Sequence record: PP456878.1
From: Pseudomonas phage vB_PaePAO1-KEN19
Length of the DNA stretch: 64,000 nucleotides
Direction: 5' to 3' (one strand)
Part shown: positions 1 through 64,000 of the stretch, piece after piece
Layout: the number at the start of each line of letters is the position of its first letter
Numbering within the stretch: the first letter of the stretch is position 1
Notes under the pieces: generated by a model
Databases searched by the model: none
Seen by the model: only the letters and a program-made list of their open reading frames with translations
Told to the model about the DNA's origin: nothing
Made by a program: the position numbers and the translations under genes

Positions 1-48
1 GTATTGAATTTCATAATAAATATTCCTATTTACTAATATTAAAACTAT

Positions 49-495
49 TTAATAGTTTCTGAAATGTTCACAAGTCGTTACTTCTTTCAGTCGTTTGATG
101 ATGTAATCTCGACTTTTATTGAATTGAAGTTTCTTTGCGTCATCCAGTTCATCCCATTGTGTAATTCTGGCCAGTTCAGGAACATTGTCATATTTTGCTT
201 TGTTAAGTTTTTTAATCATGTCCCATACATAGCAACCTTCGATAAACCACAAAAGACTCGTGTATGTATCCTTGTCAATTAAATTTACTCCATAAAGACT
301 AAGGTCAACCTTGGCTTCTTCTGCCATTTTAATGGTTTTCTTATAATTATCAAATACATTGTGGAGGTTATGCTCTTCGCCACTGCTATCACAGTTTTCA
401 ATAGCTTTCATCAACTCCGGAAATGTATCACTATAGAACTTGATCAATTTACGAGTAATCGCCTCTTGCACTTTCTGCTTTTTAGTCTTTGCCAT
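49..495 (-). CDS. hypothetical protein (148 aa)
   Basis: ORF track. Early-promoter-like motif at 554-573 upstream; hairpin 594-613 separates it from the upstream gene. No recognisable catalytic motifs. Confidence 0.5.
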   Translation of the reverse strand: MAKTKKQKVQEAITRKLIKFYSDTFPELMKAIENCDSSGEEHNLHNVFDNYKKTIKMAEEAKVDLSLYGVNLIDKDTYTSLLWFIEGCYVWDMIKKLNKAKYDNVPELARITQWDELDDAKKLQFNKSRDYIIKRLKEVTTCEHFRNY

Positions 496-553
496 TTTAT
501 TTCCACCTATTTACATTAAGTTGTATGATAATGTTTACAGTATTGTCACAAAT

Positions 554-573
554 GTAATATACTGTTTAAAATG
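554..573 (-). promoter_or_regulatory. early-promoter-like element (minus strand reads CATTTTAAACAGTATATTAC)
   Basis: Contains TATATTAC, which matches the phiKZ early-promoter consensus as I recall it. About 60 nt upstream of gene 49..495. Near-identical copies at 1742-1760 and 38387-38406. Confidence 0.5.
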
Positions 574-593
574 GTTTGAATATACGACATAAA

Positions 594-613
594 GCCTTCC
601 CCTGAGGGAAGGC
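594..613. terminator. GC-rich hairpin GCCTTCCCCTGAGGGAAGGC
   Basis: Perfect 8-bp stem; flanked by CATAAA on the left. Confidence 0.5.
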
Positions 614-618
614 CAATG

Positions 619-1107
619 TTAAACCGATGAATCTATCCACGGTGGATAAACAACCACAATCTGGTTAGGCATGTGATTAGACCAATCTTCAATGATAGTT
701 CTAACATCAGAGAAATCTAATCCACCATTAGCACACCCTAGAGGTGGTATGATAATTTTCCAATCTGGATGAATACAGTCTTCTTCATTTTCCGCAGAAT
801 CCGATACGTTCTCCATCATCCACTCTAGACCACGTTCAATGAAACTAATTTGAGATGGGTTCCGCCAGTTATCCTTAGTAGGAAACATCATGAAACGTTT
901 ACCATCGGATGCTTTGTAAATAACCGGATTACCAATAGTAATAATTCTCTTTTTGCAATCGTGTTTGTATCTTTCAAAAAGTTCAGGATACTTTTCTTTA
1001 AACGATTTGGCTAAACCAGCGCCCATGACGCCAACAACATTAACAGTGATTAGATAAAGATCACCAGGTACATTGAATATATCTTTACCTATAATAAATT
1101 CAGCCAT
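619..1107 (-). CDS. macro-domain-like protein (ADP-ribose binding/processing fold), 162 aa
   Basis: N-terminal VNVVGVMGAGLA resembles the macro-domain VNAAN..GGGV segment. C-terminal IIIPPLGCANGGLDF resembles the macro IAFPxISTGxxG loop. Sits in an early-promoter-driven cluster. Confidence 0.5.
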   Translation of the reverse strand: MAEFIIGKDIFNVPGDLYLITVNVVGVMGAGLAKSFKEKYPELFERYKHDCKKRIITIGNPVIYKASDGKRFMMFPTKDNWRNPSQISFIERGLEWMMENVSDSAENEEDCIHPDWKIIIPPLGCANGGLDFSDVRTIIEDWSNHMPNQIVVVYPPWIDSSV

Positions 1108-1187
1108 GATAATGGCTCCTTCTACAAGAGTACTAATGAGAAGATCAAAACATAGACCTTCTCATTAGATTGGGTGCATTTCCAGGC

Positions 1188-1664
1188 TTATTGGATTTCT
1201 GGATTAGCGTTGTAGAAGCCAATATAAGCCTTATTAAATTTCAAGTAATAATTATACTCTGAAGGCTCACCAGTTATTTCCCTAAATACCTTAGCAGTTA
1301 TAACTTCGAACTTAGAACGCCGTAGCATTGGGAATAATTTCTTACTGCGCGATAGCTCACACAATCTAATCGAGATAGCTTGATCTTTAAATAAACCTGA
1401 TTTAGTAAAGAAAGCACCTTCATGAAGCCATTGAATTACTTCATTGAAGTCTGCGCGCCATTTCTTATGCTCATTTAAAGTTTTACCATTTATAAGATAC
1501 CATAAAGCTCTAACTTTAGATCCAATAGTAAAAATACCTATTACCATTACTGCTAGACATATAGCAATTATAAATGACATATGTCCTCCTAAATACCATT
1601 GAAGATTAAAGTTCCTATTAGTGAGAGAATGAATAACACGACCACATGATGAAGTTTTATCCAT
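1188..1664 (-). CDS. small membrane protein (158 aa, one N-proximal TM helix)
   Basis: ORF track; hydrophobic stretch SFIIAICLAVMVIGIFTIGS. Early-promoter-like motif 1742-1760 upstream. Confidence 0.5.
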   Translation of the reverse strand: MDKTSSCGRVIHSLTNRNFNLQWYLGGHMSFIIAICLAVMVIGIFTIGSKVRALWYLINGKTLNEHKKWRADFNEVIQWLHEGAFFTKSGLFKDQAISIRLCELSRSKKLFPMLRRSKFEVITAKVFREITGEPSEYNYYLKFNKAYIGFYNANPEIQ

Positions 1665-1741
1665 GTTTCAGGTACTACCGGTTGTTTAGGTTTATTTAAA
1701 GGGATGTTTTCCATGTATATACTCCACATTAGTTCATATGT

Positions 1742-1760
1742 GTAATATACTGTTTAAGAT
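1742..1760 (-). promoter_or_regulatory. early-promoter-like element (ATCTTAAACAGTATATTAC)
   Basis: Same AACAGTATATTAC core; about 80 nt upstream of gene 1188..1664. Confidence 0.5.
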
Positions 1761-2192
1761 CTTTCAAATACACCTTTCCAATTAGTAGGTCTTGGATAGG
1801 ACCTAGGTAGTGATTCAGAATGTATAATGAATCCCTCGATATCCCCTTCTTTTGTTTTAACAGCAACTATATCTTTGATAATACCTTTTATTTGTAATAA
1901 GCTATTCATAATCTCACGATAGAGTTGATCAAATCTATTTGCAATGATATTAGGATTTATTGGATAACCACAAATTGATTTATAGAAACTACACATTACA
2001 TCATTGTATCTATCTGGAACACATGTCCAAAAGAAATTATGTCGTTCTTTAATATAAAGAATGATCAAGTAGTTAAGATCATCTTCATCTTTTGCGGTAT
2101 AATTAAAGTATTGTTTTAATTCAGAAAAGAATTGTTGTGACCACCTCACATCAACTCGTATAAATAGTTGTTCCATAATACACCTAAATAAA

Positions 2193-2200
<8 letters not shown>
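1754..2200 (-). CDS. hypothetical protein; true start probably the ATG at 2176 (track start is GTG)
   Basis: ORF track; hairpin 2193-2212 overlaps the track start. Internal ATG GAA CAA (MEQLF) is the more plausible start. Confidence 0.45.
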
Positions 2201-4166
<1,966 letters not shown>

Positions 4167-4170
4167 GGTA

Positions 4171-7226
<3,056 letters not shown>

Positions 7227-7261
7227 TTAAGATCATAAGATCATGGTCTAACAGCATAAAA

Positions 7262-7280
7262 GGGAGCCATGAAGGCTCCC
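7262..7280. terminator. hairpin GGGAGCC-ATGAA-GGCTCCC with CATAA / TTATG flanks
   Basis: AGCATAAAA-stem-CGTTATGTTT. On the minus strand the stem is followed by TTTTATG and the next gene start. Confidence 0.55.
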
Positions 7281-7291
7281 CGTTATGTTTG

Positions 7292-9742
7292 TTACTTAAT
7301 GGCACGATTCACAGCAGTGTTAATTGCATTGGTAAGAGCTACAATGTAATCAACTAGAACGGTGTGGTTTTCAGCCGATTGGCCAACAACTTCCCATACT
7401 GCACTAGCTAGTTGCCGGACTTTCTTTTTACCGGCTTTACTATCCATGCTAGCCACTTTAGAGATATCACGGTTAGCTTGGTCAAGACGACGTACACCGC
7501 GGTTACCGCTAACTTTTAGAGAGGCATTACCAAGACCAATTAGAACTTTAGAAAGTTTCATTAGTTCAGTAACGTCCTTACGGCTAACTTTAGCAGTAGC
7601 AGTACCGGTAGCACCCCATTCACCAGTTGGAAGTGCAATAGCAGCTAATCGTTCAATATCTTTACTAGTGCGACCAGTTACATCACGGCCAGACTTCTCG
7701 AAGGTAAAACTACCTTCTAGTTTTCCACTGATAAATGAACTCTCAGGATATTTCTTAACAGGTACTTCTAATTTAGTTGCTTCTTCTAGAGCCTTATCAA
7801 TAGCTTCTTCACTATCAGCTTCAATAGCAGTTGATAGGTGACCAACTAAACGTTCGATGTATTCACCATCGATTTTGAAGCATTTGTTAATAATATCGCT
7901 AATACGACGAACTTCTCCAGCAACACCGCGTACTAGATTATCATCACCTTTTAGAATACCATTAATTTTGATTTCTTTATTTTCAAAATTATCAGTATCT
8001 TTAAGCTTAACTAGAAGTTGGTCAGCTTTAGTATTAGCTGCGGCTAGTTCTTTTTGGTTAGCTTTAACATGGATGGATGCATTTGCACCTTCAGCAATGT
8101 TGTCGATAATATTTCGAACAAACTTACCAATAGTGCTATTAAATGATTCTAGCGAAGTAACCATCGCCTTATAGTAATCTTCTAGATTACCATAACCATA
8201 ATCTTCCATTGCTGGAACACCAGGTGAATAGACATCAAAGGCGTTATGCAGGCGTTCTAAACAGCTATTAGCATGTACGATGAACTGAGGACTATATTGC
8301 TTATGTTCTAGGCCATAATGTAGAATCTCAAGCATGGATTCATTTGATGCCTGCTCTTCAAGTAATTGACCAATGGTTTTCTTACCATCTTCAATGTCAT
8401 CTTCAAGCTTATCGGCTTCTTCAACTGCCTCATCAGCAGTCTCGTCAGCTTCTTCAACATCATCTTCAGTTACTTCTACGTCAACATCCGGGATGTCAAT
8501 TTCACCTTCAGCTAACTTTTCTTCGATGTCATCTTCTGAAACGTCATCATCTGTTTCTGCAACAATTGTTTCACTGTCGTCTTCAACAGCACCTTCTTCA
8601 ATTGTTGGTTCGGAAATAGTAGATGCCGTTTCGGTTTCAGCAACTGTTTCTTCAGTTTCAGCTTCATTGATTAATACATCAGTAGAATCACTGTCATCAT
8701 TAGTTAATTCTTCTTCAGCTTCATCCCGAACTTCTTCCAATTCGCTTAAGCCTTCTTCAGCTACTTCTGCTGTTTCGGCAGCTTCTTCTACAATTGGATC
8801 AGTTACAGCTACTTCTTCATCAACTGCTACGATTTCATCTGGTTCAGCTTCAGCAGGAACACTTTCAGATTCCGCCTCTACTACTTCAGCTACTTCACTA
8901 TCAGTTGTATCCGGCGTATCTTCTACGGTTTCAACAACTTCTGTTTCAGCATCAGCTACAGCTGGTTCAGTAATTTCGACTTCTTCTGTTTCAGTGATCT
9001 CTGTCTCAGGTTCATCATTGGAACTTTCATCAGCAGTTGTTTGCTCAGCACCGGCTTCTTCAGGAGTTACATCGTCATCAATACCAGGGACTGCTTCACT
9101 TACAACTTCACCAGCATCTAACACTTCATCTGGTAGTGTATCCATGGTTGATGAAACAGGTTCATCACCAGCTGGAAGTTCCTCAGATAGTGGTGCAGGC
9201 GGTGGAGTTTCGTCACCAAGTGGGGTTTCTTCAGTGGGGGTTAATTCCACTGCTGTTTCACCAGGTGCTTCTGCAACAGGTACTAGTTCAGTATCATCAG
9301 CCGCATCTTGTGCAGCTTCAATAATTTCAGTGGTTGAATCTAAAACCTCTTTACCGCCTTCAGAAATTGTACCGATTTCTTCAGCGATTTCAGCTTCAGC
9401 AACTTTAACTGCTTCTTCGCCTTCTTCGACACTAGTGGTAGCTAGCGGTTCAGGAATACTTTCCTCAACAACAGTTTCTTCTGGTACAACTTCTTCAACA
9501 ATTACTGCTGACTTATCAGCAGCATGTGCTGTTTCTTCATGTTCTTCAGCAGAGATAATATCAGTATCTGTTTTAACAGTTTCATTCTCAATAGTTGCAG
9601 ATGCATCATTATCTTTCTTTAAATCTTGAACTAGTTCATGATCATCTTTAACAGATGTCTCGACTTTGGATACATCCTGTTCCACAGCCGTACCATCTTG
9701 GTTCTCAAGGCTGGCTACATATTTGTGAATATTTACCATCAT
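7292..9742 (-). CDS. hyper-acidic Glu/Thr/Asp/Val-rich protein (816 aa) with a C-terminal helical domain; inner-body/scaffold-like
   Basis: About 430 aa of low-complexity acidic sequence (EETVVEES..., TDDDVSEDDIEEKLAEGEIDIPDVDVEVTEDDVEEADE) followed by a non-repetitive C-terminal domain. TTATG motif at about 9790 upstream. Confidence 0.6.
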   Translation of the reverse strand: MMVNIHKYVASLENQDGTAVEQDVSKVETSVKDDHELVQDLKKDNDASATIENETVKTDTDIISAEEHEETAHAADKSAVIVEEVVPEETVVEESIPEPLATTSVEEGEEAVKVAEAEIAEEIGTISEGGKEVLDSTTEIIEAAQDAADDTELVPVAEAPGETAVELTPTEETPLGDETPPPAPLSEELPAGDEPVSSTMDTLPDEVLDAGEVVSEAVPGIDDDVTPEEAGAEQTTADESSNDEPETEITETEEVEITEPAVADAETEVVETVEDTPDTTDSEVAEVVEAESESVPAEAEPDEIVAVDEEVAVTDPIVEEAAETAEVAEEGLSELEEVRDEAEEELTNDDSDSTDVLINEAETEETVAETETASTISEPTIEEGAVEDDSETIVAETDDDVSEDDIEEKLAEGEIDIPDVDVEVTEDDVEEADETADEAVEEADKLEDDIEDGKKTIGQLLEEQASNESMLEILHYGLEHKQYSPQFIVHANSCLERLHNAFDVYSPGVPAMEDYGYGNLEDYYKAMVTSLESFNSTIGKFVRNIIDNIAEGANASIHVKANQKELAAANTKADQLLVKLKDTDNFENKEIKINGILKGDDNLVRGVAGEVRRISDIINKCFKIDGEYIERLVGHLSTAIEADSEEAIDKALEEATKLEVPVKKYPESSFISGKLEGSFTFEKSGRDVTGRTSKDIERLAAIALPTGEWGATGTATAKVSRKDVTELMKLSKVLIGLGNASLKVSGNRGVRRLDQANRDISKVASMDSKAGKKKVRQLASAVWEVVGQSAENHTVLVDYIVALTNAINTAVNRAIK

Positions 9743-9841
9743 GTTAATATACCTTCTGTACAGAGTTTATGAGTTATGCTATTCGTCTTAGTCATAACTC
9801 CAAGCGACGAACGTTAACATTCAAAATATTGCGCTGGAATC

Positions 9842-10957
9842 TTACTTTAGATTTTCATCGCATACATTGAGTATGGCAGTCAAATTACGACATGTTAATT
9901 TAAATAGGTCGTGATAAGGAATAGCCAACCAATCAACATATGTTTCTACCAATGAAACAAGTTCTTGTATTTCTCTATCAGGTCGCCCTTCATTACGAGC
10001 ACGTGTTAGTTCATCTCTAAACCTGATTAATGCACCTTTAAGAGTCCTTAACCGTTCATTTCGACGAGTACGCATTGATGCAGCATTTGCACGATTGATC
10101 TTATCAACTACCTTAACAACTCGATCAATAATACTTTCAGTAACTTGATGGTTGAAATGTTCAAATTCTATTTCGACTGGTAGTGGTCTAGGGGTTTCTT
10201 CAGATGGAACTAACCGTGAAGAAATATCCCTACACTGATCATAAGCACTTGCATTCTTATCGGGATTATAGTTAATTACAATTTGATGATTACCTAGCAA
10301 ATGCAATGATACAAATCGATTACCTTGATCGCGATAAACAGATGGTGTGGTTATTTTAGTTGGGGCACTATTTAATAGTAGTTCTGCTAAAGCATCTGGA
10401 CTAGCATTTGGATTCATATACGAAGGTATGATATTAGCTGGCCTTAGAATCACATTGTCTAATCCATTGATATACCCATCAACTACTGTCTCCAATACGC
10501 GTAAGTGAGATAACAAATTAGCACTATTGGTAATAGGTTTATATCTAACACTTAAGTTCTGAATACGAGTTGTAATTAGAAATGTAGGATTCTTATTTTT
10601 ACGAGTTCTAGCACGACTGTTAACTCGTAAGTTTTCTGCTCGAATTGCAACATATTCAGCAGTAGCTGCTAGCACTACTCCACTATCCATCAGTTTCTCA
10701 ATAGTGGTAACAAATAGTTTTATAACTCGATCAATAACATGTTTAATAGTATCACTAATATCTTCAGTAGATACAACATCCTCTAATTCTTTGATAACCC
10801 CTTGGATCTGATTATAATCTTCCATACCGCCTAATAGATCCATCACTCGCCTAGCTAACGCTTCATCGCCTGATAATAAATCTGCAAGTCTTTTAGGTTC
10901 ATCAAGATCAATAATCATTTCATCTGGAGTATCTTTATAAATATCAATTAATTCCAT
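9842..10957 (-). CDS. hypothetical protein (371 aa)
   Basis: ORF track. Hairpin 10976-10999 with CTTATG about 20 nt upstream of the ATG. Confidence 0.5.
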   Translation of the reverse strand: MELIDIYKDTPDEMIIDLDEPKRLADLLSGDEALARRVMDLLGGMEDYNQIQGVIKELEDVVSTEDISDTIKHVIDRVIKLFVTTIEKLMDSGVVLAATAEYVAIRAENLRVNSRARTRKNKNPTFLITTRIQNLSVRYKPITNSANLLSHLRVLETVVDGYINGLDNVILRPANIIPSYMNPNASPDALAELLLNSAPTKITTPSVYRDQGNRFVSLHLLGNHQIVINYNPDKNASAYDQCRDISSRLVPSEETPRPLPVEIEFEHFNHQVTESIIDRVVKVVDKINRANAASMRTRRNERLRTLKGALIRFRDELTRARNEGRPDREIQELVSLVETYVDWLAIPYHDLFKLTCRNLTAILNVCDENLK

Positions 10958-10975
10958 TGCTAACTCCTAACATAA

Positions 10976-10999
10976 GACGGGACTCTTCCGAGCCCCGTC
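10976..10999. terminator. hairpin GACGGGACTC-TTCC-GAGCCCCGTC with CATAAG / ATATG flanks
   Basis: One mismatch in a roughly 10-bp stem. Confidence 0.5.
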
Positions 11000-11018
11000 G
11001 ATATGTCGTCACTTATCA

Positions 11019-12662
11019 TTATTCTGCTTGGAATTTAGTGTTAATTACACTATTATAAAGTCCAGTTGCAGTATTTGCGTAACGCATTGCTTCACGAATA
11101 ATGGAGTCATGTTTAGGTGCACTATCTGTAATAATAGATGCTACCTTACGTGATACTTCTTCGATCTGTTCTTTAGAAACATCGTCGATTTTATCACTCT
11201 CTAGTTTCCGTGAAAGTTGATCAACATCATCTTCAAGTTGCTTAATGGCTTTAACAATATTCCGACCGCCAGTGATAACATCAGCTGCATCATCAACCAG
11301 ATTACGTAGAGCTACCGCTTCTTTCTTAGCTTGACTCTTATCAAAGTTCTTTAAAGTCACTTCAGTGCCAGGTTCTGCGGCTGTCTCATCATCCGTTAGA
11401 TATACTTGAGTAGCAGTCGTAGTTACAAGCTTATTACCCGGTAAAGTGTTAGATGTACTAGCGTAGTGTTTGAGAGGTCCATCTTGAAGTTTGTCCATCT
11501 TCTCAACTAGTTCACTAGCATCATTACGCTCTGGATCCCAAGCTTTAAGCACAGTACCAATATTCGTTAGGTAGGTAGCATAGTCTTTTGCATATACAGA
11601 TGCTATCCATTTAACGATAGGGCCATATCCAACGTTAGCTGAAGGCTGAATGAATTTACCATTAGCAAATACGGGTCCACCATTTTTAACAGGAACCGTT
11701 AATTCACTGGGTATATTTTCAAACTTAGCATTTTGGATAGCTAAAATGAGTTCATCAACTTTTACACTCACACGCGGTACACTATTCTTAAGACTATCCC
11801 ATACGTGGCTAATAATTTCACGTAGTTTAGCAATAGCTTTCTTGATATAAGCAAGCGCCTTACGACTTAACTCTTTAATATCCTCAGTTGAAATCTTAAC
11901 TGGATATAAATGACTTTTACCACCAGTCGTATAGTTTTCTAATGAGCTAGTTAAAGTATTATCACCAAGTACATGACGATGTGGTAAGAGTGCAGAATGA
12001 ATAAATGCAGCTGTACTTTGACTGATACCATTAATACCAGCTTGTCGAACAAGAGCTTTAATCGACTCTAGGGCATATGCGGTATTTAGACCTTGATTAA
12101 TATCTTGCACTGCTGTAGTAACTACTTGTGCATTACCAATGTCCATGAAATCAGTAGGTTTATCCATATCCACTGCAACAGCGATCTGTGGCACCACGCC
12201 ATTATGCGCTAGTGGAATAGAACTATCTTTGGCAGCCTGATCAGCGATTTGCTGAGTTACTGTTTCACCACCTTGTGGTTCCTCTCCTTCGGCACCTGCT
12301 GGAATAACTGTTTCAACAGCAATATTAGGTTGTTCAGGAATAGGGGGTACTTCTGTTACTACATCTGTTTCAACTACGGTAACTGGTACAGCTGGTTGTT
12401 CAACTAGAGTAGCAGCTGGAGTCTCAACAATAACGCCATTATTAGGAGTATTAACAATAGTGGTATCTGCATCCACTGGTGCAGTTGGTGTTACACCAAC
12501 ATTATTGTCAGTCACATCTTGAATAGTATTTTCAGGTACAGCGTCTTCAGAAATACAATCGCCACTAGTCATGGCTGCTACTTTATCAACTGCTGTTTCA
12601 GGAATAGGTACCTCAGTATAGTCTTCTAGACTATCTAGATACTCATTGAGTTTAAATGTCAT
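11019..12662 (-). CDS. paralog family member 1 (547 aa), inner-body-like
   Basis: Shares the motif RQAGINGISQSTAAFIHSAL with the two downstream paralogs (QAGEDGISRQAAAFMHVGM and NTAGDRGITKQSAAFMHVTL). Confidence 0.55.
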   Translation of the reverse strand: MTFKLNEYLDSLEDYTEVPIPETAVDKVAAMTSGDCISEDAVPENTIQDVTDNNVGVTPTAPVDADTTIVNTPNNGVIVETPAATLVEQPAVPVTVVETDVVTEVPPIPEQPNIAVETVIPAGAEGEEPQGGETVTQQIADQAAKDSSIPLAHNGVVPQIAVAVDMDKPTDFMDIGNAQVVTTAVQDINQGLNTAYALESIKALVRQAGINGISQSTAAFIHSALLPHRHVLGDNTLTSSLENYTTGGKSHLYPVKISTEDIKELSRKALAYIKKAIAKLREIISHVWDSLKNSVPRVSVKVDELILAIQNAKFENIPSELTVPVKNGGPVFANGKFIQPSANVGYGPIVKWIASVYAKDYATYLTNIGTVLKAWDPERNDASELVEKMDKLQDGPLKHYASTSNTLPGNKLVTTTATQVYLTDDETAAEPGTEVTLKNFDKSQAKKEAVALRNLVDDAADVITGGRNIVKAIKQLEDDVDQLSRKLESDKIDDVSKEQIEEVSRKVASIITDSAPKHDSIIREAMRYANTATGLYNSVINTKFQAE

Positions 12663-12749
12663 GTTATTTCCTCAAGGAATTTCTTTGCGCGCGTTTAACA
12701 ATAAACCATAGAATTAGGTACTTAGATAAAAATGAACACTTAGATATAT

Positions 12750-14267
12750 TTATTGGCCATATCTTTCTAATTCCATATTACAAACAGCATTTCGTTGCTT
12801 TGCAATACGTAATAGGTAACTAATTAGTGTTGCGTATTCTGGTGACATATCGGTAATAAAGCCATTAACTAAAGATATAATCTCATTTGCATCATCACGA
12901 GCACCTTTCCAAATAGCTTTAGACCTACGTAGCTCCATGTCCTCAATGCCCTGTGCAACCTTCTTCAGTTGTTCAAGGACATCTTTTTCAGCTTTAAATA
13001 GATCACCTAAACGACGAATAGCTTCTTTATTAACTTCTAATGTTTTACGCACTTCAACAGGCGGCCTTGGCTCGATCGTGATTGTATCTGGACCATCACC
13101 ATGTTTATCTTCACCAAGTCGTGGAGCATATTTATCTTTCTGGAATATAAGTTTACTATTACCAGGTAGAGAAGTATCTTTTACTTTATCTAACTGATTA
13201 GCTTCACCAATAAATTCAAAAGCCTCTTTAAACTTATCTAGTTCATTATCTTCTAAGTCGTAGTCTTTAATTAATTTAACTACTTTATCAATGTTTGATC
13301 TAGCTATATTTGGCCATTCTTTAGCTAGAAATTGACTAACTTTTGTTTCATTAGTTAAATCGTCTAAAACAAATTCATCACCAATGAATAACATTTTAGG
13401 ATTGTCAATTTTAATTGACATATCAAAATCAGGTGTTACCCTTTCATTTGATACAGTTGGCTTATTGATTAAACTTTTCGCTTTTTCAATTAACTCATCA
13501 GTTTTATCTTCAACTGATTTGATTCCAGTTAGTACACGCTGTGCCGCTACTTTAGCTTGTTCAATAACATGGACTATTAAAGCAAGTATCTTTTTACCTA
13601 TACTTTCAATACGTTCTTTTATTTCTTCTTGAGAAATATTTACAAAACGCATAGCGCTGCTAGGGGTTGCATTAAAATCTTCAATACTAATCTTTTCAAA
13701 GCCGATAAGCTTATCAATTGATTCTAATGTAACGTGCATAAAAGCAGCTGATTGTTTAGTAATACCTCTATCACCAGCGGTATTTAATAAATCTATAAAA
13801 CATTCTAAACTAGTACGCGCATGCAGTAATTGATTTAGCTGATATGTCATGTTTTGAGATGGAGGTGCATCATACGCAAAGATATTTAAATGATCATCAT
13901 CACTATCTAAATCTTTACCATCCACTGGTGTAGGTCTATTATCAGGACTTTCTCGGGTATCATGGGGTGATGCTGGATATTCTTCTGATGCGACGTATGT
14001 TTTACCAAATGAATCAACTTCAGTAACTAAACCACGATCTGATTTCCAATGGATATTAGGTTTATGTGCTTCTTCAACATCTAACCCATTATTAGTTGCT
14101 TTTACATCATTTGGTAATTCATCAATTAATTTGGCAGCTTCTTCTGGTTCTTTAGATATTTGCTTGTCGTCTGTAGCAGCGTGCTTTAGTTTGGCTTTCG
14201 CGACTTTTTCTTTTACTTCGACAACACCATAACCTTCTAAACTATCAAGTAACTTATTTAAGTTCAT
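12750..14267 (-). CDS. paralog family member 2 (505 aa)
   Basis: Conserved AAFMHV block and C-terminal (M)ELERYGQ tail shared with neighbours. Hairpin plus CTTATG about 50 nt upstream. Confidence 0.55.
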   Translation of the reverse strand: MNLNKLLDSLEGYGVVEVKEKVAKAKLKHAATDDKQISKEPEEAAKLIDELPNDVKATNNGLDVEEAHKPNIHWKSDRGLVTEVDSFGKTYVASEEYPASPHDTRESPDNRPTPVDGKDLDSDDDHLNIFAYDAPPSQNMTYQLNQLLHARTSLECFIDLLNTAGDRGITKQSAAFMHVTLESIDKLIGFEKISIEDFNATPSSAMRFVNISQEEIKERIESIGKKILALIVHVIEQAKVAAQRVLTGIKSVEDKTDELIEKAKSLINKPTVSNERVTPDFDMSIKIDNPKMLFIGDEFVLDDLTNETKVSQFLAKEWPNIARSNIDKVVKLIKDYDLEDNELDKFKEAFEFIGEANQLDKVKDTSLPGNSKLIFQKDKYAPRLGEDKHGDGPDTITIEPRPPVEVRKTLEVNKEAIRRLGDLFKAEKDVLEQLKKVAQGIEDMELRRSKAIWKGARDDANEIISLVNGFITDMSPEYATLISYLLRIAKQRNAVCNMELERYGQ

Positions 14268-14304
14268 TTACAATTCCTCAAGAATACTTAATTACATAGC
14301 ATAA

Positions 14305-14326
14305 GAGGAACCCCGAAGGGTTCCTC
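14305..14326. terminator. hairpin GAGGAACCC-CGAA-GGGTTCCTC with CATAA / ATTATG flanks
   Basis: Perfect 9-bp stem with a GNRA-like loop. Confidence 0.55.
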
Positions 14327-14336
14327 ATTATGTTTG

Positions 14337-15644
14337 TTACTTCTCATCATTCTCAGATGCTTTAGAAGTTTCTTTGCCATATGCAGCTAGTTCATATTTA
14401 ACAATAAATGTATATTGCGCAGCGATACATTTAGCAATATAGTTAACTAGTGCACTATTGTCAATGCCACCAATATTCAGTGCATCACGCGCTGTTTCTT
14501 TTGACATACCTGCTTCGTCAGGATTCCAATCAGCTAGGGCCTTTTCAAGATTCTCAGCAATCTTGTAATCAATCTTATTAAAGTCCTGTAGTTTAATAAC
14601 AAGACCTTTAAGAATATTAAGATGTGCTAAGATTTTACTCGGTGCACGGACATCAACTTCAACTTCATGTAGATCCGTTTCCCCATCACCCTCAACAACT
14701 TCCCACTTATTCACACCCGACTTAGAAGAAGTAACTTCTAACTTAACATTACCAGGAGCTTTCTCAACGGCTTTATTAATATCTTCAGCCATCTTAGCTT
14801 GTAAATCACTGGTGACTTGATCAATATCAATAGACTTGTCACCTTTGAGATAACGTACTCCAAGTTCGCCATATTTCCTAAGAGCAGATACATACTGAGT
14901 TGAGAATACAGTCATGAAGTCTGCAATAGTCTTCGGATTATTTGCAATAAAGCCACTACTAGATACCATATACTCAGAAGGAGTGAACTTAATTTCTTCT
15001 TTCTTTAGATCACCGGCTTTGAGTGATTTAATAGCATCAATAGTTTTAGTAATACGCATATCGAGTGCAATCAGCTTAGGATTAAAATCTTTAATCTTCT
15101 GCTTTATCATTGCAACAATCTTCTTGATAATCTCTAAAGCTTTCTTACCTGCTTCTTTTAGTTTCTCTTTGAGATCCTCAAGAGAGATAACTGCTGCTTT
15201 CTGAATAGCGCTGCGTGGAGAAGCATCGTAATTCTCAAGCGCGGCAGTGAGTCCAGATTTTTCAATACCTAGGATACGATCAATTGATTCCATGCCAACA
15301 TGCATGAAGGCAGCTGCTTGACGAGAGATACCATCTTCACCAGCTTGAAGTAAAAGACCTTGGAACTTTTCAAGTGCTTCTTTAGCATCTTCAATTAGGC
15401 CTAATTCATCTTCAGCTTGAACAATAGTCACTTCAGTATCTAATGCAGTGGGTTGAACAGCATCATCTGCATCAAGAACTTCTTCTACGGGATTATTCTC
15501 AATCTGATCTACTTCTGCTAAAACGGATGATACATCAGCAGAAGTTTCATTTTCAACGACTAATTCAACATCACCATGAATCGTAGTGCCTTGATCTTCA
15601 ATTGATTCAAGTGATAGTTTGTCTAGCATTTTAAGTAGAGACAT
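14337..15644 (-). CDS. paralog family member 3 (435 aa)
   Basis: AAFMHVGMESIDRILGIEK block; C-terminal YELAAYGK. Confidence 0.55.
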   Translation of the reverse strand: MSLLKMLDKLSLESIEDQGTTIHGDVELVVENETSADVSSVLAEVDQIENNPVEEVLDADDAVQPTALDTEVTIVQAEDELGLIEDAKEALEKFQGLLLQAGEDGISRQAAAFMHVGMESIDRILGIEKSGLTAALENYDASPRSAIQKAAVISLEDLKEKLKEAGKKALEIIKKIVAMIKQKIKDFNPKLIALDMRITKTIDAIKSLKAGDLKKEEIKFTPSEYMVSSSGFIANNPKTIADFMTVFSTQYVSALRKYGELGVRYLKGDKSIDIDQVTSDLQAKMAEDINKAVEKAPGNVKLEVTSSKSGVNKWEVVEGDGETDLHEVEVDVRAPSKILAHLNILKGLVIKLQDFNKIDYKIAENLEKALADWNPDEAGMSKETARDALNIGGIDNSALVNYIAKCIAAQYTFIVKYELAAYGKETSKASENDEK

Positions 15645-15649
15645 GTTAA

Positions 15650-16972
15650 TTACCTTACCTGGGAGGGATTATTTACTTGTTCTTGCGTAGGTCTTTGAAT
15701 TGGACGCTGGTAAGCTTTTAATTCTAACTCGGTCACGAATACTAGTCGACCCATTACTCTGACTAAACCAGCAAGAGCATTACTAAAATCTGTTACAACG
15801 CGACTTACATTATTGATCATTAATGTAATTGAATTAATGATATTTGAGATAGCAGGGATGCCATCAGGTGCATCCGGATCTTGAACTTTTGCTTGACGAT
15901 TTCGCATATTAGATTGTTGTGCCCGAATCCTACCAGCTTGTTGACGATTAGTCTCGGCTAACTGCATTAACCTACCAAATTCAAAATCTAGTTTAGTTGC
16001 ATAATCTTTTCTAGCATCTATACGTTTAGCCATTTCGCTTAATAATACTAACCGTCTTCCAATTGAACTCGTATCATTAACCTTAAAGGTATTGTTACCT
16101 TCAGGTGCATCCTTCATAGTAGGAATAGTATAAAACTTAAAGGCAAAATCACGGACAGTATTTACTAAAAAATCCCAATCCCTGATCTCTTCAGTCTGTG
16201 TTTCAGTTGGCCCTGCGCCAAATAAAGTCTTATTACCTTGAACTGGCATACTACGATAAACTGTAGAACTTACTCTAAATCTATCATCTTTCTTAATAGG
16301 TACTGCACCCTTCATCCAGTTCTTAACATTAAACTTACTAAAGTCTTGTGCAGCTCTATCAGTCCATTTTTCATCAAATGATAATTTCCTAAGGATATCC
16401 GCTACAGATTGGATATACAAGAGTAGGGATTTATCATAGAAAGCTATCAAGTTGTTAACTTGCATGAGTATCGGATCAACTGTAGTCGGTTCGAATTTAC
16501 CATCAATACTAAATCGTTTAGTATTTTTAAATTTTAATTCTTGCTTAAATGGCTCATGCTTAATATTTTCAGCTCTTTCTAAAAGCATGTTTATTCGTTC
16601 AAGAGTACGTTGATTACCTTGTGTAATAACACGTGCATACTCTTTTAACTCATCTCGATGCTTTGCTTGGGATTTTTTCATTTCATCCCAGGTATTTCGT
16701 GCTGTCTTAGATAGGTCTTCTAATGACACATTCTCAGTTTTTAGAATGTGTTCACTAACAACATCTTGGTTATCTGCATATTTTTGAAATAAGCCATCGG
16801 TATAGGTTTTAACTAAAATGTCTTTTTCAGTGCATTCTAATCTACTTTGAATATCTTCAATTGATGGCAATAATTCTTTTAGATATCCATCGCATGTAGC
16901 GATCATATCGACGGGGCTGTCCCCGTCGATTGATTCAAGTAAGACCGAATGACTAAGTGAATTATTAGTCAT
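15650..16972 (-). CDS. hypothetical protein (440 aa), possible distant fourth paralog
   Basis: C-terminal TELELKAYQ resembles the YELAAYGK / MELERYGQ tails of the adjacent paralogs. Otherwise no motifs. Confidence 0.45.
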   Translation of the reverse strand: MTNNSLSHSVLLESIDGDSPVDMIATCDGYLKELLPSIEDIQSRLECTEKDILVKTYTDGLFQKYADNQDVVSEHILKTENVSLEDLSKTARNTWDEMKKSQAKHRDELKEYARVITQGNQRTLERINMLLERAENIKHEPFKQELKFKNTKRFSIDGKFEPTTVDPILMQVNNLIAFYDKSLLLYIQSVADILRKLSFDEKWTDRAAQDFSKFNVKNWMKGAVPIKKDDRFRVSSTVYRSMPVQGNKTLFGAGPTETQTEEIRDWDFLVNTVRDFAFKFYTIPTMKDAPEGNNTFKVNDTSSIGRRLVLLSEMAKRIDARKDYATKLDFEFGRLMQLAETNRQQAGRIRAQQSNMRNRQAKVQDPDAPDGIPAISNIINSITLMINNVSRVVTDFSNALAGLVRVMGRLVFVTELELKAYQRPIQRPTQEQVNNPSQVR

Positions 16973-16981
16973 AGATAGTCC

Positions 16982-17527
16982 TCAGTCCTTATCTATTACT
17001 TCTACAGATCCAAATAGTAGATGTAGGGTATACATTAGATCATTCATACCGTTTTTGTGTTTAACCCAATTCTGGATCATTGAAACAGTATCTAGATCTA
17101 ATTTTAACTCATTAAAGAGAGTAGCAATTTCAGCGCGCGGTTCAATGAGTTGTGCACCAGCATCTGGTTCAGTAGCTAGTAACATTGGCCATTGGGTAAT
17201 TGAAATACGTCGATGACCCGTAGCAATGTATCGAACAGTATCTAATAGGAATTGATAATTATAACTATCAATATTACTATTATTGTCCTGTAGAATAAAC
17301 CAATTATAGTTTCCGCTAAAAAGACGAATAGCACAAGCTAGAACTTTCTTATGGAATTCCCAATATGCAGTTTGTGCAGGAAAGTTGGTAAAGATAAGAT
17401 ATAGTTCTTCAACTTGAGGATCACCGGGACGAGCAGTGAACCGTGAAATGGCCTGTTGTTGACCACCTGAGTAATTACGACCAAATGGGCGTACAGCATT
17501 AGTTGCTGGCATATCAATGTCCTCCAT
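16982..17527 (-). CDS. hypothetical protein (181 aa)
   Basis: ORF track; operonic. Confidence 0.5.
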   Translation of the reverse strand: MEDIDMPATNAVRPFGRNYSGGQQQAISRFTARPGDPQVEELYLIFTNFPAQTAYWEFHKKVLACAIRLFSGNYNWFILQDNNSNIDSYNYQFLLDTVRYIATGHRRISITQWPMLLATEPDAGAQLIEPRAEIATLFNELKLDLDTVSMIQNWVKHKNGMNDLMYTLHLLFGSVEVIDKD

Positions 17528-18459
17528 TAGTGACCAAGAGATAGTAGATCACGATGGTTAGCAAAGAACTCAGATGCGCGATCTTGGATCATACCTAGGC
17601 GATAGTTATAATCAGAGATACGAATTTCATACTCTTTAATAAGCTTCTGTAGGCGTGCATCCACTTTACCATTACTTTGCATTTCCCGCATTTCTTGTAA
17701 ACGTAGTTGAAGTGCAAGGAATTCTTGCTCAGCTTCTTTAAAACGTTCAACCTGATACTCAGCTAAGAACTTGCCAAATAGCACGAACGGGTTCTGACGA
17801 GGTGAGAAGCCATCCATGTTAAGTGGATCACGTTGAGCTATAGAGAGAGCACTCACAGCTACATCATAAGTACCTTCATTGACTTCAGCACTAGATGCAC
17901 GACTTAAGCGTTGTTTCAGTTCATTAGTCTTAAGACTCATTGCTGGATACAGAGTAATGAATTGCGCCATATTAGTGTATAGCCATTCTTTCTCAGCACG
18001 AGATGATTTTAATTCTGTAGCCTTACCTAATTTCATTGCTTCTTGTGCAATTAGATTTAGTAGTAGCTTACGGCCATAACGAATATAGAAACTAAGACCA
18101 TCAACAAAACGTAACATGTTTGCACGGTCAAAGGTTAGATTAGAGTTAGTAAACTGAATAGCAAATAAACGCCGGATTTCGCTTTCGATCATATCAAAGC
18201 TACCACGAATATTTGAAAGAGTATCCAGTACTAGTTTAATCGGTTCAGTATTAAAACTAATCGCTCGCCGTAGTTCAGTAGATAACCGCATACCTAAATC
18301 TGATTTAAGTTGCATATTACCAAATACTTCACCTACATCGTCAATAATTGGTGCGAGAGTTGCATCATATTCTTCACGTAATGAACGGATTTGATTTAAT
18401 AGTTCACGACGTTCAGTAACTGGTGCGAGTTCACGTACATAATCAATAATTCTCATCAC
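17527..18459 (-). CDS. hypothetical protein (310 aa)
   Basis: ORF track; stop/start overlap with the neighbour. Confidence 0.5.
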   Translation of the reverse strand: MMRIIDYVRELAPVTERRELLNQIRSLREEYDATLAPIIDDVGEVFGNMQLKSDLGMRLSTELRRAISFNTEPIKLVLDTLSNIRGSFDMIESEIRRLFAIQFTNSNLTFDRANMLRFVDGLSFYIRYGRKLLLNLIAQEAMKLGKATELKSSRAEKEWLYTNMAQFITLYPAMSLKTNELKQRLSRASSAEVNEGTYDVAVSALSIAQRDPLNMDGFSPRQNPFVLFGKFLAEYQVERFKEAEQEFLALQLRLQEMREMQSNGKVDARLQKLIKEYEIRISDYNYRLGMIQDRASEFFANHRDLLSLGH

Positions 18460-18466
18460 TCAGTCC

Positions 18467-19630
18467 TTAAATATTGGTAGACATGGTTTTATTCATCATT
18501 TTAAAGATCTCAGTGATATCCGGACCTTTATTCTTTTCAGCCATTTTAATTTCATCAAGTCGGTGAGATGTAGATAGATCAACCCCACGATGATAAATAG
18601 TTACTCGCTCATAACGGTCATCAATAACAACAAGCATCATTAGATAGCTATTGTCAAAGATCTTTTGCCGAGTGGCGAAATCATCAATACGACCATAAAG
18701 AGAATTAGAAGCAGCTTTAAGAGTTGAAGTTGATACAATCGCGATATTTGATGCATCTGCTAATGAAACCGTACCACTGCGAACTGATTGTTTCCAGTTG
18801 TTACGGCGGCGATCGGTGATTTGTTTATAAACACCTGATTTATCATTCATTAGAATGCGATAATGTTCATCGATCATATCTTGACCTAGAACGAAGTCAC
18901 GCCAGAATTTAATTTGACCAGTTTTTACTAGAAATAGGCGATGTAGCCAAGTATCTCGTCCACCAGCACTAAAGATGTGCGCAATAATCTGAGGACTAAC
19001 AGCGGCTGGAATTAAACGGATCATAACAGGAATTTTAGCTTTCTGCTTTCCTGATTTAACATCAACGTTAACCAGCTTACCAACGGCAAGGTTTTCAACT
19101 TCATAAATCTTTTGTGTATCACCACTAGAAATACTTTGTGCACTTGTACTTTCGTCATTCGCTTCCATTGAAGCTACCCAACGCTCATGTGAGTGTTCAG
19201 CGACGATATTTGGTAAATGCACAGGCTTCTCAAAAGACTCTAATGAAGGAAGACCATCAGAATACTCTTCGGCAGAGAATACACTAGTGCGAGTTACACC
19301 TGTACGGTTAGGATTAATAGTATCGAATACTTTTAAAGTATCAATCTTATCCACACCTAGAAGCATATTAACAGCTTGTAGATAATAACCAGTAAAAGAC
19401 GATGAAACAAATTTCATAACGTCTTTCATGTAAGGTTGATCAACTAAGGTTTGGTCTACGATGACCAATGGTTCAACACGAGTTGGACGTGCTAGATCGG
19501 TTAGAGAAGAAATCTCTACACCATTTTTAGTGGCTTGTAGGACAGTCTGCATTAGACCACGTACACCTTGATCAGCAGCAACAGTCATCAGAGCAGAACT
19601 TACTGCTCCGGCGATTACAGGTAATGGCAT
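18467..19630 (-). CDS. hypothetical protein (387 aa)
   Basis: ORF track; first gene of the minus-strand block, divergent from 19670. Confidence 0.5.
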   Translation of the reverse strand: MPLPVIAGAVSSALMTVAADQGVRGLMQTVLQATKNGVEISSLTDLARPTRVEPLVIVDQTLVDQPYMKDVMKFVSSSFTGYYLQAVNMLLGVDKIDTLKVFDTINPNRTGVTRTSVFSAEEYSDGLPSLESFEKPVHLPNIVAEHSHERWVASMEANDESTSAQSISSGDTQKIYEVENLAVGKLVNVDVKSGKQKAKIPVMIRLIPAAVSPQIIAHIFSAGGRDTWLHRLFLVKTGQIKFWRDFVLGQDMIDEHYRILMNDKSGVYKQITDRRRNNWKQSVRSGTVSLADASNIAIVSTSTLKAASNSLYGRIDDFATRQKIFDNSYLMMLVVIDDRYERVTIYHRGVDLSTSHRLDEIKMAEKNKGPDITEIFKMMNKTMSTNI

Positions 19631-19666
19631 TTTTCTCTTCCTATATGGGTTTGCAGAGAGTTATAA

Positions 19667-23638
<3,972 letters not shown>

Positions 23639-23646
23639 GGTCATAA

Positions 23647-23666
23647 GCCCTCCCCTAGGGGAGGGC
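23647..23666. terminator. bidirectional hairpin GCCCTCCCCTAGGGGAGGGC between convergent genes
   Basis: Perfect palindrome flanked by TCATAA / ATTATG. Confidence 0.6.
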
Positions 23667-23679
23667 ATTATGTTGTATT

Positions 23680-24969
23680 TTACATTGCATAACCACGTTT
23701 AAAGTCATCGATGACTTTATCAAATCGACGCTGCCATTCGCGAATAGCATCATTGAAGCCATGGATCTTATAATCTTCACTAACTACTTGTGCACACTTA
23801 CCATAATAGTTAAGTACGCAACTAGCTGCTAGATATTGTGCTTGAGAATATTCAAACATCGTATCAGTAATACGACGCATACCTTCAAGGGAAGTGTTGA
23901 TTAATTGAACAGACTCACCAATAGCATCAATAGTTTCTTGACTATAATTACGTGATAGTTGCTTTAACTTACGTAGAGTATCACTGCTATTGCGATATGC
24001 TTTTAACAAATCATCAAGTGGTGCGACAAAACGATCTTTTAACAGATGTGAGTTTTTCCAGAAATTCTTATCAGGGAAATCTGGAATGCTTGAACGATCA
24101 GGATACACTGTAGATAGTTCATTGCACCGGGTAGCTAGTTTACCAATCTCACGGATATTAGCGATAGGCATAAGTGCACGATAATCATCACCATTGTAAT
24201 TAACATATTCAATGATAGTGCCAACTAGCTTTTCCATTGTACCTAGTTCAGTACGTGCTTCATTATTAATATTAATGATTTCTTTCTGGTAGTATACACT
24301 ACCAAATGCAGCAGCATATACACGACTAGCTAGGATTTTAGGATCATCAATGATTGATTGTGCAATTGCATCAAACTTTTCTAGTAATGCATCCTTTCGA
24401 TTACCTAATCGATTTTTAACTAGTAACTCTTGAAAGAGAGTACGTGCTTGATCAACTGCCCGGACAATCTTTCCATAACGAGTTGCTACAACAACATCAC
24501 GCTTCTTAAAATCACTAATCCAACGCATCAGCTTAGCAAATAGTTCCATTAGTTTCTCAAACCAAGTCTTAAGAGTATTAATGATGGTAGCCATCACTGC
24601 CTCTTGAGAAATAGTCACATTAAGAGTACTACGGGTTGGTGTAAACATAGAAGCATATTGCTCAAGTGAAGCTACTGCTTTCTTAGGAGCTTCAAACCCT
24701 TCAGTGCTCATGCGCTTAACTAATGCTCGAATACCATCAACATCTGGTTTTGATACGCCTTCAAGTTTAGTGATTGCATAAATATCAGATAGCTGATGAA
24801 TCGCTTCGACAGCTACACACATCTTAGCTAAAATTTCAGGAGCCGAGGCACTTGAAACAGTCTCTTCTTCGCCTTCAACCATCTCTGGTTGGTTCTCATC
24901 AAAGAAAAGTTTTTCCTCTTCGACATCTACTTCTTTAACATGAGACATGGGTTTAACCTCACTCATCAA
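23680..24969 (-). CDS. hypothetical protein (429 aa)
   Basis: ORF track. Confidence 0.5.
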   Translation of the reverse strand: MMSEVKPMSHVKEVDVEEEKLFFDENQPEMVEGEEETVSSASAPEILAKMCVAVEAIHQLSDIYAITKLEGVSKPDVDGIRALVKRMSTEGFEAPKKAVASLEQYASMFTPTRSTLNVTISQEAVMATIINTLKTWFEKLMELFAKLMRWISDFKKRDVVVATRYGKIVRAVDQARTLFQELLVKNRLGNRKDALLEKFDAIAQSIIDDPKILASRVYAAAFGSVYYQKEIININNEARTELGTMEKLVGTIIEYVNYNGDDYRALMPIANIREIGKLATRCNELSTVYPDRSSIPDFPDKNFWKNSHLLKDRFVAPLDDLLKAYRNSSDTLRKLKQLSRNYSQETIDAIGESVQLINTSLEGMRRITDTMFEYSQAQYLAASCVLNYYGKCAQVVSEDYKIHGFNDAIREWQRRFDKVIDDFKRGYAM

Positions 24970-25408
24970 TACTACCGATTAATTGATTTAATGCATTACC
25001 CATGTCTGCTTGGATACGGTTATAATCTGGGCCATTAACAACGGCAGAGACAATATTGATATCATCGACAGTTAGATAATCATTAGCGGTATCAGATGTC
25101 AGTACAGCTTTGACAAGACATGGATCAGTAATACCGTTGATAAGACTTTGGCGAATGCGAAGAATATTGTTAAAATATGTTACGGCTAGTTTAGTATCAA
25201 CTGCAATATTCTCATTAACTTTACTTAAGATTTTCTTAAATTTAGCAACAGCTTTATCCTGTTGTTCATTGAAATCAAGTAAAATCTCAAATGGAATCTG
25301 TAATGCCACCGCATTAGCTAGGAGCATTGCGCGGGTTTTACGATCAGAACCACCTAAGTTAGGCAGTTGCTTTAGAATACGGGAAAGTTCAAAACCTAAT
25401 TGTTGCAT
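24959..25408 (-). CDS. hypothetical protein (149 aa)
   Basis: ORF track; overlaps the downstream gene by 11 nt. Confidence 0.45.
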   Translation of the reverse strand: MQQLGFELSRILKQLPNLGGSDRKTRAMLLANAVALQIPFEILLDFNEQQDKAVAKFKKILSKVNENIAVDTKLAVTYFNNILRIRQSLINGITDPCLVKAVLTSDTANDYLTVDDINIVSAVVNGPDYNRIQADMGNALNQLIGSIDE

Positions 25409-25419
25409 GATTTTTCTCT

Positions 25420-26661
25420 CTATTTAGTTAAGCGGTAGGCTCTTACAAATAAGTCATTATTTAATAGACTTTCTAAAGTATCTTCTAATTCAGTAGCCCG
25501 TTTATCTTTACGACGCTGGGGACTAAGGAAATCTAAAATTTTATCAAAAATGGTCCACTCATTAGCTAAATCATTTATCAATGAATCAATTACTTTAATG
25601 TCATCATCAATTCCTGGTTTTAGTGATGAGTCCTTTACCCATTTAAGTTGTGCTACTAGATCTTGTTTAATTTTCATTAAACGTTGTCGTTGTTTGTCAT
25701 AACGTGAACTAATTGGATCATATCCAACTTTTAAATTACCGGCAATGATACCTAGTGTAACAGGTAAACCAATGATCATAAATAGACCTTTGAATACCTC
25801 AGCAGTAATATGGCTAGAAACAGATTTATATTCACGGTCATTATAATACCGACCTGATTTAGTTAATGCCGTTGCCAGTGGCCTTCCATAACCTAATCGA
25901 GTGGCGAATAAATCAGCTAATTGTTCATCGCGTTTACGTGATTGAACATCACCAGTTAAATGCGGACGTTGCGCTTTCTTAAATGATGATAGAATGACTT
26001 TACGAATATTTCCTTCAGTCCTATCATTAGCAAACTTCTCATAATCGGCTGGATCAACGTTTTTCTTTAACCATGTTTCATCCAATAATTGAATCTTATA
26101 CTTATTAGCTTTCCTACCCTGTAAGATAAGTATACCTTCAGTAAGTGCATAGTTAAGATAGACGTAGTCACCCATTGTAGCCAGTGTTTCCCAACAATGC
26201 CCAATTTCATGTAATGTAATGGCAGTAGCTTCTGCTATACTAACACGGTTAATAGCCGATAATAAACCAATAGATAAACCGACCTTGTATTTAAAAGTTG
26301 AAACAGCCTCACCCGTAACTTTTAAATTTGTTAAATCAATATTAATGAATGTATTGACACCTTGCTCAGTTGCTAAAGTAACTCGATTAATATTGTCAAA
26401 TTTACTACCAGTATGTCCAACTGTAAAGGATGTGTATGCACCACCCATTATACCCTGATCATCCAGGTGTGTAAACTCTATATTCATATTGAGGATCTTA
26501 GAAACATCATCACTCAGTGACCTAAAATCATTAATATCTATTCTCTGTTGATTATCTAATTTATCACGAATCTTGGTTAGATGTTCTTCGATCAATGGAC
26601 CTAAGTCACGCTTAACATTCACATCTAACACTTCATTAGAGATTTCTATCGTATGTAGCAT
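25420..26661 (-). CDS. zinc metalloprotease-like protein (HExxH, M48/HtpX-like) with a TM segment, 413 aa
   Basis: HEIGH motif (AITLHEIGHCWE). Hydrophobic helix GLFMIIGLPVTLGIIAGNL. Confidence 0.5.
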   Translation of the reverse strand: MLHTIEISNEVLDVNVKRDLGPLIEEHLTKIRDKLDNQQRIDINDFRSLSDDVSKILNMNIEFTHLDDQGIMGGAYTSFTVGHTGSKFDNINRVTLATEQGVNTFINIDLTNLKVTGEAVSTFKYKVGLSIGLLSAINRVSIAEATAITLHEIGHCWETLATMGDYVYLNYALTEGILILQGRKANKYKIQLLDETWLKKNVDPADYEKFANDRTEGNIRKVILSSFKKAQRPHLTGDVQSRKRDEQLADLFATRLGYGRPLATALTKSGRYYNDREYKSVSSHITAEVFKGLFMIIGLPVTLGIIAGNLKVGYDPISSRYDKQRQRLMKIKQDLVAQLKWVKDSSLKPGIDDDIKVIDSLINDLANEWTIFDKILDFLSPQRRKDKRATELEDTLESLLNNDLFVRAYRLTK

Positions 26662-26762
26662 TTTATATCTCTACCAGTATTAATTTATAATCATAAAGAT
26701 AAGGCTGCGTTGTATAGAATTCAATCTTATGCACTACGTATTATAAAAGAGGCGCACACAAA

Positions 26763-28277
26763 ATGTTTGAGTTATTGTTGTCTTCTGGACTAACAAATAC
26801 GCCTATATATTCCGATCCTTATCCAGGTCCTAAAACACTGATAGCTGGGACAAGGGAATTAGGTTTGTATGGTGAAACAACATCTTCAGAATTATTTGGT
26901 TATGATGATGCAGCTAAATTAGTTAATATGACATTTGGAACAGTAATCAATGATGGACAACCATGGTTAAAGTTCTCTAATAAAAATGTTACTTGTTACA
27001 TACCAAAGAAACCAGCTCGTAAATCAATACAAAAATCACGGCTTAATAATGCCGGACTCCGTAATGGTGACTATGAAGTTAGATTTATGGGGAACATTTA
27101 TAAATTTGGTTTATTAACAATGGCTGGTGCCACATCAGAATGGCAAAGGTTACTTTATAATGTTCACGTATCTAATTTAAATGGTGCTAACTGGCCTTAT
27201 AAATTTACAGATAATGACTTAGGTATTAACCAAGCGGTCGCTGGTGGTATTAGCACTGATGGTACTACTAACTGGGGAAGAGACCCAGGTAGTGATCCAG
27301 TTAATGACCAGCTCTATCGTGGCTACTATGCGATTGATATAACTAGCTCGTCAAGTAGTGAAACGGGTGCTGCAACCCAAGGTTGGCGTCCAGTGGTTTA
27401 TGCTAGTGGTACATATCCATTCGTTAAAGATAATGTTATTAAACTTACTGATTTTGAAACTGATAACGAAATGGCAGCAGGTGCCCAAATAGGTAACTTA
27501 GTCTATTATTACGGTGGTAAGAATAATGCTAATACTGCTCTACGTACACTGAATTTAGTCACGGGTAAGTTAACAACATTACAACCAACTGGTACGCCTA
27601 TAGCAGTTAAACAATGCTCGGCTGTTGCATTTAATGGTAAAGTATATTTCTATGGTGGTGAAAGTGCCACAGATGGTGTACTTACTAAAGATATGCAGTG
27701 TTATGATCCTGCAACTAATACATGGGAAATAAAATCACCAGGCACGATAGCTTGCCGGTATGCACGTGGAACTAGTCTTAATGGGTTAATCTACATATTA
27801 GGTGCAGCTGATACAACTGCGACAAATAATCGTGGATTTACATTAATGTACAATCCAACTACAGATACATATACCAGTGGTGCAGCATTTAATGATACTG
27901 GGGAATATACCCAAGATTATTCAGTGAGTATTTATAATAATAGCGTATGCGTTATTGGTGGTACGGTTGGTGCTGGTGTTAATACTGGAATCATATCGTA
28001 CAATCAAACCAACAATAATTGGTCCAAACCAATAACTACAGGTATACCTCTTGGTGCAGCTATTAATATACGCCCATCTGGTGAACTTTATGTAATCGCT
28101 GGTGAAAATCAAAATAACGCACCAATTAAGTATTATGAACCACGATTAGCACGATGGATAAATTTAGGTAATTTAGAAACTGGTTTAGTGGATGCAGGTT
28201 TTGCCAATACGTTTAATAATGACGGTAAGATTTATGTTCTAAACGGTAATCAGAATTTAAAATACCAAATTAGTTAA
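26763..28277 (+). CDS. Kelch-repeat beta-propeller protein (504 aa)
   Basis: Repeated blades: KVYFYGG, LIYILGAAD, SVCVIGGTVGAG, ELYVIAGENQ, KIYVLNGNQN, each with a following W/Y. Followed by hairpin 28287-28305. Confidence 0.5.
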   Translation: MFELLLSSGLTNTPIYSDPYPGPKTLIAGTRELGLYGETTSSELFGYDDAAKLVNMTFGTVINDGQPWLKFSNKNVTCYIPKKPARKSIQKSRLNNAGLRNGDYEVRFMGNIYKFGLLTMAGATSEWQRLLYNVHVSNLNGANWPYKFTDNDLGINQAVAGGISTDGTTNWGRDPGSDPVNDQLYRGYYAIDITSSSSSETGAATQGWRPVVYASGTYPFVKDNVIKLTDFETDNEMAAGAQIGNLVYYYGGKNNANTALRTLNLVTGKLTTLQPTGTPIAVKQCSAVAFNGKVYFYGGESATDGVLTKDMQCYDPATNTWEIKSPGTIACRYARGTSLNGLIYILGAADTTATNNRGFTLMYNPTTDTYTSGAAFNDTGEYTQDYSVSIYNNSVCVIGGTVGAGVNTGIISYNQTNNNWSKPITTGIPLGAAINIRPSGELYVIAGENQNNAPIKYYEPRLARWINLGNLETGLVDAGFANTFNNDGKIYVLNGNQNLKYQIS

Positions 28278-28286
28278 CGAAATAAA

Positions 28287-28305
28287 CCCTCCCGTAATGG
28301 GAGGG
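28287..28305. terminator. hairpin CCCTCCC-GTAAT-GGGAGGG followed by TTTTATG
   Basis: Downstream of gene 26763..28277. Confidence 0.55.
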
Positions 28306-28383
28306 TTTTATGATGTGTCGAAGTTTATGTTAGCAGTAATGATCAATTGATAATATTTAATTAGGAATACCTTCCATTTTTTA

Positions 28384-28761
28384 ATATCCTTCATTAAGTA
28401 GTTCTGCTAGAGCACGTGCCTGTGAAATATCAGTAGAAGCAAAAACATCAGAAAGATAGTTATCATGTTCTTTTGCATTCTGACGCAATTCATCCATTAG
28501 ATGTTTATTAGATACCGCCCATACTTTCCACAGATTTTTATAATCATCATATTTGGGATTATACCCGTCTAGTGGTGGTTTTCCTTTACCAGCTTTCCAA
28601 TGGTTGGAGTATATGCGATATCCTTTACAATCTAACTGCCAAGCTTCCTCAATTGTTCTGCCATCAGGAAGCCTTGCGTAAAGAGCCGAGAATCTTTTGT
28701 CACCAACAGATGAACATTCATATCCTCCTCGGCGCTTCCACTGATATATTACTTTGGGTTC
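28384..28761 (-). pseudogene. start-less 125-codon open frame directly downstream of the polymerase fragment, in the -1 frame
   Basis: No ATG in frame. The frame opens at the slippery heptamer C_CCA_AAG, which abuts the polymerase TAA stop. An AGGAGG RBS precedes an ATG in a different frame that closes after 30 codons. Confidence 0.35.
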
Positions 28762-30665
28762 TTATAGGTATTAATAAACTTCTCTAGCAGGGTGTCCATT
28801 TTAGGAGCACCCATGATCTTCTGTGTGATTTCAATAGCATTAACCCTACCACCTGTTAAGTTTACGCCAACTTCACGGCGATGGTGTTCACTAATTCCTT
28901 CCATCATTGAGAATTCCATCACACATGTTTCACGTGCAATATTTAGAATCTGACTAACGTTAGGATATGTCGACACGATGTCAAGGTCGGCGATATGACA
29001 GAAGATTAAGGTTTTATAATTCGGTAAATCTTTAACACACTGCAATCCATTTGGACCTGCCATGTATGATGGTAGTGTAACAATCCAATCATTATGGCCA
29101 ATAACATATTGATCAAGTTCATGCACCATCTGATCTGAACTTGAACCAATGACACATGGCTCTGGTCTATTCAAATACCAGAAGTGCATATCGTCACATA
29201 GTCGTTTTGGGTTAGAACTAAAGTTCTTATAGTCAGATGCCTTAGAGAATAGACTTATAGAGCGACCAAGGTCATTTACTTGTTCATCAAGTTGTTCTAG
29301 TCGAATGGAGTCGATGATGTTATAAAGACCATATTTGATTTTATGCTTAGTCTGCATCTCACGGTGCCAATCGATACCACCAAGATGTGCAGTTTCTTTA
29401 AAGGTTAACTTACCAAATTCCATTACATATCTAATAGAATCACCATAGGTAAAGTTATCATTTAATATAAAATCATCCACCGGTACCCATTCATTACTAC
29501 CTACATTTTTAATATATTTAGTAATAACGCCGCCTGGTCGGTCAACTAGTTGTTTATTAAAACCTTCAATAAAATCTTCTAAGTCCTTATCATTTTTAAT
29601 GGTCGTGGATTTATCGATGTTTAGTTCTTTTCTAAGAATAGACTCTAACCGATAGTTAGGATCACGTCCTTTAGCTAATCGAGTTACTCGATAAGTTGAC
29701 ATAGAATCGATACATTGAAAACTAGAGGGTGCTGTAATCCAATGCCATTGATCCTCCGGTCCTTTAGATTTAGTGACCCCAGATGCAGTGGTGGTCATAG
29801 GTTCATCAATCTTAAAATGGAAATACCTATAATTCTTAGGTACCGATGGATCAGAAAAAACATCAGCTGGATTAACACCATAGTGTTCTAATGTTTTTAA
29901 GATTCTACCAATGTCGAAGCTAATATTCCAGAATGCGAAGAAATCTGGTTTCCAGGTATGTAGTCGTTTAAAACATTCAATAATAATATCTACTGGTGTT
30001 TCAACAACCATTACTTCAATATCTAGACCACGTTCTTTAATTAGATGCGATAGCACCTCTTCTTTTTGTGCTTGTTCTAATGTCTCTTTCACTGGATCTT
30101 CAATATCACTAACCCATCGTTTTAAATAGGCTAAGAAAGCTTTGTTCTTATGTGTAACTGACATACAGATAATCTGACCATCGTTCTCAGCTTCATAAAC
30201 GTTGGTTTCGATGTCACCGCCAGCAACAGTGTTTAGAGAGATTAGACCAGGATAACGTTCTTGATAATCATGCTTCAGATAACAGGTTGAACTAACATCA
30301 CTGCCATATAGGTAAGGACTACGCGCTAGTTGACGAAGAGATCTAGCCGAATAGTCACCTAGGATTTTACTAATCTTACGTTTCATGTCAATTTGAGTTG
30401 ACATGTATTTAACTAAGTTACGCTCATATTCGTAATCTTTCTTTTCTTTATGGTTACGCATTCCTTTTGAGGTAATCCAAAAAGGACGCTGGTAGTTTTC
30501 CCACATCCTTAAATTATTTGCAGTTGTACCATCTTCAAAATGAATTCGTTCTTTAACGAAATGCGCATCTGTAAACTTACCAAATTGATCAGTACAATAA
30601 GTAATATGTTTGGCTTCAATGCCCTTAATCTTTTTCTTATTTGTAACCTGTTGTTCATTAGACAT
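28749..30665 (-). CDS. family-B DNA polymerase N-terminal fragment (3'-5' exonuclease domain plus motif A), 638 aa
   Basis: Exo I GGDIETN, Exo II FWNISFDIGRIL, Exo III YGLYNIIDS, motif A IADLDIVSTYPN. Motifs B (KxxxNSxYG) and C (YGDTDS) are absent, so the polymerase appears split or truncated. Confidence 0.7.
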   Translation of the reverse strand: MSNEQQVTNKKKIKGIEAKHITYCTDQFGKFTDAHFVKERIHFEDGTTANNLRMWENYQRPFWITSKGMRNHKEKKDYEYERNLVKYMSTQIDMKRKISKILGDYSARSLRQLARSPYLYGSDVSSTCYLKHDYQERYPGLISLNTVAGGDIETNVYEAENDGQIICMSVTHKNKAFLAYLKRWVSDIEDPVKETLEQAQKEEVLSHLIKERGLDIEVMVVETPVDIIIECFKRLHTWKPDFFAFWNISFDIGRILKTLEHYGVNPADVFSDPSVPKNYRYFHFKIDEPMTTTASGVTKSKGPEDQWHWITAPSSFQCIDSMSTYRVTRLAKGRDPNYRLESILRKELNIDKSTTIKNDKDLEDFIEGFNKQLVDRPGGVITKYIKNVGSNEWVPVDDFILNDNFTYGDSIRYVMEFGKLTFKETAHLGGIDWHREMQTKHKIKYGLYNIIDSIRLEQLDEQVNDLGRSISLFSKASDYKNFSSNPKRLCDDMHFWYLNRPEPCVIGSSSDQMVHELDQYVIGHNDWIVTLPSYMAGPNGLQCVKDLPNYKTLIFCHIADLDIVSTYPNVSQILNIARETCVMEFSMMEGISEHHRREVGVNLTGGRVNAIEITQKIMGAPKMDTLLEKFINTYKNPK

Positions 30666-30740
30666 TGCTATAACCTCAGCACATATTGATATTTATCTAC
30701 GTACTATATTAGTGTCTAGTAAAAGTAATAATCAGCATAA

Positions 30741-30758
30741 AGCCTCCCCTAGGGGAGG
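30741..30758. terminator. hairpin GCCTCCCCTAGGGGAGGC with CATAAA / AATATG flanks
   Basis: Perfect palindrome between 30767..32293 and the polymerase gene. Confidence 0.55.
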
Positions 30759-30766
30759 CAATATGT

Positions 30767-32293
30767 TTACATACCAGCTTTCTGCCGGAAGAAGTGTAGA
30801 ACGAGTTGCCGTTTACCTTCAGGGATGAAACGTGCAAGATAGTTGATATCTACCTGATAAAGCGCATCTGATACATCACTAGTAAATAGGCAGAATAGAG
30901 TAAGAAGATTAATGTGTGCTTCTTGACGGTTATTCTGAGTAGGTAGAGTAGCAACAAAGCGAAGTGCGTTAGATTCACTAAATAGAGTATTACGATTTTT
31001 CTTAACGAAATCAAAGATAATATCCATGCCTGATTTAAAGCCTTCAATATCTTCGATTGTCATTACGTAGTTGAATACATCATCTAGTTTCTTTTGTGCA
31101 TCGCCACCACGTTCGATAGTGATATAGTCACCAGGTTTAGCACCAGTGGCAAACTGCTCTAGACGAGATTCGATAAATACTTGGTTCATTTTGGTCATAC
31201 CTTTACGAAGTACAGGTTCATTAGATGTTGATTCACTATTCAAGATTTTAACTTCCCCGGTTGGTTTAATATCATCTTTACCAGAGAATACTTTCCATTG
31301 TTCAACAATAGTTTCAATATCTTGACTAGTGGTAGGTAAGAATAAGCGATCGCGTAACTCAATAGCAATTTTAAAATCTTTTATCAGATTACTATTTTTA
31401 ATAAGTCCTTCAGCCCAGTCTTCAAGCTCTGCTGTCGTCCAATCGGTAGGTGGAGCATTATCACGAATAACACTATTAACCCAACTACCACGTAGTGTTT
31501 TTGGTGGAGTAATACCTTGTTTAACAAAATCAACCACTTCTTGGGTAGACCAATCTAGTGGAATATCACTAGTGTGAATACGCAGTTGCTTGACTAATTC
31601 TTCAAGCTTGATACTGTCTTCAGTATTGCGAATATCTTGTTTCAGTGTATCTTCATTAACTACCGGTACAATTACTTCCTCAGTAGTCTCATTCTCTTTA
31701 GCCCGTTTAGTTAAAATATCATCAGCAATATCGGCGATATCATTAACTACACCAGTTAGACGATGGTTAGCAGCATCGATTAGTTCATCATCTGACCATT
31801 CATCATAAGGACGATATTTACGGGTTGGGTCAAATACAAAGTTGCCGAGTTCAGTTTTACCTTTAGCAGGACCACCTACAGATTCCCAAGCAGCAATGTC
31901 TTCATTGGTCCAGGATTCTGGGATATTGTAAGTAGTACGAATGCCTTCCCAATTAGGTTCGCCGTAAACAGCGCCTTCTGCAAGAGGAGTAGGTTCAGTT
32001 ACTGACACATCGTCTTCCTGCCGAACAACATATTCTTTCTGGCCGTCTGTATTAGTGGCAAAGACGAAATTGCCGATGCTGGAGAGCCGTGGATCAAAAG
32101 CTGGTGCCGACAGACTTACGGTAGTCTTTTGGATGTCAGTTTGGGATACGTTACCATGCACCACTTCTTCTTTCTCAGTGGTCTCTACAACGGGTTCTTC
32201 TTTCGGAAGGTAGCCCACTTCGTCATATACTGCGATTTGCGGAGTCATACCACGTTCAGCACGACGGTTCAGATCAAAACGTTTCTTAGCCAT
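30767..32293 (-). CDS. hypothetical protein (508 aa)
   Basis: ORF track. Preceded by hairpin 30741-30758 on its downstream side. Confidence 0.5.
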   Translation of the reverse strand: MAKKRFDLNRRAERGMTPQIAVYDEVGYLPKEEPVVETTEKEEVVHGNVSQTDIQKTTVSLSAPAFDPRLSSIGNFVFATNTDGQKEYVVRQEDDVSVTEPTPLAEGAVYGEPNWEGIRTTYNIPESWTNEDIAAWESVGGPAKGKTELGNFVFDPTRKYRPYDEWSDDELIDAANHRLTGVVNDIADIADDILTKRAKENETTEEVIVPVVNEDTLKQDIRNTEDSIKLEELVKQLRIHTSDIPLDWSTQEVVDFVKQGITPPKTLRGSWVNSVIRDNAPPTDWTTAELEDWAEGLIKNSNLIKDFKIAIELRDRLFLPTTSQDIETIVEQWKVFSGKDDIKPTGEVKILNSESTSNEPVLRKGMTKMNQVFIESRLEQFATGAKPGDYITIERGGDAQKKLDDVFNYVMTIEDIEGFKSGMDIIFDFVKKNRNTLFSESNALRFVATLPTQNNRQEAHINLLTLFCLFTSDVSDALYQVDINYLARFIPEGKRQLVLHFFRQKAGM

Positions 32294-32358
32294 TTAATAG
32301 TTCCTTCGATTGATTATAACCTAAATAATGGAGAAGCTGAGTAACTTCTCCATCTATT

Positions 32359-33717
32359 TTAACTGATGCGATCGCGATAAGACCATTTAACAGTCTTAAG
32401 AACAGCACTGTGCATTTTAGACATGAAGATGGATAGGAATCGACCACCTACACCTGCTGCCGCTGCCGGTATGCCATTGGGGTTCTCTGACATTTGTTTA
32501 CCCATACAGACAGCGCATACGTTCTTACCTCTACCTATTACACCATTAGCTGGATCACCACCGGCCTTACATGTCATTGGACCACGTAGTTCAATCTCAG
32601 TGCCAACTAGTTCATCAATATTAGTTTCTTCAATAAGGATAGATTTCCCATTCTTAACATAAGACAAGCCAATGAAATCTTTCTTATTAAATTGATGAAC
32701 AGTGGTTGGAATACCTATCCATGTGTTGCAGTCTTCCATAATAATCCTGACTGTACCAACCATTCGATAAATCGTTTTAGTTGACTCACCGCCAAGGGCT
32801 GTTTGTGCACCACGGTTATATGAGCCATAACGTAATGAGTTATTCATTACTGGCATATGGTCAGTGTCAATGCCTTCTTCCAATGATTTACCGATATATT
32901 CAACCGATGTACCATCTTGGAATGGTGCTTCCCCACCAAACATACCAAATACTTTCTTACGCACGCCACCAAATAATTTACTATGTTTAGTGTCATAGAA
33001 CTCATAAGAAGGATCGTCTTTTAGATAGTCCTCATCTAGCTTGATTAACGCATTACCCATTTCTGCAATAACAGCCGGATCATCTAACCGATCTTTATAT
33101 TTCTCTTCTAGTTCTTTACGTAACTTATCTCTGTCTGGTGCAGAGGTCATTGATTTCTCAGTAATGGATGTTACCAAGGTACTAGCATATGCTGGCAATG
33201 CTAAACAATGATCTGCAAACATCCGATATTGCCATACATATAGCTTACCATCAGTTGCACGCGGTGGATTATCATCATCAATTGGATCATCGATCATGCG
33301 GTTAAGAATTTCTTTCTCAACTTTACCAATATCGAAATAACCAGATTGGAATGGGAACAGATCACCGAAAGGTAAACATAATACTAAATGGTTAACAAAA
33401 ACGTTACCATAAGTTGTTCTTAATGCACCTGGTCCTTTATAGTTTTCAATTTCACCAGGTTGTAAAATGAATTCATCTCGAAATGCTAATGGTTGTTTAC
33501 CTTCAATATAATCGTCGATATAAACAACTTCATCATTAGAATCGCCTTCTTTATAGAAGAACATTTTACCATCTTTGAAATATGGCTTGTATAGATATTC
33601 ACCACCATCATTTGGGTTATAAACGATATTAAATAAAACGTTAACCCATGCTCGTTTCTTATCTAATCCAGCATTGATACCCATTAGAAAATAATCACGT
33701 AATTTCATTAGTATCAC
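32359..33717 (-). CDS. hypothetical protein (452 aa)
   Basis: ORF track. A Cys cluster near the C-terminus (CKAGGD...CAVCMGK). Confidence 0.5.
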   Translation of the reverse strand: MILMKLRDYFLMGINAGLDKKRAWVNVLFNIVYNPNDGGEYLYKPYFKDGKMFFYKEGDSNDEVVYIDDYIEGKQPLAFRDEFILQPGEIENYKGPGALRTTYGNVFVNHLVLCLPFGDLFPFQSGYFDIGKVEKEILNRMIDDPIDDDNPPRATDGKLYVWQYRMFADHCLALPAYASTLVTSITEKSMTSAPDRDKLRKELEEKYKDRLDDPAVIAEMGNALIKLDEDYLKDDPSYEFYDTKHSKLFGGVRKKVFGMFGGEAPFQDGTSVEYIGKSLEEGIDTDHMPVMNNSLRYGSYNRGAQTALGGESTKTIYRMVGTVRIIMEDCNTWIGIPTTVHQFNKKDFIGLSYVKNGKSILIEETNIDELVGTEIELRGPMTCKAGGDPANGVIGRGKNVCAVCMGKQMSENPNGIPAAAAGVGGRFLSIFMSKMHSAVLKTVKWSYRDRIS

Positions 33718-34585
33718 CTATGCTATTTAAAATCTTTTTAGCTTCATTTTCCATAATAGATCGTTCAATATTGTTAGATGTGAAATCATCTATAATACTC
33801 ATTACCGTTCTACTAATTTCATTCTGTTCAGTATTTGAAATTAATACCAATCCGACAATTTCTTTAGCAACTTCAATAGGTGTCATAGCATCTAATGGGC
33901 CAAATGAAATTTGTAATAGGTCATCAATATTCCTTTTACCAACACGTAATCCCGCATTAACTAGTTCCATAGCTAACTTAAATGATGCGCGCGTATGAAT
34001 ACGAATAAGGCGATTAATTAAATTAATCCGTTCGACATTACTTACATTTCCATATGCTTGACCACGGGTAGTAAGTACTGACTGAATAAATGATGTAATA
34101 TTACTAATAAGTGTTGGTGATACACTTTCAATTAAGTCAATGATATTTAAGAAATCTACACTTGTATCGATAAGTTCTACCAGATGTGCTAACGTCTCTT
34201 CGGGTGAATATTCGGCTAACAGAATATCATTCACTTCATCTGGAATAATGTAATCTTCTAAACTAAGGAGTGTATTAACAACAGCTTGCCGTTCAGCCTG
34301 AGTTGCTTCATCACTAATTTTAATAAGATGTTCATTTAGAATTTCATCTTGTGCAATGCGAATGATATCATCAATGCGAGAAAGAAGCATTGCATTATCT
34401 GAGATACCTGATTGAATCTGACATACTGTATTTAGTTCATCTAGAGCTGCAACATAATTGATCTTTTCAAAAGATGCTACACAGTCTAGGATAACTTCTT
34501 TACGCTCTTCATGTATAAGAGGCGTAAGATAACTATCAATGAAATCTTTCATGACGATATCCTTTTTATACGGAATTATTAACAT
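33695..34585 (-). CDS. hypothetical protein (296 aa)
   Basis: ORF track; 23-nt overlap with the downstream gene. Confidence 0.5.
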   Translation of the reverse strand: MLIIPYKKDIVMKDFIDSYLTPLIHEERKEVILDCVASFEKINYVAALDELNTVCQIQSGISDNAMLLSRIDDIIRIAQDEILNEHLIKISDEATQAERQAVVNTLLSLEDYIIPDEVNDILLAEYSPEETLAHLVELIDTSVDFLNIIDLIESVSPTLISNITSFIQSVLTTRGQAYGNVSNVERINLINRLIRIHTRASFKLAMELVNAGLRVGKRNIDDLLQISFGPLDAMTPIEVAKEIVGLVLISNTEQNEISRTVMSIIDDFTSNNIERSIMENEAKKILNSIGDTNEIT

Positions 34586-34722
34586 AGGGTTGGACAGATA
34601 GTTATTCTTTAATATAGTGTAAAATTACCAAATGTGTTAAATATATGTTGAACTAATCATTTTTTCATTTGTCAATTTATATTGGCAAATATTAAATTAA
34701 GCCTCTATCGGAGTATAACAAG

Positions 34723-35217
34723 ATGTCAAATAAAGCTAAAGAACCAACTCTAACTAAAGAACAGGAAAAGACTCTACGTCTATTTGAACGTGCAGTTGGA
34801 GCATCAGCTGCCGCAGCTGATCATATTCTTAACCGCGATGGTTGGGATGTTGTCAATGTACTAGCAGGTTCTGTAGGTAAGCGTATTCTACAAACTGAAG
34901 TATTCATTAATCCAGTTATTAATAAGATCAATGAAATCATTCCGACGTTATCTGATCCTACTGGATTCCAAAAGAACCTACAAACAGTTATTGCTGACCT
35001 TAATCGACTAACTAAAATTATCAGTGTCCTATATGCACAACATCAAGGTAAGGCTGGTCCAGCAAATAATGAAGATGAACTAAAACTCATCAGTGAACTT
35101 GTTACTAAATACACTGGTATTGAAGGTGCTATTGAACGCGGTATTGATGGTGTAATCCTAGCGATGATCGGCACTCTTCGAGAAGCTGGTTGGGACGAAA
35201 AACTAATTCAACAATAA
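34723..35217 (+). CDS. hypothetical protein (164 aa)
   Basis: ORF track. Confidence 0.5.
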   Translation: MSNKAKEPTLTKEQEKTLRLFERAVGASAAAADHILNRDGWDVVNVLAGSVGKRILQTEVFINPVINKINEIIPTLSDPTGFQKNLQTVIADLNRLTKIISVLYAQHQGKAGPANNEDELKLISELVTKYTGIEGAIERGIDGVILAMIGTLREAGWDEKLIQQ

Positions 35218-35228
35218 TGGAGTTTTAA

Positions 35229-36830
35229 ATGGCTACTGCTGACTTCGATAATGAGTACGATGATACTCCAGAAGAGAATTTACTAGATCAAATTGATGAG
35301 ATCAATGCGCAACACGATCCTGACTCTAGTATTGAAAATAATGACGAGGTGGAAACTCCACCTTTCGTTCCTGATCAAAAAGAAATTAAACTACGTATTC
35401 CACGTAATGCTAAAACTGGAAATATCCGGGATGCTTCTGAACCGGCTATTAAAGATAGTGCTAGCATTCTTACTTTACTACGTGAGAATCCCCAGACTGT
35501 TTATAATTTCCTGGATCACAATAAAGAACTATTTAAAGCATTTGCTGATAATAAAGTAGATGACACTAGTGACGGTGTAAAGTGGACAGCTGCTATTCTG
35601 GAAGGCTTAGCTCACTCTATTGTTGAAGATGCACCAATCGGTGCAACTGCCCGAGAAGGTTCTGAATGGTCTAGTGAAATTCCTTATGGTGAAAAGATCA
35701 TTCGACCTGGCCGACCTGTATTTAATACCAGTGGTCGTAAAATGACCGATGATGAAACTCTAGTTTTCCTAACACGTAAAGCTAACATCGGTACGCCATA
35801 TGATACTTTCCTACCTCATTCAGGTATTTGGGTAAAACTACGTGCACCTACTGGTACTGAAGTAGCTGCCCTACAAGCACGTCTAGCACAATTAAAGATC
35901 CGGCTAGGCGCTGAATCAAAAGGTATGCTGTTCTCAAACATGGCAGCTGTGTTACTTAACATGGTTAGTAATTTAGCACTTGCATGTGTTATTCAATCCA
36001 ACTATAAGTTCAACACTCCAACTGACCTAGAGCATGTTATCTCAGTAGCTGATGAACCATTCTTACATCATGCACTAGCGGCGACTATGTATCCAGATGG
36101 ATTTAATTATAGTTATCCATGCATTGCAGATGCCAATACATGTAACCATATTGAAACAGCGAAACTTAATATGTCAACGCTTGTTCAATATGATCTACTG
36201 GCATTCTCAGAAGAACAAAAGAAATATATTGCACGTAAGTTTAATGCATGTACTGAATCTGATCTTAAGACTTATAAAGAAGGATTCCGTATTGAAACTC
36301 AAGTAACTGAAATGTTTGGTGACGTTGGTGTTGTTCTTGAGATGTGTACAATTGCTGATCGCCGAGAGTCTGGTGATAGTTGGATTAACTCAATTATCGA
36401 TATGACTCAAGGTAGTTTTAATGAACCAGTCGATGGTCCGCAACGTTCTCAGTATATTGCACGTTTACAAAAGATCTCTATTGCCCGTCAGTTCTCACAT
36501 TTTGTTAAAGAAATTAAAGTACGTGAAGATGACGATGGTGAAAGTTCTGAAGACAATATTCGTACTGCAACCACTAATCGTGAAACTATTGAAAAGTTCT
36601 TAACTAATATTCTATCCACACCGGAATATAATGACCGCTTTATTAATGCGGTGAGTAACTTCATTGATTCACAACTAATTGGAATGATTGCAATTACAAG
36701 TTGGAATTGTCCAGTATGTGAGTCACCTGCTGCTACTAAATTTAAAGAACGTTTCCCACACTTAATCCCTATTGACATGCTGTCAACTTTTTTTACTTTG
36801 GCGGCCTCGAAGTCAAACCGGATGGTGTAG
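35229..36830 (+). CDS. hypothetical protein (533 aa); the frame may continue in -1 to 37291
   Basis: ORF track. The T7 run at 36788-36794 sits 12 codons before the stop, and the -1 frame is open from there to 37291. Confidence 0.55.
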   Translation: MATADFDNEYDDTPEENLLDQIDEINAQHDPDSSIENNDEVETPPFVPDQKEIKLRIPRNAKTGNIRDASEPAIKDSASILTLLRENPQTVYNFLDHNKELFKAFADNKVDDTSDGVKWTAAILEGLAHSIVEDAPIGATAREGSEWSSEIPYGEKIIRPGRPVFNTSGRKMTDDETLVFLTRKANIGTPYDTFLPHSGIWVKLRAPTGTEVAALQARLAQLKIRLGAESKGMLFSNMAAVLLNMVSNLALACVIQSNYKFNTPTDLEHVISVADEPFLHHALAATMYPDGFNYSYPCIADANTCNHIETAKLNMSTLVQYDLLAFSEEQKKYIARKFNACTESDLKTYKEGFRIETQVTEMFGDVGVVLEMCTIADRRESGDSWINSIIDMTQGSFNEPVDGPQRSQYIARLQKISIARQFSHFVKEIKVREDDDGESSEDNIRTATTNRETIEKFLTNILSTPEYNDRFINAVSNFIDSQLIGMIAITSWNCPVCESPAATKFKERFPHLIPIDMLSTFFTLAASKSNRMV

Positions 36831-37291
36831 TTAATGATCTGAGATATAGTCGTCTTGAGGCCACTTTCAAGGAAGATAGTGGTCACATCCTACATCCAAA
36901 CTTTGGTTATGATAAGTTAACTGAAGATGATACACACTTAGATAGACTATTATCGACAGTAGGGGCAGTAAGACCGTCTACAGCAGCACGTTTAACAAGA
37001 GAAGCATATCTACTTGATTACGATATCGGTTCACCAGAAAACGGACCCATGTGGTTAAATAAGGTAAATCCTAAAGAGGACTTTATCGAAGGTGGGTTGA
37101 GAAGGAGACTGACTAGAGATTTCTTCAAGTATAAAGTAGGTAGCTTATCTAATATGTCATTAACTGAATTCTTTGAATTAGCTTATTCTGAGGTAGAATA
37201 CATAATTGAATTATGTAGAAATATTACCCATAATGAAGCTGTTAATAACAATAACCAGTTAAATGAATTAAACAAGCCGTTAACTAAATAA
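36795..37291 (+). other. -1-frame continuation of gene 35229..36830 (includes track ORF 37049..37291); frameshift product or gene split at a homopolymer
   Basis: The -1 frame is open for about 165 codons with no ATG until 37049. It ends at a strong terminator hairpin at 37308-37329. Confidence 0.4.
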
Positions 37292-37307
37292 AAAAAATAA
37301 AGACAGG

Positions 37308-37329
37308 CCCCTCTCCATGTGGAGAGGGG
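37308..37329. terminator. strong hairpin CCCCTCTCC-ATGT-GGAGAGGGG followed by TTTATG
   Basis: 9-bp GC-rich stem preceded by an A-rich tract. Confidence 0.6.
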
Positions 37330-37332
37330 TTT

Positions 37333-37536
37333 ATGTCGCCTTACTTACGTGCAAAGCTAGCTACAAGACCTTTGATAGCTAGAGCGACCATCCAGGCCGT
37401 TAACCCCTTCATTGGGCGGATATCAACCCGTTCTTCGATATCCAGATTGCCCTCACTATTGATTACCTCAATTCGTACTTGCATGGTCTACTCCTTATCA
37501 GGGTGGGATATGATATTCAAAAGTCTTTTGATATAA
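37333..37536 (+). CDS. small hypothetical protein (67 aa)
   Basis: ORF track. Its ATG lies in the TTTATG flank of hairpin 37308-37329. Low complexity; uncertain. Confidence 0.25.
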   Translation: MSPYLRAKLATRPLIARATIQAVNPFIGRISTRSSISRLPSLLITSIRTCMVYSLSGWDMIFKSLLI

Positions 37537-37579
37537 AGATGGCATATTACCCCACCAATAAAAGGCGGGGTAATATTTA

Positions 37580-37774
37580 TTAAACCATCAGATATCCTAA
37601 TGGGAATAAAGCAAAGAAGCCATATAAAACAACAAGCAGTGTCTTTTGGCGAACATACCGGGATTTAATACTATCTTTATCTAAGTCAAACTTGACATAA
37701 AGATAAATCTGATAACTTTTATATCCCATACTAGCCACAAGGGCTATTACTATAAGTTGACACAAAAAGACCAT
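37580..37774 (-). CDS. small membrane protein (64 aa, 2 TM)
   Basis: Hydrophobic segments LIVIALVASMGY and LLVVLYGFFALFPLGYLMV. Confidence 0.4.
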   Translation of the reverse strand: MVFLCQLIVIALVASMGYKSYQIYLYVKFDLDKDSIKSRYVRQKTLLVVLYGFFALFPLGYLMV

Positions 37775-37829
37775 AGTGGGATGCTCTTATTATTAGAGAA
37801 CAATGATCAATTGTTCTTACATAGCATGT

Positions 37830-38021
37830 CTATTTAATATGCATGATTATCATATTAAATAACCACAACCCTAACATAAGGGTAAACATACTGCAAATCA
37901 AGCCACTTACAATCATTGCTTTTTGTTTGATTGTTTTAGCAGCAGCAAGAAATATAATTGAAGTTATTAATCCACTAAATGCAATTAATAGTGGTACTAA
38001 AAATAACAATACCCGAGCCAT
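37830..38021 (-). CDS. small membrane protein (63 aa, 2 TM)
   Basis: LLFLVPLLIAFSGLITSIIFLAA and LICSMFTLMLGLWLFNMII. Confidence 0.4.
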   Translation of the reverse strand: MARVLLFLVPLLIAFSGLITSIIFLAAAKTIKQKAMIVSGLICSMFTLMLGLWLFNMIIMHIK

Positions 38022-38033
38022 ATAGACACCTCA

Positions 38034-38306
38034 TCAAAATAGATAAGTTGTACATGTCAGTGAATAGTTAGTCCAGCAACTAACAATAGTACTTACCCAT
38101 ATGGTAACTAATACAATGCTTACGGAGAGAAAAAGCATAGCGTACTGGCATGCACTTTTATTAAAGATATCTTTAAACTCAAGATATGTTTTAATAATAA
38201 ATATCAGCATGCATGTTAGAAGAATATCAACTAAGATCAAAGTACTGACTAGAAGCCATGTTGCACCAAAGATCTGATCAACTGTATACATTATTTCCAC
38301 TCCCAT
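38034..38306 (-). CDS. small membrane protein (90 aa, 2-3 TM)
   Basis: Hydrophobic helices. Early-promoter-like motif 38387-38406 about 80 nt upstream. Confidence 0.45.
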   Translation of the reverse strand: MGVEIMYTVDQIFGATWLLVSTLILVDILLTCMLIFIIKTYLEFKDIFNKSACQYAMLFLSVSIVLVTIWVSTIVSCWTNYSLTCTTYLF

Positions 38307-38386
38307 AGTTTATAAGCTATAACTACAATTGTAATCATAATCAATTTTTTCTTCATTGTAAATACCCTATAGTTTTATCACATTTG

Positions 38387-38406
38387 TGATATACTGTTTA
38401 AAATGC
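38387..38406 (-). promoter_or_regulatory. early-promoter-like element (CATTTTAAACAGTATATCAC)
   Basis: Third copy of the AACAGTATATYAC family; about 80 nt upstream of 38034..38306. Confidence 0.5.
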
Positions 38407-38435
38407 TTTAAATACAAAAAATAAAAAAAGCATAA

Positions 38436-38457
38436 TCCCTCCCAACTAAGGGAGGGA
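38436..38457. terminator. hairpin TCCCTCCC-AACTAA-GGGAGGGA
   Basis: Flanked by AGCATAA / TCATTTATG. Lies between the helicase gene end and the small-membrane-protein promoter. Confidence 0.55.
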
Positions 38458-38473
38458 TCATTTATGCCATTTA

Positions 38474-40087
38474 CTATAAACGCATCATGCGCATACTTTT
38501 AGTTTTACCCATGAAATGATTTTCTTTATTTCTAGCGTATCTGCAATGATGAGGTATGTTATTACAAACCATGAATGTTAACCTTGGTATTACATCAGGC
38601 CAGTTCTTCAATGGTCTTAGTCGTCCAAGAATTTGGATGCTGTCCTTTTTAGAGTCAGTTGCTTGTAATAGAATAACTTCCCTTAAATTCCTAATATCAA
38701 CACCAGTACCAGATGATTTAATAGTTGATACAGTGATATCATTAGTCATTAATCTATCATACGGACTACCCGAAACATGTCTATTAATCTGAAGATCTGG
38801 ATATTGTTTCTTAAGATAAGCTGTCAGTACATCGATAAAGTTTACAGTCGCGCATAATAGCAAACATTTCTGACCTTCAATACGATCCTTTATATAAACG
38901 CCATCTACAATACGTTTAACCATCTTTAAATAGAAGTCTAGTCGCCTAGGATTCTTCATCATTACTGTTTCATAACGAGCATGGTTATATGTATTTTTAA
39001 ATGGAGTTAAATAGTCCTTAGGTTTAATAGTTGGTTCACTATATAACAAGCCAATAACATTGATGTATGAGTCATATGCAGGTAACCTACACTTTGTAGT
39101 GGCAGGTAGCATGACATCAATCATTTTAGTAACAAACTGATTACCAGTGTATGGAGTAGCTGATAAATAGATTTGTTTATTGACATTGGTATATAGATCA
39201 GTACGAAATACTAATCCTGGATCTTCTTGAATCTCATCATTGATCTGCCAACCTGCTCCAATAACCTCATGGAATCTAGGTGGTGGTACATTAAATCCAA
39301 CTACATCGATTTTTTCACCTAATCGTTCAAAAGTATCGATATATGCACGGTATGTTGTAGAACTAATGAGAATAATTTCAACACCCTCTAAATCATTCTC
39401 TAGTCCGCGATTAATTAGATTCTGTAACTCAGCAGATCCAGATACTTTTAAATATTTTATACCTAGCTGATCTTCATAACCAACAAATGTTTCTTTTAAT
39501 GCTTTCTCCCAAATACCGAAATATTTAGGTGGAATCATAACAACACCACGTTCTTTCATTACTGCAACTGAAGCTAAACTAGTTAAGGTTTTACCTTTAC
39601 CAGTCTGTAAATCAACACGTGCTGAATGTAAATGTGGTCTTAGAATATCTTCGCGGATGGTTTCCTGATAATCCCTTAGAACATAATGTTCAAATAAAGT
39701 ATAGTCTACTTTAACAGCTGTTGGTACAGGAATATCTACAATTTCAATTCTAGTAGATGGTATATTCTTATCGGCTAGATAATTAATAAGTTCTTGAAGA
39801 CATTCACGATGGATGAATACAGATTTACCATCTTCTGTTTCACCATAATATTTTTTCTTTATTTCCATTATGGTGCGTTGACCAGGTATCTTCTTAGGTT
39901 CTTTTAAAACCAGTTTATTAAGATATCCAGTCATCTTTAAGTATGTTTCCCGATCGTAACCGGATAAACGAACACCATGGGTGTATCGTTCTGCTGTAAG
40001 AATCGGTTTCATAAAAAAATCAACGATCGGTAAGGGGAGCAGTGCTCCCCAAACCTCACGTCCTCCACGTCTATCGCAGTTTACCAC
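38474..40087 (-). CDS. SF2 (DEAD/DExH-like) helicase, 537 aa
   Basis: Walker A LQTGKGKT, motif II-like NDEIQE, and later motifs (SAT-like LSATP). Confidence 0.6.
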   Translation of the reverse strand: MVNCDRRGGREVWGALLPLPIVDFFMKPILTAERYTHGVRLSGYDRETYLKMTGYLNKLVLKEPKKIPGQRTIMEIKKKYYGETEDGKSVFIHRECLQELINYLADKNIPSTRIEIVDIPVPTAVKVDYTLFEHYVLRDYQETIREDILRPHLHSARVDLQTGKGKTLTSLASVAVMKERGVVMIPPKYFGIWEKALKETFVGYEDQLGIKYLKVSGSAELQNLINRGLENDLEGVEIILISSTTYRAYIDTFERLGEKIDVVGFNVPPPRFHEVIGAGWQINDEIQEDPGLVFRTDLYTNVNKQIYLSATPYTGNQFVTKMIDVMLPATTKCRLPAYDSYINVIGLLYSEPTIKPKDYLTPFKNTYNHARYETVMMKNPRRLDFYLKMVKRIVDGVYIKDRIEGQKCLLLCATVNFIDVLTAYLKKQYPDLQINRHVSGSPYDRLMTNDITVSTIKSSGTGVDIRNLREVILLQATDSKKDSIQILGRLRPLKNWPDVIPRLTFMVCNNIPHHCRYARNKENHFMGKTKSMRMMRL

Positions 40088-42104
40088 CTTTAACTAGTAA
40101 GTCATATGGATGGTCATTCCTCATCTTGTTAAGGAAACTGCCTGGGTTATTTAGTGGCTCATGCTGCTTTTCGAAAGCCATCGCACCACCTAAACTACGA
40201 CATTGCATTAGCCTATTATATTTTTCAAATTGGCCATTAATACCGGGTTTAGGTAAGCGATAGTCTCGATATTGAGCTGAACGGATCATCATAGCGTATA
40301 TCAAGATCTCACAATGGGAAATATTAAGGCTAATCTTTTCATTAGCCATTGTTGCAAATACAGGTAGTGCTTCAATTGGTGACTTGTAGTTTTTAAGATA
40401 CGTTTTAGACGTATATCCAACTTTCTCAGTGCTTAGTTTACCTGCCTCGGCTGAGTCACTACCGGAATGTAAGAAACTTTGGAATCGTTTCATTACTTCA
40501 TACATGTTTACGTGCTTATTTGGTAGCGTTAAGAATGGTAGGTTAAAATCAAAACCACGAAGACTAATGACGATATTGTCTCGCTGATCTAGTTCCCAAC
40601 GGACCATCTTAATATGCTTTAGCATTTCAATAGATAGACTAGCCCTACGGTTATACAGCGACACAGTCAGAACATCACCACATTCACCATTCACCTCATC
40701 ATCATAGACTAGGGCCAGGCTGGTTAGTTCAGTAGCTGAAGTAGCTGGATATGCAGTAAGGTCATCAATCATTAAAATGTCAGCAAGGTTTTCTGCCTCT
40801 GACCGTGCGATTACTAAACGATAATCCTTCTGAGTAAGTTCTTTCTTTAGATATAGTGTCTCTGGGATTTCACCTGTTCTTAAATAATTACTTTCAATTT
40901 TGCCAAGTTTATATTGTTCTACAGCAGAAGACGCATCGGTGTGTTTAGTAGACAATACTGCTGAAGTAATTTTGTCACCCATCGATACGGCAGCAACCTG
41001 ACCGATATTAGTTCCTTTTGGAATATTGATACCTAGTCGGCCATAACAAGTCATACAGATACCCTGACTATCTGGATGATTACATCCAAATACAGACCTG
41101 AATTTCTGTTTAGTTCCAATTAGGTGTGTTTCATTTCCACGGATCCAGTCTAGTTTACCATCTTCTTTTTGATAATATTTTCCTTTGAATGCTTTTAAAG
41201 TTAACTTAGTTACAGGATACTCAGCTAAGATTGTGGTCTTACAATCACCAGGATGTAGCCTTTGGACATATTGTGCAATAAGCTGAGATTTCCGGTTAAA
41301 GTATTCAGTTACTCGCAGTAGTTCTTTGTTATATAGTAGCGCTTTAGTACCTGAACGAGATTCAATCATATTCTCATACAGATTCCAAATACCATCAATA
41401 TAACCAGTTGTTACCGGATATTTAAAGATATCTGAGTTAATGTCAGTTGGAAAGCCCCGCCAAGCAAATGCTTGTAGAAGCTGTTCAGTTTTCTGAGTAC
41501 CAGAACGAAGACCTTCAATGATGCTGTTACCAATGAATTGGGTAGGATCATTAAATACTTCTTTGACTTTACCATAACTAATTTTTTCGATACCATAAGT
41601 AGTTGGTTCGATATTATGGTTAGCCTCACGTACCTTGGGATGATTATATACTTCAGCAATATCAAACATCGACAAGGTTGCTAGATATTCAGACAGTTTC
41701 ACAGTGGTCTGATTATACAGCCAGTTCTTACCTTCAATAGCCAGTTTAGATAGTACTTCAGGATCTACTGTTTCACCTGACCAATCATAGATGTTCCAAA
41801 TAGCCTTATTTAAATGCTTAACCATGGCCTTAGATGTTACTCGGCCACCTTCAACATTTAGATAATCTTTAGGGTTATCAGTTAAGATGCGATTGAAATC
41901 GATATGGTGATCAGATGGAATTGGGCAATCTTTATAATGTTTAAGAGGATACCAACACAGAACGGATAATTTGGTAATACGGTCAACTGACACAACCGTT
42001 TTACCATCATCAAATTCGATTAGATGCCATTCTGAAGGGAGTGACCATAAATCATCATAACTTAGATTTAGAAGATCACGCGCTTTATAACGATTAAGAT
42101 TCAT
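40071..42104 (-). CDS. multisubunit RNA polymerase beta' C-terminal fragment (phiKZ gp74-like), 677 aa
   Basis: GQVAAVSMGDKITSAVLSTKHTDASSA resembles beta' region G ([30 protein letters not shown]). Lies directly downstream of the beta C-terminal gene. Confidence 0.6.
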   Translation of the reverse strand: MNLNRYKARDLLNLSYDDLWSLPSEWHLIEFDDGKTVVSVDRITKLSVLCWYPLKHYKDCPIPSDHHIDFNRILTDNPKDYLNVEGGRVTSKAMVKHLNKAIWNIYDWSGETVDPEVLSKLAIEGKNWLYNQTTVKLSEYLATLSMFDIAEVYNHPKVREANHNIEPTTYGIEKISYGKVKEVFNDPTQFIGNSIIEGLRSGTQKTEQLLQAFAWRGFPTDINSDIFKYPVTTGYIDGIWNLYENMIESRSGTKALLYNKELLRVTEYFNRKSQLIAQYVQRLHPGDCKTTILAEYPVTKLTLKAFKGKYYQKEDGKLDWIRGNETHLIGTKQKFRSVFGCNHPDSQGICMTCYGRLGINIPKGTNIGQVAAVSMGDKITSAVLSTKHTDASSAVEQYKLGKIESNYLRTGEIPETLYLKKELTQKDYRLVIARSEAENLADILMIDDLTAYPATSATELTSLALVYDDEVNGECGDVLTVSLYNRRASLSIEMLKHIKMVRWELDQRDNIVISLRGFDFNLPFLTLPNKHVNMYEVMKRFQSFLHSGSDSAEAGKLSTEKVGYTSKTYLKNYKSPIEALPVFATMANEKISLNISHCEILIYAMMIRSAQYRDYRLPKPGINGQFEKYNRLMQCRSLGGAMAFEKQHEPLNNPGSFLNKMRNDHPYDLLVKGGKLR

Positions 42105-42126
42105 TATTTACCTCTTGTATTATTAA

Positions 42127-42147
42127 ACCCCTGATCAATGATCAGGG
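42127..42147. terminator. hairpin CCCCTGATCA-A-TGATCAGGGG between the beta and beta' genes
   Basis: 10-bp perfect stem. Confidence 0.5.
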
Positions 42148-43058
42148 GCATATTCTAATGCAATACCACTACATTCAAGCAGGTGATCAAACATAGCTAC
42201 TGGGCGAGATCCACCAAATGGAATCTTTTCACGATCAACTGCAACTGGTACAGATGAAGGTTTTTCTGCTGTTAGCCAAGACTCGATAACCGCAGCATGC
42301 GCCAATGGGTTATTAGTTTGGTCTAAGATTTCAGCAGTCGGACCTGGACCAACTGTACAGTTATATGACCGAGTTTCAGATTCACCGAATGACCGGATAG
42401 CTGTTTCTCGACCAGGTGTGCTAGCCCTATCAGCATTGTTTAACTTAGAAGGTAGACCAAATGGTTGTGTTTTTACAGATGCTGCTGCTGACCAGTCTTC
42501 ACCAATCTTTTCTAGTAGCATCATGTAAAGTGGACCCATTAAGACATTATCTTTAGTTGTTACCCACTTACCAGCTTGATCTCGATAAGATACCTTCCCA
42601 TAGTGTGGTCGATACTTATCGCTATTAATTAATTTGTTGACTGCTGCCATTAGATCCACTGGATCATCAACTGGTGCGTAGATATATGGGAATCCATCCA
42701 TTAGTACTGTTTTAACATGTTCTGCTGGATTTGGGTGTTCCATCATTTTACTATGCATTGTTGGAGCAATGATCTCATAGAAACCTAATAGTTCTTTAAA
42801 TGCATAATCAACCCATTGCGTATTGCCCATTACACTATTTAGTTGTTGCTGGGTTGGTTTGGCATGTCGATCTAGTCCAGCTTCAACGCGTAGGCGTTGA
42901 GCTAGATCTCGTGCAGCTGCGCCAAAACCATGTTCATAAATTCGACCATAATTTGAACGACGCATGGTTGAACCACCAAAGATAATTAGATCTGCCCTAT
43001 TACCATTTTCGTCAATAGGCATATCTTCATCTTCCATTACCTTACAGATGACGCCCTT
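42135..43058 (-). CDS. RNA polymerase beta C-terminal gene, exon 2 (307 codons)
   Basis: [42 protein letters not shown] matches beta [46 protein letters not shown] resembles GQRFGEME. The 5' boundary is inferred from the intron 3' end ...CTGAACATAACG. Confidence 0.7.
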   Translation of the reverse strand, partial: [307 protein letters not shown]

Positions 43059-43362
43059 CGTTATGTTCAGGTAAGTTCGCTACGCTTACCCCGCCTCTCG
43101 TATTGCAGGCAGCTGCATGTCACCATGCAGACCAGACTATATCTTAACCTTCACCCTAGGTGGTCAGGTCCCTCCCATTTCCACTCGCTTGAGTGTACTC
43201 CGCGTAACCGGATAGTCGTTGAACGTTCAATCCATTTCTGGAAAGCTTCGCTGCTGATTGTCTCATTGAGATGTCCCAGCAATTAGAGAGGATTTACTTG
43301 ACTCTTTCGAGATCAAGCAGGCAATTTGACAATATCCATTCCTGAGAGATGGATGGATATTA
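43059..43362 (-). mobile_element. group I intron A (ORF-less, about 304 nt) in the RNAP beta gene
   Basis: On the minus strand: P AATTGCTGGGA, Q AATCAGCAGC, R GTTCAACGACTAT, S AAGATATAGTCTGG. The upstream exon stop TAA sits at the intron start. Boundaries are accurate to a few nt. Confidence 0.8.
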
Positions 43363-44559
43363 ATTACCACCATGAAAATCAGTCATCTTGAAAGCACCAG
43401 CAGGCATCTTTTGGGCTTTGTAAGTTACTTCGACTCGCCATTCATCTAGTGGGTCTAGTCGATAGAATCGAGATAGTTTACGGACATTATCAGGTTGAGG
43501 TAGGAACATCTGTGCAGTTACAATAAGACGTTCAAATTCCTCAGTGATATGTAGATCATCTTTACGACGTGCTAATAGACCACGATAGATCTTTAATAGT
43601 TCTCGATAATAACTGCTAAGATGAGTATGATATTTAACTAGTTGTGCATCCATTCCTGTTGGAGTAGGGGATGGATTTACACGCTCATCACGCCAAATAT
43701 CAATATCAATAACCTTCGCACCAGGTGTGCCAATAACAGCTCTATCGAAAGTTCTATCTAGTGTACGAAGTGCCCTAGGAGTCATCTCGGCAGGAGCTAG
43801 ATCATCATCATGGTCACGGATGGCGAAGATTACACCATCTGGTCGGATAACATCGCCAATGTCTGGGAATGGTTTATAGACCTTATCATCGCCATACATG
43901 TTTAAGAAGAAAGCTTTCCTACCAGCATTAGCTACAGCCGTGCTATAACTAGTTGGCATCATCCTTTTAAGGAAATTCTTATTAGCTACGAATCCATCTT
44001 CAATGGTACCAGCGGCAGATAGGAATACAACATTAGCATTAACACCCATCCCTAAAGTACCGTCTTTCTTAACTGCACCAGACTGTGCAATCACTGTGTC
44101 TTTAGAGAACATTTCATTTGGGGCAATGGTTTCCCACACTTCTCGATTCTTTACAAGTTCATAACCAAAGTCTTGGTGATGACTCATGTACTCGGGAACA
44201 TGTAAGACACCAATGGTTTTATATTTGTCAAAATAGTTTTCGTAGATAATAGTTGTTACCGGGTTAGATCTAATACTGTCTTTACCAATACCCGTTGGAT
44301 ATTTTCTAAGAACATGTAGTACACGACAATCCTCAGGAAAACGAACATCATGTGTATACTTGGCATACTCTAATTCAGCACCCGTTAGGAAATAACGCGA
44401 TTCATTTCCATTTACTTCTGGTGCCTGGCCAATATGTGTTACAAACATAGCACCCCGTGCAGATGAGGTAGTGCCATACCAAGGATCTAAACCAGTATGC
44501 CCTAATAGGGTTAGATCAATTTCACGTTTACCTAGTTCAGCCATTTTGTTTATCACCAT
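43363..44559 (-). CDS. RNA polymerase beta C-terminal gene, exon 1 (399 codons)
   Basis: GMGVNANVVFLSAAGTIEDGF resembles beta GxNVLVAFMPWNGYNFED. It ends ...TDFHGGN, the first half of the GRHGNKG motif, which exon 2 completes. Confidence 0.7.
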
Positions 44560-44656
44560 TAATTAGACAAGATGCAGTACTACTATATTTCTTATTTGCG
44601 CTGTTTTTAGATATAGCCTTTTGTAAGACTTCAATGTCTGGTATCACCAATCTCAT
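44537..44656 (-). CDS. 39-codon upstream ORF with a strong SD, overlapping the beta gene start (possible leader/coupling peptide)
   Basis: AACAGGAGGT-n5-ATG AGA TTG... ends AAT GGC TGA, overlapping the ATG GCT of the beta ORF (ATGGCTGA). Not in the ORF track because it is under 60 aa. Confidence 0.3.
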   Translation of the reverse strand: MRLVIPDIEVLQKAISKNSANKKYSSTASCLINGDKQNG

Positions 44657-44681
44657 ACCTCCTGTTTACTAATTACAAATC

Positions 44682-44700
44682 AATGATATAGATCTTAAAT
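44682..44700. promoter_or_regulatory. palindromic ATAGATCTAT promoter-like element between divergent genes
   Basis: AATGATATAGATCTTAAAT; the minus strand reads AGATCTATATCATTG. Lies upstream of both 44709 (+) and the beta gene/uORF (-). Confidence 0.4.
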
Positions 44701-44708
44701 AAAATTTA

Positions 44709-45083
44709 TTGGAATTTATTATGGCATTCACACTGTTAGCTAATCAGCCAGATTCAGGTGAATCTGTTTATTATGAACCAGGGTTCAGATTAATTATTGA
44801 GACTCATTTGAATATCTTACGTAATGTCAGATCCACACGTATTCAGATTCCACCTGAACTGTATTACCAGTTCGAAGGAAACTTTTATGGATACATGGCA
44901 GAACGCCGTGTCAATCCTGATATGTGGTGGATTCAAATGCGTGTTAATGGTTTAGTTAGCCCTTATGATTTTGGTAAAGTTCTAAGGGATCCTTCAGCTA
45001 ATGATTACACCAGCTATTTAATCATACCGAATAACGACATGATTCAACACCTCGTTAGCTTATATCAAACTAAAAAGTTTTAA
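44709..45083 (+). CDS. hypothetical protein (124 aa)
   Basis: ORF track. Early-promoter-like palindromic motif at 44682-44700; hairpin 45090-45113 downstream. Confidence 0.5.
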   Translation: MEFIMAFTLLANQPDSGESVYYEPGFRLIIETHLNILRNVRSTRIQIPPELYYQFEGNFYGYMAERRVNPDMWWIQMRVNGLVSPYDFGKVLRDPSANDYTSYLIIPNNDMIQHLVSLYQTKKF

Positions 45084-45089
45084 AGCAAG

Positions 45090-45113
45090 CCAGGGGACCC
45101 TTAGGCCCCCTGG
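45090..45113. terminator. bidirectional hairpin CCAGGGGACC-CTTA-GGCCCCCTGG followed by TTTATG
   Basis: Between convergent genes 44709 (+) and 45125..46516 (-). Confidence 0.6.
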
Positions 45114-45124
45114 TTTATGCCGTG

Positions 45125-46516
45125 TTACAGTAGACGACCCATCATTTGGTTTCCACCTAGATTCATCATCGCGGTGTTACCATTACCAGCTAGAGCGGGG
45201 TTTAGTGCTTGTGCAAATCCACCACCCATCGGCATTTGATTGCCCATGAGTTGCATCATTTGCGGATGCATATTAGCCATCATTGGTTGCTGTGGCTGCA
45301 TCATCCCAGGCATTGCAAAGTTATTGTTCATCATAACAGGTTGTTGCATCATTCCGGGTTGAGCAAATTGGTTTTTCTGCCCAGCGTTTAGAAGATCTTG
45401 GATAGATGCTTTATTGCTAGTTTGAACTTGTTGTGCGGGACGTTGAGGTGCCTGAGTCATTGCTACAGCTTGACTCATAGATGGATTAACATTCACAGTT
45501 GTGCCTACTGGCACACGTGTAGAAGTAGTTTGTTCTTTAGCAGTATTACCCACTTTAACTACACTATCCTTTTTCTGGACAGGAATTTGGGCAACTGGGT
45601 TTACAGTTTCAGAAGCTTCTTCTTCTACTTCATTGCTGACTCCTTCATTACCATCAAGAGAGGGGATCTCACGTTGCATCTTTGCAAAATCAGCAATCAC
45701 CTTCTCATCAACTTTTGAATAAGGTTGAATAGCATCATCGAAGATCAGGCGATACTTATCAATAACACTATTTAGTTGAGTAGTGATTTTGTTAAATGCC
45801 TGGATAAGACATACAAAATAAGGTGCTACCCGCTCAACTGTTCCTGCTGAATATTCAGTTGGTGAATCACCAAATGGTACAACTAGTTTAAATAGTTCGA
45901 TTAGAACTGGCCGCTGTTTCTTAGGTACATTTACTCCAAGGATATCATCTTTAGAATAAAGATCCTCTACGATAGGGAACCGAATAACGCAGATACGGTT
46001 AACTGTCTTCCCATCAAATTTACCATTTGCTTTTAGATACACGCTTACAAAACGTGAACGTTTTTCAGCAGCTTTGACAACCTTATTAAACCACTCAATG
46101 GTATCTGGCTTAGCACCGGATAGTTTCTTTAGGAAGTCTGAACATTCTGGTGGAATGTCTTTATGCAGAGTGGAGTCGGCAGCTACTTCTAAAATACGTG
46201 AAGTAAGATACTTCACAGTAAACATTAGATTAGCCTTAACTTGACGCTGCATATGCTGTAGTACTTGAGAAGTACCTAGCCGAGAGATCTTTTCAGATAG
46301 CGGGTGGAAGGCGATGTAATCATCGCCTAGCCCTTTACGAAGCCAATCTTTAGTAGGTACCACTAGTCGCTTACCATCTACCTTTGCAGGTGCAGGTCGA
46401 CCAAGTGGATCGAGAATACTGATCATATCCTCTTCACCTACTTTGTATCGGAAAGCAGGTAATACTTGATCACTATAGAACTTGGAAAGAGAAATCGTAG
46501 GCATTGTTATCACCAA
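45125..46516 (-). CDS. protein with a Met/Gln/Pro/Asn-rich low-complexity C-terminal tail (463 aa)
   Basis: C-terminal roughly 110 aa: QPGMMQQPVMMNNNFAMPGMMQPQQPMMANMHPQMMQLMGNQMPMGGG. The N-terminal domain is ordered. Confidence 0.55.
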   Translation of the reverse strand: MVITMPTISLSKFYSDQVLPAFRYKVGEEDMISILDPLGRPAPAKVDGKRLVVPTKDWLRKGLGDDYIAFHPLSEKISRLGTSQVLQHMQRQVKANLMFTVKYLTSRILEVAADSTLHKDIPPECSDFLKKLSGAKPDTIEWFNKVVKAAEKRSRFVSVYLKANGKFDGKTVNRICVIRFPIVEDLYSKDDILGVNVPKKQRPVLIELFKLVVPFGDSPTEYSAGTVERVAPYFVCLIQAFNKITTQLNSVIDKYRLIFDDAIQPYSKVDEKVIADFAKMQREIPSLDGNEGVSNEVEEEASETVNPVAQIPVQKKDSVVKVGNTAKEQTTSTRVPVGTTVNVNPSMSQAVAMTQAPQRPAQQVQTSNKASIQDLLNAGQKNQFAQPGMMQQPVMMNNNFAMPGMMQPQQPMMANMHPQMMQLMGNQMPMGGGFAQALNPALAGNGNTAMMNLGGNQMMGRLL

Positions 46517-48146
46517 ATTTAGGATTGATTTGAGCAGGTTGAGCTACAGGATGTTGATACGGTTGCATGTTAACCGGCTGACCACTACTGTTTAGAATGT
46601 TTTGTTGAGTCTTAGTTGGGATAACATTCTTAACAAGATAGGTAAGGTCATTAGAGATCATAGCCGGTGCAGATGCATCCCGAGTAATGACTGGACTAAA
46701 CAGACTATCAATGAAGGTCGGTGCGATGAATCGTTCTACCGATTCATGATTTAGACTGATATCAATAACAGTATCACCAGCTAAGTCAGAGTGCATGGAA
46801 ATTTTAAACGGAATCTGGTTACCATAAGAGATACTGTTAATCGCATCGGTAATAAGACGACGTTCAAAGTCATTAATCTGTGGAGTCATATCAATTCCAT
46901 CCATGATACTCCTGGTACCATTTGGATGCATTTCGAATAGATAGTTATTCGCTCCATGTCCATTTGTAATTGCAAAGGAGGTTACCCGGAAATAGTTATC
47001 CATCATGATTGCTGGAACTACTTGTGCAAGTAGAGATGCTGCAACAGTGTGATGATCTGCACCACCCCAATGCATGGAATGCTCTGCTCGGTTAACGAAG
47101 CGTTGAGAATTACCATTATCCATACCAGCTTTAACTACACCATCAACCAGTAGTTCAGGGAATACTCGTTGTAGGTCAGCCAGTGTAACAAAGCCACGTT
47201 CCATGTAATTGCAGCGTTCTTTTAGAATGCGCATGAACATATTGGAATGGATATCTTGATTTCGAAGTACAGCAGATGCATCGCCTAGCATCACTTCATC
47301 AGAGACACCTCCAAAGATATTATCGTTATCATTATTAGCCATCTCAGCTTCTTTAACAGAATGCTGCCATGCATTAAGAGTACTAGATAGATAACGAGTA
47401 GGAGAAGTATCACGGCGATTTGAATATTGGAAAGTACCTGCTTCACCAACACTGGAACGTTGATCAATGATCCGGTCAAATACACCTTGATGTAGTCCAG
47501 TTGATTCAATGCGTTTAGCTACTTGCATCGTTTGCTGAATCTGGAAAACATCTTCTGGCCGTTGGAGATATGATGAAGTTCCAGTATACATGCTAAACCC
47601 GTTCTGAGGGATAGTAATATCACTCATGATATCGACGGGTGCAAGGATCTGGTTAGAACCTAGGATATGTGCTTGTTTAACCACACCAAACTCAGTTGGT
47701 CGTTGACGCTCTACAATAACAGTTTCACTATTAAAATAGATACGCATGTTAGGATCTAGACTATTGCTAAGCGGACTAATAGAGCAATGGTCAGAGCAAC
47801 CAAATAGAATCCGGCAAGTACGGGTATTACCAAAGAAACGGTTATTCTCCCATACTTTCATCATGAACCTAAACCGGCGTTCACCCCAACCATTGACGAT
47901 AGGGACTTCGCCTTGAGTTTGAGCACGTGGTGCGATCACATCAGCTGCAATTTGCTGTACAGCTGCAACACCTAGATTACGACCATCATTAGTTGCTTCT
48001 TTTAAACGTTCAATAGAGTTCTCAGTGACCTCTACCGTAAATGGTCGAACATGCTCAGGTTGATAAGTACCAGTCTGTACTAGAATGAATGATTCAATCT
48101 GTACTTCAGTATTACCACCCATTGCTGAATTATTAAAACCTAACAT
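46473..48146 (-). CDS. hypothetical protein (557 aa)
   Basis: ORF track; 44-nt overlap with the downstream gene. Confidence 0.5.
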   Translation of the reverse strand: MLGFNNSAMGGNTEVQIESFILVQTGTYQPEHVRPFTVEVTENSIERLKEATNDGRNLGVAAVQQIAADVIAPRAQTQGEVPIVNGWGERRFRFMMKVWENNRFFGNTRTCRILFGCSDHCSISPLSNSLDPNMRIYFNSETVIVERQRPTEFGVVKQAHILGSNQILAPVDIMSDITIPQNGFSMYTGTSSYLQRPEDVFQIQQTMQVAKRIESTGLHQGVFDRIIDQRSSVGEAGTFQYSNRRDTSPTRYLSSTLNAWQHSVKEAEMANNDNDNIFGGVSDEVMLGDASAVLRNQDIHSNMFMRILKERCNYMERGFVTLADLQRVFPELLVDGVVKAGMDNGNSQRFVNRAEHSMHWGGADHHTVAASLLAQVVPAIMMDNYFRVTSFAITNGHGANNYLFEMHPNGTRSIMDGIDMTPQINDFERRLITDAINSISYGNQIPFKISMHSDLAGDTVIDISLNHESVERFIAPTFIDSLFSPVITRDASAPAMISNDLTYLVKNVIPTKTQQNILNSSGQPVNMQPYQHPVAQPAQINPKFGDNNAYDFSFQVL

Positions 48147-48162
48147 AGAACTACCTCAATTA

Positions 48163-49746
48163 TTACTGATTAAGTTTACCCAGATGAATTACCAGTTCGG
48201 TGATCACCGACTTAATTGTGGCCGGTACAACAAGGACTTTATTCTGAGTTACCTGTTCTGCTTCTTTGAATAAACGATCGGGTCCATGATAGATCCAGTT
48301 ACTAGATCTAATGGATGCATGTGCAGATTGCACAGCAATGCCCGCAATATTTACAGGTGCTACTGGAACACCGTTAATAGCTCGTTGTTGTCGCTGATGT
48401 GGATAAAGTTCATCCATCACATCCTTATATTTAATTTGAATACGTGTACTATTACGTGGTTGAATGGACATTGCATGATCACCACTATAATACAATTCTA
48501 CTTGCATAAATACAGCAACTTGTTGGAAACCCCAATGCCACATTAGTGACTGAGCTGCTGCCAACAAATGGTTAACTGCATTTTTATTAATGTGGCTGAA
48601 TGCTCTTGCAGGGAAAGCTTTGTGCATCACCCATTGTGCAAGTAATATCTGGTGTGGATAGATATCTTTAGTAGCTGTAACTGCAACGCAATCTAGACAT
48701 TCCTGAATTAACTCTACTGGGACAGTGTCATCGATTTTGTGAACCAGTTTAACTACATCAAGAGCATCTAAGTTATAAGCTACGATATCACCAGGAGTAA
48801 CTCGCTGTTTAGTTTTATGCGATTCGATAAATGATGTTTTATCATCATCATCAATACCACCTTTATCTGGCCGTTTATCATTAACCCGGTCAGCAGTTGA
48901 TCGTTCAGCAGGGTTTAGATTTGACTTAACATATCTAAACATATTTGAAACGATGGAATGTGAGGTGGCATCGTTTAATGGTAGGATGGTTAATCGCCTA
49001 ACCATAACTTTAGCCTGTAAGATATCCGGCACTTCAGCTGAACTCATACCTCTATAAAGGTTGGCTAAGGTGGGTGCTTCATCTTCTACACAAAACTTAA
49101 CATATGCACTTAGCTTATCATAAGCTGTTTCTACTGGAGTTCCATCAATTGATATTTCATCAACAGGCCAATGGTTAACCTCACAATCCGAGATGAGACT
49201 AATTACTTCACACTCTTTATGCATTTCCTGAGAAGTGCCCTGATCAATAAACTCGCCCCAAATAGGTACTAAAGGACGAAGAGCTAGTGATACAGATGCA
49301 AGGTTAATATAGTCATGTTTCAGATATGTTTGATCTGGTCGATTATATCGTGAATCATCAGTGATAACTTCTTCAATATCTACTGGAATATAAAGTTTAC
49401 CAATAGTTAGTAGCCATCGCCGAAAACTGTTCATCGGCATGGCTTTATACATCTCTTTGATGTAATAGGATAGACTCATTGCAATCCTCATCGGATCCAT
49501 AGCCATATCCATGATCTTACGAATTTCTACATAACAATTCCAGATATGTTGTTGTGTCTCAGCACTTAGGCCACTCCAATAATCATTGATTTCTTGGAAT
49601 ACGCGTTGTTGATCTTGTACACGGATTTTACTATAAGCCGTAGTTGTCCAAGTTAAACGTTTACCATTGTGTTCTGTAGCCACTTCAGTAAAACCAGTAC
49701 CTTGAACTCCTGTAACGATGATTTGCATTTTAACCTCTTTTACCAA
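48163..49746 (-). CDS. hypothetical early protein (527 aa); position-based candidate for the fifth non-virion RNAP (nvRNAP) subunit (speculative)
   Basis: Early-promoter-like TTTGAGATCTATATTAC about 25 nt upstream. Lies between the beta' N-terminal and beta genes, where phiKZ gp68 lies. Confidence 0.5.
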   Translation of the reverse strand: MVKEVKMQIIVTGVQGTGFTEVATEHNGKRLTWTTTAYSKIRVQDQQRVFQEINDYWSGLSAETQQHIWNCYVEIRKIMDMAMDPMRIAMSLSYYIKEMYKAMPMNSFRRWLLTIGKLYIPVDIEEVITDDSRYNRPDQTYLKHDYINLASVSLALRPLVPIWGEFIDQGTSQEMHKECEVISLISDCEVNHWPVDEISIDGTPVETAYDKLSAYVKFCVEDEAPTLANLYRGMSSAEVPDILQAKVMVRRLTILPLNDATSHSIVSNMFRYVKSNLNPAERSTADRVNDKRPDKGGIDDDDKTSFIESHKTKQRVTPGDIVAYNLDALDVVKLVHKIDDTVPVELIQECLDCVAVTATKDIYPHQILLAQWVMHKAFPARAFSHINKNAVNHLLAAAQSLMWHWGFQQVAVFMQVELYYSGDHAMSIQPRNSTRIQIKYKDVMDELYPHQRQQRAINGVPVAPVNIAGIAVQSAHASIRSSNWIYHGPDRLFKEAEQVTQNKVLVVPATIKSVITELVIHLGKLNQ

Positions 49747-49762
49747 TGTAGATACATGTTAG

Positions 49763-49787
49763 TAATATAGATCTCAAATTTTTTTTA
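49763..49787 (-). promoter_or_regulatory. early-promoter-like element (minus strand reads AAAAAAAATTTGAGATCTATATTAC)
   Basis: TATATTAC lies about 25 nt upstream of the ATG of 48163..49746. Same TTTGAGATYTATATTAC as at 61577-61600. Confidence 0.55.
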
Positions 49788-49853
49788 GTATAACGGTATT
49801 TAGTGCTGAGGGCATATCGGTGCCTACTTCGAGAGTAAGCACCGAAATATGTT

Positions 49854-50594
49854 TTAGAAGGAAGGCATATCCTCATCAAAAGCTGAGTCATTATAACTAT
49901 TATTAGCCGGCTTAGCATAACTATTATTGCCACCTTTGTTATAGTTATTGCGCTGACCACCGTTATTGTAACCACCGCTATTACCATTACCCTGATTGAA
50001 ATTAGCAGGGTTAGATACACCTTTAGCATCTGGATCGAATTCAGTTACTAGAAGATGCATTACTAGTTTATATGCGGGGTCTAGGAAACCGTATGCATAA
50101 GCATCAGACATTTCCTTAGGTGATAGCTGACTACCATCTGCTTTGCGGATATCATGGAATTGGGATGGGCCAAAGAAGAATTTGATCTTTGGACGATCAG
50201 GTTGAGTGCTTAGCACTGCGATGTAAATTCGACCATCTTGTGCACGGCCAACATGTAGCTTAGAAAGCTCAATAAAATTATCACGCTTCTTACCAGCTAC
50301 GAAGTTATTGCGGTAAACAAAGACGCGTTCAGTATCTTCAGTTTTACCTTCAATTAAGTCCATTGCAAACTTAATGAAACATGCAAAGGTTGCTAGGTCA
50401 GTATTGAACTCAATTTTACCATGGTCTTTATCACCAGGTACATTAGTACGAACAGTAACCCGTGGTTGGTTTTTAAACAGACCAAATCGTAGCGTCGGTC
50501 GTTTTTGAGAACCCTCACATGGTTTGGCATGTAGCCAAGTATTCATTACGTTAAAAGGGTTAACTACGGGTGCATTAGGCTGCTGTTGTGACAT
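49854..50594 (-). CDS. SSB-like protein (246 aa) with a Gly/Asn-rich linker and an acidic C-terminal tip
   Basis: The C-terminus ...NDSAFDEDMPSF resembles the SSB acidic tip DDDIPF, preceded by a G/N/Q-rich flexible linker. Confidence 0.4.
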   Translation of the reverse strand: MSQQQPNAPVVNPFNVMNTWLHAKPCEGSQKRPTLRFGLFKNQPRVTVRTNVPGDKDHGKIEFNTDLATFACFIKFAMDLIEGKTEDTERVFVYRNNFVAGKKRDNFIELSKLHVGRAQDGRIYIAVLSTQPDRPKIKFFFGPSQFHDIRKADGSQLSPKEMSDAYAYGFLDPAYKLVMHLLVTEFDPDAKGVSNPANFNQGNGNSGGYNNGGQRNNYNKGGNNSYAKPANNSYNDSAFDEDMPSF

Positions 50595-50680
50595 GATGTG
50601 ATAACTCCAAATTAAAACTAGATTCTTTTAACTAGATGGGAAATGATTTCTACGTAATATTATCGCAACAAGTATTTCTT

Positions 50681-51511
50681 CTATTTGAATTTCTTGTATG
50701 CTTCTTTTAACTCTTTAGAACCATAAGCAGTAATGTCATGATGAACTTTATCTGGTGTTGTTAATCCTGTCCATTTTCTAGATTGTGCCAATTGTTTTAA
50801 TTGCGCACGAATAGCTTTGTCTTGTGGTTCAAGTAATTGTTTATCGCCAAATATCTGTATAGCAAATGATGTAAAAGGAAATGGAGTATCTTCTTTTAAA
50901 CCATTTAGTTTAGTATACCACATGTTGTATGTCTTTATTTTACCCGTATGGGATTCCAATAAAAGAAGTCTATTAAAATGGGGTTTCCATAATAGTTCAT
51001 GTGGGAAATGGGTTAATAGTAAAACAGTACCTTCAACCTTTGGAGGTTTATTAGATATTTCCATTGTAGTTAAATCTGTATCTTTTAACTTCTGGTATAG
51101 TTCAATTGATACAAATCGTTCATAAACATCATAAGCTAATTGTTGCGGTGTTCGTGATACTTTAAATGTAGCTTTAGGGAATAACCACTTCACTGCATCT
51201 CGACCAGTAATGTAATATTTTACAGTTGCTTTTATCCCCGATTGCCGTAAAGCAACCGGGATTGTTTGTGCTTCTTGAAATAAAACATCGACTGCTGCAA
51301 CCAAGTTAATATTAGTTTGTTGTTCAGACTTCATAGCCTGCCACATATTTCTTGCAAGAGTACGGACATTAATCCATATTTCTTTAATAGACTTAACATC
51401 AGTTGGTTGTCTAGGCTTTTGTGGATGTGTTCCTATAAGCCCTTCGAGAGCAAAAGAAGTTCCAATGCTAATCGGAATATTAGCACCTACATCTCTCTCG
51501 ATAATATCCAT
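50681..51511 (-). CDS. hypothetical protein (276 aa)
   Basis: ORF track. Confidence 0.5.
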   Translation of the reverse strand: MDIIERDVGANIPISIGTSFALEGLIGTHPQKPRQPTDVKSIKEIWINVRTLARNMWQAMKSEQQTNINLVAAVDVLFQEAQTIPVALRQSGIKATVKYYITGRDAVKWLFPKATFKVSRTPQQLAYDVYERFVSIELYQKLKDTDLTTMEISNKPPKVEGTVLLLTHFPHELLWKPHFNRLLLLESHTGKIKTYNMWYTKLNGLKEDTPFPFTSFAIQIFGDKQLLEPQDKAIRAQLKQLAQSRKWTGLTTPDKVHHDITAYGSKELKEAYKKFK

Positions 51512-51523
51512 TATTATTGCCTT

Positions 51524-52690
51524 TTATTTGAACTCTGTCAATAATCCCAATACCCGCTGGATCTGAGCAGCGTCCGCTGTAAATTTTTCAATATCTGGAA
51601 TAATTAAATCAGAAATACTTTCTGGAGTTATATCCAAAAATTCTGATAAATCAAAATTCTTTAGGCTATCTGACACAGTATTTTTCTTTGTAGTAACTTT
51701 TTCAATTAAGATACTCCATGAAAAATTAGGATATTCATTTTGAAATGTATCGAGATCACCAGTAGCTACATCACCTGGATTACATCTTAACCTAATTGCA
51801 GAGTTAGTTGGTAGTGTCTTGATATGTTCTTTAACAGTGTAATTAAGTTGCTTAGTATCCATTCCATGGACATTCAAAGTATCATATCTACGCGCACCCT
51901 TATTCTCAAGGAATGTAGCAGTCCATTCGCCATTTTCTTTCACCACAACATCAAATAATCCTTTTGGAATTTCATCGTTGTGACTTAATCGGTCAAATCC
52001 ACCGGCAGCTAAAATGCGTTCATAGATAGACATCTCATGAACATGTCCACCATTGATCATATATTTAGTTAATGCTAAATATTCATCTGGATCATGTGTT
52101 GGCTCTTCAACAATGCTAGGTAGCTGGTGTTTAAATGCACCATGTAAAATAGTAAAGTCAACTTGAGATATACCTTTCTTATGCATTAAATCTTTTACTT
52201 GATTTAAAGTCTCTGATGTGGATGGATTCCATTTATCAGGGACATAAAGGAAATATGCATCTAGTTTCTCAATATACTCGATATCGAGAATCTTTGAATA
52301 ATGCAAATCAACTTTAATATTAGCATTATTCTTTTGTTCTACGAAAAACTGCATTTGCCCACGATCGTGTGATGGAGTCCCTTCAACAATACGGATCATT
52401 ACATTATACATTTCACATTTGTAGAGAAGTATTGTAATAAATCTATCAATTGCGTATGCAGCTGGATCACCATTGTTTAATTGGCGATCAAATAAATCCC
52501 CTGTAATAATCAACATATCAATATCTTTTAAAATTGTATCAGGGACAGTTTTCCAAAAGTTATTGATGATTAATTCAGTAGGGGTTTGGCGATGCCCCAT
52601 ATGGACATCGCCTACTGTTAAATATCGAAATATGCCAGGTTTCTTTGTTTTATCAGTCTTCATATTCGTCACCGTAAACACATTCATCAT
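51524..52690 (-). CDS. Mre11/SbcD-like calcineurin-fold phosphoesterase (nuclease), 388 aa
   Basis: Motif I GDVHMG, motif II GDLFD, and a GTPSHD (GNHD-like) motif. Confidence 0.55.
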   Translation of the reverse strand: MMNVFTVTNMKTDKTKKPGIFRYLTVGDVHMGHRQTPTELIINNFWKTVPDTILKDIDMLIITGDLFDRQLNNGDPAAYAIDRFITILLYKCEMYNVMIRIVEGTPSHDRGQMQFFVEQKNNANIKVDLHYSKILDIEYIEKLDAYFLYVPDKWNPSTSETLNQVKDLMHKKGISQVDFTILHGAFKHQLPSIVEEPTHDPDEYLALTKYMINGGHVHEMSIYERILAAGGFDRLSHNDEIPKGLFDVVVKENGEWTATFLENKGARRYDTLNVHGMDTKQLNYTVKEHIKTLPTNSAIRLRCNPGDVATGDLDTFQNEYPNFSWSILIEKVTTKKNTVSDSLKNFDLSEFLDITPESISDLIIPDIEKFTADAAQIQRVLGLLTEFK

Positions 52691-53285
52691 TCTCAGGTGT
52701 ATCTACTTGCACACCTCCAGATTTAGATGAAGATGCATTCGGTAACTCATATAACGGAGTACCATCAGTATTTTTTAATACCCGACCATATGCTGCTAAG
52801 ATTTGGATTAACACTTGTAGAAGTTGTTTTTCTAATGGTTCATTATAAATACACCGCTCTAGGAATTGAGCCGCTTCTTTAGCAAACCCACCACGTGGAT
52901 TACGGTTATGTTCTTTATTATAATAATCCATTACGTTAGAAATGCTAGCAACATTCTCACCAGATGAGATTGCAACACTTGGACGAGGATAGAGTGCTGG
53001 AACTGTAAAAAGCACAACTGCTTCTTTGGTATTTACACTTGCTACGCGTAACGGATTTGATAGCTCACGAACATATTTACGATATTCATCTAATGCACCA
53101 GGTGCCCATGGACATTCAAGTAACGGTAATATATTCTTTACAAAAACGTCCTCATGAACAATAGGTGTCTCTTTCTGATGAATGTTAACCATGGCTTGCA
53201 TTGCATCCATGATCATGTTATCGCTATCTGTAACTCTAGTGTTCGGTTCCGGAGTTGCCATCTTCTTTACCCATAACTTGTTCAA
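52653..53285 (-). CDS. hypothetical protein (about 202-210 aa); start probably the ATG GCA at 53261
   Basis: ORF track. SD-like AAGAAG before the internal ATG. Overlaps the upstream gene. Confidence 0.45.
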   Translation of the reverse strand: MNKLWVKKMATPEPNTRVTDSDNMIMDAMQAMVNIHQKETPIVHEDVFVKNILPLLECPWAPGALDEYRKYVRELSNPLRVASVNTKEAVVLFTVPALYPRPSVAISSGENVASISNVMDYYNKEHNRNPRGGFAKEAAQFLERCIYNEPLEKQLLQVLIQILAAYGRVLKNTDGTPLYELPNASSSKSGGVQVDTPENDECVYGDEYED

Positions 53286-53793
53286 TCTGTTGTTTAGTCA
53301 GAGTAGTGATGATATTAAAACGAGCTTCTTCTTTATTTTCCATTAGTTGAGGATTACTATTTAGGTAATCAATCAACGCATCGCAGTTTTCAGTAGTGAA
53401 CTTATTAGGCGTTCCAACAGTAGCAAACATATAACCTTTATCACCGCCCTTACGAACAATGACTGATTCCATATGTTCTTTCTGATTAACCCCATCTACT
53501 TCAGCTAGTGAGAATACTGGTTTAGTATCACCATGGATAGCTCGCAATGCGTCATCAACTTCATGCCGAATACTTTCACCCATATTGCAAAGAATATCTG
53601 CAAGAACTCGACTAACGCGAATATTAAATGTTGCAGTTTCTTCAGCTTTAGCTTTTACCAATTGTTGGAAAGCCTCATCTACAACATTAGCATGTTTTGT
53701 TAGATTCCTAACTGTTACTTCTAGCATATGAATTCGTTTTAATAGCATGGAGTTCATAGCTTCGCTTTCATTTTTCTCAACTTCACTAGTCAT
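53236..53793 (-). CDS. hypothetical protein (185 aa)
   Basis: ORF track. Confidence 0.5.
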   Translation of the reverse strand: MTSEVEKNESEAMNSMLLKRIHMLEVTVRNLTKHANVVDEAFQQLVKAKAEETATFNIRVSRVLADILCNMGESIRHEVDDALRAIHGDTKPVFSLAEVDGVNQKEHMESVIVRKGGDKGYMFATVGTPNKFTTENCDALIDYLNSNPQLMENKEEARFNIITTLTKQQIEQVMGKEDGNSGTEH

Positions 53794-54231
<438 letters not shown>

Positions 54232-54243
54232 TTAAGTTAAGAT

Positions 54244-54261
54244 GGGAGCCAAATGGCTCCC
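54244..54261. terminator. hairpin GGGAGCC-AAAT-GGCTCCC
   Basis: 7-bp stem followed by TTTATATT. Confidence 0.45.
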
Positions 54262-54297
54262 TTTATATTGCTTGATACATACAGTTAAATACTTACA

Positions 54298-54822
54298 TTA
54301 ACTAGCATATAAATATTTACTTGCAATTAATTCAATGTGATATACGATAACAGCACCTTCTTTTTTCTTGAGTGTGCTTGTTAAAACGATATCGTGTTCA
54401 GTAACACATGCATGTACACTAATGGGTTTGGTAGTAATTTCACTACTTGTCCCTGAAAAATGAGTTGTAGCTACATATAACTGGGTATCATCAACTAACC
54501 CATTTGGATCCCTACCAACATGTACAAATGGTGGCCTGCTAGAAACATTAGGATGGTCGTCTTTAATAACAAGATGACCATCTTCAGATGGGTAAGCATA
54601 GTCATATCCAGTTACATAGATACGTAGAGCGCCATTCTTAAATGCTTCTTTAAGATAAGAATATTCTTCAAAATTAAAACGAATTGAATCAACCACAGCA
54701 GTAGTTAATTTAAGAATAGGGTGTAGTGGCCTTGATGAGTTATTATTCTTAATTAATAGCATCGGTATTTTCCTTAACGTAAAAAGCAATATGTGGATGG
54801 TTCCACAATGGACTCTCATCAC
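54298..54822 (-). CDS. hypothetical protein; true start likely the ATG at 54762 (about 154 aa)
   Basis: SD AAGGAAA lies 8 nt before the internal ATG CTA (MLLIKNN). The first 20 track codons are overlap read-through. Confidence 0.45.
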   Translation of the reverse strand: MMRVHCGTIHILLFTLRKIPMLLIKNNNSSRPLHPILKLTTAVVDSIRFNFEEYSYLKEAFKNGALRIYVTGYDYAYPSEDGHLVIKDDHPNVSSRPPFVHVGRDPNGLVDDTQLYVATTHFSGTSSEITTKPISVHACVTEHDIVLTSTLKKKEGAVIVYHIELIASKYLYAS

Positions 54823-55084
54823 AAAAACTATAACTATGTATTTCCTCGCCAGTATCTAATTTAATAGAGACCACTTCACCTTCAATGACTGTGAAAATAA
54901 ATTTAGTATCAGGTGAAACATAATCACCAGTTACATAGTCATTATCGGGAAGATACAATAGTCGTGTTTGATTATCGTATTTAAGTTCTATTCCATCTGT
55001 ACTATTAAAGTACATATATCCCGTACCATCTGGACTTTTTTGAAACATCTTTAGTTTATTTGGTACGAGTAGATCAATTGACAT
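54749..55084 (-). CDS. hypothetical protein (111 aa)
   Basis: ORF track. Confidence 0.5.
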   Translation of the reverse strand: MSIDLLVPNKLKMFQKSPDGTGYMYFNSTDGIELKYDNQTRLLYLPDNDYVTGDYVSPDTKFIFTVIEGEVVSIKLDTGEEIHSYSFCDESPLWNHPHIAFYVKENTDAIN

Positions 55085-55106
55085 AGATCTCTCCTAAACG
55101 ATAGAA

Positions 55107-55129
55107 GAGAGCCCCATGTAGGGACTCTC
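55107..55129. terminator. hairpin GAGAGCCCC-ATGTA-GGGACTCTC
   Basis: One mismatch in a 9-bp stem. Confidence 0.4.
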
Positions 55130-55135
55130 ATTTAT

Positions 55136-55747
55136 TTAACCTAGAAGATTACCTACGACTGAAGTTGGATCTTCTTCACCTGCGTCCAGATGTTCATCAA
55201 TAGCATTCCACATACGGATGATGTCAACTTTCTCGTGCAGACTAAGTTTACGATCGCTCTTGATATCTTCGTGATAGTTTTTATAACCGAATTCTTTCTT
55301 ATCGGTATACATAACTCCATCCATCACGCGGCGATAATCAAACTGTCGTTCACCTACAGCATCACCTTGGATGTTATTATAAGAACCACCATATCCATCA
55401 ACTTCATTATTAAGATACATAGTTCTTAGACGCTCATGCGCCATAACCCAACGTTGCATAATTGGACCAGCTGTTTGTAGTTCAGCTAATGTCTCAAGAT
55501 ACACAATGTTGTTCGACTGCCATAAGTTATCTTTCTTTGTGGTCAGATTCCGCAGTGCTTGAACAGCAGCTGATTCACTAATCATACTGTACATATTTTG
55601 AGCAGTATTAAAAAAGCTAGCAGCAGCAGTTGACATAGTTGAACGAAGTGCCTGACTACGCTCACCCAACCATTGAGTTGTTTGCTGTGTAAGATGGCCA
55701 CCTGCACAGATGTCCAAGAGGTCTACACCATGTGCATCTACAATCAT
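55136..55747 (-). CDS. hypothetical protein (203 aa)
   Basis: ORF track; hairpin 55107-55129 downstream. Confidence 0.5.
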   Translation of the reverse strand: MIVDAHGVDLLDICAGGHLTQQTTQWLGERSQALRSTMSTAAASFFNTAQNMYSMISESAAVQALRNLTTKKDNLWQSNNIVYLETLAELQTAGPIMQRWVMAHERLRTMYLNNEVDGYGGSYNNIQGDAVGERQFDYRRVMDGVMYTDKKEFGYKNYHEDIKSDRKLSLHEKVDIIRMWNAIDEHLDAGEEDPTSVVGNLLG

Positions 55748-55755
55748 TATACACC

Positions 55756-56181
55756 TCAGTTATTGGCCGTATATGACCAGCATAGATTAAACGGATGTTG
55801 CATAGGTAAATTAAATGTGTCTAGTTCCTGACCGCACCAATTGACAGCTTTTGTAACACCTTCAACAGTTACAGTTAATTCAACATAGATATCATGTTCA
55901 GGTGCAGTCACCACAATAGTGATTGGATCATCATGTTTAATACGGAATCCAAACTTAGGATGATGGAATCCAGTATATTCACCTTTAGTATTTTCTAGAA
56001 TACATTCAAATAGATTAGTTTCTTTATTAAGTTCAAATGTAACCAGTTTATCAGAATCTTTAAGTAAATCATTATCCCCAAATACATTGAACCGATAATG
56101 CTTATGGCAGACACCAAGTGTTTTTGGCATATCGTGGGAATTATCGATTTGCTTAGTGCATTCATTACATTTACTATTCAT
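55756..56181 (-). CDS. hypothetical protein with N-terminal Cys/His cluster (141 aa)
   Basis: MNSKCNECTKQ...GVCHKHY: a CxxC...CxH zinc-ribbon-like motif. Confidence 0.45.
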   Translation of the reverse strand: MNSKCNECTKQIDNSHDMPKTLGVCHKHYRFNVFGDNDLLKDSDKLVTFELNKETNLFECILENTKGEYTGFHHPKFGFRIKHDDPITIVVTAPEHDIYVELTVTVEGVTKAVNWCGQELDTFNLPMQHPFNLCWSYTANN

Positions 56182-56193
56182 CCTTATTTACCT

Positions 56194-56577
56194 TTAATAA
56201 ATTTGCTTATCAAAAGAGCAATTAACTGGGATAGTGATAACTTCATTAGTAACTACATGTTTGCCTGTCTTTTTAAAGAATTGGGCAAATTTTGAAGTAA
56301 CTGGAATTACAAACGTATCATCCCGATCATTATTTGACATATTGTACAGAGTAAATTTACCGTCTAAATCAAACCTAATTTGCCATTCAATATCACGTAC
56401 TTTGAAATCTATACCGAATCTTAAGTGGTCATCAATTAATTCAGAACCACCGTATACATACGCCCCAGTGAAATTCCAATTAATTTCTGCGAATTGGAAA
56501 GTTACAGGATGTTCGCCATATTCATCTTGTATGTAGTAACCATCATGAGCTTTCCAATAGATAACTAAATCATGCAT
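56194..56577 (-). CDS. hypothetical protein (127 aa)
   Basis: ORF track. Confidence 0.5.
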   Translation of the reverse strand: MHDLVIYWKAHDGYYIQDEYGEHPVTFQFAEINWNFTGAYVYGGSELIDDHLRFGIDFKVRDIEWQIRFDLDGKFTLYNMSNNDRDDTFVIPVTSKFAQFFKKTGKHVVTNEVITIPVNCSFDKQIY

Positions 56578-56599
56578 ACTACTAGCCTCAAAGAATTAA

Positions 56600-56620
56600 T
56601 AGGGGATTCAAACTCCCCTA
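56600..56620. terminator. hairpin TAGGGGA-TTCAAAC-TCCCCTA
   Basis: 7-bp stem followed by TTAATTTATTTTG. Confidence 0.45.
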
Positions 56621-56636
56621 TTAATTTATTTTGCTT

Positions 56637-56825
56637 TTAATCATTAAGCTTAGAGATCATTTCGACATATGCATCGACAAACCTTCTGTTTACCACTACA
56701 TCACCATTCCCGCAAGTAATATATCTCTTAGTGAATACGGCTACCGATCTGGCTTCACGTTCATCTCATTCGACTTGTGATAAACATTCCGGGTTACGTC
56801 GAATAATTTCACGAATATTAGACAT
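56637..56825 (-). pseudogene. 62-codon ORF with an in-frame TGA at codon 20 (nonsense/pseudogene, read-through or recoding candidate)
   Basis: Read by eye: MSNIREIIRRNPECLSQVE-TGA-DEREARSVAVFTKRYITCGNGDVVVNRRFVDAYVEMISKLND-TAA. SD AAGGGG upstream; early-promoter-like motif at 56857-56875. Confidence 0.3.
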
Positions 56826-56856
56826 TGGGTATTCCCCTTATCACTATTGCATCTTA

Positions 56857-56875
56857 GTGATATAAATCTGAAATT
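56857..56875 (-). promoter_or_regulatory. early-promoter-like element (AATTTCAGATTTATATCAC)
   Basis: AGATTTATATCAC; about 35 nt upstream of the small TGA-containing ORF. Confidence 0.4.
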
Positions 56876-56930
56876 AAATCCAGTGGAACTTTACATCCAT
56901 GGTTAGTCGCCGCCATAACAGGAAATAAAG

Positions 56931-56955
56931 CCCCCTACTACATAAATAGTAGGGG
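56931..56955. terminator. hairpin CCCCCTACTA-CATAAA-TAGTAGGGG downstream of beta' exon 3
   Basis: 9-bp stem immediately after the stop at 56967. Confidence 0.5.
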
Positions 56956-56966
56956 TAAGTTTATTA

Positions 56967-57185
56967 TTACGACTTCAACCATTCTTCTAATGGCGGTAAA
57001 TACTTCTCATGCGCCCAGTTAATAATTGTTTCTACAACAGGACCCTGTAATTCAAGGTTACCTGAGATTTCATGTGGTTCATCAATAGATAGAACCCATG
57101 TATGTGGAGCAATGCGTTCAGTTGCTTTGGTTAAATACACATCAGGCATTAACGTTAAATTCAATTGATCGCCGTCAAAATCCGC
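56967..57185 (-). CDS. RNA polymerase beta' N-terminal gene (phiKZ gp55-like), exon 3 (72 codons)
   Basis: Begins GCG GAT TTT GAC GGC GAT CAA, giving ADFDGDQ immediately after the intron 3' end ...CTGAACATAACG. The track ORF 56967..57164 is its alternative-start tail. Confidence 0.7.
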   Translation of the reverse strand, partial: ADFDGDQLNLTLMPDVYLTKATERIAPHTWVLSIDEPHEISGNLELQGPVVETIINWAHEKYLPPLEEWLKS

Positions 57186-57680
57186 CGTTATGTTCAGTAT
57201 GGGTCGTTAATCCATACCCGGTAGTATAATTACCACATGATAATTACCACCTGCTGCATGTCACCATGCAGACCAGACTATATCTTCACCCTTCCTTTCG
57301 GAGTGGGGTGTCTCCCATTTCGAGTCACTTGACCCTACATCCTATTTCTAGGACCGGTGCACCTGATACCGTAATAGTCGTTGAACCTTCTCCTATTCCT
57401 AAATGGAATGTTACGGAGCTTGGCTGCTGATTGGCCCTACCTAATCTTTTTCAAACCTTGGCTTTGTCTTTCGACTCGCAGTGGTAGATTAGTTTAACAG
57501 GATATCCCAGCAATTAGAGAGAACTCACCCCAATGATTACTCACTGGGGGAACTAGACTTGATTAACTTAATAAGGTATTTATCAAGCACTTCATATTCA
57601 ATTTTAAATGAAGCCGGATCAAAGACGGACACTACTCCGTTTTGTTCCATTGTTTTTACCTTATTTAGTTAGTTGTCCAT
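57186..57680 (-). mobile_element. group I intron B (about 495 nt) in the RNAP beta' gene; carries a 37-codon ORF
   Basis: Same P/Q/R/S core as intron A (AATTGCTGGGA, AATCAGCAGC, GTTCAACGACTAT, AAGATATAGTCTGG) with larger peripheral insertions. Confidence 0.75.
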
Positions 57681-57788
57681 TAGGCGCTTTAAGGCATAAT
57701 ACTGACATGCTGATTGAATTATCATTAATGTCATCTTTTACTTTAGTAATAAAGAATTGTTGAGTAGATCCACGTTGAAGGGTCGGCG
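57681..57788 (-). CDS. RNA polymerase beta' N-terminal gene, exon 2 (36-codon micro-exon)
   Basis: Encodes PTLQRGSTQQFFITKVKDDINDNSISMSVLCLKAPN, in frame with exon 1 (...FHRN). It resembles beta' NRAPTLHRLGIQAF...LVCAAYN, which precedes NADFDGD. Confidence 0.65.
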
Positions 57789-58091
57789 TTGTGTTCAGAT
57801 AAGTTCGTTAAGCTTATCCCGTCTATTAATAATAGACAGCTGCATGTCGCCATGCAGACCAGACTATATCTTCACCTTTGGCATTACCCAGTAAGGTGCT
57901 CCCCATTTCGAGTCACTTGACTCTACTCTACTCGGTTCACTTTCGTGCCTTTCGATAGTCGTTGAACGTTCAATCCATTTCTGGAAAGCTTCGCTGCTGA
58001 TTGTCTCATTGAGATGTCCCAGCAATTAAAGGAGTTTTGTCGAGTAATATTTCTATTACAAGGAAACCATTTAGTATTAATATACAAATTA
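57789..58091 (-). mobile_element. group I intron C (ORF-less, about 303 nt) in the RNAP beta' gene
   Basis: The 75-nt core is identical to intron A (ATAGTCGTTGAACGTTCAATCCATTTCTGGAAAGCTTCGCTGCTGATTGTCTCATTGAGATGTCCCAGCAATTA on the plus strand). It ends CTGAACACAACG. Confidence 0.8.
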
Positions 58092-59255
58092 ATTTCGGTG
58101 AAAAGTGCAACCCATTCCTTTATATGGTGCGGCCTCTGCAATTAACTCTTTAAATAGATCAGCGATGATTTGGTTATATTGAAGTACATTCTCATATACA
58201 AATGAGAATGCTTCACGAGTTGTCATGTTAAACTTAGCTTTTAACTTGTTAGTTAGATGATACTTTAATAATTGACAACCTACCCCCCAAGGGATATGTA
58301 GTTCATCATAATCATGCGGGTCACTAATAGAAGTGATTACTGCACGTGCCGTAGCGTTGAGACGAGCACCAAACATGTGACGCCGAGCAAGACCAGGCTT
58401 TTGAGCAATTCGTGATTTTGCGTAGATCTCGTAGAACTGGCCATATAGTCTTAGTCCTCGCATAGTCCTATTCTGAGCTTTAATTGGACTAAGTGGTACA
58501 GATGATGCATCAATACTAGCGAAGGTTAAGGTAGCATCAATTGCTGCTTCAATTGGTTTATCTAAGTAAGTACCAGATGTGGTTGATTCTGCTACGAAAC
58601 AGAGTTTAGAAGGAACTGGTAAATATTTAGGGAATAACTTATCTTTATTCTGAGCAACGAATTGAGCGAATTCGGATTTATTATTAGAGATAATATTTGC
58701 ATCTAGTAGGAATTGGAAGATCTCATTGAAATTATCAATGAAGTGATTTAATCCTCTTTCAAATCCTCGATGCAGTAGCCTATCTACTTTCCTGCGTGTT
58801 TCCTTAGAACCAATAGATTCTACATCGTATCGATAAGAAGTATCAGTTAGATATGCTAAGAAATCGAATTCTTTAGTTACTAGATATCCGGTTAGCATAA
58901 TGATTAAACGTGGGTTAATTAGGCTACGTACATGTTTTGGTGTACGAACCCACATTGATGGTTCGATAGGGCGGCTAGAAGTATTGACAACTGGAGTATT
59001 ACAAATATCACAGATTACTCCGAGTTTATGTGCGTCTTCGATTGCTCGACAATCACAGCTTACACTACTTTCAATTGCTTCTGAATCTTGGAAATGAGAA
59101 TAGAAATGTCTATCAAATTCTTCTTTCTCATCTGAGTTACTCGTATTGTAATCATTGGCATAAATTCGTTTACCCGTAAATTGATCATGAACTTCATTAT
59201 GATCAACAACTTTGGCATAAAGACCCATACCAAACTCCTGTTTATCGATTAACAA
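58092..59255 (-). CDS. RNA polymerase beta' N-terminal gene, exon 1 (388 codons)
   Basis: Zinc-binding CDCRAIEDAHKLGVICDICNTPV. ARRHMFGARLNATARAVIT resembles beta' [33 protein letters not shown] resembles LKLHQCGLPKKMA. The TAA stop lies at the first nts of intron C. Confidence 0.8.
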
Positions 59256-59269
59256 AAAAAGGAGATATA

Positions 59270-59291
59270 AGCGGCCCCCGAAGGAGCCGCT
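59270..59291 (-). terminator. hairpin AGCGGCTCC-TTCG-GGGGCCGCT plus a T-tract on the minus strand, just upstream of the beta' start
   Basis: The minus strand reads stem-loop then TTATATCTCCTTTTTTTG. It ends the roughly 330-nt non-coding stretch after the chimallin-like gene. Confidence 0.55.
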
Positions 59292-59577
59292 ATATCAGTT
59301 TTTACAATGGACCACCAACGGAGCCTGGCCCGAGCCTAGCGTCATCTACAAAGCTTAACCTCCGCTCTTCTTTGTAGCATACCGGCACTAGTCTCATTTA
59401 CCATCCATTGTAGTTTTTGATCACACGTTACCTTTTGAGTAACTCCTTTCGGTTAAGTGATCTATCATCCTCGTGTAGTGATAGGTCGACCTAGACTAAG
59501 TCCACTAGTCGATTACTTCACGGAACCTACTCCTAACCGTTATCACCGAAGTGAACCAGGGTCGCAGTATTAGAATC

Positions 59578-59601
59578 GGGATGTTACTTATTTAACATCC
59601 C
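59578..59601. other. perfect hairpin GGGATGTTA-CTTATT-TAACATCCC right after the chimallin-like stop codon
   Basis: 9-bp stem. Its function is unclear: a 3'-UTR structure or an attenuator. Confidence 0.35.
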
Positions 59602-59622
59602 TATCTACCGAGGTATTTCCTA

Positions 59623-61503
59623 TTAGTACCAGGTACCCGGTGCATTATAGGAAGGAGCGCCGTAAGTTTGACCCATGCTGCCAGCCATGCCAACTTGTGC
59701 ACTACCAGAAACAGCCATGTTACCCATACCGGTGTAACCAGCGAAGCGCTGTTGACCGAAGTTGGTAATTAGGTTTTCCATGGTTACAGTTACACCAGCT
59801 GCTGCTGCTGCGGCATCCATTGCGGTGATGAATTTCGGGTTAAAGGTTAGACGACGAGCACGACCAGTATAGGTAACGTTACCTAGGTACATCTTGTCGA
59901 AGCCTTTACTGTTATTCATACGACGCACAATGTGGTCATTACCTACTTGAGTAGCATACCAGGTCTTCCACTCTTGATCGTTACCTTCAGACATGTTCAT
60001 GGCACCTAGAACGTCAAGATCACGACGGTCACTTAGTTCGCCATGCTCATCAGTGTAGTGACCGAGGTCTACTTCATGATGGTTGTCAAAGATGATCGGA
60101 CCAGCTTCAGCTAGGTTATAGAACTGACGGAAATCAGTGCCATATAGGTTAGTTAGAGCTTGGAAGATCAGGCTAACTGCACGAGCTTGGTTTACGCCAC
60201 CAGCTGCATCTAGGACTACTTGCTCAAGAGCAGAGTTGTCACCCATCGGATCGATATCGATCTGGAATGCAGGGTTCTGGTTAACCATCTTGTTCATTAG
60301 CATTACGAAGTTGCTGTCGTCTGCCATGAATGCTTCGGTGCGAGTTTCAATCGCTTTACCTAGCTCTGAGTAATAACCAAGTGCACCAATATCACGCATC
60401 TTGCTAGTAGCGATCTTCGGCATTAGGGTACGAGCCCATGCCTGGGATGCAGTTGCACGATACGCATTACCGAGTGCGAACAGCCACATTTCTAGAGTCC
60501 ATGCTTGGATCCAGGATGCCTTACGAACGTCAGTGATAACGATGTAAGGAGTGAACTGCGGAGGTAGAGCTGCACCAGGTAGAGTTACGCCAAACATACC
60601 TTGTTGCTGGCCAGTGGTCGGAGTCCAATGTAGATCTACGAATAGACTAACTTGGTTTAGCTGGCTATCGGTATCATAGAACTCGTTCTCAGGTACGTTG
60701 GTTTTCTTACCACGGCTAGTGGAGATAACCAGGTCAGAACGAATCGGATTACCGCAGCTATCTTTAACCGGAATACCATTGTAGTCTAGGTTGCAGGTAA
60801 GCTGTTCGTTTTCTGCTTTGATGTGGGTCGCAATAGAGAACGGAGTCTCATTGTTACGACGTGCGATAGCATCTTCACAGATATTAACAGATTCAACTAG
60901 TAGGTTCTTAACAGCTAGTTCATCTTTGAAGTCGAAGTCAGCATACACTGCACGGGGACCGGCAGATAGTACTTCTAGACCAGGGATGTTGTAACGGTTC
61001 CGTAGGAATTCGCCGATCTTGCTCCAGTATTGAGCAGTGAATACATCACGCGGTAGTACCTTCTCTTCAATGATGTCGTCAGTTAGACCATTGTTGATCT
61101 TGTGGGTACGGGGACGGATGCGAGTACCAGGTAGGTTATCGAGTACTAGTGTACGAACGAATGCCTTCATGGAACCATTGATATCTTTAGCTAGTTTAAC
61201 AATTAGTAGACCAGCCATACCAACTTGTTGCGCATCGCGATCGAAACGATGGATATCGAAATCATCAGGTAGGTCCTGATGGCGGATTGCTTCTTCTTTT
61301 ACTTTAGTGAATACTTGTAGGGCATCTGCTGAACGAGCATCAGAACCATCTAGCCGCCCAGAGCGACGCATTAGATGGTTAATGCCAGTAGTTGACCCAG
61401 GTGCGCCAGCAGGACGTTGAGCTTGACGCTGTGCAGTGGGTTGCGGAGCCGGAGTGGTAGCTTGAGTTTGAACGGTGCCGATTTCGTTTTCGTTAACAGC
61501 CAT
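59623..61503 (-). CDS. chimallin (phage-nucleus shell protein, ChmA)-like early protein, 626 aa
   Basis: Sits immediately upstream of the beta' N-terminal gene, as phiKZ gp54 and gp55 do. Disordered N-terminal ([21 protein letters not shown]) and C-terminal ([20 protein letters not shown]) tails. Early-promoter-like motif about 80 nt upstream. No sequence match to a remembered ChmA sequence was possible. Confidence 0.45.
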
Positions 61504-61576
61504 TTTAAATACCTTTACGATTATGGTTTCTTGATCAAGAAGAACCTAAGTACTTAGTATACTAGATTCAATTTAG

Positions 61577-61600
61577 TAATATAAATCTCAAATTTTTTTC
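61577..61600 (-). promoter_or_regulatory. early-promoter-like element (AAAAAAATTTGAGATTTATATTAC) upstream of the chimallin-like gene
   Basis: TATATTAC about 80 nt upstream of the ATG at 61503. An A-tract is followed by TTTGAGAT. Confidence 0.55.
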
Positions 61601-61814
61601 ATTACAACATAGACGCTATAATCTGCTATCAGCAGATCGTAACGAACACTATGTTCACTACATATTATTACAATCTGAGTATTATTTATTTTTCATCTTA
61701 CAATTTCCATATCTTCTTTTTTGAGTTTATGGGTATAAAGTTTGAATCCAGAAACTAATTTACGTCAGTCCTGTATTAAATAATAACTATCAGTATTTTT
61801 ATAAAATGCAGTTA

Positions 61815-62180
61815 TCATTTACTTCGCATATACTTACGAACTGTTCCAAAAAGAGAATGATACAGTTTGTATAGTTTACTAACTGGATCAACTTTATTAT
61901 TATCAGTTGTATCAAATTTAGCAATAAATGGTGAATGTGCCGAAGCAGATGTTTCATTTACTTTAACTACACTACCAAATCGATATGCGACTAATACCTT
62001 TATTAATTCCTCATGGAGTTTAGTAGCAGTTGCTAATGGATTGGGATCATTAGGATCTATCTTAATCCTACGCTCGACATTGAAAAAGTTTACTACAATT
62101 TCTTTGCTAGTCATGTATACAGTAAGATCTTTGTTATTACCTAAATATAGTGGCGGATCTTCAACATTATTTTTAGCCAT
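61815..62180 (-). CDS. hypothetical protein (121 aa)
   Basis: ORF track. A divergent early-promoter-like motif at 62222-62246 is shared with gene 62262. Confidence 0.5.
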   Translation of the reverse strand: MAKNNVEDPPLYLGNNKDLTVYMTSKEIVVNFFNVERRIKIDPNDPNPLATATKLHEELIKVLVAYRFGSVVKVNETSASAHSPFIAKFDTTDNNKVDPVSKLYKLYHSLFGTVRKYMRSK

Positions 62181-62221
62181 TGTATATTCCTATTTGTAAT
62201 TACTACTGTTGTTACCAAACT

Positions 62222-62246
62222 ATGATATAGATCTCAATTAATTTTT
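62222..62246. promoter_or_regulatory. palindromic GATATAGATCTC promoter-like element between divergent genes 61815 (-) and 62262 (+)
   Basis: ATGATATAGATCTCAATTAATTTTT; orientation is ambiguous because of the palindromic core. Confidence 0.4.
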
Positions 62247-62261
62247 AATCGGATAATAACC

Positions 62262-63353
62262 ATGTATAATTTATTTAAGAATGCTCCGTCACGTAAATTG
62301 GGGCAGGTGGTTGATCCTAACATCCATTATATCCGACGAATCTACGCTGAGCAAATTAGGGACGTTAAAAGTTATTATAGACGGGCACCGAAGTATGTTG
62401 AATCTAAAAACATATTAGCACAAATGATTCGACATTTTAACGTAGAGTTACTAAGTGATGATGCTACTTTTATAAAGAACGTGGACGATCGTTCACGTGC
62501 TATTATTCGTTCATTTGGTATTACATCATCTTTAAATAAAGGTAAGGTTCATGTAGGTGGTGTTACACTTGGCCCTCAGACTGAAGAAGTTTTAGTATCC
62601 ACATCAGAGAGCTTTGATCTAAAAGATCTAAATAAAACATGGTATAAACTTTCCCCTGTTACGTATCTGTATCATACACGTACTGATACTAATTTACCTA
62701 TCATGAACAATACCACGCAGGGTAGAGGCTATGGTGTAACTCTAGTAAATATACCAATGCTTCTTGTGATGTACCGTTACTGGTATCGATGGCAAGTTGA
62801 GAAGAATCCTGATGAAGTTGAAGATACATATAGGTTTATAGGATCATTTGTATTGCCAAATATGGTTGACTCTTATTTAGATATTTCTTTCTTTAACAGG
62901 TTAGCAAGGAATGCTTTAGATATTAAAAATCCAACATTCCCTATACCGCATCCATTTTACATCACTGATATGAATCCACGTATTGATAAACTATGTACAA
63001 CTATCAATAGAGAATCCATATTAAAAGGTGTAGACATGGAAGGTTTATCATGGATAACACCAGCTATCGTACAATCTAATTTGTTCGATATGATGCGGCT
63101 CCCACGAGAACCTATTAACAGGAATAATGAATGGGCTTATGTATTGGCTCGCACACCCTTCATTAAGTATCTTGTAGGGCAGCTTTTAAAGAATACTGGT
63201 TATGATCAATCTTCTGTTAACACTGTATTAATTGATCTTATAGAAGCATCTAATGATCAAGCATTTAAGCAACAAGCAAATAGTGAGTTTGTAAAAGCTC
63301 AACAGGCACAAGTTGATTGGATGATAGATGCACTTAAAAGAAAAGAAATGTGA
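62262..63353 (+). CDS. hypothetical protein (363 aa)
   Basis: ORF track; hairpin 63360-63381 downstream. Confidence 0.5.
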   Translation: MYNLFKNAPSRKLGQVVDPNIHYIRRIYAEQIRDVKSYYRRAPKYVESKNILAQMIRHFNVELLSDDATFIKNVDDRSRAIIRSFGITSSLNKGKVHVGGVTLGPQTEEVLVSTSESFDLKDLNKTWYKLSPVTYLYHTRTDTNLPIMNNTTQGRGYGVTLVNIPMLLVMYRYWYRWQVEKNPDEVEDTYRFIGSFVLPNMVDSYLDISFFNRLARNALDIKNPTFPIPHPFYITDMNPRIDKLCTTINRESILKGVDMEGLSWITPAIVQSNLFDMMRLPREPINRNNEWAYVLARTPFIKYLVGQLLKNTGYDQSSVNTVLIDLIEASNDQAFKQQANSEFVKAQQAQVDWMIDALKRKEM

Positions 63354-63359
63354 CATAAA

Positions 63360-63381
63360 CCCCCTCCTAAATTGGAGGGGG
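63360..63381. terminator. bidirectional hairpin CCCCCTCC-TAAATT-GGAGGGGG with CATAAA / TTATATG flanks
   Basis: Between convergent genes 62262 (+) and 63397 (-). Confidence 0.55.
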
Positions 63382-63396
63382 TTATATGCCGTTTTA

Positions 63397-63990
63397 TTAG
63401 AAATTACCTTTCTTCATTTTAGAAAGTAATTTTCTACGTTCAGCTCGGTTAATTCCTGGGATAGCTGGTAATAGCATTTTATTACTAAACTTACCTGGCT
63501 TGCGGTCATGATTTAGTAATTGATCAACTACAGCTTGGTCACTGCTTTTAACTCCATTATCCATTTCATCTAATGGGTCCATAATAGCTTTAGCAGTCAA
63601 TCTTAGATGAGTAACTAGTTCATCAAATGAACTATCGGTATTAATAAGTTGTTTATCAACACCTTCTTTAAGAGCTTGTTTAATAGTTACGTCTTTTACC
63701 AGGATATTATCACATTCCCAAAGAGTTGTATGATGGGTATTTAACATTAATTCAAGTGAGACATTATTGTAATCGTTGTCAGCACTTGAGTGCCAATTGA
63801 ATTCATCAATATAGTCATTTAGACTCATTAACTTTGGTGGTTCGTTACTAGAGGTAATTAAACCAATTGGTTGAACATCATCTAGTGAACTTTTATCACT
63901 AGTAATTGCAGTTGTTTCAGTAGTAACATCAACTTCTTTTAATTCGTTGGTATAAGTTACATATACTAATTCTTCACTACCGTCATCCAA
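63397..63990 (-). CDS. hypothetical acidic protein; probably 5'-truncated by the window edge
   Basis: The track start is a TTG. The frame stays open to position 64000, so the true start probably lies beyond the window. Confidence 0.4.
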   Translation of the reverse strand: MDDGSEELVYVTYTNELKEVDVTTETTAITSDKSSLDDVQPIGLITSSNEPPKLMSLNDYIDEFNWHSSADNDYNNVSLELMLNTHHTTLWECDNILVKDVTIKQALKEGVDKQLINTDSSFDELVTHLRLTAKAIMDPLDEMDNGVKSSDQAVVDQLLNHDRKPGKFSNKMLLPAIPGINRAERRKLLSKMKKGNF

Positions 63991-64000
63991 AAGAACATAG

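Follow-up and report, generated by a model that had tools for sequence, protein, structure and literature searches.

The non-virion RNA polymerase (nvRNAP) of phage phiKZ has a C-terminal β-like subunit, gp71-73, which is a single polypeptide encoded by genes 71 and 73 (PMC4666361, PMC8287921). The sequence studied here, 64,000 nt of Pseudomonas phage vB_PaePAO1-KEN19 (PP456878.1; this whole stretch is called the window below), carries counterparts of both genes as minus-strand open reading frames (ORFs), gene 71 at 43360–44559 and gene 73 at 42135–43037, together with a counterpart of gene 74 at 40071–42104 on the same strand. Over positions 42100–44600 the window matches Phikzvirus genomes, PA_ZH1 and KTN4 among them, at 100% identity, which by sequence identifies its source as a phiKZ-type Pseudomonas jumbo phage. 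An earlier sequence-only reading of the window proposed that an RNAP β-like gene is split here, at the counterpart of the bacterial GRHGNKG motif, by an ORF-less group I intron; both the split and the nature of the insert proved correct, as did the description of the upstream ORF as ending in ...TDFHGGN plus TAA, that of the downstream frame as opening with KGVICKVMEDEDMP and lacking an ATG for its first 21 nt (the first is at 43037), and the observation that removal of 43059–43362 leaves a single open frame. The mechanical ORF of the 5′ exon reaches 43360 by reading the intron bases AAT TAA, and the 3′ exon has no start codon of its own before 43037. The spliced product computed from the window has 700 aa and 78.6 kDa; the products of the two unspliced ORFs would have 44.7 and 33.3 kDa. 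The features of the locus, and those of the related introns in the β′-like gene gp55, are collected in Table 1.

Table 1. Exons, introns and ribozyme elements of the gp71-73 and gp55 loci (window coordinates, except for KEN49, PP456877).
Feature	Coordinates	Strand	Basis or remark
5′ exon, phiKZ gene 71 part of gp71-73	43366..44544	-	ends GAT TTT CAT GGT GGT (D F H G G)
Group I intron, 307 nt, ORF-less	43059..43365	-	Rfam 84.2 bits; intron-less allele and PDB sequence; covariation
P1 5′ strand, exon GGU (43368-43366) and intron AAUU (43365-43362)	43362..43368	-	MFE and centroid fold
P1a hairpin in P1 loop	43332..43360	-	phiKZ alignment; T2P variant
Internal guide sequence AAUUGCC, P1 3′ strand	43320..43326	-	fold
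P2 hairpin CUUGAUCUC-GAAA-GAGUCAAG	43297..43317	-	helix 1, 7/7 pairs covary
P3 5′ strand CCUCUC, pairs with 43171-43176 (GGGAGG)	43286..43291	-	helix 2, 5/6 pairs compensatory
75-nt block, J3/4 to P7 5′ strand	43211..43285	-	100% identical to 57954-58028 (43285-43211 = 58028-57954)
P4 (43282-43276 with 43257-43251) around P5 hairpin (43271-43261)	43251..43282	-	Rfam, alignment fold, pair count
P6 hairpin CUUUCCA-GAAA-UGGAUUG	43228..43245	-	Rfam; Churi/GUMS comparison
J6/7 and P7 5′ strand (GUUCAACGACUA)	43213..43224	-	GACUA pairs with UAGUC within 43135-43145; helix 6, invariant
P7.1 (43211-43200) and P7.2 (43194-43183) hairpins	43183..43211	-	fold; helix 7
P8 hairpin	43146..43170	-	Rfam; helix 8, 4/5 pairs compensatory
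P9 (43130-43113), P9.1 (43112-43091), P9.2 (43090-43070)	43070..43130	-	Rfam, fold; helices 9 and 10
3′ tail UGAACAUAACG with terminal G	43059..43069	-	common to both gp55 introns
3′ exon, phiKZ gene 73 part	42135..43058	-	opens AAG GGC GTC (K G V)
I-55a, β′-like gene gp55, HRN|PTL junction	57787..58091	-	Rfam; PDB 7OGP_A; alignment
I-55b, gp55, APN|ADFDGD junction, 493 nt	57186..57678	-	Rfam; PDB 7OGP_A
KEN49 I-55a	4404-4055	-	
KEN49 I-55b, with NUMOD1 endonuclease remnant	3946-2574	-	
KEN49 I-55c	2555-2168	-	

The intron begins with A at 43365 and ends with the terminal (ω) G at 43059, its 3′ end reading ...ACAUAACG|AAGGGC. The 700-aa phiKZ gp71-73 sequence in PDB 7OGP (chain C) aligns end to end with the conceptual product of removing 304 nt, and has one residue fewer than that product (...FHGG-KGVICKV...); this chain is a recombinant protein that shows the depositors' junction, not a direct measurement, and natural uninterrupted alleles were therefore sought. 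The intron-less β allele that the sequence-only reading had suggested looking for was found by tblastn with the junction region in Phikzvirus KEN49, where the gene is continuous, the exons are 98% identical and the junction reads GAT TTT CAT GGA GGG AAG GGA GTT (DFHGGKGV). The homologues of 201phi2-1 (DFFGGKGV) and PS119XW (DFHGGKGV) also have GGKG with no Asn, and removal of the intron restores a frame that is colinear with those of KEN49, 201phi2-1, PS119XW and 7OGP chain C. Because the KEN49 allele, the two homologues, the PDB chain and the predicted U·G pair of P1 all agree, the 5′ splice site follows GGT GGT, at 43366, and AAT (43365–43363) forms the first three bases of the intron.

A 304-nt intron (43059–43362), as first proposed, sets the 5′ boundary 3 nt too far in, and the GNKG match to the β motif came from reading the intron codon AAT as Asn. 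Such an intron would still leave a 5′ exon that ends in U and keep the frame, the exons before both gp55 introns do end in AAT, and the mature protein, ...HGGNKGV..., would match GRHGNKG, with GNKG similar to the bacterial motif. It is nevertheless highly improbable: Asn is absent from the GGKG of the intron-less allele and two more homologues and from the PDB chain; U43363 pairs with A in the predicted P1, in which the only U·G wobble falls at 43366; an added Asn would set the two conserved DPBB lysines 9 residues apart, against the 8 of K386 and K394 in phiKZ (PMC8287921); and alignment with bacterial β would need a gap. The 307-nt boundaries keep the lysine spacing at 8 and align FHGGKG with bacterial RHGNKG ungapped, so that the intron stands between the codons for G393 and K394, directly before K394, the counterpart of the Lys in the bacterial GRHGNKG motif. 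The further claim that all three 5′ exons of the window end in AAT is right for the two gp55 introns and wrong for gp71-73, whose 5′ exon ends in GGT. A different register of P1, with the hairpin AUAUCCAU/AUGGAUAU, was considered and rejected; it moves the U·G pair one base into the 304-nt intron, breaks the frame and requires an intron with a final base other than G.

Rfam model RF00028 (gathering score, 50) matches 43113–43341 with 84.2 bits over its full length (1–253), one of three RF00028 matches in the 64-kb window, all on the minus strand, the others being 57840–58089 (86.3 bits) and 57254–57574 (78.2 bits). The fold prediction that had been called for placed elements from P1 to P9.2 and gave a z-score of −3.5. 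Covariation was assessed over seven introns (the gp71-73 intron, its T2P allele, the two gp55 introns of the window and three gp55 introns of KEN49) for a structure comprising P2, P3, P4, P5, P6, P7 (pseudoknot), P7.2, P8, P9, and P9.2: standard pairs filled 93.7% of the cells and 31 of the 56 pairs showed compensatory changes, as against 32–43% paired and 6–8 compensatory pairs in slid controls, and the observed pairing values were reached by none of 500 shuffles. Compensatory changes thus support the P3–P9 core, including the P3/P7 pseudoknot topology, and extend to 3 of 5 pairs of P7.2; P4 and P7 are invariant across the seven introns, hence uninformative for covariation. RNAalifold, which cannot model the P3/P7 pseudoknot, gave spurious small hairpins in J6/7 and J8/7; P6 and P7 were specified manually before the pairs were counted. 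In that count P6 was 64% paired, with the longer P6 arms of other introns misaligned; P6 was judged instead from direct comparison with the I-55a alleles of Churi and GUMS, in which it reads CCUAUUA-GAAA-UAAUAGG, fully different from the CUUUCCA-GAAA-UGGAUUG of the window and self-complementary.

P1 is predicted to form between GGU|AAUU and the guide AAUUGCC (7 bp); the folded helix takes in GGU and AAU and could be extended by one U-A pair, and its U·G wobble at U43366 appears in both the MFE and centroid structures. The internal guide sequence is conserved between this allele and those of phiKZ and T2P, and P10 would have at most 2 bp. Two features point to an IA-like subgroup: the intron has P7.1 and P7.2, and its 3′ third shares about 80% identity with the T4 td intron. 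The segment 43059–43145 (minus strand; J8/7-P7-P9 and the 3′ tail) is 78–83% identical to the intron 3′ ends of many unrelated phages, among them T4 td, the nrdD introns of Felix-O1-like Salmonella phages, and rV5-like and Pectobacterium phages, a distribution that indicates a widely shared phage intron module.

Published evidence on splicing in vivo is in conflict. Native nvRNAP purified from infected cells consists of five polypeptides, including a single gp71-73 of 74 kDa and a gp55 of 56 kDa (PMC4666361), masses that fit the ligated products (78.6 kDa and, for gp55, 508 aa), not the 44.7- and 33.3-kDa products of the unspliced ORFs. Long-read ONT-cappable-seq of phiKZ (2024) gave, under its conditions, no evidence of splicing at the gp56, gp72 and gp179 introns (PMC10914365), a result that would suit a decayed, non-splicing relic flanked by two separately translated polypeptides, gp71 and gp73, as in other splits of jumbo-phage RNAP genes; many GenBank records do annotate two CDSs, and the ATG 21 nt into the downstream frame could serve the second. 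Such a relic is very unlikely, given the one 74-kDa band among five subunits in the native enzyme, the intact ribozyme core with compensatory window/T2P differences in P2 and P8, the uninterrupted gene of a sequenced relative (KEN49), and the fact that a split would divide the catalytic DPBB motif, with loss of KGVICKV. Splicing is favored because the protein evidence is given more weight, the covarying ribozyme is intact and the intron sits in a catalytic motif.

We infer that the gp71-73 intron splices itself by an autocatalytic, guanosine-initiated reaction. The pre-mRNA would fold, and pairing of the guide AAUUGCC with GGU|AAUU would form P1 and place the U·G wobble at the cleavage site; an exogenous G would then attack after U43366, the terminal G (43059) would take the G-binding site in P7, and ligation of the exons at CATGGTGGT|AAGGGCGTC would yield ...DFHGG-KGVICK... 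in the subunit of 700 aa and 78.6 kDa.

The intron is already known, and the window copy is the commonest natural form of it, one that has no endonuclease. The accepted subunit name, gp71-73, presupposes it, and it was predicted in the phiKZ genome paper as that work is cited in PMC10914365; a literature search on gp71-73 together with the intron returned nothing, and nvRNAP papers use the fused name without mention of introns. In the phiKZ reference (NC_004629), the same gene is interrupted at the same insertion site by the same ribozyme, genes 71 and 73 being separated by a 1218-nt intron. In the alignment, the phiKZ intron has 911 nt more than the 307-nt form, as one segment within the P1a hairpin loop (part of the P1 loop); otherwise a few substitutions separate the two, all in or adjoining that hairpin. 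The 911-nt segment, absent from the window allele, carries orf72, an HNH endonuclease gene whose product, gp72, scores weakly and just under the cut-offs for HNH_3 (24.1 bits; cut-off 24.8) and NUMOD4 (20.2 bits; cut-off 23.4). The sequence-only reading had raised the possibility that the enzyme that moved the intron is now lost, which agrees with the retention of gp72 in the phiKZ P1 loop and with the content of the window intron, where a search for an endonuclease ORF found none, the only ORFs being of 43 and 53 aa and overlapping the ribozyme core. As it holds no endonuclease ORF, the window copy is not autonomously mobile. Experimentally, orf72 can be deleted (PMC12676376).

Alleles were counted in 46 Phikzvirus records with a query of 900 + 900 nt of joined exons, intron length being taken from the match span. 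The 307-nt ORF-less allele occurs in 35 records, in all of which the intron is identical; a 313-nt variant, in which a Shine-Dalgarno sequence remains and an ATG is joined to the tail of the ORF, occurs in four (T2P, U1B, U5, and phi9_PA9); the 1218-nt ORF-containing allele occurs in five (phiKZ twice, OMKO1, fMGyn-Pae01, and FBPa36); and the site is empty in one (KEN49). The remaining record, PaZh_1 (MN871489, UNVERIFIED), has a 278-nt allele in which a 29-nt deletion at 980–985 removes P4-P5, for which reason the Rfam scan of this allele gave no match; the deletion is probably a sequence or assembly error, or marks a dead intron in an essential gene, and was given no weight in judging the window intron. 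Most sequenced Phikzvirus genomes have lost orf72 and kept an intact ribozyme, which must be kept because the intron sits in an essential catalytic motif. The homing-endonuclease cycle of Goddard and Burt, described for yeast mitochondrial ω, runs through invasion, ORF decay and intron loss. All three states (ORF+, ORF−, and empty) are found at the gp71-73 site between exons that are at least 97% identical, and the locus is a textbook case of this life cycle; the series is only a snapshot of it.

Within this cycle gp72 would be the homing endonuclease that drives the spread of the intron. The exons of the window and KEN49 differ at 37 positions, of which 13, all synonymous, fall between −88 and +8 relative to the insertion site; in window coordinates the cluster covers 43271–43453 and 43051–43058 (against KEN49; 96 nt). 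Within 20 nt of the site there are four differences against 0.7 expected (P = 0.005), and these four stand in 13 junction nt: GGA GGG|AAG GGA GTT in KEN49 and GGT GGT|AAG GGC GTC in the window. Presence/absence polymorphism, resting on one empty site among the 46 records, was thus found together with a flanking pattern of the co-conversion type. The clustered differences could reflect co-conversion or the divergence of an endonuclease-resistant target site, and the synonymous changes of KEN49 relative to the GGTGGTAAGGGCGTC site may confer resistance to gp72.

The two other group I introns of the window interrupt gp55, at junctions read from PDB 7OGP chain A (a fusion of gp55 with PHIKZ056.1) as HRN|PTL and APN|ADFDGD. 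I-55a is inserted at the NRAPTLH-like motif of β′; it is missing from the phiKZ reference and T2P and present in about 9 of the 46 records, and in Churi and GUMS it carries an HNH ORF. The 5′ splice site of I-55b lies after GCGCCTAAT (57679), the Rfam match covering the core only, and a 37-aa ORF inside it (57537–57650) is what remains of the phiKZ gp56 HNH endonuclease, with N- and C-terminal parts fused. In KEN49 (PP456877), gp55 (minus strand, 4404–2168) has three group I introns; the exon between I-55b and I-55c is only 18 nt long (GCTGATTTTGACGGAGAT) and encodes exactly ADFDGD, the Mg-binding motif, and KEN49 gp55 joined at these boundaries matches 7OGP chain A across the junctions.

The sequence-only reading took the gp71-73 element for a third copy of the same intron. 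The 75-nt block of 100% identity with the gp55 intron on which it relied is present as described, and CTGAACAYAACG does close all three introns, as it had stated; the alignment of the three elements that it recommended shows, however, that overall identity to I-55a is 67% and that exact identity is confined to certain blocks, so that the introns are related but distinct and I-55a is a mosaic. In a three-way alignment P1–P3 and P8 of the window I-55a match KEN49 I-55a, which has a different P4–P6; the P9 region and 3′ tail of the window I-55a are also similar to the gp71-73 intron. All lineages examined have the block in their gp71-73 intron (with one base different in T2P), and it also occurs in the gp55 intron of phage LC. 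On these alignments the window I-55a reads as a chimera that has P1–P3 and P8 from the I-55a lineage and P4–P6 from the gp71-73 intron, and the comparison supports ectopic gene conversion between related introns about 15 kb apart in one genome as the source of the 75-nt identity. From the few alleles available, we infer that conversion ran from the gp71-73 intron to I-55a in the window lineage. Of the proposed recently spread or homogenized family, the copying of the block between introns therefore stands, but the idea of three copies of a single element does not. Exact 75-nt repeats can confuse short-read assemblers, and the identity might in principle be an assembly or duplication artefact; the chance of this is practically negligible, given that 35 genomes deposited separately have the identical gp71-73 intron, that the chimeric gp55 intron recurs at 96–99.8% identity in at least six records, including LC with the same block, and that the block has unique flanking sequences, which fit the register of the ribozyme fold. 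Taken together, the window very probably carries, in gp71-73, a 307-nt group I ribozyme of subgroup-IA-like type that is the endonuclease-less allele of the phiKZ intron and shares its block with I-55a through gene conversion.

The introns of T4 td, nrdB and sunY resemble those of the window in several respects: they lie at conserved motifs of essential enzyme genes, several related introns occur in one genome, P7.1/P7.2 are present in both the T4 introns (IA2) and the window intron, and cores have recombined in both. Domain shuffling between T4 introns was reportedly described by Bryk and Belfort in 1990, and intron-to-intron conversion is on that account a known phenomenon. The host genes differ, being genes of nucleotide metabolism in T4 and of a multisubunit RNA polymerase here, and the window phage, unlike T4, is a nucleus-forming jumbo phage. 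The ORFs of T4 introns sit in P6 or P9 loops, whereas the ORF site of the window intron family is the P1 loop. Closer in setting is PhiPA3 gp210, a virion RNAP β-like gene with a group I intron that encodes an HNH endonuclease and for which competitive interference has been demonstrated (Birkholz et al., 2024, PMC11620839). Like the gp71-73 intron, it lies in a jumbo-phage RNAP gene, at a catalytic motif, and its site is polymorphic among relatives; the gp210 intron differs in belonging to the virion and not the non-virion RNAP, in its insertion site and in having retained its ORF.

It is possible, though we regard it as unlikely, that the endonuclease-less nvRNAP introns, instead of being mere parasites in decay, are retained as functional ribozymes that swap core modules through gene conversion within natural populations and are spliced in the ribosome-free early vesicle or phage nucleus, unlike the translation-dependent T4 introns, and that splicing might gate nvRNAP production; such a gate could also account for a pooled long-read transcriptome without spliced reads. 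Knowledge of how group I introns work is unchanged by the gp71-73 results, and their chief value lies in annotation and housekeeping. The Phikzvirus nvRNAP genes offer a compact natural series of the homing cycle, with ORF+, ORF− and empty alleles, module exchange and as many as three gp55 introns. For modeling or expressing the polymerase the precise junction, GG|K with no Asn, matters, and gp71 and gp73 are annotated as separate genes in most Phikzvirus GenBank records examined. The small ORFs of 37–53 aa that lie wholly inside the ribozyme core (43125–43286, plus strand, and 43151–43282, minus strand, in the window; PHIKZ072.1 in phiKZ) are almost certainly not genes; some records annotate such ORFs as hypothetical proteins.

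Follow-up and report, generated by a model that had tools for sequence, protein, structure and literature searches.

Two Group I Introns around a 36-Codon Micro-exon in the Predicted RNA Polymerase beta' Gene of Pseudomonas Phage vB_PaePAO1-KEN19

Introduction

How can one catalytic subunit of an RNA polymerase be produced from a gene that is interrupted twice, the second time next to the codons of its catalytic aspartates? This question is raised by the gp55 homolog of Pseudomonas phage vB_PaePAO1-KEN19 (PP456878.1). The window, i.e., the whole stretch of DNA analysed here, comprises 64,000 nucleotides and represents a phiKZ-like Pseudomonas phage (99.3% to PA_ZH1). The gene lies on the minus strand as three exons with two group I introns between them, and by sequence its product is gp55, the beta' N-terminal subunit of the non-virion RNA polymerase (nvRNAP), which bears the DFDGD motif.

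Results and Discussion

Gene Architecture and Predicted Spliced Product

The features of the locus, in the order of transcription, are as follows.

58092..59228, minus strand: exon 1, from ATG 59228 to ...TFHRN (PA_ZH1 annotation, 7OGP_A)
57787..58091, minus strand: intron 1, group I, 305 nt, without ORF; starts with UAA and ends ...AACG
57679..57786, minus strand: micro-exon, 108 nt, 36 codons, PTLQRGSTQQFFITKVKDDINDNSISMSVLCLKAPN, encoding PTLQRGSTQQF...LKAPN
57186..57678, minus strand: intron 2, group I, 493 nt; Rfam 78.2 bits
57537..57650, minus strand: HNH homing-endonuclease remnant within intron 2, 37 codons; the first 18 residues of gp56 followed in frame by its final 17
56967..57185, minus strand: exon 3, the PHIKZ056.1 equivalent, ADFDGDQLNL...EEWLKS and stop codon
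56932..56955, minus strand: terminator-like hairpin, 12 nt past the stop codon

The ...TFHRN end of exon 1 runs straight into the stop triplet (TAA) of intron 1, and exon 3 begins with ADFDGDQ. A preliminary description of this DNA had read these exon ends and the 36-codon peptide correctly; its micro-exon coordinates, 57681-57788, are 2 nt off and out of frame. Translation likely starts at ATG 59228, which is preceded by an AGGAG ribosome-binding site, and both the PA_ZH1 annotation and 7OGP_A begin with MGLYAK. The mechanical ORF start, TTG 59255, was rejected, since ribosome-binding site, annotations and PDB chain all agree with ATG 59228. The terminator-like hairpin after exon 3 indicates that exons 1-3 form one transcription unit.

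Sequence comparison fixes the exact junctions. The insertion points fall between Asn and Pro (FHRN/PTLQ) for intron 1 and between Asn and Ala (KAPN/ADFDGD) for intron 2; the last nucleotide is U in each 5' exon and G in each intron. The boundaries of intron 1 are set by intron-less alleles in phiKZ, PA7 and T2P, the micro-exon being contiguous with exon 1 in phiKZ PHIKZ055, and in intron-less PhiPA3-like phages the junction peptide is contiguous across both sites. Removal of both introns restores one uninterrupted, conserved reading frame. The spliced protein computed from the predicted junctions would have 487 aa, a mass of 55.6 kDa and the DFDGD motif starting at residue 417, in agreement with the 56 kDa of native gp55 from infected cells (PMC4666361) and with the published numbering 417-DFDGD-421 (PMC8287921). 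Over 486 aa it shows 100% identity to 7OGP_A ("PHIKZ055/PHIKZ056.1"), the solved chain of phiKZ gp55. That chain was obtained from a construct whose name describes it as PHIKZ055 fused to PHIKZ056.1, so that its junction is the depositors' choice and not an independent measurement. The predicted junction-spanning peptides are NPTLQR for junction 1 and APNADFDGDQLNLTLMPDVYLTK for junction 2 (APNADFDGDQ...).

The NADFDGD motif had been described as complete only after splicing. This holds for its Asn, which, together with the upstream beta-barrel strands, is all that the micro-exon contributes; the three catalytic aspartates that serve as metal ligands, however, are all encoded by exon 3.

Ribozyme Identity and Fold

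On the minus strand, Rfam RF00028 matches intron 1 at 57840-58089 (86.3 bits, E 1.3e-20) and intron 2 at 57254-57574 (78.2 bits, E 3.6e-18). The family gathering threshold is 50 bits, and both matches cover model positions 1-253, i.e., the full length. This covariance-model check bears out the earlier assignment of two group I introns to the gene strand, as well as the P, Q, R and S elements reported in each of them. The corresponding motifs (AATTGCTGGGA, AATCAGCAGC, GTTCAACGACTAT and AAGATATAGTCTGG) occur in three copies each in the 64 kb, all on the minus strand, with one set per gp55 intron and the third in a paralogous intron near 43.1-43.4 kb. The sequence evidence supports two complete group I ribozymes, both encoded on the strand of the gene. 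The same ribozyme family scores 75-95 bits with Rfam in all variant loci. In the 59200-59700 spacer, a search with Rfam by E-value yielded just a chance-level match.

In the MFE structure of intron 1, P1 is formed by GAAAU/UA (the slash marking the splice site) paired with UGGUUUC, so that a U-G wobble coincides with the splice site. The P1 that can be proposed for intron 2 is no more than a weak 4-bp helix of UAAU with GUUA, again with a U-G wobble, and it is kept in all variants. A second candidate P1 for intron 2, GGAC with GUCU, would place U-A instead of U-G at this position, and in phiKZ it is weakened.

Covariation was assessed in seven family members by MAFFT alignment, RNAalifold and pair counting. 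In this alignment, 94.6% of the cells are paired, compared with 35-42% when the partners are slid, and both sides have changed in 30 of the 56 pairs (4-9 in the controls); the observed covariation values were reached by 0 of 500 shuffles. P4 and P7 are invariant and thus uninformative on covariation. A further hairpin, helix 8, is conserved between P7 and P3'.

The paralogous intron lies in the nvRNAP beta gene.

43059..43365, minus strand: third group I intron, 307 nt, without ORF; Rfam 84.2 bits; nvRNAP beta gene (gp71/73 homolog)

This intron and the two in gp55 are members of one family. Both 7OGP_C and relatives without the beta-gene intron place its junction at HGG/KGV. The junction HGGN/KG, in which TAA would be the first intron triplet, is ruled out by 7OGP_C, by the exact length of the intron-less homologs and by the P1 wobble; in the beta gene, the apparent stop codon does not coincide with the splice site.

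Loss of the Endonuclease Genes

The deletion history of both introns is evident from alignment with their relatives, whose introns at these sites carry intact HNH_3/NUMOD ORFs. Intron 2 corresponds to the phiKZ gp56 intron minus nt 89-984, i.e., minus 896 nt of the HNH endonuclease gene, removed in frame, with 98.7% identity on either side of the deletion. The resulting 37-codon remnant is without HNH and NUMOD domains, and its stop codon sits in the GUAA loop of the P2 hairpin; PA_ZH1 nevertheless labels it 'HNH homing endonuclease'. In intron 1, approximately 889 nt are gone from the P1 loop relative to the HNH-carrying copies. The ORF ends retained after the deletions are exactly those overlapping P1/P2. 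In its last ~84 nt (P9 region), intron 2 belongs with the other two introns of the window and not with the phiKZ type.

Neither gp55 intron contains an intact endonuclease ORF, and the contrast that the preliminary description drew with the HNH-bearing phiKZ introns is correct. Its statement that both lack such an ORF applies fully to intron 1, which is ORF-free, but passes over the gp56 remnant in intron 2.

Intron States among phiKZ-like Phages

Across 46 phiKZ-like records, with intron states counted from BLAST spans, intron 1 is absent, short or long, and intron 2 is short, long or replaced by an intron at a third site. Intron 1 is missing from phiKZ and present in about one third of phiKZ-like genomes, with or without an HNH gene. 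The third insertion site, DFDGD/QLNL, just after DFDGD, is occupied in other relatives. What appeared to be a second intron-less micro-exon and exon 3 in PA7 (JX233784) proved to be the same locus, in which a different intron is inserted past DFDGD, 21 nt further downstream. Almost all possible combinations of states at the three neighbouring sites are found among sequenced phages, including OMKO1 and KTN4, and the double short-intron layout is common to six independent, propagated isolates. Two micro-exon haplotypes follow the intron-1 type; presence/absence polymorphism and linked exon haplotypes thus occur together at shared sites among close relatives, as in co-conversion.

The novelty implied by the preliminary description was overstated: apart from its missing endonuclease gene, intron 2 is the gp56 intron known for many years, and the same two-intron layout is present, unannotated, in several GenBank genomes. 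In every GenBank record examined, the gene is entered as separate 'hypothetical proteins' and the micro-exon is missed, and the beta gene is treated likewise. No description of intron 1 was found in the searchable literature; the KTN4 paper mentions only 'predicted HNH-endonucleases'.

Proposed Splicing Mechanism and Alternatives

The reading that we favor, with a probability of roughly 0.88, is that two T4 td-like group I introns self-excise from the gp55 transcript and join the three exons into one mRNA. The primary transcript would begin upstream of ATG 59228 and end with the terminator near 56932, and each intron would fold into a P1-P9 ribozyme core. Excision would proceed by two guanosine-initiated transesterifications, with the 5' site after U and the 3' site after the terminal G, yielding a 487-codon mRNA. 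For intron 1, all support is comparative. As UAA opens intron 1, translation of unspliced RNA would yield only truncated protein without activity. The two introns presumably derive from mobile introns with I-HmuI-like HNH homing endonucleases. With these genes since lost from both, they would no longer home on their own and would persist as passengers obliged to splice, while the interruption of the target sites probably shields the gene against endonucleases that co-infecting relatives bring in.

Gene fission without RNA splicing, in which the three pieces would be translated separately and assemble non-covalently, is exceedingly improbable. Jumbo-phage RNAP subunits are naturally split into several polypeptides (PMC7598289), exon 3 is listed by GenBank pipelines as a small CDS of its own, and a long-read phiKZ transcriptome detected no splicing of the introns of gp56, gp72 and gp179 under the conditions used (PMC10914365). 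However, the micro-exon is without a start codon of its own, an in-frame stop lies 24 nt upstream of both the micro-exon and the DFDGD codons, and the first possible start in exon 3 comes only after DFDGD, so that neither is translatable alone. Full group I ribozymes fill exactly the gaps, and the 56 kDa of native gp55 is the spliced size, whereas an exon 1 plus micro-exon product would have 47.4 kDa. It is likewise very unlikely that endonuclease loss damaged the ribozymes and left a pseudogene, or splicing too poor to matter, even though ~890 nt were removed from the P1/P2 region of each intron and P1 of intron 2 is weakly defined. The nvRNAP is required for middle and late transcription, the exon-encoded protein retains its complete identity to phiKZ gp55, and the six isolates sharing the layout are propagated. 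Moreover, the deletions spared precisely the ORF ends that overlap P1/P2, the core keeps its 98.7% identity to that of phiKZ, and compensatory changes are seen across the family.

Splicing in vivo that depends on a phage or host RNA chaperone or maturase appears unlikely, and would refine the main explanation rather than compete with it. Such a need matters because nucleus-forming phages keep transcription apart from translation, and it is translation that assists the folding of T4 introns. The splicing of T4 introns depends on pre-mRNA translation (Sandegren and Sjoberg 2007, as cited in PMC10914365), transcription and translation are uncoupled in phiKZ-like phages (PMC12908238), and one phiKZ data set revealed no splicing (PMC10914365). 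Against this, all core elements are present, and the closest relatives, T4 td-type introns, are well known to self-splice in vitro; from this we infer that self-splicing without helper proteins is the expected behavior. For the phiKZ introns, protein-level support for splicing stands against one transcriptome without spliced reads. The short, endonuclease-free introns described here are the easiest substrates for settling splicing and folding in the ribosome-free phage nucleus.

Self-excision of both introns leaves room for a more tentative idea on why they persist. The three sites FHRN/PTLQ, KAPN/ADFD and DFDGD/QLNL, within 129 nt that include the DFDGD catalytic loop, may form a battleground of competing HNH-intron lineages, in which mini-introns persist by interrupting the targets. 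If so, the gene would be immune to attack by endonucleases from co-infecting relatives, in analogy with the conflict between PhiPA3 gp210 and phiKZ. The cost would be that middle and late transcription hangs on three ribozyme reactions, two for beta' and one for beta, which would run in the ribosome-free phage nucleus. The variety of intron states in therapeutic-candidate phages (OMKO1, KTN4) offers a natural system for intron-endonuclease competition and immunity.

Comparison with Known Systems

An intron between PHIKZ055 and PHIKZ056.1, the phiKZ gp56 intron, was reportedly predicted by Mesyanzhinov et al. in 2002. Intron 2 shares with it the gene, the site KAPN/ADFDGD and the spliced protein, but lacks the 896 nt of HNH/NUMOD endonuclease gene and differs in its P9-region type. 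At the site of intron 1, FHRN/PTLQ, KTN4, ANB1, GUMS, SL2, OMKO1 and fnug carry copies with a 273-277-aa HNH_3 ORF in the P1 loop, which is absent from KEN19. Outside the ORF, the GUMS copy is 97% identical to KEN19 intron 1, whereas the KTN4-type intron is only 82-85% identical and resides in a different exon haplotype.

Intron 1 also resembles the T4 td intron, with which it shares the P/Q/R/S core and a UAA start just after the 5' splice site. The ~76% nucleotide identity to T4-like td introns over the 3' 140 nt, in the 3' half, and the extra P7-P3' hairpin would be compatible with subgroup IA2. The host gene (thymidylate synthase) and the phage family differ, and the td intron carries the GIY-YIG endonuclease I-TevI in a different loop.

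The PhiPA3 gp210 intron, whose HNH endonuclease has a demonstrated competitive effect (Birkholz et al. 2024, PMC11620839), is likewise a group I intron at the catalytic residues of a chimallivirus RNAP gene and is polymorphic between co-infecting relatives. It differs in lying in the virion RNAP beta gene, i.e., in another subunit and at another site, and in its active endonuclease, of which the gp55 introns have none. Several group I introns per essential phage gene, some without endonuclease, are also known from Twort nrdE (two introns, as cited in PMC12908238) and from the Bastillevirinae (PMC11878797), systems likened here by description only. Unlike these, which involve other genes and hosts, the gp55 introns are paralogs and lie on either side of a 36-codon exon, at an RNA polymerase active site.

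Exon–Intron Organization of gp55

The region is 99.3% identical to that of Pseudomonas phage PA_ZH1 and 94–99% identical to about 45 other Phikzvirus genomes. The split gene, on the minus strand, is the homolog of PHIKZ055 (gp55), the β′ N-terminal subunit of the non-virion RNA polymerase (nvRNAP), which bears the DFDGD magnesium-binding loop (PMC4666361; PMC8287921); it adjoins the gene for the nuclear-shell protein (PHIKZ054 homolog). Terminator-like hairpins are located 3′ of the gp55 stop codon (56955–56932) and 5′ of its ribosome-binding site, therefore exons 1–3 constitute one transcription unit.

Features of the window
59228–58092, minus strand: exon 1
58091–57787, minus strand: intron 1, 305 nt
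57786–57679, minus strand: micro-exon, 108 nt
57678–57186, minus strand: intron 2, 493 nt
57185–56967, minus strand: exon 3
43059–43365, minus strand: third group I intron, 307 nt, no ORF, splitting the nvRNAP β gene (gp71/73 homolog)

The intervening sequences are group I ribozymes. As proposed in the preliminary description, both lie on the gene strand: the Rfam group I model is matched over its whole length at 57840–58089 (86.3 bits) and 57254–57574 (78.2 bits), minus strand. The four core motifs named there have exactly three copies each across the 64 kb, all on the minus strand: one set per intron, the third set belonging to the paralogous intron near 43.1–43.4 kb. The pieces also translate to the peptides predicted, but the micro-exon coordinates proposed with them, 57681–57788, are out of frame and are corrected here to 57679–57786. 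Both 5′ exons terminate in AAU and introns 1 and 2 both terminate in AACG.

The two introns (57787–58091 and 57186–57678) are direct repeats flanking the micro-exon, with 85% identity over 89 nt and identical stretches of about 24 nt; a recombination event joining them would remove the micro-exon and should be lethal. Between the stop codon of the PHIKZ054 homolog and gp55, the minus strand carries a non-coding stretch of about 330 nt that is GC-richer and strongly structured (59262–59622; fold z-score −3.5); its 3′ end is a strong terminator-like hairpin with a U-run directly before the gp55 ribosome-binding site. This spacer has no match in Rfam and may represent either a non-coding RNA or an extended 3′ UTR.

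Junctions and Predicted Spliced Product

The exon junctions are exact. Exon 1 and the micro-exon form a single continuous ORF in phiKZ, PA7 and T2P, which fixes junction 1 (FHRN|PTLQ) to the nucleotide. Junction 2 (KAPN|ADFDGD) can slide by 1 nt with the mRNA unchanged; it is placed as listed because only there does U precede the 5′ splice site and G the 3′ splice site. The whole junction peptide is encoded in one piece in PhiPA3-like, 201phi2-1-like and more distant chimalliviruses. Joined, the three exons encode 487 residues (55.6 kDa) with DFDGD at residue 417; structure papers number this motif 417–421 (PMC8287921), and the nvRNAP purified from phiKZ-infected cells includes gp55 at 56 kDa (PMC4666361). 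Over 486 residues this product shows no difference from PDB chain 7OGP_A (100% identity), which its depositors named PHIKZ055 plus PHIKZ056.1, a fusion spanning the phiKZ intron. Furthermore, an in-frame stop lies 24 nt upstream of the micro-exon and another 24 nt upstream of the DFDGD codons, and DFDGD has no start codon before it, indicating that neither segment is expressible alone.

The pre-mRNA would self-splice by the standard guanosine-initiated pathway to give the gp55 mRNA; without splicing, the UAA opening intron 1 would end translation. Counting against this, splicing of the gp56, gp72 and gp179 introns left no reads in one long-read transcriptome of phiKZ (PMC10914365). However, the native size of gp55, together with the fused gp71-73 subunit in polymerase purified from phiKZ-infected cells (PMC4666361), argues that splicing does occur. 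For introns in gp55 and gp180, a later paper from this field (PMC11512511) refers to earlier RNA-seq work.

RNA Structure

Seven introns were aligned for covariation: the three of the window, GUMS intron 1, KTN4 intron 1, phiKZ intron 2 and the PS119XW intron. The RNAalifold consensus recovers P3, P4, P5, P6, P8, P9, P9.1 and P9.2, to which canonical P7 was added before pair counting. Standard pairs occupy 94.6% of cells, versus 35–42% with partners slid by 1–3 columns, and both sides change in 30 of 56 pairs, versus 4–9 after sliding; the observed values were not reached in any of 500 shuffles. P4 and P7, being invariant across the seven members, are uninformative. In the minimum-energy fold of the 5′ exon and intron start, intron 1 P1 pairs GAAAU|UA with UGGUUUC, placing the splice-site U in a U-G wobble, and is followed by P2, a hairpin with a GAAA loop. 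For intron 2, only a 4-bp UAAU/GUUA helix, kept in all variants, can be proposed as P1, which is the weakest point of the anatomy.

The third intron is paralogous to intron 1 (79% identity over 255 nt), and in phiKZ the same β-gene intron houses PHIKZ072. A start at the TAA after ...HGGN is rejected. The solved chain 7OGP_C reads DFHGG-KGV, the junction peptide spans exactly 204 nt in intron-less relatives and 204 + 307 nt in phiKZ-like genomes, and the predicted P1 has its U-G wobble after GGU; the intron is therefore 43059–43365, with junction HGG|KGV lying 3 nt before the apparent stop codon. The earlier rule, by which an intron opens with the stop codon as its first triplet, holds for intron 1 and fails for the third intron.

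Origin and Distribution of the Introns

By alignment, intron 2 is the phiKZ gp56 intron: its nt 8–83 and 89–409 match phiKZ nt 12–88 and 985–1305 at 98.7% identity, the gap corresponding to a loss of 896 nt. The endonuclease remnant is a 37-codon in-frame fusion of the first 18 and last 17 residues of a 334-residue HNH/NUMOD protein. Its last codons extend into sequence 5′ of P2, and the P2 hairpin loop (GUAA) contains its UAA stop; exactly these ORF ends plausibly survived because they overlap ribozyme structure. The deletion junction is common to all short forms examined (window, PA_ZH1, GUMS, T2P), which points to a single origin of short intron 2.

phiKZ lacks intron 1. The GUMS copy measures 1194 nt, with a 277-residue HNH_3 ORF inserted in the P1 loop, about 20 nt from the intron start, and is 97% identical to that of the window when the ORF is left out. 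The KTN4 and ANB1 forms are more divergent (82–85% identity, 1244 nt, 273-residue ORF). The alignments show that introns 1 and 2 derive by deletion from endonuclease-bearing mobile introns.

Forty-six phiKZ-like records were typed by BLAST with the spliced coding sequence as query, and the introns prove polymorphic among close relatives. Record counts are approximate, since intron lengths are read from match spans.

Approximate BLAST typing of gp55 introns by length
Both short: the window and 6 records (PA_ZH1, PaZh_1, PhiPizzaParty, AttikonH10, Bobae, kmuB)
Intron 1 long, intron 2 short: GUMS, Churi, SL2
Intron 1 absent, intron 2 short: 6 records (T2P group, Koomba 1, 30-1)
Intron 1 absent, intron 2 long: about 18 records, phiKZ among them
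Both long: KTN4, ANB1, OMKO1, fMGyn-Pae01
Intron 1 short, intron 2 long: LC, KEN49

By these spans, gp55 is interrupted by at least one intron in every Phikzvirus record among the 46. Introns 1 and 2 are both missing from PA7 (JX233784), Brmt, W10-2 and probably MRostami-2023c, where a different group I intron follows DFDGD| (site 3), 21 nt downstream of site 2. Its I-HmuI-like HNH ORF has 345 residues in the PA7 type and 345–366 across phiKZ-like phages. Intron 1 and the site-3 intron occur together in fnug, and in another genus, Pawinskivirus (PS119XW, phiLBG22), the site-3 intron lacks an endonuclease gene. The gene thus has three insertion sites inside a 129-nt stretch.

Regions compared in sequence extracts from relatives
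Site-3 intron, PA7 JX233784 (L006): 1020–2575
Site-3 intron, fnug (L011): about 5000–6550
Site-3 intron, PS119XW (L010): 1553–1950
P9 tails: window 57186–57270 versus phiKZ (L007) 3975–4040 and the KTN4 (L008) intron 1 tail

The introns are mosaic: the P9 tail of window intron 2 is of the type of window introns 1 and 3, and that of phiKZ intron 2 is of the KTN4 intron 1 type. Likewise, window introns 1 and 3 have the P6 hairpin in common, and the P6 of GUMS intron 1 differs and is compensated. These elements appear to have been swapped among the paralogous introns within a genome, a pattern suggestive of gene conversion. The micro-exon exists in two synonymous haplotypes, each tracking an intron-1 type. 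T2P (L005) and its close relatives carry the intron-linked haplotype yet have no intron 1, and their junction reads AAC versus AAU in other alleles; this allele may reflect precise intron loss or be cleavage-resistant.

Having lost their endonucleases, the introns would no longer be able to home. Because they interrupt the recognition sites, the mini-introns probably shield gp55 from endonucleases of co-infecting relatives.

Relation to Known Systems

The gp56 intron was predicted in 2002, as cited in PMC10914365, and spliced gp55 is the protein in all structural work (PMC8287921; 7OGP). GenBank records label the gp55 pieces as unrelated small proteins, and no description of intron 1, the micro-exon layout, the endonuclease-less forms or the three-site cluster was found in the searchable literature. 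It is established that RNAP genes of chimalliviruses carry group I introns at catalytic sites and that the endonucleases of these introns act as weapons between co-infecting phages (PMC11620839; PMC12908238). The td introns of T4-like phages are the nearest well-studied relatives, matching window intron 1 at about 76% identity over its 3′ 140 nt.
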